Part shown: positions 1 through 64,000 of the stretch, piece after piece
Layout of the letters: each line of letters starts with the position of its first letter
Numbering within the stretch: position 1 is the first letter of the stretch
Assembly (NCBI GenBank): GCA_002869385.1
Contig: PKTB01000007.1
Coordinates: forward strand, 80,729 to 144,728
Origin: Marinilabiliales bacterium
GTDB taxonomy: Bacteria > Bacteroidota > Bacteroidia > Bacteroidales > ML635J-15
DNA: 64,000 nucleotides
Direction: 5' to 3'
Notes under the pieces: model-generated
Database searches by the model: none
Told to the model about the DNA's origin: nothing
The model's input: only the letters and a program-made list of their open reading frames with translations
Position numbers and translations under genes: made by a program

Positions 1-1
1 A

Positions 2-652
2 AGCTGGTCAAATAGTATGAGTACAGACAGCATATTTAACTTGAGTAGTGGCACGTATTAGGTTACAGTATCGGAAGCAGGCGGTTGCTTTGCAACAGGG
101 ATATATACTATTACTGAGCCAGATTCATTATCTCTTTCAGAGACAATAACAGATGTGAGCTGTACTGGGAATAATGACGGACAGATATTAATAAATATTG
201 TTGGAGGGACGTTTCCTTATTCATTAGTTTGGAGTACAGATACTGCACAGACAGATACATTGTGTTCAAATCTTGTTGCAGGAGATTATACTCTTACTCT
301 TACTGACGGCTTGGGGTGTGTTAAATCCAAAACATATACAGTATTGGATGGTGTTATTGCCTGTGGTTAAAATGACTTACTAATACCAACAGTATTTACA
401 CCCAATAACGATGGAGTGAATGATAATTGGGAATTGCAAGGAATAGGTGGTTACACAGATGTGCAAATTGCTATATATAATCGCTCAGTGGAACTTGTTT
501 ATGAGTATTCGGGAAGTGGGATTGGTTATGATACTGATAGATGGGACGGCAAATTTAACGGAAAAAAATTGCCAATGAGTTCATACATTTTTGCTGTTGA
601 CCTGAAAGATAATACGGAAATTATTAAGGGGATTGTGTCGATAAAGTATTAA
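2..652 (+). CDS. 3' end of a large T9SS adhesin with SprB-type repeats and a type-B (CHU_C / gliding-motility) C-terminal sorting domain. The frame is interrupted by TAG 59-61 and TAA 368-370.
   Basis: Frame 2 is open from the window edge to TAA 650-652 except for the two stops. It shows SprB-repeat signatures (GTY*VTVSEAGGC, ITDVSCTGNNDGQI...LVAGDYTLTLTDGLGC). These are followed by the type-B CTD signature PTVFTPNNDGVNDNWEL...IYNRSVELVY...RWDGKFNGKKLPMSSYIF. The gene continues upstream of the window. Confidence 0.75.
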
Positions 653-840
653 GGTACCACGGTACCACACGATGAAATCGTGCGGTAGCTGGGAAATCGC
701 GCGGTAGCGGTGTCCTTCGGCCCTTCGACCCTTCGACTTCGCTCAGGGACCGAAAGCTCAGGGACCGAAAGCTCAGGAACCTAAAGACGCGCGGTAGCGA
801 GGACGTGGGCACCACACGATGAAATCGTGCGGTAGCATCA
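652..840. repeat. Composite GC-rich intergenic element. Two near-identical 29-bp hairpin units flank short tandem repeats.
   Basis: GGTACCACACGATGAAATCGTGCGGTAGC at 661-689 recurs at 808-836 with one change. Between them lie CCCTTCGA-type 8-mers and CTCAGGGACCGAAAG x3 (15-bp period). GC content is far above the flanking DNA. Confidence 0.9.
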
Positions 841-869
841 AGAGTTAAAAAAGTTTAAAAACGAAAAAT

Positions 870-1778
870 ATGAAAAAAATATTTACATGTCTTGTTTTGT
901 TGATTGTTGCACAGCAGTATGTTGTTTGCCAACAGACGCCATTATATAGTCAATATATGATGAATGAGTATTTAATAAATCCTGGCATAACCGGGAGTTT
1001 AAATGCAATTCCAATAAGACTGCAAGCTCGTCAACAATGGACTGGTGTGAAAGGAGCTCCTTCAACACAAATAATCAGTGCACATAGTTTGCTTAATCCT
1101 GAAATGGGTGTTGGCGGATATATTTTTAAAGATAAATTTGGGCCAATAAGTAGTACTGGTGTCCAAGCAACATATGCATATCATCTGAAAATCAATCAAA
1201 ATGTTAAACTTGGTCTTGGTGTTGGATTCGCTTTGTTTCAGTTTCAATTTGACGAGAGAGATCTTATTTCGATTGAGGAAAACGATAATGTTTTGACAGG
1301 TGGAGTGGAAAGCAGATTGGTTCCTGACGCAAATATTGGAGCTTATTTGTATTCTGAGAAATACTTTGCAGGGTTATCTATACTTCAAATACTTCAGAAC
1401 TCGATTGGTTTTGAAAATCAGACAGACGGGGCAATAACACTATCGCGTCAATATTATTTGTATGGTGGATATAAGTTTGAACTAAATGCCAATTTTTATC
1501 TCCAAGCTTCAATTCTGCTAAAAGTGGTAGCAGAATCTCCTTTTGAACCGGATATCAATTTAAAGGCTTTTTACAAAAAAAACTATTGGCTTGGATTAAG
1601 TTATCGTTCGGATGACTCATTTGTAACAATGTTGGGGATAAAATATCAGAAATATTATTTTGGTTATTCTGTTGGTTTTTCTTTCAGTACACTTAAGAAT
1701 TATACACATGGATGCCATGAAATTGTAATTGGAATCGACATTCCAAATAAAGTTCTAAAGAGTAAGAGTAGTTATTAG
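870..1778 (+). CDS. PorP/SprF-family type IX secretion system outer-membrane protein
   Basis: It has a signal peptide and then the QQTPLYSQYMMNEYLINPGITGS motif typical of PorP/SprF. The rest is beta-barrel-like alternating sequence. It lies directly downstream of a type-B CTD adhesin, which is the usual pairing. Confidence 0.8.
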   Translation: MKKIFTCLVLLIVAQQYVVCQQTPLYSQYMMNEYLINPGITGSLNAIPIRLQARQQWTGVKGAPSTQIISAHSLLNPEMGVGGYIFKDKFGPISSTGVQATYAYHLKINQNVKLGLGVGFALFQFQFDERDLISIEENDNVLTGGVESRLVPDANIGAYLYSEKYFAGLSILQILQNSIGFENQTDGAITLSRQYYLYGGYKFELNANFYLQASILLKVVAESPFEPDINLKAFYKKNYWLGLSYRSDDSFVTMLGIKYQKYYFGYSVGFSFSTLKNYTHGCHEIVIGIDIPNKVLKSKSSY

Positions 1779-1809
1779 TCAAATTAAGTGTAATTAAGAA
1801 TCAAGACCA

Positions 1810-2388
1810 TTGATTAATATGAATCAAAAGAAAGAAAGTATTTCATGGCTAATAAATTTCTTACTGTCTGGGTTAGGGTTGTATTTGTTTGATAAATTCA
1901 TAGGTTCTCGAATAGACTGGACTGAGATTGACTTTTTATCCTTTCTTAGCTATCCTGTTACATTAACAGTGGTTGATATATTTGTATTTATTTTATTATT
2001 CCTTGCAGGATATCTGATAATAAAATCGGCTTACATTCGGCAACAATCATATTACACGAAAGATCAAAAGAAATTAAAGGAGAGGAATTGTGAATATAAT
2101 GCAGAATTAGGTGTGTTATTTAAATGGCATGTTCTTTTTGATTATAATGATAAGCATTTTATAGGAGATTTAACTCCATATTGTATGAAGCATGGGAATC
2201 CTCCATTGCGAATGATAAAACGGCAAAGTCATTATTTAATTCGATGCTTTGAATGTTCAATTCCAGGATGTAAGAATGAAGTAAATTTAGCAACATATCA
2301 ATTTGTGAAAAATTATATTGAATCTGGGTTGATACAGGAATATAGTCAGATGAAAGCCAAGAAAACGAAAAAAAAAGTGAAGGAATAA
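1810..2388 (+). CDS. Hypothetical membrane protein with a Cys/His-rich zinc-ribbon-like C-terminal half
   Basis: Two hydrophobic helices are followed by CEYN...CMKHG...CFECSIPGC and a Lys-rich tail. The true start is probably ATG 1819. Confidence 0.4.
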   Translation: MINMNQKKESISWLINFLLSGLGLYLFDKFIGSRIDWTEIDFLSFLSYPVTLTVVDIFVFILLFLAGYLIIKSAYIRQQSYYTKDQKKLKERNCEYNAELGVLFKWHVLFDYNDKHFIGDLTPYCMKHGNPPLRMIKRQSHYLIRCFECSIPGCKNEVNLATYQFVKNYIESGLIQEYSQMKAKKTKKKVKE

Positions 2389-2398
2389 AGAAGAAGGT

Positions 2399-3241
2399 AT
2401 GAAAAAGTTAATAATTCTAGTAGCAATTATTTTATTATAAATTGTTTCATTTAGTCAGGAAAATGCATCTTTACATTTTGATAAAAAAAGCATTGATTTG
2501 TCTGGTGGTTTATGTTTAGGAGTAATGCGTGACCTAGGGGTTTCGCCTCTTTATTATAGTAACATAATTCCTGTATTTGAGGCGAGATATAATAAGATCA
2601 CAGAAAAAAGATTTTTCGATGTTGATTTTAGTAGTTTAAATGGGATGCAATTTAAAATAATTAATGACCAATTTTATAATAATACAATAAATGCTATAAA
2701 TTTAAAATTTGAATATGCTTGGTATTCTGGCTTCTATAGTTTGGAAGGAATTAGTGATTATGTAGGGATGTCTGTATCCAACTTTGCAGATATGCGAGTA
2801 AATGAAAGCTTTTCTAATGCAGCACTTTCTTTTGATAATTTAAGCAATATTGCTTTAACGTACACATTGTTTAAAAAGCTAAACAGACCTCAAAAAACAA
2901 AAAAGTTTTTAGGGCTAATTAAATTCGATCGTAAAGAAAAAAACTATTTGTTTGCTTTTAAAGTTGGGATTCCATTATATACATTGATCTATAGGCAGGG
3001 TTATACTAATCCAGGCAACTCAACTGCCAATATTGAAATCCTTTTTCCAGGATATGAATTAGTTGGGAAATTCCTGACAGGTTTGGACACAGATATCTCG
3101 TTAACAAGACTTTTAAAGAACGGGAACGGAATAAAAATCAATTATAATTGGATGGCTTTCAGTTCTGGCAAGAACGAAATTAACAGCTTAAATTTTTCAC
3201 AGCATTCAATAATGCTTGGACTTAGTTTTAAATTAAATTAG
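2399..3241 (+). CDS. Hypothetical secreted/outer-membrane protein. Its signal peptide is interrupted by an in-frame TAA at 2438-2440.
   Basis: ATG 2399 gives MKKLIILVAIILL*IVSFSQENASLHFDKKSIDL. This runs in the same frame into ORF 2498-3241. Confidence 0.45.
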
Positions 3242-3249
3242 TAAAACAA

Positions 3250-4290
3250 ATGATGAAGCAAATAATTAAACATATTAGGGTGTTAACAACAATAATAATA
3301 ATGCTTTTGAATTTGGCATTTTTAGTAAGTTGTGAAAAAATGGTTTTTGAAGAAGAGACTGATAATAATCCTAAAAACAATTTCGATTTTCTTTGGAATG
3401 AAGTAGATGGGAAATACGCATTTTTACAATATAAAAATGTTAACTGGGATAGTATTTATGAAATTTATAGCGCGAAAATTTATGAAGATATACCAGAAGA
3501 TAGTTTGTTCCTAGTACTAGGTCAAATGTTAAATGAATTACGTGATGGACATGTGAATTTGTTTTCAGAATTTAATATCTCAAGATATGATATTAGTTTG
3601 CTTGGTCCAGTAAATATTGATGAACGCATAGTAAAGGAATTTTACCTTGGAACAAATTATTATATTACTTGTTGCTTTGAGCACAACTTTATTAAGGGCA
3701 ATCAGATAGGATATATTCAAATTTCGTCTTTTTATTATTCTGAAATAACAGAAGAAGAAATAGATTATTTGTTAAATCGTTATAAGGATACAAAAGGACT
3801 GATTATAGACATTAGGCAAAACGGTGGTGGTTATGTTACTAATGTGTTTTATTTATTATCATTGTTTAGCAATGATAGTCGTTTACTTTATTCTACTCAA
3901 ATAAAAACTGGACCCGATGCGGAGGATTTTAGCACATTGTCAGAAGTTTATTCGACTCCAAGAGACGGTGAAACATATGATGGTAAGATTGCTATATTAA
4001 CAGACAGAGGCTCGTACAGTGCTTCTTCCTTTTTTTCTGTCTGCACTTATGCATACGACAATGTGTTTTTAGTTGGTGATACAACAGGAGGAGGTCTGGG
4101 ATTACCGAATGGTGGTCAGCTTCCAAACGGATGGACATACAGGTTTTCGATTACCAGGACAATAGCTGTTGATGGTGGAAATTATGAAAGTGGAGTGCCT
4201 CCTGATTATACTGTGATACTCGATGAAGATGCATCACAGACTGGAATTGATAATGTTATAGAATTTGCCAGTATTAGGATTTTAGAATAA
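3250..4290 (+). CDS. S41-family (C-terminal processing / tail-specific type) serine peptidase, lipoprotein
   Basis: It has a lipobox (LVSC). S41-like motifs are GLIIDIRQNGGGYV and ILTDRGSYSASSFF. Confidence 0.7.
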   Translation: MMKQIIKHIRVLTTIIIMLLNLAFLVSCEKMVFEEETDNNPKNNFDFLWNEVDGKYAFLQYKNVNWDSIYEIYSAKIYEDIPEDSLFLVLGQMLNELRDGHVNLFSEFNISRYDISLLGPVNIDERIVKEFYLGTNYYITCCFEHNFIKGNQIGYIQISSFYYSEITEEEIDYLLNRYKDTKGLIIDIRQNGGGYVTNVFYLLSLFSNDSRLLYSTQIKTGPDAEDFSTLSEVYSTPRDGETYDGKIAILTDRGSYSASSFFSVCTYAYDNVFLVGDTTGGGLGLPNGGQLPNGWTYRFSITRTIAVDGGNYESGVPPDYTVILDEDASQTGIDNVIEFASIRILE

Positions 4291-4386
4291 GGTTAGGAAC
4301 CAGTGTGAGTTGTGCGTGTATATTATATACTCAACGGGATACTATGAGAATGAATGAAATGTGGTTGTGAGTAATAATTTATAGTT

Positions 4387-4848
4387 ATGGCTGAAGATGG
4401 TGTTGTTTTGATTATTAATGGGGATATTACAATTAAGAATAATTTAAATGAGATACAAATAAATGGAGAAATTAAAATTGACTTAGACAATTTGGATAGC
4501 ATTACCAAATCAAAGATTTTAGGTTCTGGAGCTTTATCTATATCAGGATTGTTAATTGAAAAAGGATTAAAAGAGGAGATTGAGGATAAAATAAAAATAA
4601 AACCTGAGATTTATCCCAAGCAAGTTACAGATCATATTAATATTATCTGTGCAAATTGTGAAGCAAATACATTCGAAATTGCTATTTTAAGCACGAATGA
4701 AGAAATAATTCACAAAGAAACATTTAATTTACTCCAGAAACAGATTAAAATAATTATGCCATTAGACGAATTGCCAATAGGAGCATATGTCCTTAAAGTA
4801 AAGGTGAAAGATACTTGCATAACTAATAAATTTGTGAAGATTGGATAG
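4387..4848 (+). CDS. Hypothetical protein with a T9SS-CTD-like C-terminal beta-sandwich
   Basis: The C-terminus (EIYPKQVTDHINI...GAYVLKVKVKDTCITNKFVKIG) resembles Por secretion tails. No other motif was recognised. Confidence 0.35.
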   Translation: MAEDGVVLIINGDITIKNNLNEIQINGEIKIDLDNLDSITKSKILGSGALSISGLLIEKGLKEEIEDKIKIKPEIYPKQVTDHINIICANCEANTFEIAILSTNEEIIHKETFNLLQKQIKIIMPLDELPIGAYVLKVKVKDTCITNKFVKIG

Positions 4849-4977
4849 GTGAATGTGAACTAAAAATTCATGGGTTTGGAAAGGCGCGATATTTATCTTT
4901 CGTGTACCACTTTGTGCTTGAGTGTGTTTATAAAGCCATACGTTTGTATTTCGACAAAGAGAGCGAACAACAAGTTT

Positions 4978-7602
4978 TTATTTTTGAATAATCAGCTTTT
5001 TATTAATCACAAATTTATCACTGATGATATCAATAAAATACAAACCATTTGAATATTCAGAAGTTGATAACGGATATATAGTACCTGAGAATTCTGATAA
5101 ACTATAGCTATTTATTTCTTTCCCAATATTGTAAAATATTTTGATTGTATTTACTTTTTCAATACAATTATTGATGTCAATATTAACAATGTTATTTGCC
5201 GGGTTTGGAAAAAGTGAGATAGAATTTGAAATGTCTTCAATTTCATTAATTCCGACATTTCTGGTTACAGATATATCAAGTAGGTATGATCCAGTTTCTC
5301 CTGTAAAATATGGCGCTACATTAAAAATAACAGTGCCCCCGTTTATGACACTAATATTTGAAGTCATAATGTCATCAAAGTTATCAGACCACCCAGAATT
5401 ATTTTTATAAGAAAACATAACGTCTGCAGTATATGTCTGACCATTTCCACTGTTATAACTGTCGTGAATTCTTGCGTTGATTGAGTAATTATAGCCTGCA
5501 GGCAGGATAATCTTATAGTAGTCTAAATCTGAATTTATATGAATATTTGAACCTATTGTTGTTTTTGTAGCTGTTCCCCCTGAAAAAGATAATGGTAAAT
5601 TGTATGCAGAACCTTCATTATTATTATCTTCATAGATGTCGGGAGATAAAGAGGGGGAAACAACCGTAATATTAATGGGGTTGGAATAATATTGGCCGCC
5701 AACCAAATACCAATTTGAAGAACCATTTTGTAATTCTTCAATTGTTAAAATGTAAGTGCCAGGAGTTGCGATAACAGATGGTGTACTAACTGTTATAAAA
5801 GGGGAAGAATAAATATAACCTTCAGGCAAACCATTTGTTTCATTGATGGTTCCAATTGTTTGAACAAAGTTACCCTCCAAATCATATAAATTTGCCCTAT
5901 AAGAACCATAATATGTGGTGGTGCTGCCATTAATCAAATTAAAATTTACGGATGCTGATTGTCCTTGAACAAAAGTACTCGGATCAATAGCCGAATAAAG
6001 TTGAATATTGTTTGCAGGTGAATTAATGGTGACGTTTATTGGATTTGTATATGATGAGTTCCCAGCTAGAGTCCAATTTTCATTAGGATCCCGATAAAAT
6101 ATTCCCACCTTATAATTATCAGGTACCGTCAGAATGCCTGAATTTGAAAATGTTAACCCATTGGTATAATGGTAGCCCGGCTGTAAAGGGGAACTACCTG
6201 CAGATAGAATTTGAATATAATCGATAAAGTTGCCTGATGCTGTAAACAGGGCAGCACAATAATCACCACTAAAATTATTGGTGCCAGCATTTGTCACATC
6301 CACGTTTACAGTAAATGATTGAGCAAAGTTTACAGGGTTTGGAGAAATTGATATTGAGGAGAACAAGTTGATTGTTGATATAACGCTTCCGGGAACAGGT
6401 TGAATACCGATTAAAGCCTGCTGCCCTTCATTATATGTCCCAGCACCAGCACCAGTCCCGCCAGTACCCGGATTCAAAGCATCAAGGGTGAAAAATCCGT
6501 CACAATATCCTCCCCAGCCCCAATTCATGTGAAAATAATCATTATTATCATATCCATCACAGACAAAAGTATGGCCACCTTGACCAAAACCAGCATATTG
6601 AATTGGCCTTCTGGCATTTAAGTCTGTTTTTAAAATATTTATCCAGTTAGAGTCAGAATAATTATCCCGTTTTAATCCTTGTAGAGTCGTTGGATCATAG
6701 CCAAAATATGTTTTAAATGCATATTCAGAACATTGTTCAGGTGTTGGAGATCCTGAAATAATAACATAAGACCCACTTGAAGTTGGTCCATATCCCATTT
6801 CGACAGCAACTCCACAATGATACATTATTGTTGCAACAGCCGTGTTTGCACCATTAATATTGTTTGGCATTGAGCTCCAATCATATGTTGTAGCGGCAAA
6901 ATTTGCGGATAATGTCCCATATTGATCATGATTATATGAATGAAATCCTGTGCCAGTTGTCGGATAGTTCCAGAATTTCATAATTTGAGCCATGGCAGTT
7001 GCCGGACATCCGGCAACACAATGATATCAATTTGCAGAACCAGCATCAACGTCGTAAGGGCATAAGGCATTTACATAAGGTGATTGTGACCAAGTTGTCG
7101 TAAGCAGAGGATATACACTCATTGTTTCTTTGTCAGTATTAATAGGATACCCGCCCTCTAAGGATTTCCATTCATTTTCAATAAACAGATCGGCTTTATA
7201 GCCATTTATTAATACATCAGTTATTTCCTTTTTGTATTTTTCGATTAGTTTTATGAATGCGGGGGGCAAATTAGAGTCAAAATAACTGCCAGAAAGAGAA
7301 TAACCTAAAATGGGGGTAATATTATCATCTGCCGAAATAATCACAAAACCATCGCTTTGCTCAACATTAAAAATATATAGCAAAGCCGTTTCCTTAATTG
7401 TCTCTTTTTGATTTGCGATTTCATTCGACTTAGCAATATAAGCAAGCGAAAATGAAACTTCGGACAAACTTTTGTCTTTGGCTTTCTGTATGTAGAAATT
7501 TTTAGCAATTTTTAATGCCAATACCGGGTTTACCGGGTTAGTGAAAATATTTAATGTAAATGCACAACCCAATAATAAGAGCAATATTTTTTTTATAAAC
7601 AT
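4978..7602 (-). CDS. C10-family (streptopain/SpeB-like) cysteine peptidase with N-terminal prodomain, pre-peptidase C-terminal (PPC) domain and T9SS CTD. It is interrupted by an in-frame TGA at 7027-7029.
   Basis: This is one 875-codon frame. The sequence ...DAGSAN*YHCVAGCPATAMAQIMKFW carries the C10 catalytic-Cys motif just after the stop. The PPC-like part is DIYEDNNNEGSAYNL...DLDYYKI. The tail is LFPNPANNIVNIDI...GLYFIDII. Confidence 0.8.
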
Positions 7603-7654
7603 TTTGTTTTTGACGATGTTATTAATTCGTTAGAAAAGCGATGTTGTATATAGT

Positions 7655-7707
7655 GCCGGAAACCCACGCGTTCAGGGAAACCCACGCGTTTGGAAACGCG
7701 CGGGAAC
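7655..7707. repeat. GC-rich hairpin element of the same family as 652-840
   Basis: GGAAACCCACGCGTT occurs twice in tandem. It is followed by the hairpin CCCACGCGTTT-GG-AAACGCGCGGG (7681-7704). The element lies just upstream of the C10 peptidase start. Confidence 0.8.
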
Positions 7708-7753
7708 GGTGAGGTAAATAGCTCCTGGTTACACAATTGTGATTTTTCATTTA

Positions 7754-9169
7754 CTATAATTTTATTATTGGTTGAGTTTTTAAAATGGTTCCATTATTTT
7801 CAATAACAATGAATATCAATCCAGAACTAAGCTGAGACAAGTCTATCATTTGCTCCCCAGTAGTGTGTGGATTAATTTTCAAGTCCATATATAATAATCC
7901 TATATTGTTGAATATTTTTATATTTAAAGTTTCATATGAATTGTCATTGAATTTAATGAAGAGTTTATCATTTGTAGGATTTGGGAATATTTCAATATTG
8001 TAATACTCATTGTCAGTAACAGAGATAATCTTTGATAAATAGAATTCACCATCATAATCAACATTTCTAAGCCTGTAATACAGATAATTATTTGCAGGAA
8101 AAACAGGAGAATAATCTGTAAGAGAATAGAATTGAGTTGTTATTGAATTTCCTTTAGAGTCAACAATGCCAACCACATCAAAATCAATAGAATTATAAGA
8201 TCTCTGAACTTCAAAATAATCAGTATTTAACTCTGATGCAGTTATCCAGGAAAGCAACACATTGTCGTTTTTGTATATTCCGTTAAAATCGAGTAGTGTA
8301 ACCTGTAATGGTGAAGATTCATCTGAAATAGTCCATTTGCTGAAATGTGTTGTGTTTACACTAATTGTTCGAGGATCTGAAGATGAAACATCTTGGGTCG
8401 AACCAATTTGTTCCCAGACGGAATAAGGAGATTCGCTACTCCATATAACAGCGCTGACTGGGTCTTTAGCATTATCAAATTCTGAGAGCCATGAGAATTG
8501 CAAACTACGTCCATTATCAGGAGAAAAATCACTTTCGATTATCCAAGATGCAGATATGGAAGTGTTACTTCCACTTGTAATAATACCTTCTGTTCCATTG
8601 ATTCTAGTAATGGTAAGATTGCCGATGTCATCAGTTCCGCTACTTATCATGCAACCTAAAAAGTCGATTGAATTTGTTCCTATATAACGGCTAGTCATTA
8701 ATGCTTTACCAACTATATAGCTTGTAGATGTTTCTGAAGGAGTTGAAGCTCCAGTATTGAAATATAGAGTATTTAATGTTTCGGGTGTTGAGGAATTATG
8801 TGTGTGTACAATACCGTCTGAAAAAACGAATGAGTTATTAATAGTAATGTCATTAGATAAATATATTCCGGACGGATTATTTATTTCGGCATCATAAAAG
8901 GTAAAAGGACAGGTAGAACTTAGTATGTCCTGGGAGCTACTCCCGTTAAATAATATTTTGGAATTGTTTCTTGATGTAAAAATATTATTATTAATCAGAT
9001 TGTCTTTTATTTTTAAAATGCCTGAAACGTCAATTGTGCCATTATTCTCTATGATACCAGTACTCTGGATAGCGCTGTTTTGCAGAAGGGTTAAATTAGT
9101 TGAAGGAGTAATGAGTATTTGTCCAGATACAGATAAAGAAATGTAAAGAAAAATTAATACTGTGCTCAC
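7754..9169 (-). CDS. T9SS-sorted surface protein of unknown function, paralog of 57049-58317
   Basis: It shares blocks with the paralog (LNTLYFNTGAS, SSRY(I/L)GTN, FSKWT(I/V)SD). Its CTD is IEIFPNPTNDKLFIKF...GLIFIVIE. Confidence 0.6.
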   Translation of the reverse strand: MSTVLIFLYISLSVSGQILITPSTNLTLLQNSAIQSTGIIENNGTIDVSGILKIKDNLINNNIFTSRNNSKILFNGSSSQDILSSTCPFTFYDAEINNPSGIYLSNDITINNSFVFSDGIVHTHNSSTPETLNTLYFNTGASTPSETSTSYIVGKALMTSRYIGTNSIDFLGCMISSGTDDIGNLTITRINGTEGIITSGSNTSISASWIIESDFSPDNGRSLQFSWLSEFDNAKDPVSAVIWSSESPYSVWEQIGSTQDVSSSDPRTISVNTTHFSKWTISDESSPLQVTLLDFNGIYKNDNVLLSWITASELNTDYFEVQRSYNSIDFDVVGIVDSKGNSITTQFYSLTDYSPVFPANNYLYYRLRNVDYDGEFYLSKIISVTDNEYYNIEIFPNPTNDKLFIKFNDNSYETLNIKIFNNIGLLYMDLKINPHTTGEQMIDLSQLSSGLIFIVIENNGTILKTQPIIKL

Positions 9170-9272
9170 GCGAGTAACTCGCGCGCGAGTTTTCGCCTTG
9201 GTCCTTTGACTACCCTCTTCGACTACCCCTTCGACTACCCCTTCGACTACCCCTTCGACTACGCTCAGGACT
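9165..9272. repeat. GC-rich element: palindrome CGCGAGTAACTCGCG plus a 12-13-bp tandem repeat
   Basis: The palindrome lies at 9169-9183. GACTACCCCTTC-type units occur x4 (9208-9260) and end in GACTACGCTCAGGAC. The TTCGAC..GCTCAGG core is the same as at 721-750, 52084 and 62843. Confidence 0.85.
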
Positions 9273-9512
9273 ATATGCTAAAAACGCAATCGAAAGCAAT
9301 GCCTTGATATTGCATGATGATAGAAATTTGCATTAACAATAATTGGTGCACAAATAGTACTTTTAATGCAATAGAGAGGTTGTACTAAGGGTGGCATAAA
9401 ATAAATTGATAAAAAGCCACCACACTTGGTTCCTTTTCGCTGATTTGCAGCTCTTTACATTTTATTTTTTGAACCATAATTACTAATTTTAATATTAAAG
9501 AAAATTTGAATT

Positions 9513-10736
9513 ATGGAAAAAAGAACAACACTAAATTTATTGTTTTATGTTAGAAAAACAAGATTGCTAAAAAATGGGGAAGCTCCTGTTTATATGCGAA
9601 TTACAGTTAACGGAGTTAGAAAAGATTTAGCACTAAATCAAGGGATTAATCCAAAATTGTGGGATTCTGTTAAAGGAAAAGCAAGTGGTAATTCAAAAAA
9701 CGCTCGTTCATTAAATTTGTATTTTGAAAGCATTAGAGTGCAGTTGCGTCAACACATGATAAATATGAGAGAGGAAAACATTCCAATTACTGCATTGACA
9801 TTAAAAAATAGATTTCAGGGAAAATCAACAAACGCAAAATACCTTATTGAAATGTTTAAAGAACATAATGAGAATATTCAAAAGCTTTCAGGAATTGATT
9901 TTGCACCCAATACAATAAGTAAATACAAAACAACACTGTTTTACACACAACTTTTTCTAAAATTGAAGTACAAATGTGATGATATAAATATAAAAGATGT
10001 AAATCATACATTTTTAACCAACTATGAATATTATCTCAAAACTGAAAGAAAATGTTCCCACAATACCGCAATGCGATATATCAAAGATCTTAGAAAGATT
10101 GTTAGAATTGCTCTTTCAAATGGATGGATTGGTAAAGACCCATTTGCAAATTATAAAATAAAATTTCATAAGGTTGACAGAGGTTTTCTAACTGAAGATG
10201 AATTACATGCTATTATAAATAAAACATTTACCATAAATCGATTAGAACAAGTTAAAGATTGTTTTTTATTTTCTTGTTTTACCGGATTGGCACATATAGA
10301 TTTAAAAAGATTAACACCTCAACATATTTTTAAAGATTCAAATAATAAATTATGGCTAAAAGTAAATCGTAAGAAAACAAACAGCTTATGCAGTGTTCCA
10401 TTATTACCAGTTGCTTTACAATTGATAGAGAAATATGAAAACAATCCATATTGTGTTGAAAATAATTTGTTATTACCTGTTCTTTCCAATCAATCGATGA
10501 ACGCATATCTAAAAGAGATTGCAGATATTTGCGGAATAACAAAAAGGCTTTCAAGCCACTTGGCAAGACACACATTTGCCACAACTATTACTCTTAATAA
10601 TGATGTCCCAATAGAAACTGTTAGCAAAATGCTTGGGCATTCTTCAATTAGTGTCACAAAAATATATGCCAGACTCCTAGACAAAAAAGTTGGTCGGGAT
10701 ATGCAACATCTTAATGATAAATTTACTTTATCTTAA
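9513..10736 (+). CDS. Tyrosine site-specific integrase of the Bacteroidota mobile-element type, with an N-terminal arm-binding domain
   Basis: The protein is 407 aa. The N-terminus LNLLFYVRKTRLLKNGEAPVYMRITVNG is typical of Bacteroidota integrases. Catalytic motifs are HLARHTFATT and LGHSSISVTKIYARL. Confidence 0.85.
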   Translation: MEKRTTLNLLFYVRKTRLLKNGEAPVYMRITVNGVRKDLALNQGINPKLWDSVKGKASGNSKNARSLNLYFESIRVQLRQHMINMREENIPITALTLKNRFQGKSTNAKYLIEMFKEHNENIQKLSGIDFAPNTISKYKTTLFYTQLFLKLKYKCDDINIKDVNHTFLTNYEYYLKTERKCSHNTAMRYIKDLRKIVRIALSNGWIGKDPFANYKIKFHKVDRGFLTEDELHAIINKTFTINRLEQVKDCFLFSCFTGLAHIDLKRLTPQHIFKDSNNKLWLKVNRKKTNSLCSVPLLPVALQLIEKYENNPYCVENNLLLPVLSNQSMNAYLKEIADICGITKRLSSHLARHTFATTITLNNDVPIETVSKMLGHSSISVTKIYARLLDKKVGRDMQHLNDKFTLS

Positions 10737-10765
10737 AACTTGCTAACTATCTATTCAATATTGTA

Positions 10766-10786
10766 GGGACTTTATGTCCCTTTTAT
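10766..10786 (+). terminator. Hairpin plus T-tract after the integrase gene
   Basis: GGGAC-TTTAT-GTCCC is followed by TTTTATT. The 10-mer ACTTTATGTC recurs at 11664-11673 in the first array spacer. Confidence 0.5.
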
Positions 10787-10994
10787 TATAAAACTTTTTG
10801 TTAAGTTTAGTAGAACAAGATGTGTGTAATCGTTAGAACTATGCAAAGTCTTCATTTTGAAGACTTCTTAAGAGTCATGGCTACAACCTTTGTGCAAATT
10901 ACTACCGTTTCAAATGGTTATATAATATGCTATTGTGGGTACTTTGAAACCAGAATTATTTATGTCTGTATTCCTTGGCTATTATATCAATATT

Positions 10995-11462
10995 TTACTG
11001 AAGTGCAATTCCCATTTTCATTTTTTCCTCATTAGAAAAACTTATTTCTTTTTCACATTTATAATATGCAACTAGATAGCTAATTGAAGGATGGTAATAT
11101 GTCTTATCAATAGTCTTGTCATTGTTTTTAGTTTCTGCATAAATCAATTTTCCATTATTAATGTAATAGTTAGTCGTTTCATTTTTATTTTCGTCCCTTA
11201 ACTGTACAATTTTAATTTCTTTTTCTTTTTTAAATACACATTGATTTATATTGCTAGTTTGAATTTTACTATTTATCAAGTTATCTGTTTCACATATTAT
11301 TTTGCGATAAGTATACCTTTCATTTTGTATTTCTAACACAATGTTATCTATCAAATCTATCAACTGTTCTTTACTTTGACTTTGCAATTCTGTATTTTGC
11401 CCAAATACACTTGTTATTGGTGATACAAATATTACAAATGCAAATAAAAATAGCTTTTTCAT
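10995..11462 (-). CDS. Hypothetical secreted protein (array block 1)
   Basis: It has a signal peptide (MKKLFLFAFVIFVSPITSVFGQ). No family was recognised. Confidence 0.45.
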   Translation of the reverse strand: MKKLFLFAFVIFVSPITSVFGQNTELQSQSKEQLIDLIDNIVLEIQNERYTYRKIICETDNLINSKIQTSNINQCVFKKEKEIKIVQLRDENKNETTNYYINNGKLIYAETKNNDKTIDKTYYHPSISYLVAYYKCEKEISFSNEEKMKMGIALQ

Positions 11463-11761
11463 AGTTTATATAGTTTGGTCTTAGTATAATTAACGCAATT
11501 TTAGTTATATTATTATCTAGGAACGTAGATGCAATATATCACTTGTAATAGAAATTCAAACTCACTAGATTCTAATCACATTTTTATTTAACGATGAACG
11601 AAAGTTAGACGACTAAACGTTACGATCTTTCTCAAATGGTAAATAGGTGTTGTTCCTACTGGACACTTTATGTCTCAGTAAAAAATGAACTATCATTGGA
11701 ATTTTTTTGCTGATAATTGAATTGAGTCTAAATTGTCAAACTTCAAACTAAATAAATATTG

Positions 11762-12229
11762 CTATAAAGACTTTGGCCTATATTTTTTCAAATATTCATC
11801 TAGCTTTAAGATTAACTTTAAATTAAGTCTCTTAAGTTTTTTTTCGTTTTTCTCATTCTGTATTTTTTTTGAAATCGTGTGTATCTTATAAATTTCATTA
11901 TAAATTTCAGGATAATTTGTTCCACCAATATCGTAAGTTGTGTATGAATATGTGGAAGCATCATAAATTGCCATTTCTTGTCCAACGTACTCTGCATTAG
12001 AATGGATAAACCATAAAATGTTTGAACATTCCTTCTCAAGTTCTGAAAGGTGCTCAACGTCCTCAATATCAATAGTCTTATAATTATTATAATTCTCTGA
12101 TAAGAAAACATAAAATTTATTTAAATCTGTTTTAGAAATGAGAGTATCTTGATTAAGTGATTTTGCGTCATTTTGAGCAAAAAGACACAATGTTGACATT
12201 GTAAATAGTAGTGTTATTACATGTTTCAT
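11762..12229 (-). CDS. Hypothetical secreted protein (array block 2)
   Basis: It has a signal peptide (MKHVITLLFTMSTLCLFAQ). No family was recognised. Confidence 0.45.
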   Translation of the reverse strand: MKHVITLLFTMSTLCLFAQNDAKSLNQDTLISKTDLNKFYVFLSENYNNYKTIDIEDVEHLSELEKECSNILWFIHSNAEYVGQEMAIYDASTYSYTTYDIGGTNYPEIYNEIYKIHTISKKIQNEKNEKKLKRLNLKLILKLDEYLKKYRPKSL

Positions 12230-12359
12230 AATATATGTTTTTAGTTTTTTTATCTCTAATAAGGGTCTTCAATTTTCTTTACGTATTTTATTATTTATTG
12301 TTGGGTAGTTTCAAAGAAATAACATTTGGAATTGCAAAGCTTTTCAGCCGGGCTGTTTT

Positions 12360-12923
12360 TTATTCTTCCTGTTCTCTACTATCGAATAAGCTAATTGCTT
12401 TCAAATATTTTTCACCACCAGTTTTGGTCATATCGTATATGAATCCTTCTAGATCTGGGTGCTCAACATTTATCCACTCGACAAGAGAATCCCTTTTATT
12501 AACCCACACATTCCAGTCAACATTAACACTTTCTAATATTTCGATTTCATAAATTCTATTCTCTTTATAGAAAACCTTTTGTTTAGTTATCATTGGATTG
12601 TTACCAAGGAATTCGAAACGTTTTGAATAAGTTGATATAGTTAACAAAACATTATTTTCACTTGAAGATATTTCTAATATTTTTATTTCTGGATTAAATA
12701 CGGAATCCCATTGATAGTATTGATGGAACTCTTCTAAGGAATATGTTTTTTTATAGTCGCCATCAACGATTGAAATGCTATCAGAAAGGTATGGTATAAT
12801 ATATTCATATTTCTTTTTTGCATAGTCATTAAAATAATTTTCTGTAATTCTTATATAATCGCTTTGTTTACATGATATGAAGAATATTATTAGAATTATT
12901 AATATTTTATGATTTTTAATCAT
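12360..12923 (-). CDS. Hypothetical lipoprotein (array block 3)
   Basis: It has a signal peptide with a lipobox (FFISC). No family was recognised. Confidence 0.45.
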   Translation of the reverse strand: MIKNHKILIILIIFFISCKQSDYIRITENYFNDYAKKKYEYIIPYLSDSISIVDGDYKKTYSLEEFHQYYQWDSVFNPEIKILEISSSENNVLLTISTYSKRFEFLGNNPMITKQKVFYKENRIYEIEILESVNVDWNVWVNKRDSLVEWINVEHPDLEGFIYDMTKTGGEKYLKAISLFDSREQEE

Positions 12924-13145
12924 ACTATATGTGTTAGTTAGGTATTTGAAATCTGTTTTAGCGTCTATTTTAAATTCTGACTAATGGTAAAGTTAAGTCG
13001 CTGTATTATAATATTTTATTGTTTTCATAAAATGATGTAATTATTAATGTTTTTTCGCCCTTTTTCGTAAGCAAAAGAATTTAATAAGATTCGGATAAAT
13101 AGATAAATTAATTCACATCTATTGGGGAGAATCTTATGCGTTGAA

Positions 13146-13330
13146 TTGCCCATTACGGTTCGCTCACCTTTGCGATGTTTTGGTAAAGATAAATGAAATT
13201 TATCTTTTATCCAAAATTACGTAAAGGCGCCTGCCGTACTCCGTCCCTCTGAGACTACATACAACAGGCGCCGTAAGGTGAGCGAACCGTTGCTCCGCAG
13301 AGCGTAGGGCTTGCGGAGCAACGGTTTTGC
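13146..13330. repeat. Structured repeat, family A copy 1: nested long inverted repeats
   Basis: There are 15-bp perfect arms, CGGTTCGCTCACCTT (13156-13170) and AAGGTGAGCGAACCG (13275-13289). A 13-bp perfect hairpin has arms at 13287-13299 and 13312-13324. The inner IR is GGCGCCTG/CAGGCGCC. The core is about 85-90% identical to 15331-15490. Confidence 0.85.
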
Positions 13331-13414
13331 AATATGGAAAGTTGGGAATTTTAGAACGCGTTTGTATCCACAGATAGCTAAGCTAATTTGGAAACAAAAG
13401 TTGACGTAACCTAC

Positions 13415-14434
13415 TCAGCCCCAATTTTTTATATTGCATGTTAGCGGCTGGGTTTCATTCAATTTAACAATTGGGTCAACCTTATCCTTTGTTCCCTCAA
13501 TTTGCTCTGCTGCTGCTTTACAACCACCTTTACACTTATCATATTTTTCACAATCATTACAATAATCAGGAATACTTGAAATCCAGCTTAATGAATAGTC
13601 TGAATACAACATATCCTCAAATGAATCATTATAAATATTGCCTAAATTTATCATAGAATGATTGCATAACCTAAAATTACCTTTATAATCTACTGTAAGA
13701 GGTTTCATTTTGGAATCATCTGGACACAGTCCAAAGTGAATGTTTGAATAATCACTTGGATTTATAATACAATGTGGAGTACAAACATTTGAAGTAATTA
13801 TCAATCCATATTTTGCTGCAAGATTATCAATAATATTATATCCTTTTCGTAACTCATTGTGGTTTAAAGTTAACTCTTTATAATGTGGATTATTACTCAA
13901 GTTATATCTATTGACAATTATGGTATTAAGATTATTCTCTTTAAGGAATAAAAATGTGTCCTGTATGGTTGATAGGTTATATTTTGTAAGTATTACTGTT
14001 GGTATAATTCTTCCATTATTTGCTAGAATTAATTTAATATTCTTTAATACATTTTTAAGGTATCCCTCTTTGCCTGACAGGAAATCATAGACTTTTTGAT
14101 TTATTGAATTTAATGTTATTTGAAAATCAACTCCAAAATTTATTAACTCCTTGTATTTATTGTCATTATTGATTGTAGCATTCGTTATTACAGCAACCTT
14201 TGAACCATTTATTTTTGCATGTAATATACATTCAATTAATAAATCTGAAAGCAAAGGTTCGCCACCAGAAATTGTAAGCTGTTTAATTTTAGCTTTGCTA
14301 TACAATTTTTTAATTGTATTAATTGACCGAGAAGAATCTGAATTACCTAGAATAGTTGAATTATAACAATACTTGCATTTTAAATTGCAACTATGGGTAA
14401 TCTCAAAGTTTATATTAAAAAACTGGCTTTTCAT
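13415..14434 (-). CDS. Radical SAM enzyme with a C-terminal SPASM-type Cys cluster
   Basis: The CX3CX2C motif lies in ITHSCNLKCKYCYN. The C-terminal cluster is CNDCEKYDKCKGGCKAAA. Confidence 0.8.
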   Translation of the reverse strand: MKSQFFNINFEITHSCNLKCKYCYNSTILGNSDSSRSINTIKKLYSKAKIKQLTISGGEPLLSDLLIECILHAKINGSKVAVITNATINNDNKYKELINFGVDFQITLNSINQKVYDFLSGKEGYLKNVLKNIKLILANNGRIIPTVILTKYNLSTIQDTFLFLKENNLNTIIVNRYNLSNNPHYKELTLNHNELRKGYNIIDNLAAKYGLIITSNVCTPHCIINPSDYSNIHFGLCPDDSKMKPLTVDYKGNFRLCNHSMINLGNIYNDSFEDMLYSDYSLSWISSIPDYCNDCEKYDKCKGGCKAAAEQIEGTKDKVDPIVKLNETQPLTCNIKNWG

Positions 14435-15003
14435 TCTTTCGGGAGCCTAAAGTGAATTACAATAGTTTTATTCATAATTGTCTTCTTAAAATTTTTGCGG
14501 CCAGGTTTAAATGGTGGCATTAAACTAACTAATCTTAAAGCTTCTTCATCTAAACCGTATCCTTTGCTTTTAAGAATACTTGATTCCATAATATTCCCAT
14601 CCTCATCTATTGTTAAGTTTATAGCAACATTTCCAGATATTTTATTCTCTAAAGCAGATTCTGGATATATAATGTTTTCACGTACAAACTTATTTAGAGC
14701 AATCTGACCTCCTTTAAATCTTGGGTTTTTTTCCCAATTATCATTATCAACAATAACTACTTCATAACACATAGTTACTAAATCCTCTTCCATTTCAACA
14801 TCAATAGTCAGTGTGTAAATTTTACTTGAATCATTTGGGAAATCAACCTTTTGTGCATGTAATGTTTTATTACTTAGAAGTCCAATACCAACTATTATTT
14901 TGAGTTTTACAAGAAAAGGAATTCTAATTCTATCAGTAAGGCTGAATAAAATAGAATACACTAATGAATATATTGATATCTTAATGTTTCTTAGTTTTCT
15001 CAT
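14431..15003 (-). CDS. TonB C-terminal-domain protein (membrane anchored)
   Basis: An N-terminal hydrophobic segment is followed by a TonB_C-like region: PRFKGGQIALNKFVRENIIYPESALENKISGNVAINLTIDEDGNI...LMPPFKPG. An ATGA overlap couples it to the radical SAM gene. Confidence 0.65.
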   Translation of the reverse strand: MRKLRNIKISIYSLVYSILFSLTDRIRIPFLVKLKIIVGIGLLSNKTLHAQKVDFPNDSSKIYTLTIDVEMEEDLVTMCYEVVIVDNDNWEKNPRFKGGQIALNKFVRENIIYPESALENKISGNVAINLTIDEDGNIMESSILKSKGYGLDEEALRLVSLMPPFKPGRKNFKKTIMNKTIVIHFRLPKE

Positions 15004-15289
15004 TTTTCTTGTTTTCTCTAGTAATAAATATTTCTTTTTTCTTTAATCCAATAAGTGAAAATTCTAATTTAAATTCAACTAAAGAATCTGGAATAGAAAT
15101 CTCATAATATCCATTTTTATCTGAGATTGTCCCACCGATATATTTATCATTGTGAACGATTACTACATTTACTCCAATTAAACTTTCTCCGTAAACATCA
15201 TTAACATTTCCTTTTATAATATCCTTCTTGTTTTGACAGTATAAATTACCACAAATCAAAAGAATAAATATAATCAAAATCGTTTTCAT
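14981..15289 (-). CDS. Small secreted CarboxypepD_reg-like domain protein
   Basis: It has a signal peptide and then IKGNVNDVYGESLIGVNVVI...GTISDKNGYYEISIP. It overlaps the next gene by 23 nt. Confidence 0.5.
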   Translation of the reverse strand: MKTILIIFILLICGNLYCQNKKDIIKGNVNDVYGESLIGVNVVIVHNDKYIGGTISDKNGYYEISIPDSLVEFKLEFSLIGLKKKEIFITRENKKNEKTKKH

Positions 15290-15330
15290 TATCAGCTAAA
15301 TTTTTGGTATATTGGTGTTGTCATAACCTT

Positions 15331-15490
15331 GCCGCTAACTGTTCGCTCGCCTTGGCGATGTTTTGGTAAAGATAAATGAAATTTATCTTCTATCCAAAAT
15401 GTGGTAAAGGCGGCTGTTGTACGTAGTCCCAGAGGGACGGATTACGGCAGGCATCGTAAGGATTGCGGAGCAACGGTCTGCGGCATGAAA
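15331..15490. repeat. Structured repeat, family A copy 2
   Basis: It shares GTTCGCTC.CCTT.GCGATGTTTTGGTAAAGATAAATGAAATTTATCTT.TATCCAAAAT...GTAAAGGCG and TTGCGGAGCAACGG with copy 1. The 37-bp middle segment (15414-15450) is the reverse complement of 13231-13267. Confidence 0.85.
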
Positions 15491-15612
15491 CGTTGCGCAT
15501 TACAAAGCACAAACCTATCAAGCCAAGAAGCCGTTGATTAATTGCTATGTCGTTTAGATTTAGCACTATCTGCGCAATGTTTTATGACAGCTTGTTGTGC
15601 CCAGTATTTCAC

Positions 15613-16332
15613 TCAGAATCTGTAGTTTAATCCAATTCCTAGATTCAAATAGCTATAAGGTAAATTTCTGTCTGTATTCGTAAATTTATACATTAAAGTT
15701 CCTCCAAGTTTTACAATAATTTTTAATCTATGTCCTCCAAATCGTATAAATCCAACTGGCTCAAGCAAAATACTTTCGTCATGATAAGTCTTAAATGGTC
15801 CCGTTTCCGAAGTCCAGCCATAATAATTCCTGTCTGTTAGATTTGAATGAAGGTAACCAGCTTTTATTACAAATCCAGTCTCAAAGTTTGAAGAATTACT
15901 TGAAATCTTCCCGAAATTTGCTTGTCCAAAATATAGTTGATAATCACCTAATAGATTTCCTGGATTCACATCTTTGTAGGCGTTTCCGTATCCATAGCCA
16001 AATCCACCATAAAGTTCAAAAACCTTGCTGTATTCTTTATTCTTGTATAATCCAGTCGCTGCTTGAAAATAATATCTATCATCTGCTCCAATACTCCCAA
16101 ATCCTTGAATTGCTAACTTATCAGTCAGTCCGTATGAAACGGTCGCATTAGCAGAAGGAACAAGCGAAATTCCTGCATCAATTCTCAAATCGTTTTTTTC
16201 GCTAATCAACGGAATATCAGTTGTCATAGGATGATAAACTATACAACTTGACATCATAAACGAAATCAAGAGTCCAAAGATTATTAATCTATTTTTCATA
16301 GTTCGAAGGGTTTTTCTCATATTGCGCACCAT
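15613..16332 (-). CDS. Outer-membrane beta-barrel protein (array block 5)
   Basis: It has a signal peptide/lipobox and alternating aromatic/Gly-rich strands. It ends in the canonical OMP terminus ...GIGLNYRF, followed by TGA. Confidence 0.6.
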   Translation of the reverse strand: MVRNMRKTLRTMKNRLIIFGLLISFMMSSCIVYHPMTTDIPLISEKNDLRIDAGISLVPSANATVSYGLTDKLAIQGFGSIGADDRYYFQAATGLYKNKEYSKVFELYGGFGYGYGNAYKDVNPGNLLGDYQLYFGQANFGKISSNSSNFETGFVIKAGYLHSNLTDRNYYGWTSETGPFKTYHDESILLEPVGFIRFGGHRLKIIVKLGGTLMYKFTNTDRNLPYSYLNLGIGLNYRF

Positions 16333-16392
16333 CGATCTGCAGAGCGTAGGGATTGTCTTGTCCTGAAATATGACTGCAGGTTAAACATATGA

Positions 16393-16566
16393 TTAAGCTC
16401 TGTATTTAAACACCATATTTGGGGTTTTATACTTCAAAGATAAGTAAAATCTTTTATTATATATGTTGATAGCATTTTTTAAGCTAAAGAAGCATTGGTC
16501 AAAATATAATTCATCTTTCAATATACCGTTAACACGTTCATCAATATCATTTTCACAACTATGTTT
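16393..16566 (-). mobile_element. Remnant of the 3' end of an IS3-family (rve/DDE) transposase gene
   Basis: The translation is KHSCENDIDERVNGILKDELYFDQCFFSLKNAINIYNKRFYLSLKYKTPNMVFKYRA*. This matches the characteristic C-terminal ERxNGxLKxE...YNxxRxHxSLxYxTP region. No upstream part of the transposase is present. Confidence 0.55.
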
Positions 16567-16605
16567 CATCTGTCATACCTATTTTAATATCGCTTGTTAA
16601 TTCAT

Positions 16606-18051
16606 TTACAATTTCACTACTCTATAAATAGCTCTACTATTATTAGATAAAAGCTCCATAAAATAGACTCCTTTACTACCTACAATGTCAAGTATAATTG
16701 TGCTGTTATCAATAGAATATATGCTTTTAAATAATTTACCTGTAATGTCGCGCACATTAATTTTAATTATATTATTATCTGATTTTGATGTTATTGTTAT
16801 TTTTCCAGTAGTAGGATTAGGATAAAACTCTATGTTTTGACTAAATTTATAGTCTGCATAATTCTCAATTACTTTCATATCTGATAGATTCGGACGATAA
16901 TAATGCAATACATATTGCATTACTGCTGCTTTACCAACCGTGAAAGAGTTTTGACAATTCCCACTAGAATAATCCATATAGTTTTCAACCATATCTGGTA
17001 AGTCTATTCCGTAAATATCATCTAAGCAAGTGTTTCGAGTTTTATTGCAGTTGTACTGACTTGCAGCATCACTGCCAGGCGTATCATACACAAAATCATC
17101 AAAGCTACAATCCCCATCACCCCACGTATGGCGTAAACCTAAAAAATGTCCTATTTCATGCACAAGCATTTTCCCAGTTGTCACAAGTCAATTGTATACA
17201 TTATACGGTGAAGGAAACGAATTTGGATTATTGGCGCCGATATTTATGTAATGCAGTAATACCCCTTGCTCATATATGTTAACAACATCTAATAATGAAT
17301 CTGGCCAATTGTGATGGTCCATCGGAGGTGTTGATAATCCGAAATATACTAATTCTTTAAAATTGTCAAAGTTAGGCTCTAAGATTCTTAAATCTCCTAT
17401 CCAAACATTTAAGTAATTTTCAGTATCCCAAGGACTAATACCTCCAGAAGTATCTTGGGTAATACGGAATAGATTATAGAATAAACTATCATTAACCCAA
17501 TCAGTGATTTCTTGATCTTGACCAGATGAATAAGGCAAAATGCCACCGAAAAACTCAACATCTGAATATGTTCTCGTTATTCCTGTTGTTGGATTTCCAA
17601 ATGGATCAGTTTCTGCAAGTGCAAACTCTATTTTAGTATCACTGACAATGTTTTGAAATAAAGTTCTGGTGTTTGTTGTGTCAGTATTTGTTCGCCTATA
17701 ACAATCGTTTAAAACTTCAATTTGATTATGAATTACTGAGTCTGGAATATTTTCATCACTATTGTTATAAACTATGTGAAATACTACGGGAATGACATTT
17801 ATGCTATCAGTTGTTTTTGTAATATTTTGAATAGACAAAAGATTTTCAATATATTGCATTGATTGGTTTGATAAGTCTAAATACCCAGATTTCTTACTAT
17901 CTAAGTACTTCATGAAATCGTAGCTACCACAACCTATTGTGAAATTAGTTGATGGTTGTATATTATGCTTACTTTGCATAACTAATCCTTGAGCCTGGGC
18001 TTGGGTAAACAGTATCGTAAGAATAACAATTAAGAATCCATTATATTTCAT
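16606..18051 (-). CDS. M43-family (pappalysin/cytophagalysin-like) zinc metallopeptidase with T9SS CTD. It is interrupted by an in-frame TGA at 17188-17190.
   Basis: This is one 482-codon frame. The sequence ...SPYNVYN*LVTTGKMLVHEIGHFLGLRHTWGDGDC carries the HExxHxxGxxH motif. The tail is IEFYPNPTTGKITITS...GVYFMELL. Confidence 0.75.
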
Positions 18052-18342
18052 AAATAAGTATATTTTAAAGTTTTAAGAATGATACTTTGATTTTGTTATA
18101 CGTAATTTATTTTATATTGTTATGAAGCTTTAGCAATTGTTTGTTGAGTTGCTATCTGTTAGCCTGTTTGCCAACGATAAATTGTATATTTTCAGGGCGA
18201 TGGTACTTTCCTGTTAGACTGGGAGACCGCCAGGGCAGACAACAAACCTTAAAATAAGCACTTTCGACCGCCCTGAAATATGCAAAATGTTGTGCACTGG
18301 CTTTCATTATAATTTTATTACATCAATACTTTTGTCAATTAA

Positions 18343-19086
18343 TTACCTAAGCCTTTCAAGTTTCTGTGTGTTTTTAATCTCGTAATGCACTGGGATTACT
18401 ATTCGAGGTTTTATTTGTTGATTATTTGAGCGGCTTCATCTTCATTCAATGTCAGATTATCTCCACCGATTGCTATCAAAGTTAAATAAATGTCTGATAT
18501 TTTATCTATTTCGGGGATGTAATCTGTATCTCCTGTATGATAAATATTAAGTGAGTGGTTTACTGTTAAAGTAAAGCCAGTATTTTCTTTCCTCTTCGGG
18601 TGAGCTTTTAGTCAAAGGAATAAGCTTTTTGTATTGTAAGCAGGTACAGCCTCTATTTGAAAATCATTGAACGATAATGTGTCGTTTGGTTTTGCAACTA
18701 TTATTTCTGTTCCTGTTTTTTTTAGTGTTTTTAAGGCTCCTTTGGAACATTTAATCTTTGTGTCTAACTTTTTAAGCTTGGTAATATCATTCATTGAAAG
18801 GTGTTCAGGATGACTGTAGGTTATCAGGATATAGTCAGCTTTATCAGCATTTGTGCCCACTTCAACGGGATCAATGTATACAACCAAGCTGTCTGTTTTT
18901 AGCTGAAAACTTGACGGAATAAAACCAGATTTACTAATTCTTATTGCCCCCCCAAGTTTTTAAAATAACATTGTTTTCAAGTTCGACTGTCATATGAAGC
19001 GGACTTCTTTTCTCACTAATTGATAATTTAATCATATTACAACTTTGAATTATTAAATAAACTATTGCAATTAAGATGTTTTTCAT
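18343..19086 (-). pseudogene. MBL-fold metallo-hydrolase lipoprotein gene with two frameshifts and one in-frame TGA
   Basis: The signal peptide MKNILIAIVYLIIQSC is followed by a frame change at the C7/G7 run (18947-18953). The middle segment contains YIDPVEV...ILITYSHPEHL. TGA lies at 18612-18614, and the same frame then continues with LKAHPKRKENTGF...IYHTGDTDY...LIAIGG. A second frame change near 18410-18416 precedes ...KPRIVIPVHYEI. Confidence 0.6.
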
Positions 19087-19104
19087 TGTTATTTCGACTT
19101 GTTT

Positions 19105-19262
19105 TGCCTGTGTACGGTCGCAGCTATGTACCGTGCGGGACAGTAGTCCCGAAACCACGGTCGTATTAGCTGCGATACCAAATTTTTTTATTTTTTTTTA
19201 TTTTCTCATTTTACTAAAGCCAAAGTATAAAACTTGGCGGTGATTCGGAAAAGCGACTGCCT
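19105..19262. repeat. Structured repeat, family B copy 1
   Basis: A nested hairpin spans 19116-19175: GGTCGCAGCTA..ACCGTG-CGGGAC-AGTA-GTCCCG-AAAC-CACGGT..TAGCTGCGA. It is followed by an AT-rich linker and then TAAAGCCAAAGTATAAAACTTGGCGGTGATTCGGAAAAGCGACTGCC (19215-19261). Confidence 0.7.
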
Positions 19263-19336
19263 TGATTTAACTTAAATCCCTCGAATGGTATAAAGGTGTC
19301 ATGAAGTGCTTGCTTTGTATTATTTATAACTTAGTA

Positions 19337-19663
19337 TTAATCCTTGCTAATCTCCAAAAAATTAAAATAATCTTTAAAGTGAACCATTAATACTTCTACA
19401 AATCGCCCTAAAATATATCCTTGAATCTCTTCAGCTGGTTCTTCGTTCTTTTTCCACCATTTTACTACAAATGACACATAATCATCGTAAACAAATGGCT
19501 TAAGCATTGATTTTTCATCCCATTGCTCTGGTATATGTGAATACAAAACTTCTTTTTTATCATTATGTACTATACGCCAAGTTTTTAAATTGTCATCTTT
19601 AATAGCTTTATTAATAGCATTAACCAATTTTTGAGGATTTTTTGAGTTTGCTTTTATTTTCAT
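19337..19663 (-). CDS. Hypothetical small cytoplasmic protein (array block 8)
   Basis: The ORF is 108 aa with no signal peptide. No family was recognised. Confidence 0.4.
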   Translation of the reverse strand: MKIKANSKNPQKLVNAINKAIKDDNLKTWRIVHNDKKEVLYSHIPEQWDEKSMLKPFVYDDYVSFVVKWWKKNEEPAEEIQGYILGRFVEVLMVHFKDYFNFLEISKD

Positions 19664-19863
19664 AATTATTTATTTTTATTCTATAAATACCAAATTATTA
19701 ATTTGGTGAGGCAGAGTTTTATTGTATTAATATTTTTTCAGTACTATCTTTACAATATCTATCACTTTTTAAAATATCATTTTCCCAAACAGTGATGAGA
19801 TTCGACCTGTCGAATCCGCACAAACCCAGCCATGTCTTATACCTATGTTAGAGTTTCTTTTTT

Positions 19864-20868
19864 TTATCTTGTTGATATAAAATCATATAAAAAAGTTGAA
19901 GTCCTTCTTAGTAATTCTAATTGTTCTTTTGATATCTTGTCTGGATGAAAATGCATTACTCCATTTCTGATTTCTCTAATGCAATGTAAATTTTTCGTAA
20001 AATCAGTTTTGTCAAATGGCAGTTTTAACAACTTCCACATTTCAGGATTTTCAATTACAATTAAATATTCCCCAAAGGTTAAATCACTTAATGAAGAAAT
20101 CTCTCTATCATAATTGTCAATCGTAACTAACTTTAGTAAGTCTTCTAATATAATTTTGTTATCTAAAATTAACCGAATAAAATTCTCTATCTGTTCAAGT
20201 AAGATAAAGGGTTCAACTTGTTCAATAAATTCTTCGTTTAAATCGAAAGGTGTTACTGGTCCTTTTATTAAATTGTTTTTGTCTTTTACGAAAACTATTC
20301 CAAAATTAATTACTTCTTTAATGGCATCGAATAGAGGAGTATTTTCACTTAATACTTTATAGCTTCTGGAAATGAAATCTTTCACAGTATCCGATTCTTT
20401 GTTAGCAATTAGTCCTTTTGCTATTGATTGCCATGTAATTATCCCAATTATTTCACGTTCATTATTCATAATGGGCAATTGTGAAAAATCATTTTGCCAC
20501 ATAAGATGATAAGCTTTTTCCAACTTTGCATCTCTCTTTACTGAAACTGGAGTTTTCGAGGCTGCTTCTAGTAGTGAGAGTCTACTTATTGGATCAAATG
20601 TTTCTAACTCTTCGTCGCAGGTTCCTTTTGCAATTTTGGCTTTGTCTTTTTCCTTAAGTTCAATTTGTTCATCTATCCAACCACTTTGATAATTTGGGAC
20701 AACTATCATTTTTTCTCTTTGAAGATATTCATTAATTCTCCAAACATTTCCACTTGTTCTTTTTTCATACCAATCAAATAACCAAATAAAATCTCGTTTA
20801 GACATTTTCTTTGATTTTCCTGATTTTTTAATCTCTTTTACTAGTTCTATAAATTCTTTTCTAGGCAT
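19864..20868 (-). CDS. CBS-domain protein with a C-terminal HEPN (Swt1-like, Rx4H) domain
   Basis: The central part is a CBS-pair-like region (AYHLMWQNDFSQLPIMNNEREIIGIITWQSI...LFDAIKEVINFGIVFVKDKNNLIKGPVTPFDL). The C-terminal motif is IREIRNGVMHFH (R-x4-H). Confidence 0.6.
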   Translation of the reverse strand: MPRKEFIELVKEIKKSGKSKKMSKRDFIWLFDWYEKRTSGNVWRINEYLQREKMIVVPNYQSGWIDEQIELKEKDKAKIAKGTCDEELETFDPISRLSLLEAASKTPVSVKRDAKLEKAYHLMWQNDFSQLPIMNNEREIIGIITWQSIAKGLIANKESDTVKDFISRSYKVLSENTPLFDAIKEVINFGIVFVKDKNNLIKGPVTPFDLNEEFIEQVEPFILLEQIENFIRLILDNKIILEDLLKLVTIDNYDREISSLSDLTFGEYLIVIENPEMWKLLKLPFDKTDFTKNLHCIREIRNGVMHFHPDKISKEQLELLRRTSTFLYDFISTR

Positions 20869-20887
20869 TTTAGTTTTTTTTTAATGA

Positions 20888-20990
20888 ACGCTCACGGTCG
20901 CAACTAATTTACTATTTTGATTTTAATTTATTCATTCGTAAAAGCCAAATTGTGAATTTGGCGGTGGTTCGGAAATGCGACTGCCGAACT
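20888..20990. repeat. Structured repeat, family B copy 2
   Basis: CTCACGGTCGCAACTA is followed by an AT-rich linker and then TAAAAGCCAAATTGTGAATTTGGCGGTGGTTCGGAAATGCGACTGCCGAAC (20939-20988). This matches 19215-19261. Confidence 0.7.
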
Positions 20991-21025
20991 TTTACCTATA
21001 TACCCCGCATTGTATATAGGTGTTG

Positions 21026-22408
21026 TTATAGCCAGTTCTTTTTTATATTCTTATACATATCCCAGATTATCCATTCTAATAATATTTTATTATGCGTACA
21101 CATTCTTTTATCTAATGACCATAAAGAATCACTTGAAATTTTAGCTTGATAAGCACAACCTCCACCACAAATTGCAATAGCTTCGCAATTTGTGCATTCT
21201 GGCATATTTAAAGGATAACGTTTAGACCACTCTTTAAACGATGAGTCAATTGAGATTTTTTCAGCATCCCATAATTCACTCTAATAGTATTCCTTATTGT
21301 AAAGAAATCCTTGACACGGGCCAATTAGACCATCAGGAGTAATAACGATTTGATTACCAATGGCACCACAATCTTTTTGATACAATTTCTTCTCAACAAA
21401 TGGTTTTAATTTGCGCATAATACGGTCTTCATACAAACCATTCTTTCTTAGAAATTCAAAGGTTTCAAGTAAACTTTTAGTTGCAATTGCAATATCAACA
21501 GATTGAGGATTAACAGTTTTAGGAAAGTCTATTAAGAAGTTGAAACCAAAACTATTAAAATTGAACTCAGTCATTAAATGTTTTGTTTGATCTTTTAGTG
21601 TTCTATAATTGTGTTTTCAAATAGTAACTGAAGCACTAATGTTTGAGATGCCTGCATCTCTTAGATTCTTAACACTTTTCTGAATTGATGAATAAGTACC
21701 TTTACCGCTAATGAATGGTCTAACAGAATCAGTAATGTCTTTGTTACCATCAATTGAAATTGATATTTGAACATTATGCTTCTCTAGAAAACTTGCATCT
21801 TCTTTTGTAATATCGGATGCATTCGTAATTATTGATAATTCAACATCATTTTTTAAAATTTCTCTCGCATAGGATATTCCTTTTTTTAAAGTTTTTTTAT
21901 TAAGAAATGGTTCACCTCCATAAAAGATTATCCTTCTATTTTTTTTTGAAATTTTTGAGAAAAGGTCAATAGATTTAGAAACTAAGTCTTCAGTCATAAA
22001 AACTTTTTTCGCATCTTCAGGAATAGAATTCTCAATATAACAATACTTACATTTCAAATTACAACTATCTGTAACAATTAGATACATAATCTGAATATCA
22101 ATGTTGGAGTGATTTTTAATATAAGCAGAATCTATCCGTTCGCGATTATTATACGTCGTAATAATTCCATTCTGAAAGAGAGACTCAAATAGTGATAGAA
22201 TTTTATTCTTATTTAAATCTGGGTTAACATGACAGAAATCTTCAAGAGTTTTATGCTTTTTTAAATTATTGAAAGTCGCAAATGATGATTTGTTTAAATA
22301 AACGACATTCATGTAATATGCATGATAAAGTGCATAAATATTTTCATTTTCATAAACGTGAAGGTATTTAGACTCCTTAATTTCTGTTGTAAAAGTTAAT
22401 TTATTCAT
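21026..22408 (-). CDS. Radical SAM/SPASM peptide-maturase-like enzyme with an N-terminal extension that may be an RRE. It is interrupted by TGA 21617-21619 and TAG 21281-21283.
   Basis: This is one 461-codon frame. The rSAM motif is VTDSCNLKCKYCYI. After the TGA the frame continues (KHNYRTLKDQTKHLMTEFNF...PDGLIGPCQGF). After the TAG it continues with the SPASM motif PECTNCEAIAICGGGCAYQA. Confidence 0.8.
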
Positions 22409-22643
22409 TTATTTTAATTATAATATCAGAAGACTCGACTTCTTTCTGTGGAATATAACAAGTACAAACATTCCCAGGACAGAAACATGCTGTTGTACAA
22501 ACACATGAAGGTTTCACGCAAACATTACCAGCACAAACACCTATACATGTTCCTACTGAATTATCACTTGAACCAATTGAATCAATAGATTGTTTTCGAT
22601 CAGAATCTGTAGGTGCATTAAATTTAATTTCTTGGTTTTTCAT
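22401..22643 (-). CDS. Cys-rich RiPP precursor-like peptide (80 aa)
   Basis: A polar leader is followed by GTCIGVCAGNVCVKPSCVCTTACFCPGNVCTCY, which has 9 Cys in about 30 residues. Its 3' end overlaps the maturase start by 8 nt. Confidence 0.6.
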   Translation of the reverse strand: MKNQEIKFNAPTDSDRKQSIDSIGSSDNSVGTCIGVCAGNVCVKPSCVCTTACFCPGNVCTCYIPQKEVESSDIIIKINE

Positions 22644-22649
22644 AATTTA

Positions 22650-23177
22650 TTATTTTATTGGAACAATTTCATTTTTCCATCGATTATATAATTTTTCAAA
22701 ATTTGACGCTATCTCTATATTAAGTTCTTTTCTTCTTAATTCAATGTATGGCTTTAAAGTTACAAAAGTATCTGTTGCAACCACAATTAGTGAATCAGAA
22801 GCAATTTGGTTATCATAGTATTTATTATTAATTCCTAGGGAAAGATTATCAAAGTATGCAACAATTCTTAAAATATTGGCTCTGAAAGTTGGGTTTTCTA
22901 AAAGCTTTTTAAGTTTCTGTTCAGAAATTGAATCTGTTCCAGAGCCTTTAGGAACTAGTTCACTTAATACTTTTCTATTGATTCCTTTCAATTCAGTTGT
23001 ATATATATCTATATATTGAAAAGTTGCATTTTTTCGATTCCAATCTGTTTGTTCAGCCATTTGTACTGTAGAAAACTTTAATTGTTTTATTAATAAGTAA
23101 ACTTGGTAAAACGCAAAAGGTATTCCGACTAGAAGTGCGACAACTTCAATATATGTTTTAATACATTCAATATTCAT
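22650..23177 (-). CDS. Hypothetical protein with an N-terminal transmembrane helix. It is the first gene of the RiPP block.
   Basis: The TM segment is VVALLVGIPFAFYQVYLLI. The remainder is a helical soluble domain. No family was recognised. Confidence 0.4.
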   Translation of the reverse strand: MNIECIKTYIEVVALLVGIPFAFYQVYLLIKQLKFSTVQMAEQTDWNRKNATFQYIDIYTTELKGINRKVLSELVPKGSGTDSISEQKLKKLLENPTFRANILRIVAYFDNLSLGINNKYYDNQIASDSLIVVATDTFVTLKPYIELRRKELNIEIASNFEKLYNRWKNEIVPIK

Positions 23178-23510
23178 ATTTTGATGATTTTATTACGTCT
23201 TTGTTTGAATTACAACTAACCGTAAAGTTAATTGTTAATTTATAGTTTCTTAACATTTTTAAATTATATCCACTTTTTCCTCAATTTACCATATCGTTAG
23301 CGAAAATATTCATCGATATTTGGGTCGAAGTGGGATTGGCTATAACTGTCTCGTGTATGAGCAGTAGCAGATTTCAATCCACTAAACTGTCAGATAGCAC
23401 CGAACTTTGATTTATAGTATTTTATTTCAAAATAGCACTGAACCCGCTATTGCTTATACACATTGTTGTATGCCCGTGCTTTTTCATTTTCTTTTCTGTC
23501 AGCGTTGGGG

Positions 23511-23577
23511 CAGCCATACTCTTTGGCAAGTTTTGGCTTGTGAGGCTGCTTTGAGCGACTTGCCAATGAGTATGGAT
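23511..23577. repeat. Long imperfect palindrome directly 3' of the TIR/caspase block
   Basis: CCATACTCTTTGGCAAGT and ACTTGCCAATGAGTATGG pair at 17 of 18 positions around a 26-nt loop. The palindrome lies about 15 nt after the stop of 23593-23964. Confidence 0.8.
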
Positions 23578-23592
23578 GCGAAGGGTTGGGAA

Positions 23593-23964
23593 TTAAAGTG
23601 AATCAATAAATTCCTTGATATTATCCCAAGTCCAAACTCTTGTGTAAACTCCTTCTAAGTCAGTTCTGTCATCATAATAAGCCCAAATTCCTCTAACTTT
23701 TTTTCCTTCTTCTCTTGCACATTGAATTTCCCATTTCTGACCGCTTGAAGTCAATGAATTCTTACTCACCAAAGCAATAACTCCATCAGAGCGCTTAATT
23801 CTAGTCCTTACTCGTTCTTTCCATTCTTTGTCATACGGTTGTTTTACTGACATGTCAATGTACTCGAATGGTGATTTCGTGTTTAAAGATTGACCTTTTA
23901 AAAGGTCTCTTTGTTTCTCATCTTCAATTGCAAATGCAATAAAAACTACTTTTTTATCTGCCAT
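23593..23964 (-). CDS. TIR-like (DUF1863 / ThsB-like) domain protein, soluble
   Basis: Motifs are KVVFIAFAIEDEKQRDLL...YIDMSVKQPYD...IALVSKNSLTSSGQKWEIQCAREEG. It is a paralog of 24956-25474. Confidence 0.7.
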   Translation of the reverse strand: MADKKVVFIAFAIEDEKQRDLLKGQSLNTKSPFEYIDMSVKQPYDKEWKERVRTRIKRSDGVIALVSKNSLTSSGQKWEIQCAREEGKKVRGIWAYYDDRTDLEGVYTRVWTWDNIKEFIDSL

Positions 23965-23982
23965 GATATTTTTATTTATGGT

Positions 23983-24954
23983 TTAAATTCTTTTGTCTTT
24001 TACTAGTCGCCAATAATGATAACCCAATGCTGTAAGTCTGCAAGTTTTTGAATGCATTGCTGCGAAATACATATGTTGTTCATCAACTGGAACAACTAAA
24101 CCCACACTTGCTAACTTTTGTAAATCCTTGAAGACCGAAACATTTTTCTCATTTGCATAAGGTTCTGTAAACTCATGCTCAATTGCTGGATCATTTGTGA
24201 ACTCAAAGGATGGGTCAAGTTGAAACTGTTCTTCAGGTGATGTAAAGTATTGATTTAATCGTCTAAGAATTTCAGGCGAAACCTGTGGTGAAACTGTCCT
24301 TAATGATGTAAAGCGAGTAATGTTTGTTTTAAATACTGGTCTTTGATCCCATGGACCAAGAGCTTGGTCAATGTAGGAATAAATGCTGCCTGGTGTAATA
24401 TGACCTCTCAAATCTGCTGCTCCGCCTTGCAATGCATCCAGCAAAAGATTCGTAAAAACACCATGTCCGTTAACTTCCATAGAAGCTTCGTCTTCCTTAC
24501 TCGCTGTTAGAATCGAGACGCCTTCTCCGATTTGAGCGTTTTGATTACCACCTAATTTCGGTGTACCAAATGCACCTGAATGGCAACAATCAAGTATGAT
24601 TACACGGTTTTTGGCTTTTGATTCATTTGCAATGTTCAAGATTTCATCCATTGAAATACCTTCATCATTCGCTTTGAAGTCTGGAGTAACGATTATTCCT
24701 CCTCCAGTATCATCAAAAAAGCCATGACCAGAGAAATAGAATAAAGCAGTTTCACAATCTCCAGCGAATAATTCTTTGATGTGTCCTTTTAATTCTCCTT
24801 TTGTTGGAACATCTGTTAGTAAACGAACGTCAAAATTTGGAGAACCATCTCCATTAGTTTCTAATGTATTTCCAAAAGCAGAAGCATCATTGATGCAGCC
24901 AAATAATTCTGATTTTGGGTAATTATTGATACCGACAACAAGTGCTTTTCTCAT
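23983..24954 (-). CDS. Caspase/metacaspase-fold (C14) cysteine peptidase with a C-terminal extension
   Basis: Motifs are KALVVGINNY...LINDA-type CINDASAF, the catalytic His in FYFSGHG, and the catalytic Cys in VIILDCCHSGAFG. The C-terminal domain of about 150 aa was not recognised. Confidence 0.85.
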   Translation of the reverse strand: MRKALVVGINNYPKSELFGCINDASAFGNTLETNGDGSPNFDVRLLTDVPTKGELKGHIKELFAGDCETALFYFSGHGFFDDTGGGIIVTPDFKANDEGISMDEILNIANESKAKNRVIILDCCHSGAFGTPKLGGNQNAQIGEGVSILTASKEDEASMEVNGHGVFTNLLLDALQGGAADLRGHITPGSIYSYIDQALGPWDQRPVFKTNITRFTSLRTVSPQVSPEILRRLNQYFTSPEEQFQLDPSFEFTNDPAIEHEFTEPYANEKNVSVFKDLQKLASVGLVVPVDEQHMYFAAMHSKTCRLTALGYHYWRLVKDKRI

Positions 24955-24955
24955 A

Positions 24956-25474
24956 TTATATTTTTTTAATGACCTTAGATAAATTATCCCAAGACCAAGT
25001 GATTACTTTTTTGCCTCTCAATTCTGGCGGAATTGCTCCTTTATTATTCTTTTTGATATGCATTCCGATTACTGGCAATCCTTCTTCCTTAGCACATTTT
25101 ATTTCCCATCTTGCACCGCTTGAATGCCAAGTGTTTTTGCTCAAAAGGACTATCATCCCGTCACAGGATTTGATTTTGGTACGGCATTTCTGTTTCCAAA
25201 TTTTCTCGTCCCATGGCTGTTTTACTGACATATCTACAAATGAGAAAGGCGACCGTTCATTTTTGGCTTGTTGCACCAAATAATCTCTGTATTGCTCATC
25301 TTCAATAGCAAAGCTGATAAAGATGCGTTTCTTTATTTCCTTACCTGAATCTTCTTCATCTTCAAAAAGAGCTTTCAAAAGAAGAGCAACTGCACCCGCA
25401 CCAATTATTACTGGCCACATATTCGACTTTTTTTTATTGTACTCATTCATATTAATTCTTTTCAGCGTTGGCAA
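24956..25474 (-). CDS. TIR-like (DUF1863 / ThsB-like) domain protein with an N-terminal transmembrane helix
   Basis: The TM segment is MWPVIIGAGAVALLLKALF. It is followed by RIFISFAIEDEQYRDYL...FVDMSVKQPWD...IVLLSKNTWHSSGARWEIKCAKEEG. The start may be the internal ATG near 25450. Confidence 0.7.
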   Translation of the reverse strand: MPTLKRINMNEYNKKKSNMWPVIIGAGAVALLLKALFEDEEDSGKEIKKRIFISFAIEDEQYRDYLVQQAKNERSPFSFVDMSVKQPWDEKIWKQKCRTKIKSCDGMIVLLSKNTWHSSGARWEIKCAKEEGLPVIGMHIKKNNKGAIPPELRGKKVITWSWDNLSKVIKKI

Positions 25475-26387
25475 AAAATAGCTCTTTTGGTTTTTTAGCG
25501 TTTGCCTTTGTGTCGGCAGAAACCAAATGTGCTATTTGTGCGGTCGTCTTTTTCAGCATGGCATACAACTAGTTTATGCCCGGATTTTAATTCTCCATAA
25601 TTATTAATAAATAACTTCACCTTAATTCTTGGTTATATCTATTCATTAAATAAAAACTCTGATTTCACACAAATCTGTTAAATCATTATAAATCCTATTT
25701 TTCTGCATCATTTTTTTGTAAATAAATAGAAATTATAACATTCACTTTCTTTCGCTCGAATTTACATTTTTTATTTCTGATAGAAGAATAAATCTTATAC
25801 AAAATTAACGTGGAATTGAAAAATCATAGTTTTATCCAGTTGAAATAAGGGTAAACCCTTAGCTTTTTTATAAAGAATTTGAAATTTAACAATAAAGTAG
25901 ACTAGAATTTATTTATTGTGTACTTAAATTTTAAACATCTAAAGAGACTTTCCAAACCACCAATTCCCAAAAGTTCTAATCAAATAAGATTACTGCTTAT
26001 TGTATCTGCGAAGCTGTAAAGCAAAAACAACTGCTACAACAGAAGATATCCCGAATTTTCAATTCGAGGATGAAAATAGATATTCCTAAGAGTTCAGAAA
26101 TGTTTTTTTTTATCCCTCCGGGAAGGTTGTGGTATTTCTGAACACTAAGGACTATCTCTGTTGAATAGCCGCTGTTTATGGCTTTAAGTTCAGCTGCAGA
26201 ACAAACGCAGAAAACTAATTAGATGTATAAACTTAAAAATAAATATTATGTGTAAAAACTGGAAAATATCAGAATTGAAAAGAAACGAACACCGCTTCAA
26301 ATCTATTATCTGTATAAACCATTTTGCAAGTTTTAACACATCTAAAATAGAAAATCAATTATTTATTAATCTTTAAATTTTATTATT

Positions 26388-26825
26388 ATGGCAACAGCAA
26401 TTGCAAAAAATGCGAATGAGAAAGTTTCAACTAAAGAAACAAATGTAAATTCAATTAGTATTAAAGCTATTGAAAAGAATGTTACTGCAAACAAAAAAGC
26501 AGAACAGGTAAAATCAATTGAGAAAAAGGTTGAAGAACCTGTTCAGAAAGTTGTTGAACCTGTTTTAACTCTCGAACAGAAAATCGAGAAAGTAGAAAAT
26601 CTCAAAACCTTAGTTGACAAAAGAGAAAAACTTGAAATGAGTCGTAAGAAATTACAATCTTTTGTTGTTGGAGCTAATCAATTTAGTGAAAACATTGTAT
26701 TAACAGATGAAAACGGCAACACTTTTAAAACTTCAAATACTGAAGTATTTACAAAAGTTGTTGAGGCTATCAATACTACTTTGGTTGGCAAAATCAGTGA
26801 GATTGAACAACAAATCCAGTTTTAA
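26388..26825 (+). CDS. Hypothetical Lys/Glu-rich protein (mobile-element context)
   Basis: The ORF is 145 aa with a low-complexity charged N-terminal half. No family was recognised. Confidence 0.4.
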   Translation: MATAIAKNANEKVSTKETNVNSISIKAIEKNVTANKKAEQVKSIEKKVEEPVQKVVEPVLTLEQKIEKVENLKTLVDKREKLEMSRKKLQSFVVGANQFSENIVLTDENGNTFKTSNTEVFTKVVEAINTTLVGKISEIEQQIQF

Positions 26826-26831
26826 ATTTTT

Positions 26832-26853
26832 GAGGTCTGTTCCGGCAGACCTC
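26832..26853 (+). terminator. Hairpin after 26388-26825
   Basis: GAGGTCTG-TTCCGG-CAGACCTC is followed by a T-rich stretch. Confidence 0.5.
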
Positions 26854-27022
26854 ATTTAATCTTTTCAATTATGAACACTTTAAAGACTAAAACAAATAAA
26901 ATCGGTAAAACGTCTAAAAGAAAGAAACAGAAAGAAGTTTTAAAATCAATGATTAGCGAAAATCCGAACATTGACAAGCTTATTAAAAGTTTAAACATTG
27001 TATTAACTAAAGCATAATAATC

Positions 27023-27961
27023 ATGAACACAAACAAAATATACGAGCGTATAACAGCTACGATAATCGAAATGTTAGAATAACATAAAAACAATAATTTT
27101 TCTGAGTCATGGTACAGTTTAACTGGAGAAGTATTTGCACGTAATATTGTAACAAATCATGTTTACAATGGGATTAACCAATTATTGTTGGGCTATCTTA
27201 AACGCAAAAGAAATTACACTCTAAACCGTTGGTTAACTTTCAAACAAATTCAAAATTATAATGCCCGAATAATCAAAGGCAGTAAAACTGCAATGGTAGT
27301 TTACACCTCTACTTTGTATATTGATGAAGAAACAGGACAAAATATTACACGAAAAGTTGAAGAACTAATTAGAAAAAAACAATCAATAGATCATTTAAAT
27401 ATTAAGAAAATCGGATATTTAAAAGATTACAAAGTCTTTAATGTAAATTGTGTTGAAGGATTACCAGCGGAGTTTTACGAGCAATCAGAACTTGATAATT
27501 TGATAGAAATTGAAAGAGACGAAAGAGCAGAAAAGCTTGTACATAATCTTGAAGTTAATATTTGTTATGAGGCTCAAAATGAGGCTTATTACAGACCTTC
27601 TGATGATACGATATTTATGCCATTGCCAAAACAATTTGTTTCAAAAGAAGCGTTCTTATCAGTTTTGATGCATGAAGCATCACATTCGACAGGGCATCCT
27701 TCAAGATTAAACCGACCTTTAAACAATGTTTTTGCTTCACCTGCGTATGGATTTGAAGAGCTCATAAGTGAGTTGTCATCAGCCTTTATTATGGCTTATT
27801 TAGGTTATGAAAGTAGAATTACAGACAATGTTGCATATATTGAAAGTTGGTTACAAGCAATGAAGAATGATAAAAAGTTTATTGTTTCAGCAGCATCCCA
27901 AGCACAAAAAGCAGCAGACTATATTTTACAATCTGAAAATGCTAATGAAGTAGCAGCTTAA
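27023..27961 (+). CDS. ArdC-like antirestriction protein, with an N-terminal ssDNA-binding DUF1738-type domain and a zincin metallopeptidase domain. It is interrupted by an in-frame TAA at 27080-27082.
   Basis: The N-terminus reads MNTNKIYERITATIIEMLE*HKNNNFSESWYSL...VYNGINQLLLGY...WLTFKQIQNYNARIIKGSKTAMVVY. The metallopeptidase motif is LMHEASHSTGH. Confidence 0.7.
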
Positions 27962-28497
27962 ATTTTTATTGAGTTTTCTTTTCTATGAGTGAGAAGAAAA
28001 TTCGTTTCACCCTGACCTAAGCCCAAATTGATAGTTGAGTGCTGCACCCGCACCTAAAAGAATTATCTTCATCATCGATTATGTAGAATGTAAAGATTTT
28101 GCCTACTCACGGCTATTCACACATAATCAAAACTACTTACAAATAGCAAAAATACTCATAATACAAGTAAGGTGGGCACTGCTATGAGTTTACCCAAAAT
28201 TATTAATGTTATTTATTTGTCAATTTTTCACATGTTTTTTAATGATTATTTTTATTTATTTTTAACACTAAAAACCTTTGATAATAGCAGTGTTTATCAC
28301 TGTTTTACATTTCTCAGTTCAAACCCGATTCTTACCTTTTTCTTACCGGATTGTTCCTTTACTTTTACTGGACTATTTCCGGATGATTATCCGATCATTA
28401 CCTGATCTGAGAATTTAACAACATTTAAAGGCGTTTTATGTGATTTTGCAGAAAATCAATATTTTAAAGTTTTTAGATTTTAAATAAACACTTATTT

Positions 28498-28839
28498 ATG
28501 GCTAAATCAAAGATCTTATCAAAAGAGGAAATGTACCAGGACAATATCATTGGAGTTAAATATGTAAATGGTACACGCAAATATGAATCCTGTGGTGGAC
28601 TTGCCGGAGTACAAGACTATATTACCAAAGAAATAAAGCGAATACAATATCTCAAGATCTGCTGGAATTGTGGATCGCCATACGAAAGCAACAGGTACAA
28701 TTCATTTGCCTGTAGTAATAAGTGCAAACAAAATCTTATTCATAAATATAATAAAGGATTAAAGCCTCCTGTCAGGATGGAACTCCAGACCAAAGCAAAA
28801 AAGATAGAAAAGCTAAAAGATAAATTCGGGTATCTTTAA
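28498..28839 (+). CDS. Hypothetical zinc-ribbon protein
   Basis: It has the pattern CWNCGSPY...FACSNKCKQ. No family was recognised. Confidence 0.4.
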   Translation: MAKSKILSKEEMYQDNIIGVKYVNGTRKYESCGGLAGVQDYITKEIKRIQYLKICWNCGSPYESNRYNSFACSNKCKQNLIHKYNKGLKPPVRMELQTKAKKIEKLKDKFGYL

Positions 28840-28849
28840 TTCTCAAATT

Positions 28850-29158
28850 TTATTTGTTAAAAAAATAAGGAGGTAAATATAATGGCTCACCTATATATTC
28901 CGAATCATTAACAAATTTAATAATCATATATTTTTTGCTTGTATTAAGCATTACGGTAGGATAGTTCTTTTCTCCGTTGGCAATTACTAATAGTAAATCA
29001 GGAGTATCATTCTTTTCTGAGTAATTTGAAATAAATTGCGAAAACTTTTCAATTTCAGCACATTTGCCGGAAACGAATTCATGTCGTTGATTTTTATAAG
29101 ATCTGAGGCTCCAAAGATCATAACAGGGGAAAATCTCATACTTGATTTTTTCTAGCAA
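28850..29158 (-). CDS. Hypothetical protein
   Basis: This is an ORF only. The start is non-ATG in the track. Confidence 0.3.
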   Translation of the reverse strand: MLEKIKYEIFPCYDLWSLRSYKNQRHEFVSGKCAEIEKFSQFISNYSEKNDTPDLLLVIANGEKNYPTVMLNTSKKYMIIKFVNDSEYIGEPLYLPPYFFNK

Positions 29159-29410
29159 ATACTCGTTATAAACTTGTGCATTGTGTATGTTTTTAATAAT
29201 CCTATCATTAAATAATTCTGATAATACAAAGATAGATAAAATCTCTTTGAACTCTTATATACCAAAAGCTGCAAATGAGTGAATAAAAGAGCAATATTGT
29301 TATTTATCTATTTATAATAATCAAAACACTTATTTTAAACTTCTCCAAGTGCTTTCAAATAGAATAATCAACAAATTAAGGTTATTAAATAATCCAAATA
29401 AATGCAAAAA

Positions 29411-29436
29411 AAAGCTGTTTCGGGCGAAACAGCTTT
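29411..29436 (-). terminator. Rho-independent terminator of the FISUMP-domain gene
   Basis: The stem is AGCTGTTTCG/CGAAACAGCT. On the minus strand it is followed by a T8 run. Confidence 0.6.
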
Positions 29437-29566
29437 TCAACTTTTATAAGCATTAGTTTGCAACTAAACAAACATTGCAAAAATGTACAGGGATTGTACA
29501 TTTGTTTTTCAAATATAATAGATTATGTAATTGTATCAATAATATTGTTGAAAAATGATATGCATT

Positions 29567-31114
29567 TTACCAATCTCTTATACAACGTATAGAATAGCCA
29601 TTGTATTCATTTGGACCACCTCTCCATAGGTATGGATACAAATAATCAATATGGCGACACCACACACCTGTTGATGAATAATATGTAGTTGACCACCATC
29701 TGCAAACTTCATGTATGCCATTAAATTCACCATCAAAGTATCGACCTCCACTTGTATAAGCAGAAAAATAGCTTGTGTTAGTAGCAGCGTCATTAGGAGG
29801 TAGCCAATAATCTGTACCTTGAATTTTCATTTTGCCACCTGCAACAAATTGACCACCCAAATAATCATTTAACACAGTCCACTCTGCATCACTTGGGACG
29901 TGCCACCCTTCCGGACAAACATTACGCTCATCAAAAACTGCATTGATGTTATACAGTTTACCGTAAGGTATATTGTTGTTCGGGTCATTATCATAATACA
30001 CCCAAGCGTCTGTTTCCAGTAAATACCAGGATTCATCCGGCAAATGTGTGATATCATCTCCATTTGCATATTTAGAAGACCTCAAATTTTCCTTCATCCA
30101 GCACTGATTACCTATTAAAACCGTGTTATATTTCTCACTATTTATAGTATCATCAAATTGATATTCAATAAATCCTTCGTATCTAGTTTGAGATGAATGA
30201 TGACAATCGTTATAAGACCAAATATAAGTGTCTAATATAATTCCACATTCAACATCTGTTGAAAATTCTCTTGTTAAACCATAGGTTAAACCAATATCAA
30301 TTGCTGAGTAGAAATCATTAACAGTATTATATTTAAAGCCACTGGCACCTATAACATCATCCCAAGTAAGTTCCAAAGTTCCCTCTCCAATAATTGAAGA
30401 TGTAACTGTAGGTCTTGCCGGGCGTTCAACAAATAAATTAAAAGTATACAATTTATCCCCTTCAGGAATATCTATTATTTCTTCACTTTCGCCATTGATA
30501 TACACTGTATATTTCAATTGATCTCCAATTGCAAAAACAAAATTTGATTTTGTACTCCTGGTGAGTAAATTTGATTGGTATGAATAGTCATTATAGATCA
30601 ATTTAAAACCAGAGTTCTGCGAAACTTCTCCACATATCACCAATATTCTTTGAGCGTATTTTTCTGAATTTACAGATATAATATAACTACCACTCTGACC
30701 TGAAACAAAAGTAAACTCATGCACACCTCTTTTTAAATATTTATTGGTCTTTGCAACTTGTTTTCCGGTAAGATCAATTACTTGAAAAGAATAATGGTTA
30801 TCTTCAATTACATTTACCTCAAATTTAGTCTCATTTGCAAATGGATTAGGATAGTTTTGTGAAATATAAAACCCTTGTTTACTCAACAAATGCTCCTCAA
30901 TACCAGATAAGTTAATTGTTAAAACAGTGTCAGGGTAATACAAAACTGTATCTCCACCTTGTGTTAAATTCTCTACCTTTACACTATCTAAACCTTCGTA
31001 TGCACATGCATAGGTTGATTTGAAAGTGAGATTGATTTCTTGCGAATAAGATAATGTCACAAAAGTAGTAATTGTGACTAAAAGCATTACAATTGTTTTA
31101 TAGCTCAAACACAT
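29567..31114 (-). CDS. Secreted protein with a C-terminal FISUMP (Fibrobacter succinogenes major paralogous) domain
   Basis: The C-terminal domain reads YNTVLIGNQCWMKENL...YGKLYN...CPEGWHVPSDAEW...GGKMK...NTSYFSA...GYSIRCIRD. A Por-tail-like module (QNYPNPFANETKFEV...GSYIISV) sits near the N-terminus rather than at the C-terminus. Confidence 0.7.
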   Translation of the reverse strand: MCLSYKTIVMLLVTITTFVTLSYSQEINLTFKSTYACAYEGLDSVKVENLTQGGDTVLYYPDTVLTINLSGIEEHLLSKQGFYISQNYPNPFANETKFEVNVIEDNHYSFQVIDLTGKQVAKTNKYLKRGVHEFTFVSGQSGSYIISVNSEKYAQRILVICGEVSQNSGFKLIYNDYSYQSNLLTRSTKSNFVFAIGDQLKYTVYINGESEEIIDIPEGDKLYTFNLFVERPARPTVTSSIIGEGTLELTWDDVIGASGFKYNTVNDFYSAIDIGLTYGLTREFSTDVECGIILDTYIWSYNDCHHSSQTRYEGFIEYQFDDTINSEKYNTVLIGNQCWMKENLRSSKYANGDDITHLPDESWYLLETDAWVYYDNDPNNNIPYGKLYNINAVFDERNVCPEGWHVPSDAEWTVLNDYLGGQFVAGGKMKIQGTDYWLPPNDAATNTSYFSAYTSGGRYFDGEFNGIHEVCRWWSTTYYSSTGVWCRHIDYLYPYLWRGGPNEYNGYSIRCIRDW

Positions 31115-31205
31115 TCTATTTTTAATTAGATCATTGTAATTTTATTTAAAATAACAAAATTTACAATATTATTATGGTTTTATCTTATTCTATTTTAAAA
31201 TTTAA

Positions 31206-31580
31206 TTAGCCATATATCAAAAATAATGAAAAAAGGACAAAAGCAACACAAGCAATACTATAAATCACATCAAATATAGATGTTTTACTATTAAAATAAA
31301 TAAATAAATACTTCACATTTAAAAGTGTAACATTTCTTTTGTATTTATTAAAAGAAATCTTAGCAAATAAACCTACTAACATACAACATATCAAAATTGA
31401 AGTTAATATCTTAATATATTTATATTCACTTCCAAAATAATATAGCACTAAAATAAATCAAATTATACACAAAAACAATAAAAATAAATATAATATCCAA
31501 AAGAGTCTAGTATTTTTAACTAAAGTCAATAGTTGTATAATAATGATAACACAAATGTAAAATAGCTCTTCGTAGTACAT
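31206..31580 (-). CDS. Small polytopic membrane protein downstream of the RHS toxin (possible immunity protein). It has an in-frame TGA at 31458-31460.
   Basis: ATG 31580 opens a 125-codon hydrophobic frame (MYYEELFYICVIIIIQLL...LFLCII*FILVLYYFG...). Only composition and position support this call. Confidence 0.3.
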
Positions 31581-31589
31581 ACAGAAAAT

Positions 31590-33896
31590 TTATTTTTCTT
31601 CTTCCTCCTTAATATCATGATATATGTTGTAGGTGCTATTTATTGCGTCTACCACATCTATTAATTTAGAACCAAAAAACATATTAAAAGCACCAGTAGT
31701 CGATATTACTGGGTTGATAACTCTTTGATATACTCCTTTTTTTTCTATCCCACGATAATCACTGCCTGTGATAATTGTTTTAAAAGAATTTACAACAACT
31801 GTTGGAGGTAGAAAATAAATAGGAACTATTGGTGCTATGTATTTATTAGCAATTTCATAAGATGTTTCTCCTACTTGTTCAATAATGCTTCTTCCTCCTC
31901 TTAAATAATTCTTTTTAATACTATTATATATAGCATCGTTGGACACAACTCCAGATGGTTTATCTGCTCCAATAGTATGTTCTGTTTTTGTGTAACTATT
32001 TTTAGGTTCTTTACTTCTTCCTTCACAATAAACTTGAAATACCCAATCCTCATCTTTACCAGTACCTGCGTTACGATTATAAACCTCTCCAATCCTTGAA
32101 ATATCTTTGCCATGACGTTCCATTTTGCGGACCAATCTTCTTTGCTTCCTTTCAGCCTTGTTCCTACTTTCATATAATCCGTAATTATCAATATACTTTA
32201 CAGGATTTTGAAATCCATATCTGTATGGTGTCCAACTAGGTGCAATATCTAGGATTGGGTCAACACTTATCCAGTTACTTAAATCTGAATCATAATACCT
32301 TGACCCAAAGTAAGTATAATCAGTTTCTGTATCAAGCTCTTTTGCAGTAAATTTATATCTACTATCAAAACTCTTTGTACGTTGTTGTACAAATATCTCT
32401 CCATAAGGAAGATATTGAATATGTTCTTCAGTTTTCCCATCAATATTTGTAATAAAACTACTACTTCCAAGATGATCTGGATGGTAAAAATATCGCATGT
32501 TTTCAGGATTATCCATTAAGTCATATGCAGGAATTAACTCATCATCTATTCTGAATCTGCCGCTAAACACTGAACACGCTATACTACTACGAACCATTTT
32601 TCTCAGATCATTTGCTATACTATTTGCATTACCAAAGATGAAGTCTATAGGTAACTCAGTGGGTGCAAAATCAGCTGATCCAAAACAGCCTCCAATTTTA
32701 CTGCAAATCCTTTCACCTTCAATAAAATAGTGTTTTGTATAATCAGTTTCTGTCATTACCATAAATGGGCTAGCGTATAGAGTTTTTTGTAAAATTGCGC
32801 TTGAATGTACTACATGAGCATTTAATTGCATTAATACTTCCGGACCACTAAACTTCCAAGTTCTTTCTCCTCCGGCATCGTAAAGATACGAAGAAATATG
32901 ATTCAACTCACCACTATCATGTACAGAAAGTAATCTATTCTCTTCATCCCAGCACAAATTTCTTTCATTATTAGCAGTTAATGGAGTACTTCTTCTAATC
33001 ATATTCCCATTTAAATCCCACTCAAATACTTTACCTGTAATTGAACTTACATTATGAGGCCGATCTTCATAAGCATATTTTCTACTATAGCTAATAGTAT
33101 TTGTTACTCCATTAATTAAATTTTGAGAAACAAGACGTTTAGTCCTAATATTCCCAGATGAAGAATATGTCATTTGTAGAGCATAGTCCATTGTTCCGTT
33201 ACCATACGATGAAAAATCACCATAAGATTCCTCTAATCTGTTCAAATCATCGTATTTGAAGCTATAATGAAATACTCCTCCAAAATTCACGTTAACATAA
33301 TCTCCTGTATTATCAATCTGCTTAATATTACCAACAAAATCATATAAATAGTCTAAATTTTGCATTAACAAACCTGTACTTTCTTTACTTATAAGATTGT
33401 CTAACCTTAAAGTCAAATCATTATATGAATAATCACTCATTGTTCCATTACCATATTCGATGTGAGTTTTTCTTCCATACTTATCGTATTCAGTTTTATC
33501 AATATACTTAAATGTTTCCCCGGCTTTAAGTCCTTTCATAGAATATAAATCTCCACCTTTATCGTATTTATATGCTACTGTTTCTCCGTCAGGATATTTC
33601 ATTGCTAATAACCTGTTCCAACTATCGTAAGCCCATTGCATTTTAAAAGTGTATGCTTCACCACCAGGGACAACATAAGTGTGGATATTTTCAATAATCT
33701 CGCCCATATTACCATAAGTAAATGTTTGAACGCCCGATGCATCCTGTTGTTTAACTAAACGTCCACTTTTATTTCCCGTTCCTGCAGTACCATATTCATA
33801 ATAGACATTCATTTCAGGATTTAAAGGATAAGAAATTTGTTTTAAACGACAATCTTCATATTCATAATGTATCAATTCTCCTACTGCATTTAGATT
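31590..33896 (-). CDS. Giant toxin frame, segment 4 of 4: YD/RHS repeats, RHS core end and a 194-aa C-terminal polymorphic toxin domain
   Basis: YD repeats (YEYGTAGTGNKSGRL, YKYDKGGDLY, etc.) are present. The core-end motif is HPDHLGSSSF...YLPYGE...RYKFTAKELDTETDYTYFGSRYYDSDLSNWISVDP...YRYGFQNPVKYIDNYGL. It is in-frame with the upstream segment across TAA 33897-33899. Confidence 0.8.
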   Translation of the reverse strand, partial: NLNAVGELIHYEYEDCRLKQISYPLNPEMNVYYEYGTAGTGNKSGRLVKQQDASGVQTFTYGNMGEIIENIHTYVVPGGEAYTFKMQWAYDSWNRLLAMKYPDGETVAYKYDKGGDLYSMKGLKAGETFKYIDKTEYDKYGRKTHIEYGNGTMSDYSYNDLTLRLDNLISKESTGLLMQNLDYLYDFVGNIKQIDNTGDYVNVNFGGVFHYSFKYDDLNRLEESYGDFSSYGNGTMDYALQMTYSSSGNIRTKRLVSQNLINGVTNTISYSRKYAYEDRPHNVSSITGKVFEWDLNGNMIRRSTPLTANNERNLCWDEENRLLSVHDSGELNHISSYLYDAGGERTWKFSGPEVLMQLNAHVVHSSAILQKTLYASPFMVMTETDYTKHYFIEGERICSKIGGCFGSADFAPTELPIDFIFGNANSIANDLRKMVRSSIACSVFSGRFRIDDELIPAYDLMDNPENMRYFYHPDHLGSSSFITNIDGKTEEHIQYLPYGEIFVQQRTKSFDSRYKFTAKELDTETDYTYFGSRYYDSDLSNWISVDPILDIAPSWTPYRYGFQNPVKYIDNYGLYESRNKAERKQRRLVRKMERHGKDISRIGEVYNRNAGTGKDEDWVFQVYCEGRSKEPKNSYTKTEHTIGADKPSGVVSNDAIYNSIKKNYLRGGRSIIEQVGETSYEIANKYIAPIVPIYFLPPTVVVNSFKTIITGSDYRGIEKKGVYQRVINPVISTTGAFNMFFGSKLIDVVDAINSTYNIYHDIKEEEEK

Positions 33897-36800
33897 TTAT
33901 GTCTGGACAGTAATAATGTTTCCTGCAGGATCATAAGTGTAATTGGTACTATTTGCATCAGGATGTACTCTTCTGGTTAACCTCCCAAGCATGTCATATT
34001 CATATAATGTTGAATTGTTCTCAGGATCTGTGGAAACTAATAATTCACCAAGAGGAGAATATTCAAAAGTTGTTTGTACATCTAATGGTTGTAAAATGGT
34101 TGTTTGTAGGTTGTTAGCATTATTAAAAACCTTTGTTGCATGACCATTTTTATCTGTAATTTCAGTAATAAAACTTGGTAATCCAAACGCATCTGTTCCA
34201 ATCTGATAGTTGTATGAAACACTTGTCCCATCAGGAGCTGTGACGGATAATAGTCTGTCTAAGACATCATATACAGTAATTGTAGGATTTAAATCACCAA
34301 ACACCGAATATTGTATAATTCCAGATTGATCATAATTTTCAGTAGATGGTTGCGATGAAGAAATAAGCCTGTTATAATTATCATACTTTAGATTCCCAGA
34401 GACAACAACTTTGTAGTTCCCATTAATTTCAGAAGTTTTTTTACTTTGAACAATTCTTCCAAAACCATCTGAAATATTTACTGTGATAAATTCATTACCT
34501 TGAATATGAGAGTCATAATGCTTTGTCATTGCCCAAAAATTTCTATTAGAAGTCACTTCGTCCCAATATTCGTATTTAATTGTGTAAGGGATATTATTAA
34601 TTACTTCATTTGGCCCGGTAATGGTCTCTATACGACCATCCGTAAGATATGTATACAGTAATGTGGTTCCGGTATGACTTTCTACCACTAAAGGCACACC
34701 TAATGCATAGTCATATGTCGTATGCATCTCATTACCCCAGTAATCATAAATAATTACAGGATAAGAATGTACAACTTCATCATAAGTGTAATGATATGTC
34801 ATTCTTTCTAAATTTGCATCTACAGGATTTTCAATTCTTTCAATATTACCGTATTGATCATAATATAAGCTTGTTTGAGCATGTGTGTCACCATAAAAGT
34901 TTGTGATTCCAATTAAATTTCCATATTCATCGTAATCTCCTTTGGATTTTCTTAATAATGTAGACTGATTATCATATACATGCAGTTCATCAACCAAATT
35001 CATCAAGTATAAATCAGTATTCGGAAGATAAGTAATAATAGCTATTACGTCATCATCAGAAGTCCCATAAAGATTTAAATTGTCATATCTGATAATATTT
35101 CCATACGAACCATGAGTATAAATCTTTTCTGTAGTAACAGTGTTAGCACTTGTTGCATCATAATACCAATTAATTACAGAATCTAACGCTGGATAGAATG
35201 CTCCAAAACATACTGCTTCATCTTCAGGAACAATGACACCTGTTAAAATATCCTTTTTCTTCCAGATGTATATGTTTTCAATTAATGGGTGATTATTTGC
35301 ATCAAATGTGACCTCTCTTGTCTTTATCCCATTAAAAATATAGTTTTCATTATTATATTCTTCAAGAGTAGTACGATATACATTTTCATCCTCAAAACTA
35401 TCCAGTTGATTTGTGTAAACCTGCGCAAATCCATAAGATTCTCTTTCAAGTCTATGATATTTTCCATTTTCGTAATTAAATGTGTAATATAGTTTTTGTG
35501 GATCATCGCCCATATCATCAAATCCATTATTTAGAATTAAAGAAGTCAGTAGCCATTTTGATTCAGGATTTTCAATATCTGGATAAGATTTTTTATAATC
35601 TAATGTGTAAGTGCCTAACCCAGGAGTTGTAATATTCCTTAGAATATTTGCTTTTTGAGGAATTGCAAATTTTGCTTTAATATCAGCACCTTCAATCCAT
35701 AATTTATCTATAGCTCCGTCAGCATTTATATCCATAAATGAGCTTCTTTCCCTACTAATAGAATTCCCAATGTCTGCATAGCCTGTAATTGTCATTTTGT
35801 ATAATCCTATTGTAAAACCTAATGTGCCAGCAAAATTAGATACAATATTTGATGATTTGGATTCTGCTAATTTATTATCAAAGTCCTCATATAATACCAA
35901 AGGTATGAAATCAGACCCGGTATTTATTAAAGCTTTTAAATCATTTATTCCAGCTTCTGCTGGCACAAAAATGAAATCCACAAGACCATCATTATTGATG
36001 TCATCGATTGAAAATTTCAAATTACTCGTACTTCCATTTGCACCTAAGCCAAATGCAAGACTATAATGTTCTTTATTAAGAAATTCTGCATTTATTGTTA
36101 AGCTCCCAGCATTTGTATTTGTTTTAGAGATTTTAGCATCGCTGTCTGAAATTATAATAGTTCTAGGTTGAGAGAATCCATATCCAAGATTATATTCAAT
36201 TGTTAAATTAAAATCACTCTGAGTATTTATTACATCTGTTGATTCAGTGACACGATCAGGCAAACCATCACCATTCATATCTACATAGAGTACTTTTGAT
36301 TTTGAAGTACTAAAATTTGCTCCAACTCCAAATGAGCAATCCAGGTTGTCAAGATGGCAATTCCCCTGCGCAGAAGTACCTGTGTTTTCTAGTAAAGTCG
36401 CTTTAACACCAGCTGATGCACCATGAGTATATCCATTTGCCTTTGAAACAAGCTTTTCTTCAAATTCTAACATATCATCTGAGATTCCACCCATTGCATT
36501 TGAATATTGAATTGATTTTGTTGTTACGATGTCAGGGTATCTATCTCCATTCATGTCTCTAAAATCAGATAGCCCTTTTGTGTTTGTATATGTAAATGTA
36601 TAGCCTAGATTAGCCAAAGGCATTGAGCCAATACAAATGGAATTATTAATTACTTTGTTCATCTTATTTATAACAGGTGCTTCAAAATAATCTGGAGATA
36701 ATGTGAGGCTTGCTTCCGTAATAGTCTCATCAGAACCAAAAACTTCAGTTTGACCTTTTTCAGCACCGACTCCTGAACAAATTCTATCAATACTCACCTC

Positions 36801-38417
36801 TGCACTTAATGCATAATCAATCCATCTATTATTTTGACAATCTGCTGTCATTATTGCAAAAGGATTAATATTGTCTAAATCTATACCATTTGAGTTTAAA
36901 TCACTTTCTGCGTCTTCATATGTAGACTCATCTGTATATTCATTAAAATCAATATTTTCAAAGAATCCTTCTGCCGTTGCAGTTTCATTAACATGCAATA
37001 ATGATTCGTCTATTGGATATACTTCACCATTATTACTTCCATCAAGATAAGAAAACTGGCCCCAACCTCTACAGAAGTTACCAAATTTCGAATATTCATC
37101 AGATAATCGTGAATAAAATCCTGCTCTATATAAATAAGTGTTATAAGCATAAATATGTTTTACATCTGCTGCAATAATCATATCAGGAGTAATATCTTCT
37201 ATATTCGTATGATAATCAAAAAATACTTCTGTACCATCACTAGGGATATTAAAGCTTATTGAATACCAACTCATATCTGCAGGCAGTGTTCCATTTACAA
37301 TTGGAATTTCTTTACTTACAAGCAATTTTCTATTTGTTTTCGCTGTTAATACAATTACACCTGTCGCGTCAAAATCTTCTATAAAGCTTAATGATGGAAT
37401 AACAGTATGATCATCAGCTTGAAATACAACAGGATTTGATAGTTTAACTACATTCGGATATATAGACATATCTAATGATGGGTAAAACTTAGAATCCTCC
37501 AATGGTGGTTTATTAGTTGGATCATCATAAGAAGTGTACTCTATCGAGGCGAAGAAATCAATATTACTCCATTTGATATTTGATTGTGTTTCAAGTTTAA
37601 ACTTTATCATTTCACCTTCTTTAACAACAAGTTGTAGTTCTGGCTCAATAGGTGAATCATAAGTAATATTGCAAATATTAGGGCTTTCTACTACAATTTC
37701 ATCTTCATATTCATCTCCCTCTTCATCCAATAAAGCAATTGGTATCAAAGTGACTATTAGTGGAAACTCTTTGTAATGAAAAATTGTATAATGCATATCA
37801 TCACTTTGTGCTAAACCACTTGAATTTAGATTTGAATTTATAATAACAGTACCATCATAAGGAACTGTAAAATAGTTTCCATCTTGAATAACTACTTCAT
37901 CTTTATATGTATAGCTGTAAATAAAGTCTTCATTTGCATCAATCATTGCATAATTATGATCATATTCTTCCATTGTAATATTTGGTCCTTTAATATCAAT
38001 ATCCCAATCAATATCATCAAAACCATAGTTCTTTTCTGCATGTAATCTAAAATAAACCACATCTCCATACGACAACCTTAAAGAACTTTCTATGGGATGA
38101 ATATCAAAATTATCAGCTTCTATAACTCCCACGATCCTATCATCTTCAGAAAATGAACCATTTTTATATACATCAATAGTATAAAATACTATACCATTAT
38201 TTACTTGATCTCCTTCAATTCTTTTTATTTCGCATGTTAAAGTATATGTATCTATGCGATTAGGTATAGGGCCAGGTGCTTTAAACATTATTACCGGGTC
38301 TCTTCTCGTTTTGGTTTCTTCATCATCAGTAATCTCGACATCAACCACGCTCCCATTGTATGAAATACTATAACAAGGATCTATTCCCATTTCTTGTTGA
38401 TCTTCAGAACCCATTAT
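33897..38417 (-). CDS. Giant toxin frame, segment 3 of 4: TcB-like middle region with FG-GAP/VCBS-type motifs followed by YD/RHS repeats
   Basis: FG-GAP/VCBS-type motifs are DMNGDRYPDIV, DMNGDGLPDRV, DINNDGLVDFI and DINADGAIDKL. These are followed by many YD repeats (YDEYGNLIGITNFYGD, YYDQYGNIERIENP, YTYDPAGNII). Confidence 0.8.
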   Translation of the reverse strand: MMGSEDQQEMGIDPCYSISYNGSVVDVEITDDEETKTRRDPVIMFKAPGPIPNRIDTYTLTCEIKRIEGDQVNNGIVFYTIDVYKNGSFSEDDRIVGVIEADNFDIHPIESSLRLSYGDVVYFRLHAEKNYGFDDIDWDIDIKGPNITMEEYDHNYAMIDANEDFIYSYTYKDEVVIQDGNYFTVPYDGTVIINSNLNSSGLAQSDDMHYTIFHYKEFPLIVTLIPIALLDEEGDEYEDEIVVESPNICNITYDSPIEPELQLVVKEGEMIKFKLETQSNIKWSNIDFFASIEYTSYDDPTNKPPLEDSKFYPSLDMSIYPNVVKLSNPVVFQADDHTVIPSLSFIEDFDATGVIVLTAKTNRKLLVSKEIPIVNGTLPADMSWYSISFNIPSDGTEVFFDYHTNIEDITPDMIIAADVKHIYAYNTYLYRAGFYSRLSDEYSKFGNFCRGWGQFSYLDGSNNGEVYPIDESLLHVNETATAEGFFENIDFNEYTDESTYEDAESDLNSNGIDLDNINPFAIMTADCQNNRWIDYALSAEVSIDRICSGVGAEKGQTEVFGSDETITEASLTLSPDYFEAPVINKMNKVINNSICIGSMPLANLGYTFTYTNTKGLSDFRDMNGDRYPDIVTTKSIQYSNAMGGISDDMLEFEEKLVSKANGYTHGASAGVKATLLENTGTSAQGNCHLDNLDCSFGVGANFSTSKSKVLYVDMNGDGLPDRVTESTDVINTQSDFNLTIEYNLGYGFSQPRTIIISDSDAKISKTNTNAGSLTINAEFLNKEHYSLAFGLGANGSTSNLKFSIDDINNDGLVDFIFVPAEAGINDLKALINTGSDFIPLVLYEDFDNKLAESKSSNIVSNFAGTLGFTIGLYKMTITGYADIGNSISRERSSFMDINADGAIDKLWIEGADIKAKFAIPQKANILRNITTPGLGTYTLDYKKSYPDIENPESKWLLTSLILNNGFDDMGDDPQKLYYTFNYENGKYHRLERESYGFAQVYTNQLDSFEDENVYRTTLEEYNNENYIFNGIKTREVTFDANNHPLIENIYIWKKKDILTGVIVPEDEAVCFGAFYPALDSVINWYYDATSANTVTTEKIYTHGSYGNIIRYDNLNLYGTSDDDVIAIITYLPNTDLYLMNLVDELHVYDNQSTLLRKSKGDYDEYGNLIGITNFYGDTHAQTSLYYDQYGNIERIENPVDANLERMTYHYTYDEVVHSYPVIIYDYWGNEMHTTYDYALGVPLVVESHTGTTLLYTYLTDGRIETITGPNEVINNIPYTIKYEYWDEVTSNRNFWAMTKHYDSHIQGNEFITVNISDGFGRIVQSKKTSEINGNYKVVVSGNLKYDNYNRLISSSQPSTENYDQSGIIQYSVFGDLNPTITVYDVLDRLLSVTAPDGTSVSYNYQIGTDAFGLPSFITEITDKNGHATKVFNNANNLQTTILQPLDVQTTFEYSPLGELLVSTDPENNSTLYEYDMLGRLTRRVHPDANSTNYTYDPAGNIITVQT

Positions 38418-39008
38418 TTAAAATACTGGGTTTCCATCTTGGTCTGGAGTATTAAAGAATACCGTACCATTATTAACATAGTCAATAAATCCATCAGAAT
38501 TAATATCTTCAAAATATTTGTTTGTTGATTCTGTATTACTATTACGATTGTAACTAGCAAAAACAGCAGGCAATGCATCACCTCCATTAACTTCACCTCC
38601 AAAGCTATGAGCTTTTGAAGATGATTCTCCAAGTGATTGCAAGCCATCAATTATATGCATTTCATTATTGAAAAGTAATTGATTATTTTCGTTAAGGTAT
38701 CCTTTATATAGTTCAACTTGTCCATTAAACAAAAGTAGTTTGTCCAGTAAACCATCACCATTGATATCCATTATACTAACCTGTTCTACATTATTTCCAG
38801 TAGTATAGGTATATGTTCCTCCAATAGTTTGAGCTTTAGAAAATATATCTGCTCCTAAACCAAATCCAATTGTTCCACCAAAAGAATAAGACTTGCTGTG
38901 GTTTCTTCCCAAGCTTTGCTCATCACCTTCAAGATCAATACCAAAAATATTGTTACTAAAACTATTAGGTTCCTCTACAGATGAGATTATTACATCTTCT
39001 GTTTCAAA
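38418..39008 (-). CDS. Giant toxin frame, segment 2 of 4: FG-GAP/VCBS-type repeats
   Basis: Motifs are DINGDGLLD and DINSDGFIDYV. The segment is bounded by in-frame TAA 39009-39011 and TAA 38418-38420. Confidence 0.7.
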   Translation of the reverse strand, partial: FETEDVIISSVEEPNSFSNNIFGIDLEGDEQSLGRNHSKSYSFGGTIGFGLGADIFSKAQTIGGTYTYTTGNNVEQVSIMDINGDGLLDKLLLFNGQVELYKGYLNENNQLLFNNEMHIIDGLQSLGESSSKAHSFGGEVNGGDALPAVFASYNRNSNTESTNKYFEDINSDGFIDYVNNGTVFFNTPDQDGNPVF

Positions 39009-48566: not shown

Positions 48567-49976
48567 TTAATTTATTTCTATTAATGGCTTTAGTGGTAAA
48601 TTTTTCTGAGGGATTCTTTTTATTGATGAGTCATATTCGGAAGGCAAAAATGAGAACTTGTGCCCAACACAATTTGAATTGTATTGTTTCTTTTCTGGGA
48701 AAGCAAATCTCAACAGGTTAATTACTTCCATTGATATTGCATTCAGAAAGTCGCTTTCTTCTGTTTCAAATTTATCATCTACTATATCAAGTAAGTAATG
48801 AAAACTTATATCATCTTCATGTTTTTCAATGCAAATAATATTATACTTTTCAGATAATTTGTGAAGGAAGATATTTTCAACTAAATCTACATAACTATAA
48901 GATTGATTGTTATATTTTTTAATACCATATAAAGTGTGAGAAATAGAATCTAATGAATGGAGGCTTAAATCCTTTTCAAACTCAAATTTGCTCAAGTTTA
49001 ATTCAATTGAATTATATCCAAAATAATCTAACCAAAAGAGAAATAGGCCAAAGGAATTCCATTCGACATTTCCTATTGGGATAATTTCAATAGTATTTAT
49101 TCTAGAAAGCCAATCTTTACAATATGAAAAAATCTCTACCTTATCTGAGAACTTTTTATTTATTGACTTAGCATATTGTTTTTGCTCATCTGTGAATATG
49201 TCTACATTTTGCATCATGCTTCCACCATCAATATTATTGGCAAAATCAAAATTTACAACAGTTATCCAACTTTTACCATAATCTGAATAGACTTCATTGA
49301 GGATACCGATATTCTTTTCTGTATAGTCAAAAATCCCCTTCCATAACAGCCCTCTAAATATTTGAAGATACATTTGCCATGTCTGTGGTTTAAAAAACTT
49401 CAATCTTTCAATTAATTTGTCAGGCAAAAGCCCGCCATAAAAGAAAGCATTTCGCAAAAAATTAAGTACTGTATTATCATTTATAAATGATAACGCATCT
49501 AAAACGAAGTCGGACTCTTTATTAATTTCATTATCAAAGAGTAAATATTTTATTATTTTTGATCGCACAGGATGAAGGCCAATGATATGAGAATTATCTC
49601 CTGAAATTTTAATCAAATATTCCTTTTGCAATAAGCTAATTAGAAAAACAATATCATTTTTCAATTGTAAAAACTGATTAAGTTCTTTTAGTTTTACTTT
49701 TGAACCATAGCTGTCTGCAAGTACGGTATAGCGCAACAATCTTATTTTTTCTTTCCCAACATCTGATGAATCAATCAATATCTTTTTAATTTGATAACTT
49801 AACTTTGCAGTTATACTTTCATTTTGTGTAATTAAATAAACGAACTCCATTAAAGGACCTTTACCTCCGAAGTTATCCCATGCATTTTGAAAATTGACAA
49901 ATTTTAAATCTTTATTATAATAATCTAACGATTTATAAATAGACTCTGCCTCTCCTTGTTCAAAACTTAGTTCCAA
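48567..49976 (-). CDS. STAND-like giant frame, segment 2 of 4 (helical region following the NTPase)
   Basis: It starts directly after TAA 49977-49979 (...KFNFS*LELSFEQGE...) and continues in the same frame. Confidence 0.5.
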   Translation of the reverse strand: MELSFEQGEAESIYKSLDYYNKDLKFVNFQNAWDNFGGKGPLMEFVYLITQNESITAKLSYQIKKILIDSSDVGKEKIRLLRYTVLADSYGSKVKLKELNQFLQLKNDIVFLISLLQKEYLIKISGDNSHIIGLHPVRSKIIKYLLFDNEINKESDFVLDALSFINDNTVLNFLRNAFFYGGLLPDKLIERLKFFKPQTWQMYLQIFRGLLWKGIFDYTEKNIGILNEVYSDYGKSWITVVNFDFANNIDGGSMMQNVDIFTDEQKQYAKSINKKFSDKVEIFSYCKDWLSRINTIEIIPIGNVEWNSFGLFLFWLDYFGYNSIELNLSKFEFEKDLSLHSLDSISHTLYGIKKYNNQSYSYVDLVENIFLHKLSEKYNIICIEKHEDDISFHYLLDIVDDKFETEESDFLNAISMEVINLLRFAFPEKKQYNSNCVGHKFSFLPSEYDSSIKRIPQKNLPLKPLIEIN

Positions 49977-51131
49977 TTACGAAAAATTAAATTTATCTCC
50001 GACTTCTATTGAATTCCAATCTTCTTCTCTTATTGTAACTAAAAAGTTAAAATTCTTTTTTGATGATAATTCCATTAGAATATTTATCCATTCTTTATTC
50101 CCAGGCTCCACATCAATATAGATAGTTATTGGAAATCTAATTCCTTTTGAAATTCCTTCGAGTGAATTTATTACATTATAAATTGTTGTTATGTTTTCTG
50201 GTAAATGTTTTAATTCATAAACAGTTGTTTCTGAGCAATTTTCTTTTAAAAATCTATATGCCAAAGTACTTTTACCTTGCCCAGAAGCACCATGAATAAA
50301 AACTATATTAGAACTGTTAAATTTCTTTCTTATTAAATTCAATTTATCAATTCTGACAACATCAACATCTGCTAATATATGTTTGTAGGTAGCTGAAATA
50401 CCTTTATAAAAATCTTGTTTTAAAAGATCAATATTTTCTTCCTGTATGTTATTGTCTAACAATTGAATAAGATAATTAAATGTTTTGCTGAAGCTAATTC
50501 TTTCCCTTTGATATTTACATATTTTTTCGAATTGCCCCTTAAAGTCTTTGGGTAATATTTGTATTTGTCTTTCTGCTGAATAATAAATCCAATAAATAAG
50601 AAGATCAAAGGTCATTTCAAAATCTACTAAGCACCCCCATTTATCAAGGCTTAAAAGGATTTCTTTTTTTATTTCTTGTTCGCTAACAATTTCATATTTA
50701 AAATGTCCTTTTATGACTTCTATTTCTTTTTTATTAAGTCCTTGCTTTTTTAATTTGTCAATGAGCCCTGCAGAATAATTCGAATTTGTAAGGTTTTTAA
50801 CATCATCATTAATTTCTCCAAATGATACTAACTTAATAATTGGGTTATATCCTTCATTGTATGCTTCTATTGCCCTTCTAAGAAAGGTGTTCTCTTTTCT
50901 TGTAGTTACAACATCCGATAAAGTAATTACTTTTCCTAGATGCTTAACTTGAATTATTTCTTCAACATCATTGTTGTGGTTATATATATCTATATCTTCA
51001 AATCTACCTTCTGGATGAAACTTATATTCAGACTCATTGTAAGTAAGTATTCGATATAGTGTATACAGAAATTGTACTCTATATCCTTTCAAAGCACTGA
51101 TTGCACCAAGATTATTTGATAGATTAGTCAT
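49977..51131 (-). CDS. STAND-like giant frame, segment 1 of 4: DUF4297/Cap4-type nuclease domain plus P-loop NTPase
   Basis: The N-terminal region is ALKGYRVQFLYTLYRIL...HPEGRFEDIDIYNHNNDVEEIIQVKH, a PD-(D/E)xK-like E-D...Q-x-K pattern seen in DUF4297. The Walker A motif is FIHGASGQGKSTLAYRFL. Confidence 0.7.
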   Translation of the reverse strand: MTNLSNNLGAISALKGYRVQFLYTLYRILTYNESEYKFHPEGRFEDIDIYNHNNDVEEIIQVKHLGKVITLSDVVTTRKENTFLRRAIEAYNEGYNPIIKLVSFGEINDDVKNLTNSNYSAGLIDKLKKQGLNKKEIEVIKGHFKYEIVSEQEIKKEILLSLDKWGCLVDFEMTFDLLIYWIYYSAERQIQILPKDFKGQFEKICKYQRERISFSKTFNYLIQLLDNNIQEENIDLLKQDFYKGISATYKHILADVDVVRIDKLNLIRKKFNSSNIVFIHGASGQGKSTLAYRFLKENCSETTVYELKHLPENITTIYNVINSLEGISKGIRFPITIYIDVEPGNKEWINILMELSSKKNFNFLVTIREEDWNSIEVGDKFNFS

Positions 51132-51303
51132 ATAGCATTATTTTTCAAGCATTGCATTTTCAATAAAGTATGATTACATGAAATAGGTTCACCACCCATT
51201 TAAAATTTATTGTTTTTAAGTAAATATGTCATTTTCAAATCTAAATAAAAAGTATTTCGCACAAAAAGAATAAACTTTTTATTAACCACATTTATCTTAA
51301 ACA

Positions 51304-51486
51304 CTATTTAATTCTTTTTACCTGTATTAAAAGCTGTATCCTCAGCCTCTTTTTGCCAGGGTTCATGGCAAGTAATTCATCACGTATTAGGGCATTCATG
51401 TGTAAACCTTAAGTGTTAGTCTCACAATAATCGGCTTGTTTCTGAAGAGTATATTTTGACAATATATGTATAAAATAATAACACAT
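51304..51486 (-). pseudogene. Second DUF4248-like HTH gene with an in-frame TAA at 51409-51411
   Basis: The translation is MCYYFIHILSKYTLQKQADYCETNT*GLHMNALIRDELLAMNPGKKRLRIQLLIQVKRIK. It aligns along its length with the 43666-43848 product. It is too short for the ORF track. Confidence 0.45.
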
Positions 51487-51561
51487 TTAATACGATCAAT
51501 ACACAAATAAACTTTATTTGGAATAATGTAGATGCTTAGGTAAAGTATGATAAAAAAAATC

Positions 51562-51812
51562 TAATAAAAACTTTTTTTTCGAAAATCCACCTACTACTTA
51601 CTATCTTCAAGTTAATGTGTTGTTATTCAATGATGTAAGTTCTGTAGTAAGTCAAAATTATTCTTACTCATCTTACTATTTTTCGTTTTTTTTTATTTTG
51701 TTGTAACTTGTAGTAGAATAAAAATATTAAGTTACTACACAAATATTCTTTATTTTCAATACTTATAGAGGTTTGTAGTAATGTAGTAAGTGGATTTAGT
51801 GTTTTTTGCAAA
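51562..51812. repeat. About 250-bp direct repeat, copy B
   Basis: It has the same termini and order of conserved blocks as 43963-44216: AATAAAAACTTTTTTTTCGAAAATCCACCTACTACTTACT ... TTTTGTTGTAACTTGTAGTAG ... TATTTTCAATACTTATAG ... TGTAGTAATGTAGTAAGTGGATTTAGTGTTTTTTGCAAAA. Confidence 0.85.
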
Positions 51813-52083
51813 AAAATAAAAGAAAATACATCATATATTGAATTCATTAAAATCAAATTCCAAAAACCTTCAACAAAAGCACATAAAATATTATATAAAT
51901 ATTCATGTCAGAATTCTTGTATTTATTTGCTCTATTTTGTACATTTGTAATGTAATTGCAAAGTGATGCAATTAGGTTCATTTATATCATGTAAAGTATT
52001 GTACATCGCAAGTTGCCAATTCGGTGGCATTGTAAATTTAGAGTTCTATAAGTATTGCAGTAGAGGAGCTTTAAAATTATTTT

Positions 52084-52238
52084 CGACTACGCTCAGGGAC
52101 CGGCTCAGGGACCGGCTCAGGGACCGGCTCAGGGATTGGCTCAGAGACCAGCTCAGTGTGGTAGGGCAAGTAGAGGTACCACACGATAGAATTCCCGATA
52201 AAACGGGATAGACTGTGCGGTAGCGGCGGTAGCGGTGA
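52084..52238. repeat. GC-rich element: 12-bp tandem repeat plus a hairpin unit
   Basis: CGACTACGCTCAGGGACC is followed by GGCTCAGGGACC x3 and degenerate copies. After that comes GGTACCACACGATAG...CTGTGCGGTAGCGGCGGTAGCGG. Confidence 0.85.
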
Positions 52239-52461
52239 TAGAGATAAACAAAATAGTTTATAGAAATAGAGTATATGTTATTTGAAAAAGAGGCTAGTAT
52301 ATTTATCTTTTTTACAAAATGTTTTGTAATGAATCTTGCCAGATGATATAGAATGGCAAGTATTATCATTAGGATTATTTTAATTATAAAGCTCTTATCC
52401 ATAGTGTTTAAGTTTTTATTTGTTTCGAAAATATCATCTATTGTGAAGCAAAGTTTTTGAA

Positions 52462-54705
52462 TTATTCAATCATTATTTTACTTCTGTAAGTTTTGTCTTT
52501 GCTTTTTAATTCAATAAAATAGATACCTGAATTCAAATTTTTCTTCAATAAAAGAATTTCATTATTATTGATTTTATCTATCTTTCTAACAACCGAACCT
52601 TTTAAATCAGCCAGAATAAATGTGAATTGAGAATTATCAGGATTGTATAATTGTATTGTTGCACTTTCTGAGAAAGGATTAGGATAAATAGTCAATTCGT
52701 TGTCTGTATCACTATTAATAACAACTGAAGAGTTATTAAAGAAAGCGCAATTATCAATGATATTACTAAATGACATGTTTCCGTTAAAGTTTTCAGGATT
52801 GTTGGTGTAAACTCCAATCATGTAATAATAAACTGAATCTACATTGAAATCATTATAAGTATTGATGAAACCCCAAACAGAATCATGTAGAATCATGTTA
52901 GACTGAGAAGTTCCTCTATATATGTAGTATTGTTGTGGAGAGAAGGTATCACTTTCATCAACGTACTCATCCCATGCTAAACCCATTATTGAATTAAAAG
53001 CATCAAGTGAAAGGTGTATGGTTTTGTGATAATAGCTTGTTTCCGATTCGTTACCACAAGTGTCAATCACTGTTATTTTGTATTTGGAGCTTTGTTGATC
53101 TGGGTGTGAAAAGATATCAATAAATTCTCCGAGAGAATAAAAAGAAACGTTACCTACCTGTTCATAATCGTAAGGTACTGTTTCCTTGTAAATGATATAT
53201 AGCATAGTCCCTGCATCGTTTGTTTTTTGCCAGTAAATTTTGTTTTTCATGATGGATGTGTCAACAGTAACAAGGCAGACCTGCTCATTTTGATACGGCT
53301 GCTGTACAAATATATTTATCTGATCGGAGGCAGTACATCCTAACTGGTCTGTTACCGTTACAGAATAATTTGTCGTAATCGAAGGAGTGGCAGTAGTTGT
53401 ACTTATATTTGTGTCGGAAAGGCCTGAAGAAGGAGACCATAAGTAACCGAAAGCCCCGGACTCTACAGGATAATTACTTGTACAGTAAGCCATAAGTTTG
53501 GCAGACTCCCCTGGACAGAGGTTATCTGCCGTGCAGGCATCAGCATCAAGCTGTATAACTTTTAATTTGGCAGTATCGCTGGTAACTGAACGGCATAGGT
53601 TTGTTACTTCGCAAGTGAAATTTCCCTGATCTGTTAAGTTCAAATTGTTTATCGCATAGATGCTATCTGTAGCCCCCGGGATATCAATACCGTTTTTTTG
53701 CCACTGGTAAATTATGGGGGATGTGCCTTCGGCTGTTACTGAAAATGTAACATTACTGTTTAAGCATGTATTTTGTGCATCGGGGGGTGTGGTAATGCTT
53801 ACTGCTAATGGATTTTGTAATACAGATGAATATAAATATATTTTCATACTTAATTCATCAGATGTAAACGAACGAATACAATGCACACAACGATTTGTAT
53901 TTTTTTGTTAACCAGAAATTAAACACATATTTGCTTCTGCTGATGAATGTAGACAACATATAGCGCTTAGCTCACTACCACTTGATGAGCTTGTCCAATA
54001 ATAACCAGCCCCTATATTAAGTATTGAATTTAAAGAACAGACGTATGTCATTTGATACATAGCAGGTAAAAACCAATCATTATAATCGTTAAGTGAAAGT
54101 TCATCGCAAATACTGGCTGCAATAGGACGATCTGCACAATTCGCAATAATTAATCCGGTGTTTTCTTCTCCATCATAAAAATCATCTGTGCCTGAAATAT
54201 TGATTCCATTACAACCCCATTGAATTCCTGTACTTTGACTGGCGAGAGGAGATATTAGACCATTACCTACGCTATCAATAAAATAGACAATCCCACCTTG
54301 AAACAAATCACCAATAATAAGGTTTGCGGTAGTTGTTATTATTTTTACCTTAATTAAACTACTATACCAATAAGCGTTTTCACAGATAGTGGCATTTGAA
54401 ATTTCTGCCCTGTAAAACCATTTGCCTGTCGGGCTAAGCGTGGTTAAAAATTCATAAGGTGTTTAGGTCGCACTTTCGATGTTTATCCAATTAATACTGT
54501 CGGAGCTTTGCTGCCACTGTATTGTGCCATTTTGTCCACTTACATTTAAAACTATAGTGTCGCCAGCAAAACTTGCATACCATCCTGTTTGGGCAATTGT
54601 ATTTAGGCTAATAATAAGTACAAAAATAAGAAATAGAAAGTTTTTTAATGGAATCACATGATGCACTACGTACGGGAGTGAGTGTAATTGGTTGAAGTGT
54701 TTCAT
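52462..54705 (-). CDS. T9SS-sorted surface protein with a DUF1566-like lectin-type region, an Ig-like domain and a CTD. It is the tandem paralog of 54722-57043 and has in-frame TAA codons at 54463-54465 and 53908-53910.
   Basis: This is one 748-codon frame. The paralog reads through both equivalent positions. The Ig-like part is VTFSVTAEGTSPIIYQWQKNGIDIPGATDSIYAINNLNLTDQGNFTCEV. The CTD is LTIYPNPFSESATIQL...GIYFIELK. Confidence 0.7.
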
Positions 54706-54721
54706 AGTAAATGTTTAAATG

Positions 54722-57043
54722 TTATTTTATCATTATTTTTCCTGTGTAAACAAGGTCATCGCTGATCAATTTTAACAGATATATTCCGTGGTTAATTTGC
54801 TGTTTTTCAATTTGTATCTCATTTCCAGTAACATTAAATGTTTTTCTTATGATAGTCCCTTTTATATCACTTAAAGTTAGTATAAAGCTTTTGTTTTCAG
54901 GGTTGTAGAACTTTACGGTAGTAGTTTCATTAAAAGGATTAGGGTAAATAAATAATTTATGCTCTGTATTATTTTCAGATACATTAGAGGAATTATTAAT
55001 AAAACAACTGTTGTTAACGATGTTACTAAAAGACATATTACCGTTAAAATTATCAGGATTGTTTTTGCGGATACCAATCATGTAAAAATAAACAGAATCT
55101 ACATTATAATCATTAAAAGTGTTGATGAAACCCCAAACAGAATCATGCAGAACCATAGTTTCCGGTGATGCCCCTCTGTAGATGTAATATTTTGTAGGGG
55201 AGTAAACACCTGTCTGGTCAATGTACTCTTCCCAGCCTAGACACATAATGTCATCAAATGCATCCATGTTCAATTTTATAGTTTTATGGAAATCGGACAA
55301 TCCTGATTCATTACCACAAGAGTCCACTACTGTAATTTTATATTTATCACTATGTAAATTGGGGTGGGAAATAAGATCTGTGAATTCACCCGGATGTGAG
55401 GGACTGACATTGCCTGCTTGTATGTATATGTCAGGCTCTGCTTCCTTATAAATTATATATAGCATTGTACCAACATCATTTGTTTTTTTCCAATAAATTT
55501 TGTTTTTCATAATGGAAGTATCAACAGTTACGAGGCATACCTGCTCATTTTGATAAGGCTGTTGTACGAAAACGTTTACCTGATCTGATGATGTGCAGCC
55601 TAATTGGTCGGTTACCGTTACCGTGTAATTTGTTGTTACCGAAGGATTTGCAATAGTGTTAGCCTGAATTGTGGTTGAAAGACTTGTTGGGGGAGACCAT
55701 AAATAGCTAAAACTTCCTGATTCGACAGTGTAATTGCTTATGCAGCTAGCATTTAGTTTAGCAGTTTGACCTGGGCATAAGTTATCTACAGAACCTATGT
55801 TTGCATCGAGCTGAATAACTTTTAATTTAGCAGTATCGCTGGTGACAGAACGGCAAAGGTTGGTTACTTCGCAGGTGAAATTTCCCTGGTCTGTTAAGTT
55901 CAGGTTGTCTATTGTATAGATGCTATCTGTAGCCCCCGGGATATCAATACCGTTTTTTTGCCACTGGTAAATTACGGGGGATGTGCCTTCGGTTGTTACT
56001 GAAAATGTAACATCATTTCCCGAACATTTATTTTGAGTATTTGACTGTATAATTATATTTACTGAAATAGGATTATTTACAACAGTTGAGTACAAATATG
56101 TTTTAGCACTAAAATCATATGGAGTAAATGACCTCATACAGCGAACTCTTGAATTGGAATATCTTGGTGTGTTAGCAATCAAGGTCTGATAATATATGTT
56201 ACTTGTCGCAACAATCGCACGTTGGGGGTTATTGCAGGATGCGCTATTAGTGGAAGAAGTCCAGTAAAGTTTTGACATATCAGTATATCCTCCTTCATAA
56301 TCTGTTGAATGTATTTCTGTAAGATGGGAAGTGGGGTCGTTAAGTATAGGTATGTATTGAGCGATTGACGGTAAATACCAGTCGCTATATCCATTTAAGA
56401 TAAGATCATCACAAATACTTGCTGCAATTGGTCTTGTGTTGCAATTTGTTAATATTGTTGAAGTATTAACAGCCCCGTCAGTATCAGTTACATAAAACAC
56501 GAGATTGTCGCAGCCCCATTCCATGCTATCGCTTTGATCGTTTAATGGGATTACTTCTCCATAACCAGTACTGTCGGATATTGTTGTTAGACCACCATGA
56601 AACCAATCGCCTACAGACACTTGTGTTGTGTTTGTAATTATTTTTTGTTTCAAAACGCTACCATACCAGGAAGAATTTTCACAAAGAGCAGTATTTGTAA
56701 TTTCAGCCCTGTAGAACCATTTACCTGTAGGACTATCAGGGGTTAAAAACTCGTAAGTTGTAGCTGTCGCGTCATCAATATTAATCCAATTAATACTGTC
56801 GGAACTTTGTTGCCATTGGATCGTTCCATTTTGTCCACTTACATTTAAGACTATTGTGTCGCCAGCAAAACTTGCATACCATCCTGTTTGGGCAATTGTA
56901 TTTAGGCTAATAATCAGTACAAAAATAAGAAGTAGAAAGTTTTTTAATGGAACCACACAATTAAATCGTGCGGTAGCATTGAGGAGTTCGTAGTTCGAAT
57001 CTGCTGATGCAGAAAATTTTGATATTTTAGTCATATTTTTCAT
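54722..57043 (-). CDS. T9SS-sorted surface protein with a DUF1566-like region, an Ig-like domain and a CTD
   Basis: The DUF1566-like part is MEWGCDN...SICDDLILNGYSDWYLPSIAQ...LYWTSS...RVRCMRSF. It also has an Ig-like domain, and the CTD is LFIYPNPFNETTTVKF...GIYLLKLI. The start is uncertain: an in-frame GTG at 56956-56958 directly precedes the signal peptide. Confidence 0.7.
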   Translation of the reverse strand: MKNMTKISKFSASADSNYELLNATARFNCVVPLKNFLLLIFVLIISLNTIAQTGWYASFAGDTIVLNVSGQNGTIQWQQSSDSINWINIDDATATTYEFLTPDSPTGKWFYRAEITNTALCENSSWYGSVLKQKIITNTTQVSVGDWFHGGLTTISDSTGYGEVIPLNDQSDSMEWGCDNLVFYVTDTDGAVNTSTILTNCNTRPIAASICDDLILNGYSDWYLPSIAQYIPILNDPTSHLTEIHSTDYEGGYTDMSKLYWTSSTNSASCNNPQRAIVATSNIYYQTLIANTPRYSNSRVRCMRSFTPYDFSAKTYLYSTVVNNPISVNIIIQSNTQNKCSGNDVTFSVTTEGTSPVIYQWQKNGIDIPGATDSIYTIDNLNLTDQGNFTCEVTNLCRSVTSDTAKLKVIQLDANIGSVDNLCPGQTAKLNASCISNYTVESGSFSYLWSPPTSLSTTIQANTIANPSVTTNYTVTVTDQLGCTSSDQVNVFVQQPYQNEQVCLVTVDTSIMKNKIYWKKTNDVGTMLYIIYKEAEPDIYIQAGNVSPSHPGEFTDLISHPNLHSDKYKITVVDSCGNESGLSDFHKTIKLNMDAFDDIMCLGWEEYIDQTGVYSPTKYYIYRGASPETMVLHDSVWGFINTFNDYNVDSVYFYMIGIRKNNPDNFNGNMSFSNIVNNSCFINNSSNVSENNTEHKLFIYPNPFNETTTVKFYNPENKSFILTLSDIKGTIIRKTFNVTGNEIQIEKQQINHGIYLLKLISDDLVYTGKIMIK

Positions 57044-57048
57044 TACAG

Positions 57049-58317
57049 TTAATAGGTTTTAATTATTTTTTTTATTGAAATAGGATTGTTATCCTTGATA
57101 ATACTTAGAAAATAAACTGAAGGGTTGTAAAACTTCATGTCTATCAAAGTTTCATTGTTCTTTATAAAGCCACTGTCAATAATTTTTAAATTGGCATCAG
57201 TTAATATGTATTTATAGTAAACATTGCTTTTGTTGTTGTCTATTTTTATTATTAAATAATTAGTAACAGGATTAGGGAAAACTGAGATATTGTTGTTATC
57301 AAAAGTTGAAAGTTGTAATGGGATAGAATTATCAGACACCGTCCATTTGCCAAATAATGTGGTATTTACAGCAATGTTTCTAGGATTAGAGGCAGAAACA
57401 TCCTGAATTTCACCGATTTCGCTCCATGTTTCATAAGGGGCTGTACTTGTCCAGGCAATGGCATTTGTTACATCAATTTCATTATCAAGACCGGCAAACC
57501 ATGAAAATTGTATCTCGCGTCCGCTTAAAGGTTCATTGTTGCTTGTTATTGTCCAATTTGAAGCAATAGAAGAGTTTTCTACGGTAATAATGCTTTCGGG
57601 GCCGGTAATACGGGTAATTTCGATATTACCTATATCATCTGACCCATTACTGATATTACATCCAAGAAAGGCGAGAGCATTCGTTCCCAAGTAACGGCTG
57701 CTCATTACAGTTTCCCCGAGAATATAAGCAGAGGATATTTCTGTAGGGTCGGATGCCCCGGTATTAAAATACAGCGTGTTAAGAATTTGAGGAGAAGCCG
57801 AATTAAAAGTATTAACATTGCCATTAGATAATGCAAACGAATTGTTAATATAAACATCCGATGATAAATAAACGCCAAAAGGATTATTTAGTTCTGCATC
57901 GTAAAACAAAAGCGGGTCAGTATTACTCTCAAGGCTTTGCGGCGTATTACGGCTGAAAATGATTTTTGAATTGTTATTAGATGTAAAATCTGAAGTATTA
58001 AGCAAATCGCCTTTTGTAATTATTGTGCCGTGGTTGTTTATAGCACCATTATTATTAATAAAATCAGAGCTTACTAGTTGTGCGTTTTGTAATATGTCAA
58101 ACGTGGTAGATGGGCTAATGCTTAGTTGAGCTTGTACGGAAAAGTTAAGTAAAGCGAAAAGAAGTAATAGGATTAAACTGTGTGCCCACGCAAGTAACTC
58201 GCGCGGGAGAGCTGAGCTGACAATGGTACCACACGATACAATCGTGCGGTAGCGATAATGGTACCACACGATACAATCGTGCGGTAGCGATGATGGAATA
58301 TTAAAAAGTTTTTTCAT
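57049..58317 (-). CDS. T9SS-sorted surface protein, paralog of 7754-9169. GC-rich repeat elements are embedded in-frame in its signal-peptide region.
   Basis: It shares blocks with 7754-9169. The CTD is ISVFPNPVTNYLIIKI...SVYFLSII. The N-terminus reads MKKLFNI-[40 repeat-encoded codons]-LILLLLFALLNFSVQAQ. Confidence 0.6.
   Translation of the reverse strand: MKKLFNIPSSLPHDCIVWYHYRYRTIVSCGTIVSSALPRELLAWAHSLILLLLFALLNFSVQAQLSISPSTTFDILQNAQLVSSDFINNNGAINNHGTIITKGDLLNTSDFTSNNNSKIIFSRNTPQSLESNTDPLLFYDAELNNPFGVYLSSDVYINNSFALSNGNVNTFNSASPQILNTLYFNTGASDPTEISSAYILGETVMSSRYLGTNALAFLGCNISNGSDDIGNIEITRITGPESIITVENSSIASNWTITSNNEPLSGREIQFSWFAGLDNEIDVTNAIAWTSTAPYETWSEIGEIQDVSASNPRNIAVNTTLFGKWTVSDNSIPLQLSTFDNNNISVFPNPVTNYLIIKIDNNKSNVYYKYILTDANLKIIDSGFIKNNETLIDMKFYNPSVYFLSIIKDNNPISIKKIIKTY
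58177..58296. repeat. GC-rich hairpin elements lying inside the 5' end of ORF 57049-58317
   Basis: The hairpin CCCACGCAAG-TAA-CTCGCGCGGG lies at 58185-58207. Two tandem 35-bp copies of AATGGTACCACACGATACAATCGTGCGGTAGCGAT span 58222-58291. Confidence 0.85.
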
Positions 58318-59236
58318 AAGATTTTTTTTGTATTATTTGAGTCCACCAAAGTTGACTGTATTTTTGACTGATAATTGTGCGCAGATTGTTCTCAATTATA
58401 ATTAAACTGAGGTTTTTTGCTTCATCAATAAACCAAGTGTTGAAATCCACTTTTTTTATAGTGTATTTTTCGAAAATAAGATTGGTATTGTTTTTTTTTA
58501 TTAGTTTTAGTAGAATAAATGCGTTTTCGATTTCGATAACTGAAGTTACTTGGCCAGGTTTAATGCTGTTAAGGCTCAATCTGATTTGTGACTCTGGATT
58601 GGTGCAGTTGTAAGATTGTTTTTGATTGTATATTTTTGAGAAATCCTGTTTTAGCGTGTCGGTTGTGAATGAAAACTTTTCTTTTGGGAGAGGCTTTCCA
58701 TTGGAGAGTGCCTTGAATAAATCTTCGGCATTAAGTATGCTTTTGATGTGAAATTAGGGAGTGTACCAATAGTAGTTTCTTAGTTTTTGATTAATAATTT
58801 TAGGGGTAATGAATAAACGATAAAATGAAGCTGTGTCAGCACCAAAGATAGATTTAATTTTTTTTAAAATCTCAGGAGCGATTGTTGTAGAATCATAGTG
58901 ATTGATAAAACTAATAACTTCTGCATTAGTTGGGAGAATCCCATATTTTTGAGCGATTAGCTCTTCAAAAGTATCATTAACTAACATAATGAATGCCAAG
59001 GGAGCATCAACCTCAACATTACCGTATACTTTTTCAATATTTATTTTATATTGCACATCCTGAAACGAGATGTTAATATTATCTATCTGTGCAAGTATCT
59101 TTTGGTTAGGATTTAAAACGATATCTGTTTTTTCTGCAGTACCGATTTCGAACTTTTGGAACAAAAAATACAGTAAAAAAATTAAAACGCATCCTAGAGC
59201 CATTAAAAGAAATACTATTTTAGTTAGCTTATCCAT
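58301..59236 (-). CDS. Membrane-anchored protein with a weak parvulin/SurA-like PPIase resemblance. It has an in-frame TAA at 58754-58756.
   Basis: This is one 312-codon frame with an N-terminal TM segment. The sequence ...NYYWYTP*FHIKSILNAEDLF...LNSIKPGQVTSVIEIENAFILLKLI resembles the parvulin C-terminal strand pattern. The assignment is weak. Confidence 0.35.
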
Positions 59237-59241
59237 TTTTA

Positions 59242-61074
59242 TTAGTCTGTAATTATTAGTTTTTGTTTTTTTACTAATTTGGAATCTTTAGACACTAACA
59301 GAAAATATGTTCCTGAAGAAATATCTTTATTAAAAGTCAATTTTGTTTTACCTTCGGGGATATTACCGACAAACAAGGTTCTAATTTTTTGTCCATTGAT
59401 GTTATATAAAGTAATTTCAAAGCTTGCAAGTTGATCGTTTTGAATATTGACAAACCAAGAATCGTTACAAGGGTTTGGGAAAACACTTATATTATTATCA
59501 GCATTATTATTTAAATCGATTGAAACTGTGGCATAATTTATTTCTGCAATCCAAGTATCGAGACAGTGGTGAGTAGAACCTGAAAATAGTTTTTCATTTC
59601 CAAAGCAACCTGCAAGCCAGACCGTTGGGGATTCTGCATTATGCTTTCTTGCAATGCCAGTATATGCACCCCAAGGAGCAAGTCCATCAGATTCACCAAA
59701 ATCAACGTAAGAGTTCCAAGATTTTACTGTTACAGGATTTGACCAATTGAGTTGGTCATCACAGGATACTGCCATTAGTTCTGGTAAAATGTCGGGACTG
59801 GATCTTAAAAATGAAATAGCGACAGTTTTGTCATTAGAAGAAGATGTGAAAGAAGCAAGAGAGGGATAGGAACAGCTAGAATTCTCCAAACTAAAAACGG
59901 AAGATATATTTGTGAGAGTAGCTAAATTAAGGCGATTATAATTAATAGAGTTATTCCCTGAATCATCCTGATCAGAACTGAAAACATAATGGATAAACCC
60001 ATCAAGAAAAAATGCACTTAAGATTCTACAATCTCCATTGTTAAGGTAAACATCAGATTGAGCCTGAGAAACGCTGTCGGCTATGAAGAATTCAGGAACC
60101 TCAATTGAATTGATTTCAAAAGAAGGATTATTAAGCATATTATCAGTGAGGTGGTATAAGCTAACGGTAAAATTATTTAATACATGAGCTACGAAAAACA
60201 TACCAGGGCCATAATTACCTAACGCGCCATAAGAAGCGGGAACAATTGTAAAAGGTTTGTCGTCAATGTAATAGTAATAATTAAGGATAATATCGTCTCC
60301 ACTGTAACCATTTATTTTAAGGATTTGTAAAATTATTGATTGGTCAAAATTTCCTGAATCTTTATGCAAATTACCTGTTATAAAAATCTCATCAGTTGAA
60401 ACACCAATTCTAGGGAAAAGTAATCTTGTGTTGTTTTCCAAAAGATCACCAGGTATGACATAAACATTCCATTCGTCTAAAGGGTTGTTTGTGGTTGAGA
60501 AACAAATGACAATTTTTGCATTTTCGGCAACATAGCCATGAATAGCGGTAAAAACAAATCTGTCAGAACCGGAATCATATAAAACAACTGGGTCGTGCAG
60601 AGTAGAAGTTATATCGGGGTGATCAATAAAACTATTTAAAGATGTTGACAAAAAACAATTCCCAAAACTGTTATAAATGCAAATATTAGAATTTGCGAGA
60701 CTTACTATATATCCATCATTAGAAATAGCTAAAGAATTTTGAGCTGGAGAGTAGCCGTTGAAATAATTAGCTTCGAAGTTAGCACCTACAGTTAAAGATG
60801 TAGATGATTCTTTGGTGCCAATGGAGCCACGCGTCTGAAGACGCGCGGCAGAGAGAGATTTGTCAGAGGTGTTATAGTTATGTTGAATACTATTAAAATT
60901 TTCTTCAAATTTTGCAGTTTTGCCAATAGAGCAAAAAGATAAAACACCTGATTTTATTGCTGCATTGTGTTTTGATGGAGCTGTAAGATTTACTTTAGTT
61001 TCTTGTGCATTTGAAATAAGTATAGAAATAAAACATGAGGTAAAAAGAATAGATTTTAGAATTTTAGTTTTCAT
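59242..61074 (-). CDS. T9SS-sorted protein of unknown function
   Basis: It has a signal peptide. The CTD is ISVFPNPCNDSWFVNI...GTYFLLVS. A copy of the GC-rich hairpin motif lies in-frame at 60836-60859. Confidence 0.5.
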   Translation of the reverse strand: MKTKILKSILFTSCFISILISNAQETKVNLTAPSKHNAAIKSGVLSFCSIGKTAKFEENFNSIQHNYNTSDKSLSAARLQTRGSIGTKESSTSLTVGANFEANYFNGYSPAQNSLAISNDGYIVSLANSNICIYNSFGNCFLSTSLNSFIDHPDITSTLHDPVVLYDSGSDRFVFTAIHGYVAENAKIVICFSTTNNPLDEWNVYVIPGDLLENNTRLLFPRIGVSTDEIFITGNLHKDSGNFDQSIILQILKINGYSGDDIILNYYYYIDDKPFTIVPASYGALGNYGPGMFFVAHVLNNFTVSLYHLTDNMLNNPSFEINSIEVPEFFIADSVSQAQSDVYLNNGDCRILSAFFLDGFIHYVFSSDQDDSGNNSINYNRLNLATLTNISSVFSLENSSCSYPSLASFTSSSNDKTVAISFLRSSPDILPELMAVSCDDQLNWSNPVTVKSWNSYVDFGESDGLAPWGAYTGIARKHNAESPTVWLAGCFGNEKLFSGSTHHCLDTWIAEINYATVSIDLNNNADNNISVFPNPCNDSWFVNIQNDQLASFEITLYNINGQKIRTLFVGNIPEGKTKLTFNKDISSGTYFLLVSKDSKLVKKQKLIITD

Positions 61075-61106
61075 TTTAATGATTTTTAAGTTATTATCAA
61101 ATTATT

Positions 61107-62741
61107 TTAATCTTTACAATGTATGTAATAAAATGTAATAGGTGAATACTCCTTAATTTCTGACAACTGAACACTACCATAGCCCCCTATTGAATAAATT
61201 TTATTATTACAACGAACAACGCCATGTCGATATCTCGCAGTAATCTTTGCTAGATTCGGGAAGCCAACATACCATGTGTTTGTTTCGGGGGAATAAGCAT
61301 CGTTTAACTCAACTGATGTTGAACCACCTATAAGGAATATGAGCCCATTAACTTCAGCAGCTCCGAAACGTGTTCGTGAAGAAGGGATGCTTGCTTTAGT
61401 AGTCCATGTGTCTGTAGCGGGGTCATATTCTTCGTTGGACGTATTATTAAAAACATAAATTTTATTATTATATGCAACGGCAGCCCCATATTGCATTGAT
61501 GCTAAAGAACTTGATTTTATATTCCAAGTGTTTGAGACAGGGTCATATTCATAACAAGCCTTTCCATCTGTACCTGCTCCGAAAACGTAAATTTTATCAT
61601 TTACTACAGCAGAGCAAATCCCCATCTTTGCTCCAGGCATGGGTTGTTTTGTAGTCCAAGTGTCTGTAGCGGGGTCATATTCTTCATTGACTGCAGATTC
61701 AGTGTAAACATAAGTATAGGTATAAGTGACTATGCAGCCTCCAATAGCATATATTTTTCCATTTGCTGACGATGAGGTAAGTTTTATTCTTGCTGTTGGC
61801 ATAGTTGTTTTACTCTGCCAATTGTCTGAAGAAGGGTCATATTTGCGATTCAGATTGCTTGCATATTGAGAACCATTAAAACAACCCCCAACAAGGTATA
61901 TGTTCCCATTTAGCTCTGCGACCGCATGGTCATAAACAGTTCCAGACATTGAAGCTTTTGTTGTCCAATAATTATTAATTGTTGAATAATCGCCAGAATA
62001 GGAATATCCTGCAGGTGGCGTTATTGAGTTGCTAGTGATACAGGTGTTTGTAGGAATGCCAAAATTGCCAAGTTGTCCAAGTATTTGAAAGTTAGAGCCA
62101 TCAAAAATAATTGAAACGTACTGACCGTTTAAGATATAGTTTGTTTCAAGAGCATAACTATAATTCTTTTTAATAGCAATGTTTCCTAAAGAATTTATAT
62201 TTATTGAAGCAGACCCTGAGTTTGAAAAAGTTGCTTTGAAATGAATAATCATGCCGGGAGTATATTCTGTAAGGGCAGGATCCAGATTTACGACATAAGC
62301 ATTGTCAGAACCAGATGCGACAGAATAAATCAAAGAGTTTTTTTGAATTGTGGCAGCATTTACGGCATCTGCTGATGCTGTGGGTGCAGCAAGGTTGTTA
62401 ATTTTAAAGCTATACATATTGAGATTCATTTGAGCAATATGAGAACCGAGATTATCAGAAACGCATTTCCAATCAGGAGAAGTAGGCAAGCCGTAGTTGT
62501 AATAAAATCCTTTTTCTACATCTGTTTGAAAAACCATTAGCCCGTGAGCAGGATTGCTAATTGCATTTCGTTCTGTCTCAGACATTCTTGGGATAAGAAT
62601 ACCTTTGTCTGTGGATTTAACATCAAGCATTGATGAAGGGTCGGGGGTTTCGCCAGAAGTGCTAATTCCAACCTGAGGATACAAATTGTTATAAGTAAAA
62701 AGAATTAATAACAATAATGAAATAAAGCTAATTTTTTTCAT
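61107..62741 (-). CDS. Secreted Kelch-repeat (beta-propeller) protein
   Basis: It has repeated blades (NGNIYLVGG, NGKIYAIGG, NDKIYVFG, NNKIYVF, NGLIFLIGG, NNKIYSIGG) with W/Y spacing typical of Kelch motifs. Confidence 0.6.
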   Translation of the reverse strand: MKKISFISLLLLILFTYNNLYPQVGISTSGETPDPSSMLDVKSTDKGILIPRMSETERNAISNPAHGLMVFQTDVEKGFYYNYGLPTSPDWKCVSDNLGSHIAQMNLNMYSFKINNLAAPTASADAVNAATIQKNSLIYSVASGSDNAYVVNLDPALTEYTPGMIIHFKATFSNSGSASININSLGNIAIKKNYSYALETNYILNGQYVSIIFDGSNFQILGQLGNFGIPTNTCITSNSITPPAGYSYSGDYSTINNYWTTKASMSGTVYDHAVAELNGNIYLVGGCFNGSQYASNLNRKYDPSSDNWQSKTTMPTARIKLTSSSANGKIYAIGGCIVTYTYTYVYTESAVNEEYDPATDTWTTKQPMPGAKMGICSAVVNDKIYVFGAGTDGKACYEYDPVSNTWNIKSSSLASMQYGAAVAYNNKIYVFNNTSNEEYDPATDTWTTKASIPSSRTRFGAAEVNGLIFLIGGSTSVELNDAYSPETNTWYVGFPNLAKITARYRHGVVRCNNKIYSIGGYGSVQLSEIKEYSPITFYYIHCKD

Positions 62742-62842
62742 AGTTAAAAGTTTTAAATTATATTTTAATGTAAAGGTATGTCAGAAAAGAAGGATAGAGC
62801 AAGGGGAGTATGTATAAGTTGATAAATTGAACCACAATACAT

Positions 62843-62983
62843 GCTTCGACAAGCTCAGCAACCGTGCTTCGACAAGCTCAGCAACCGTGCTTCGACAAGC
62901 TCAGCAACCGTGCTTCGACAAGCCAGCAACCGTGTTTCGACCCTTCGATCCTTCGACAAGCCAGGAACTGAAGCTCAGGGATC
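62843..62983. repeat. 23-bp tandem repeat plus degenerate TTCGAC units (GC-rich element family)
   Basis: GCTTCGACAAGCTCAGCAACCGT occurs x3 perfectly (62843-62911), followed by a 22-bp copy. The array then continues GTTTCGACCCTTCGATCCTTCGACAAGCC...GCTCAGGGATC. Confidence 0.9.
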
Positions 62984-63239
62984 AATAGTACACCTTAGGT
63001 TCGTAGGTTTGCTTATGAGGATTAATACCACGAAGGCACGAAGGCAGTACTGTATATGAAGGAAAAGGAAGCAGCTTAGAAATAATGAATACTGAGAAAC
63101 GCAGAGCTGAGAAATGTCACGCAAAGACGAAGAGAAGAAAAATGTCACGCAAAGGCGCAAAGATGCAAAGAGGAAATGTGAGGACTGGCTTGTTCCACTT
63201 CATCAAATCGTGTTGAAACAATGAGTCGCATTGATGGGA

Positions 63240-64000
63240 TTATGATGATTTAATTTCTTTTTGAAATTCAGATGGAGATACTCCGGTGTGCTTTCTAAAA
63301 GCTCTATTAAAAGAACTTTTTGAGTTGAATCCAACAGATAAAGCGATGCCTTCGATTGAGTAATAATCGTATTTTGAATCAGAAAGTAATAAGCGGGCCT
63401 CTTTAACACGAAGCTCATTTATAAAATTATTGAAACTTTTATTGTAGTAATCGTTTATAATCTGAGAAAGATAAGATCTATTAGTTTCTAAAATCGCTGC
63501 AAATTTTTCAATGGTGAGGTCTTGATGCAAAAAAACTTTATCTTCTTCTATTTGAGTAATAATCTTTTTCGCTAGAATTTCGCGAGTTTCATCAGTAAGA
63601 TTGTATGATGTGTATTTGTTAGCATTATTATTTAAAGTGTCTGTTTTTGCATCATTTTCCAGAAAATTCAGTTTTACATTTATATTATTACCAAGAGAAT
63701 TTACTAATTCTTTAGATTTAATTAATTCCTTTTCGGTTTTGGTAATTTCGATATTTTGCTTAAGTAACAGTTTGGATGCTTTTGTCTTAGAAATGTAGAT
63801 ATAAATGAAAATGGCAATAAATAAGATTAATAGAATGATACCTGCAAGATAAATGTTTTTTAGTAGAGTTTGTTTACGTATTTCGAGTTCTTTTATTGTG
63901 TTGTTTTTGTGAAGAATTTGATTTTCTTTTTCTTTTTTATCGGTGTTATATTTTACCTGCATATCTGCGAGTTGCTTTGTTTTATCTTCGCTAAAAATGC
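63240..64000 (-). CDS. AraC-family HTH transcriptional regulator with a coiled-coil and TM segment. It is partial, and its N-terminus lies beyond the window.
   Basis: The C-terminal HTH_AraC region is LSQIINDYYNKSFNNFINELRVKEARLLL...IEGIALSVGFNSKSSFNRAFRKHTGVSPSEF. The TM segment is IYLAGIILLILFIAIFIYIYI. The frame stays open upstream of the first Met to the window edge. Confidence 0.7.
   Translation of the reverse strand, partial: IFSEDKTKQLADMQVKYNTDKKEKENQILHKNNTIKELEIRKQTLLKNIYLAGIILLILFIAIFIYIYISKTKASKLLLKQNIEITKTEKELIKSKELVNSLGNNINVKLNFLENDAKTDTLNNNANKYTSYNLTDETREILAKKIITQIEEDKVFLHQDLTIEKFAAILETNRSYLSQIINDYYNKSFNNFINELRVKEARLLLSDSKYDYYSIEGIALSVGFNSKSSFNRAFRKHTGVSPSEFQKEIKSS

Follow-up and report, generated by a model that had tools for sequence, protein, structure and literature searches.

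Why does the coding region of a signal peptide carry 40 consecutive codons that lie entirely within GC-rich hairpins, and does the protein still leave the cell? The question is raised by an ORF in the window analysed here, a 64,000-nt stretch of the genome of a Marinilabiliales bacterium. The first-pass annotation of this DNA had proposed that the hairpins either disable export of the protein or act as an excisable or structural switch. Here we describe the make-up of the insert, the repeat family to which it belongs and its placement between two genes, and we weigh the readings of its presence in the ORF.

Make-up of the insert and of the signal peptide around it

The minus-strand ORF 57049-58317 starts with MKKLFNI, runs through 40 hairpin-coded codons (PSSLPHDCIVWYHYRYRTIVSCGTIVSSALPRELLAWAHS; 58177-58296, 120 nt) and continues with LILLLLFALLNFSVQAQ. 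The features of the locus are listed below, with the hairpins named after the repeat family to which they are assigned in the next section.

57049..58317, minus strand: 422-aa ORF, probable T9SS-sorted secreted protein, whose 5' end holds the REP cluster
58301..58303, minus strand: TAA that ends the upstream 311-aa gene; the first REP unit follows at a distance of 4 nt
58297..58317, minus strand: ATG and codons 1-7 (MKKLFNI), with a 17-nt overlap with the end of the upstream gene
58254..58288, minus strand: REP-A unit 1, 35 nt; stem-loop 58264-58284, CCGCACGAT-TGT-ATCGTGTGG; covariance model 45.0 bits, E = 1.4e-9
58219..58253, minus strand: REP-A unit 2, 35 nt, direct tandem copy; stem-loop 58229-58249
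58177..58218, minus strand: REP-B module; stem-loop 58186-58206, CCGCGCGAG-TTA-CTTGCGTGG; covariance model 36.7 bits
58126..58176, minus strand: signal-peptide part with the hydrophobic core and the cleavage region, LILLLLFALLNFSVQA/Q cleavage; Kyte-Doolittle maximum 3.17 at residues 47-57

The ORF reading and the hairpin folds bear out the first-pass claim that GC-rich elements sit in frame in the signal-peptide coding part. The further claim that a signal peptide appears once the 120 nt are taken out is likewise supported, as the flanks alone form, by eye and hydropathy, a canonical n-h-c arrangement, with LILLLLFALL as h-region and VQA/Q as c-region. Translation from the ATG at 58317 would give a predicted signal peptide of 64 residues with intact h and c regions; its n-region, extended through the insert, comprises 47 residues with five K/R against two D/E (net charge +3). 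A frame scan rules out a canonical start codon downstream of the insert: as had been stated at first pass, no in-frame ATG, GTG or TTG occurs between the insert and the hydrophobic core, where the near-cognate ATC at codon 49 stands alone. Within the insert, an in-frame GTG is found at codon 17, and the GTG in the hairpin 3' arm is out of frame. The label of T9SS cargo, also given at first pass, holds more firmly for a paralogue than for the target: the sorting domain of the target scores 21.7 bits against Pfam PF18962 (Por_Secre_tail; cut-off 27) and has no NCBIfam match, whereas that of its 52%-identical paralogue reaches 40.4 and 26.5 bits, over the Pfam and NCBIfam (TIGR04183) cut-offs, respectively.

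The two REP-A units are direct repeats identical at 34 of 35 positions. The GC fraction of the insert is about 0.5, as compared with 0.33 for the genome, and its RNA folds at -50.7 kcal/mol (z = -5.3), a value equalled by none of 200 shuffles. A 28-nt core has four matches in the window versus none expected, and an Rfam search of the window matched no family. Stop codons are absent from all three sense frames of the insert and present in all three antisense frames. Since the insert is stop-free in every sense frame, retention of the reading frame needed only a length divisible by three; the actual length is 3 x 40 nt, and the chance of such divisibility is about one in three. The earlier remark that this frame of the insert is free of stops is thus true and at the same time unremarkable. 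The 35-nt and 50-nt modules, taken alone, each break the frame. Programmed translational bypass, as in T4 gene 60 or the mitochondrial byps, was considered and rejected, as an in-frame, stop-free insert leaves nothing to bypass.

Assignment of the hairpins to a REP/RAYT system

REP elements, which are short palindromes, owe their spread to a REP-associated tyrosine (HUH/Y1) transposase, RAYT, and the literature on this system (the REPtron) reportedly also includes work by Bertels and Rainey in 2011 and by Ton-Hoang in 2012. REP and BIME elements and their RAYT transposases have been described by Nunvar 2010 (PMC2817692) and Di Nocera 2013 (PMC3733652); for Bacteroidota, the latter lists CGTC-tagged repeats only. 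In the present genome, the 28-nt core recurs on another contig, C18, which carries a RAYT gene (C18:669362-669913, minus strand, 184 aa). Its product scores 86.7 bits against the NCBIfam equivalog NF047646 (cut-off 80) and 41.8 bits against Pfam PF01797 Y1_Tnp (cut-off 23), with an HVH motif recognised by eye; a search of other assemblies returned no record of the protein. On its upstream side, the RAYT gene is flanked by seven tandem 65-nt units, each composed of a REP-A hairpin and an AT-rich linker (C18:670004-670425, minus-strand copies), and on its downstream side by two inverted copies (C18:669081-669301, plus strand). One of these flanking copies, C18:670399-670419, has exactly the stem-loop of both REP-A units of the target. 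Sister genomes of the genus carry RAYT orthologues (69-76% identity) with REP-A, CCGCACGAT-loop-ATCGTGTGG, on their flanks, and a RAYT paralogue (~45% identity) is there flanked by REP-B, CCGCGCGAG-TTA-CTCGCGTGG, which is the type of the third hairpin of the target.

Because REP-A hairpins flank RAYT genes both here and in sister genomes, and REP-B hairpins do so in sister genomes, we conclude with high confidence that the GC-rich hairpins of the target are REPs of a REP/RAYT system. The first-pass annotation had rightly set them apart as discrete GC-rich hairpins and had missed this identity. The 120 nt are therefore a small BIME-like cluster of two direct REP-A units and one REP-B hairpin. 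The inverted REPIN form, in which two REPs make up one long hairpin, is the one thought to be mobile; the REP-A doublet of the target is direct, not inverted, and is thus no REPIN.

Other repeats were seen around the RAYT genes. The 65-nt periodic copies on C18 were also considered as a CRISPR array, which was rejected as their "spacers" are identical too, leaving a plain tandem repeat; two of the seven units in this array carry a compensatory stem variant (GAC...GTC). Three further Y1/RAYT-like genes on C18 (688400-688918, 351957-352472 and 543522-543797) have their own flanking palindromes (GCTCGGATT...AATCCGAG; TCAAGCGCGA...TCGCGTTTGA; and long palindromes of 16-20 bp, respectively), and the genome therefore holds several REPtrons. 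REP-B flanks none of these three genes.

The REP stems are 9-11 bp long with loops of 3-4 nt. The stem analysis used an alignment of 29 different copies, taken from the present genome and from relatives, and this alignment also served to build a covariance model. Of the stem cells, 96.9% are paired, four pairs vary on both sides and none of 500 shuffles matches the observed value, which shows structural constraint on the REP hairpin. All 29 copies have G.T as their third stem pair. REPs typically bear a conserved GTAG or CGTC tag at one end of the palindrome. In REP-A and many further copies, the pentamer GCTAC, read as GTAGC on the opposite strand, lies next to the foot of the stem or overlaps it; REP-B copies have CTC or ATC at this position. 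By comparison of strands, GCTACCGC was counted 30 times on the strand of the element and seven times on the opposite one.

With the covariance model, the 4.25-Mb assembly yields about 27 copies: nine round the RAYT gene and about 18 at 44.6-141.6 kb of C5, the contig that holds the window. Most copies are intergenic, and the total is low for a REP family and clustered. The C5 stretch (C5:44600-141600, corresponding to window 1-60900 and the sequence upstream of it) is rich in integrase, defence and T9SS-cargo genes and is the sole REP stretch outside the REPtron; this confinement to about 100 kb may mean that the region was acquired or that insertion is biased locally. On C5, every copy is on the minus strand, those with plus-strand gene neighbours included, which rules out a transcript-linked orientation and points to a chromosomal strand bias. 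Members of the IS200/IS605 family insert into single-stranded DNA at the replication fork, and the strand bias on C5 would fit single-strand HUH transposition of this kind. Among 64 REP copies examined in sister genomes, none lies in a convincing ORF, and most form inverted pairs.

The elements share with known REP/BIME sequences a short, GC-rich imperfect palindrome, a GCTAC/GTAGC head in REP-A and many other copies, G.T pairs in the stem, presence in many copies, inverted placement around a RAYT gene and a position just 3' of an upstream ORF. They differ from them in the low copy number (~27), in the restriction outside the REPtron to one 100-kb stretch and one strand, in the single or direct-tandem units found here in place of inverted REPINs, in the host, a Marinilabiliales-like MAG of the Bacteroidota, and in the location inside a signal peptide.

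Placement after the upstream gene and REPs in neighbouring genes

The upstream 311-aa gene is a single ORF in the ENA and JGI assemblies. REPs between co-directional ORFs usually lie within ~20 bp of the 3' end of the upstream ORF (PMC3733652). The cluster comes to lie inside the downstream ORF because the target ATG (58317) overlaps the upstream gene by 17 nt; codon 8 of the target merely happens to coincide with the usual post-stop position of a REP.

Further REP copies of the window are found in or beside neighbouring genes.

56953..56973, minus strand: degenerate REP-A at the 5' end of a 773-aa gene (54722..57043); covariance model 39.6 bits
54650..54678, minus strand: decayed REP remnant at the matching place in a 747-aa paralogue (start 54705)
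60827..60848, minus strand: in-frame REP in the gene of a 610-aa T9SS protein (59242..61074), coding SAARLQTRGS, a variable linker after the signal peptide
9160..9192, minus strand: REP-B 5' of the hydrophobic core in the gene of the 471-aa paralogue of the target (7754..9169)
657..842, minus strand: intergenic composite in which short tandem modules, GGTCCCTGAGC and GTCGAAGG, lie between the arms of REP hairpins

In the 773-aa gene, the degenerate REP-A sits between MKNMTKISKF... and the hydrophobic core, and its 3' arm contains an in-frame GTG (56954-56956). The 773-aa and 747-aa genes show a 39-nt (13-codon) difference upstream of the REP remnant, with the frame from the MK start kept. When the 610-aa protein is aligned with 19 homologues, homology is seen both before and after the REP-coded linker. 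The 471-aa paralogue has its predicted GTG start (9167-9169) within the 3' arm of REP-B, with no MKK n-region before it; REP-B is identical at 27 of 29 nt between this gene and the target, as compared with ~50% in the flanks and 52% between the proteins. As REP copies that are older and decayed have stayed in frame while the genes holding them are intact, these cases suggest that REP inserts are tolerated here rather than disabling.

Side observations concern the same neighbourhood. The 773-aa (54722-57043) and 747-aa (52462-54705) genes are near-identical from PLKNFL..., immediately ahead of the hydrophobic core, and differ upstream of the REP remnant, which suggests a duplication or conversion with its boundary at the REP. 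Short, GC-rich tandem modules, GGTCCCTGAGC(TTTC/CG) as well as (G)GTCGAAGG(G), accompany REP hairpins or lie between their arms at window positions 657-842, 9200-9272 and 52081-52244, and the same composites are found at C5:55430-55625, 60521-60636, 72513-72577 and 147549-147606. Unrelated to the REPs is a further repeat family, ...CTGTCCCGCACGGTACATAGCTGCGACCGT..., with copies at window 19110-19164, at C8:63633, 64614, 69353 and 70261, and at C18:155117.

The insert is identical in three independent assemblies (that of the window, ENA and JGI). Two stretches of the window, one of 7,269 nt with three REP sites and one of 6,416 nt with the REP of the paralogue, are collinear with the ENA and JGI contigs, and no indel was seen at any REP site compared among the three assemblies. 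An empty-site allele or orthologue was found neither in 40 relatives nor in two metagenome scans, and a database of 5.8 billion proteins returned the target protein itself as the sole match and no orthologue. As a separate matter, the assembly of the window differs from the ENA and JGI assemblies by G:C>T:A changes only, at ~1.5 per kb (window 54464-61000 and 6949-11377; 10-11 in 7.3 kb and 11 in 6.4 kb). Several of them create in-frame stop codons, with TAA 58754-58756 splitting the 311-aa gene and TGA 7027-7029 splitting a peptidase C10 gene; these changes look like sequencing or assembly damage and not biology.

The in-frame cluster as a probable passenger and the readings against it

The best explanation of the locus, to which we assign a probability of about 0.7, is that a cluster of the REP/RAYT system is carried as a tolerated passenger and is not a device. 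That the cluster is an in-frame insertion which the gene tolerates is most likely, and we hold this with moderate confidence. For the disabled export and the excisable or structural switch proposed at first pass, our analysis yielded no support. Under the passenger reading, the cluster would have been inserted, or expanded by tandem duplication, a few bases past the stop of the upstream co-directional gene, and the ORF would have survived owing to the lack of stops in this orientation and the total of 3 x 40 nt. With the ATG at 58317 presumably the start in use, the result would be a tolerated insertion that lengthens the n-region of the signal peptide, export probably being retained. The stable hairpins, which begin 22 nt past the AUG, may lower or uncouple translation of the target as a likely side effect, and they may shield the 3' end of the upstream transcript.

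Parallels exist for such an arrangement. In autotransporters, the extended signal peptide region (ESPR) precedes an ordinary n-h-c part as an N-terminal extension, making a Sec signal peptide of 50-60 residues with which export works. The target likewise has a long N-terminal extension before its n-h-c part, whereas the ESPR is a conserved protein motif and not a repeat insertion; no homology is claimed. Intragenic REPs are known, many of them NH2-terminal and in clusters coding 43-82 residues, with the caveat that such N-terminal cases may in reality be extragenic (PMC3733652). The classic parallel is that of the Rickettsia palindromic elements (RPE; Ogata et al. 2000), which, according to the passages cited, lie in frame in protein genes (PMC3733652, PMC3184786). 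As in the target, palindromic repeats are there carried in frame with the genes intact, and proteins decorated N-terminally by RPEs are, in those passages, reported to be expressed. By comparison, RPEs are ~100-150 bp long, specific to Rickettsia and unrelated in sequence, and they are not described as having a cognate RAYT link of this kind. The target is thus a rare but already described kind of event.

Some observations speak against a mere passenger. Because the 35-nt and 50-nt modules each shift the frame, the cluster either arrived whole or passed through a broken intermediate that was rescued, which hints at selection or at a history that cannot be reconstructed. The shared spot of REP-B in the 52%-identical paralogue, with a conservation far above that of the flanks, fits the passenger model only through a target preference, a recent independent insertion or a survival bias. 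Furthermore, REPs lie at the n/h junction in several neighbouring secreted-protein genes, as against none of the 64 sister-genome copies in a convincing ORF.

The main rival, which we regard as unlikely, is a recent knock-out in which the cluster blocks translation or export, making the ORF a young pseudogene still free of stops. A very stable structure (-50.7 kcal/mol) directly after the start codon would act in this direction, the identity of the REP-A cores to the master copy speaks for youth, constraint has no orthologue on which it could be judged, and the N-terminus of the paralogue has itself lost its MKK n-region. Against a knock-out, the frame is retained over 120 nt, older REPs have stayed in frame in neighbouring genes that are intact, and behind an extension of net positive charge the h and c regions are preserved.

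That the REPs are more than passengers, serving either as a frame-toggling contingency locus or as RNA hairpins gating the translation start and export of T9SS cargo, is quite improbable and finds no support in our analysis. If true, a domesticated REP/RAYT system would be a regulator of a secretome island. Taken singly, a selected regulator, in which REP hairpins at the 5' ends of adjacent genes for secreted proteins control translation initiation or targeting, for example through a GTG start hidden in the 3' arm, is less probable again. It draws on the position of a REP immediately before the hydrophobic core in four genes (422, 471, 773 and 747 aa), on an in-frame GTG in the 3' arm in three of the four, on the invariant G.T pair, which folds (as G.U) on the mRNA strand only, and on a conservation of REP-B far above that of its flanks. 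However, the 3'-arm GTG of the target itself is out of frame, the REPs keep their strand beside plus-strand genes, as expected of a chromosomal and not a transcript bias, the family is extragenic in relatives, and the four genes are two paralogue pairs and hence few independent events. A contingency switch, toggling the gene by 35-nt slippage (35 = 2 mod 3) or restoring the short signal peptide by RAYT excision, is very improbable: two direct 35-nt units are present, REP arrays do expand in this genome (seven 65-nt units by the RAYT gene) and the RAYT is intact, but the length is constant in three assemblies at the target and the other REP sites compared, the doublet is direct as opposed to the inverted REPIN form of relatives, and there are only two copies; we know of no demonstration of RAYT excision in vivo. 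Were a switch or a regulator real, REPs would gain a concrete role in the control of secreted proteins.

With the passenger reading preferred, the GC-rich elements of the window are now assigned to a REP/RAYT system in a Bacteroidota lineage. The target stands out by its Bacteroidota host, its position in a signal peptide, the lack of a downstream start and the clustering of the family in 100 kb. The odd placement is explained by the gene overlap together with the habit of REPs to settle just past a stop, and the locus would be a clean case of a signal peptide with a REP cluster read through in it. An open frame across a REP is weak evidence of function, since no sense frame of the element contains a stop. 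For annotation, the lesson is that long N-terminal extensions of secreted proteins can be repeat-coded.
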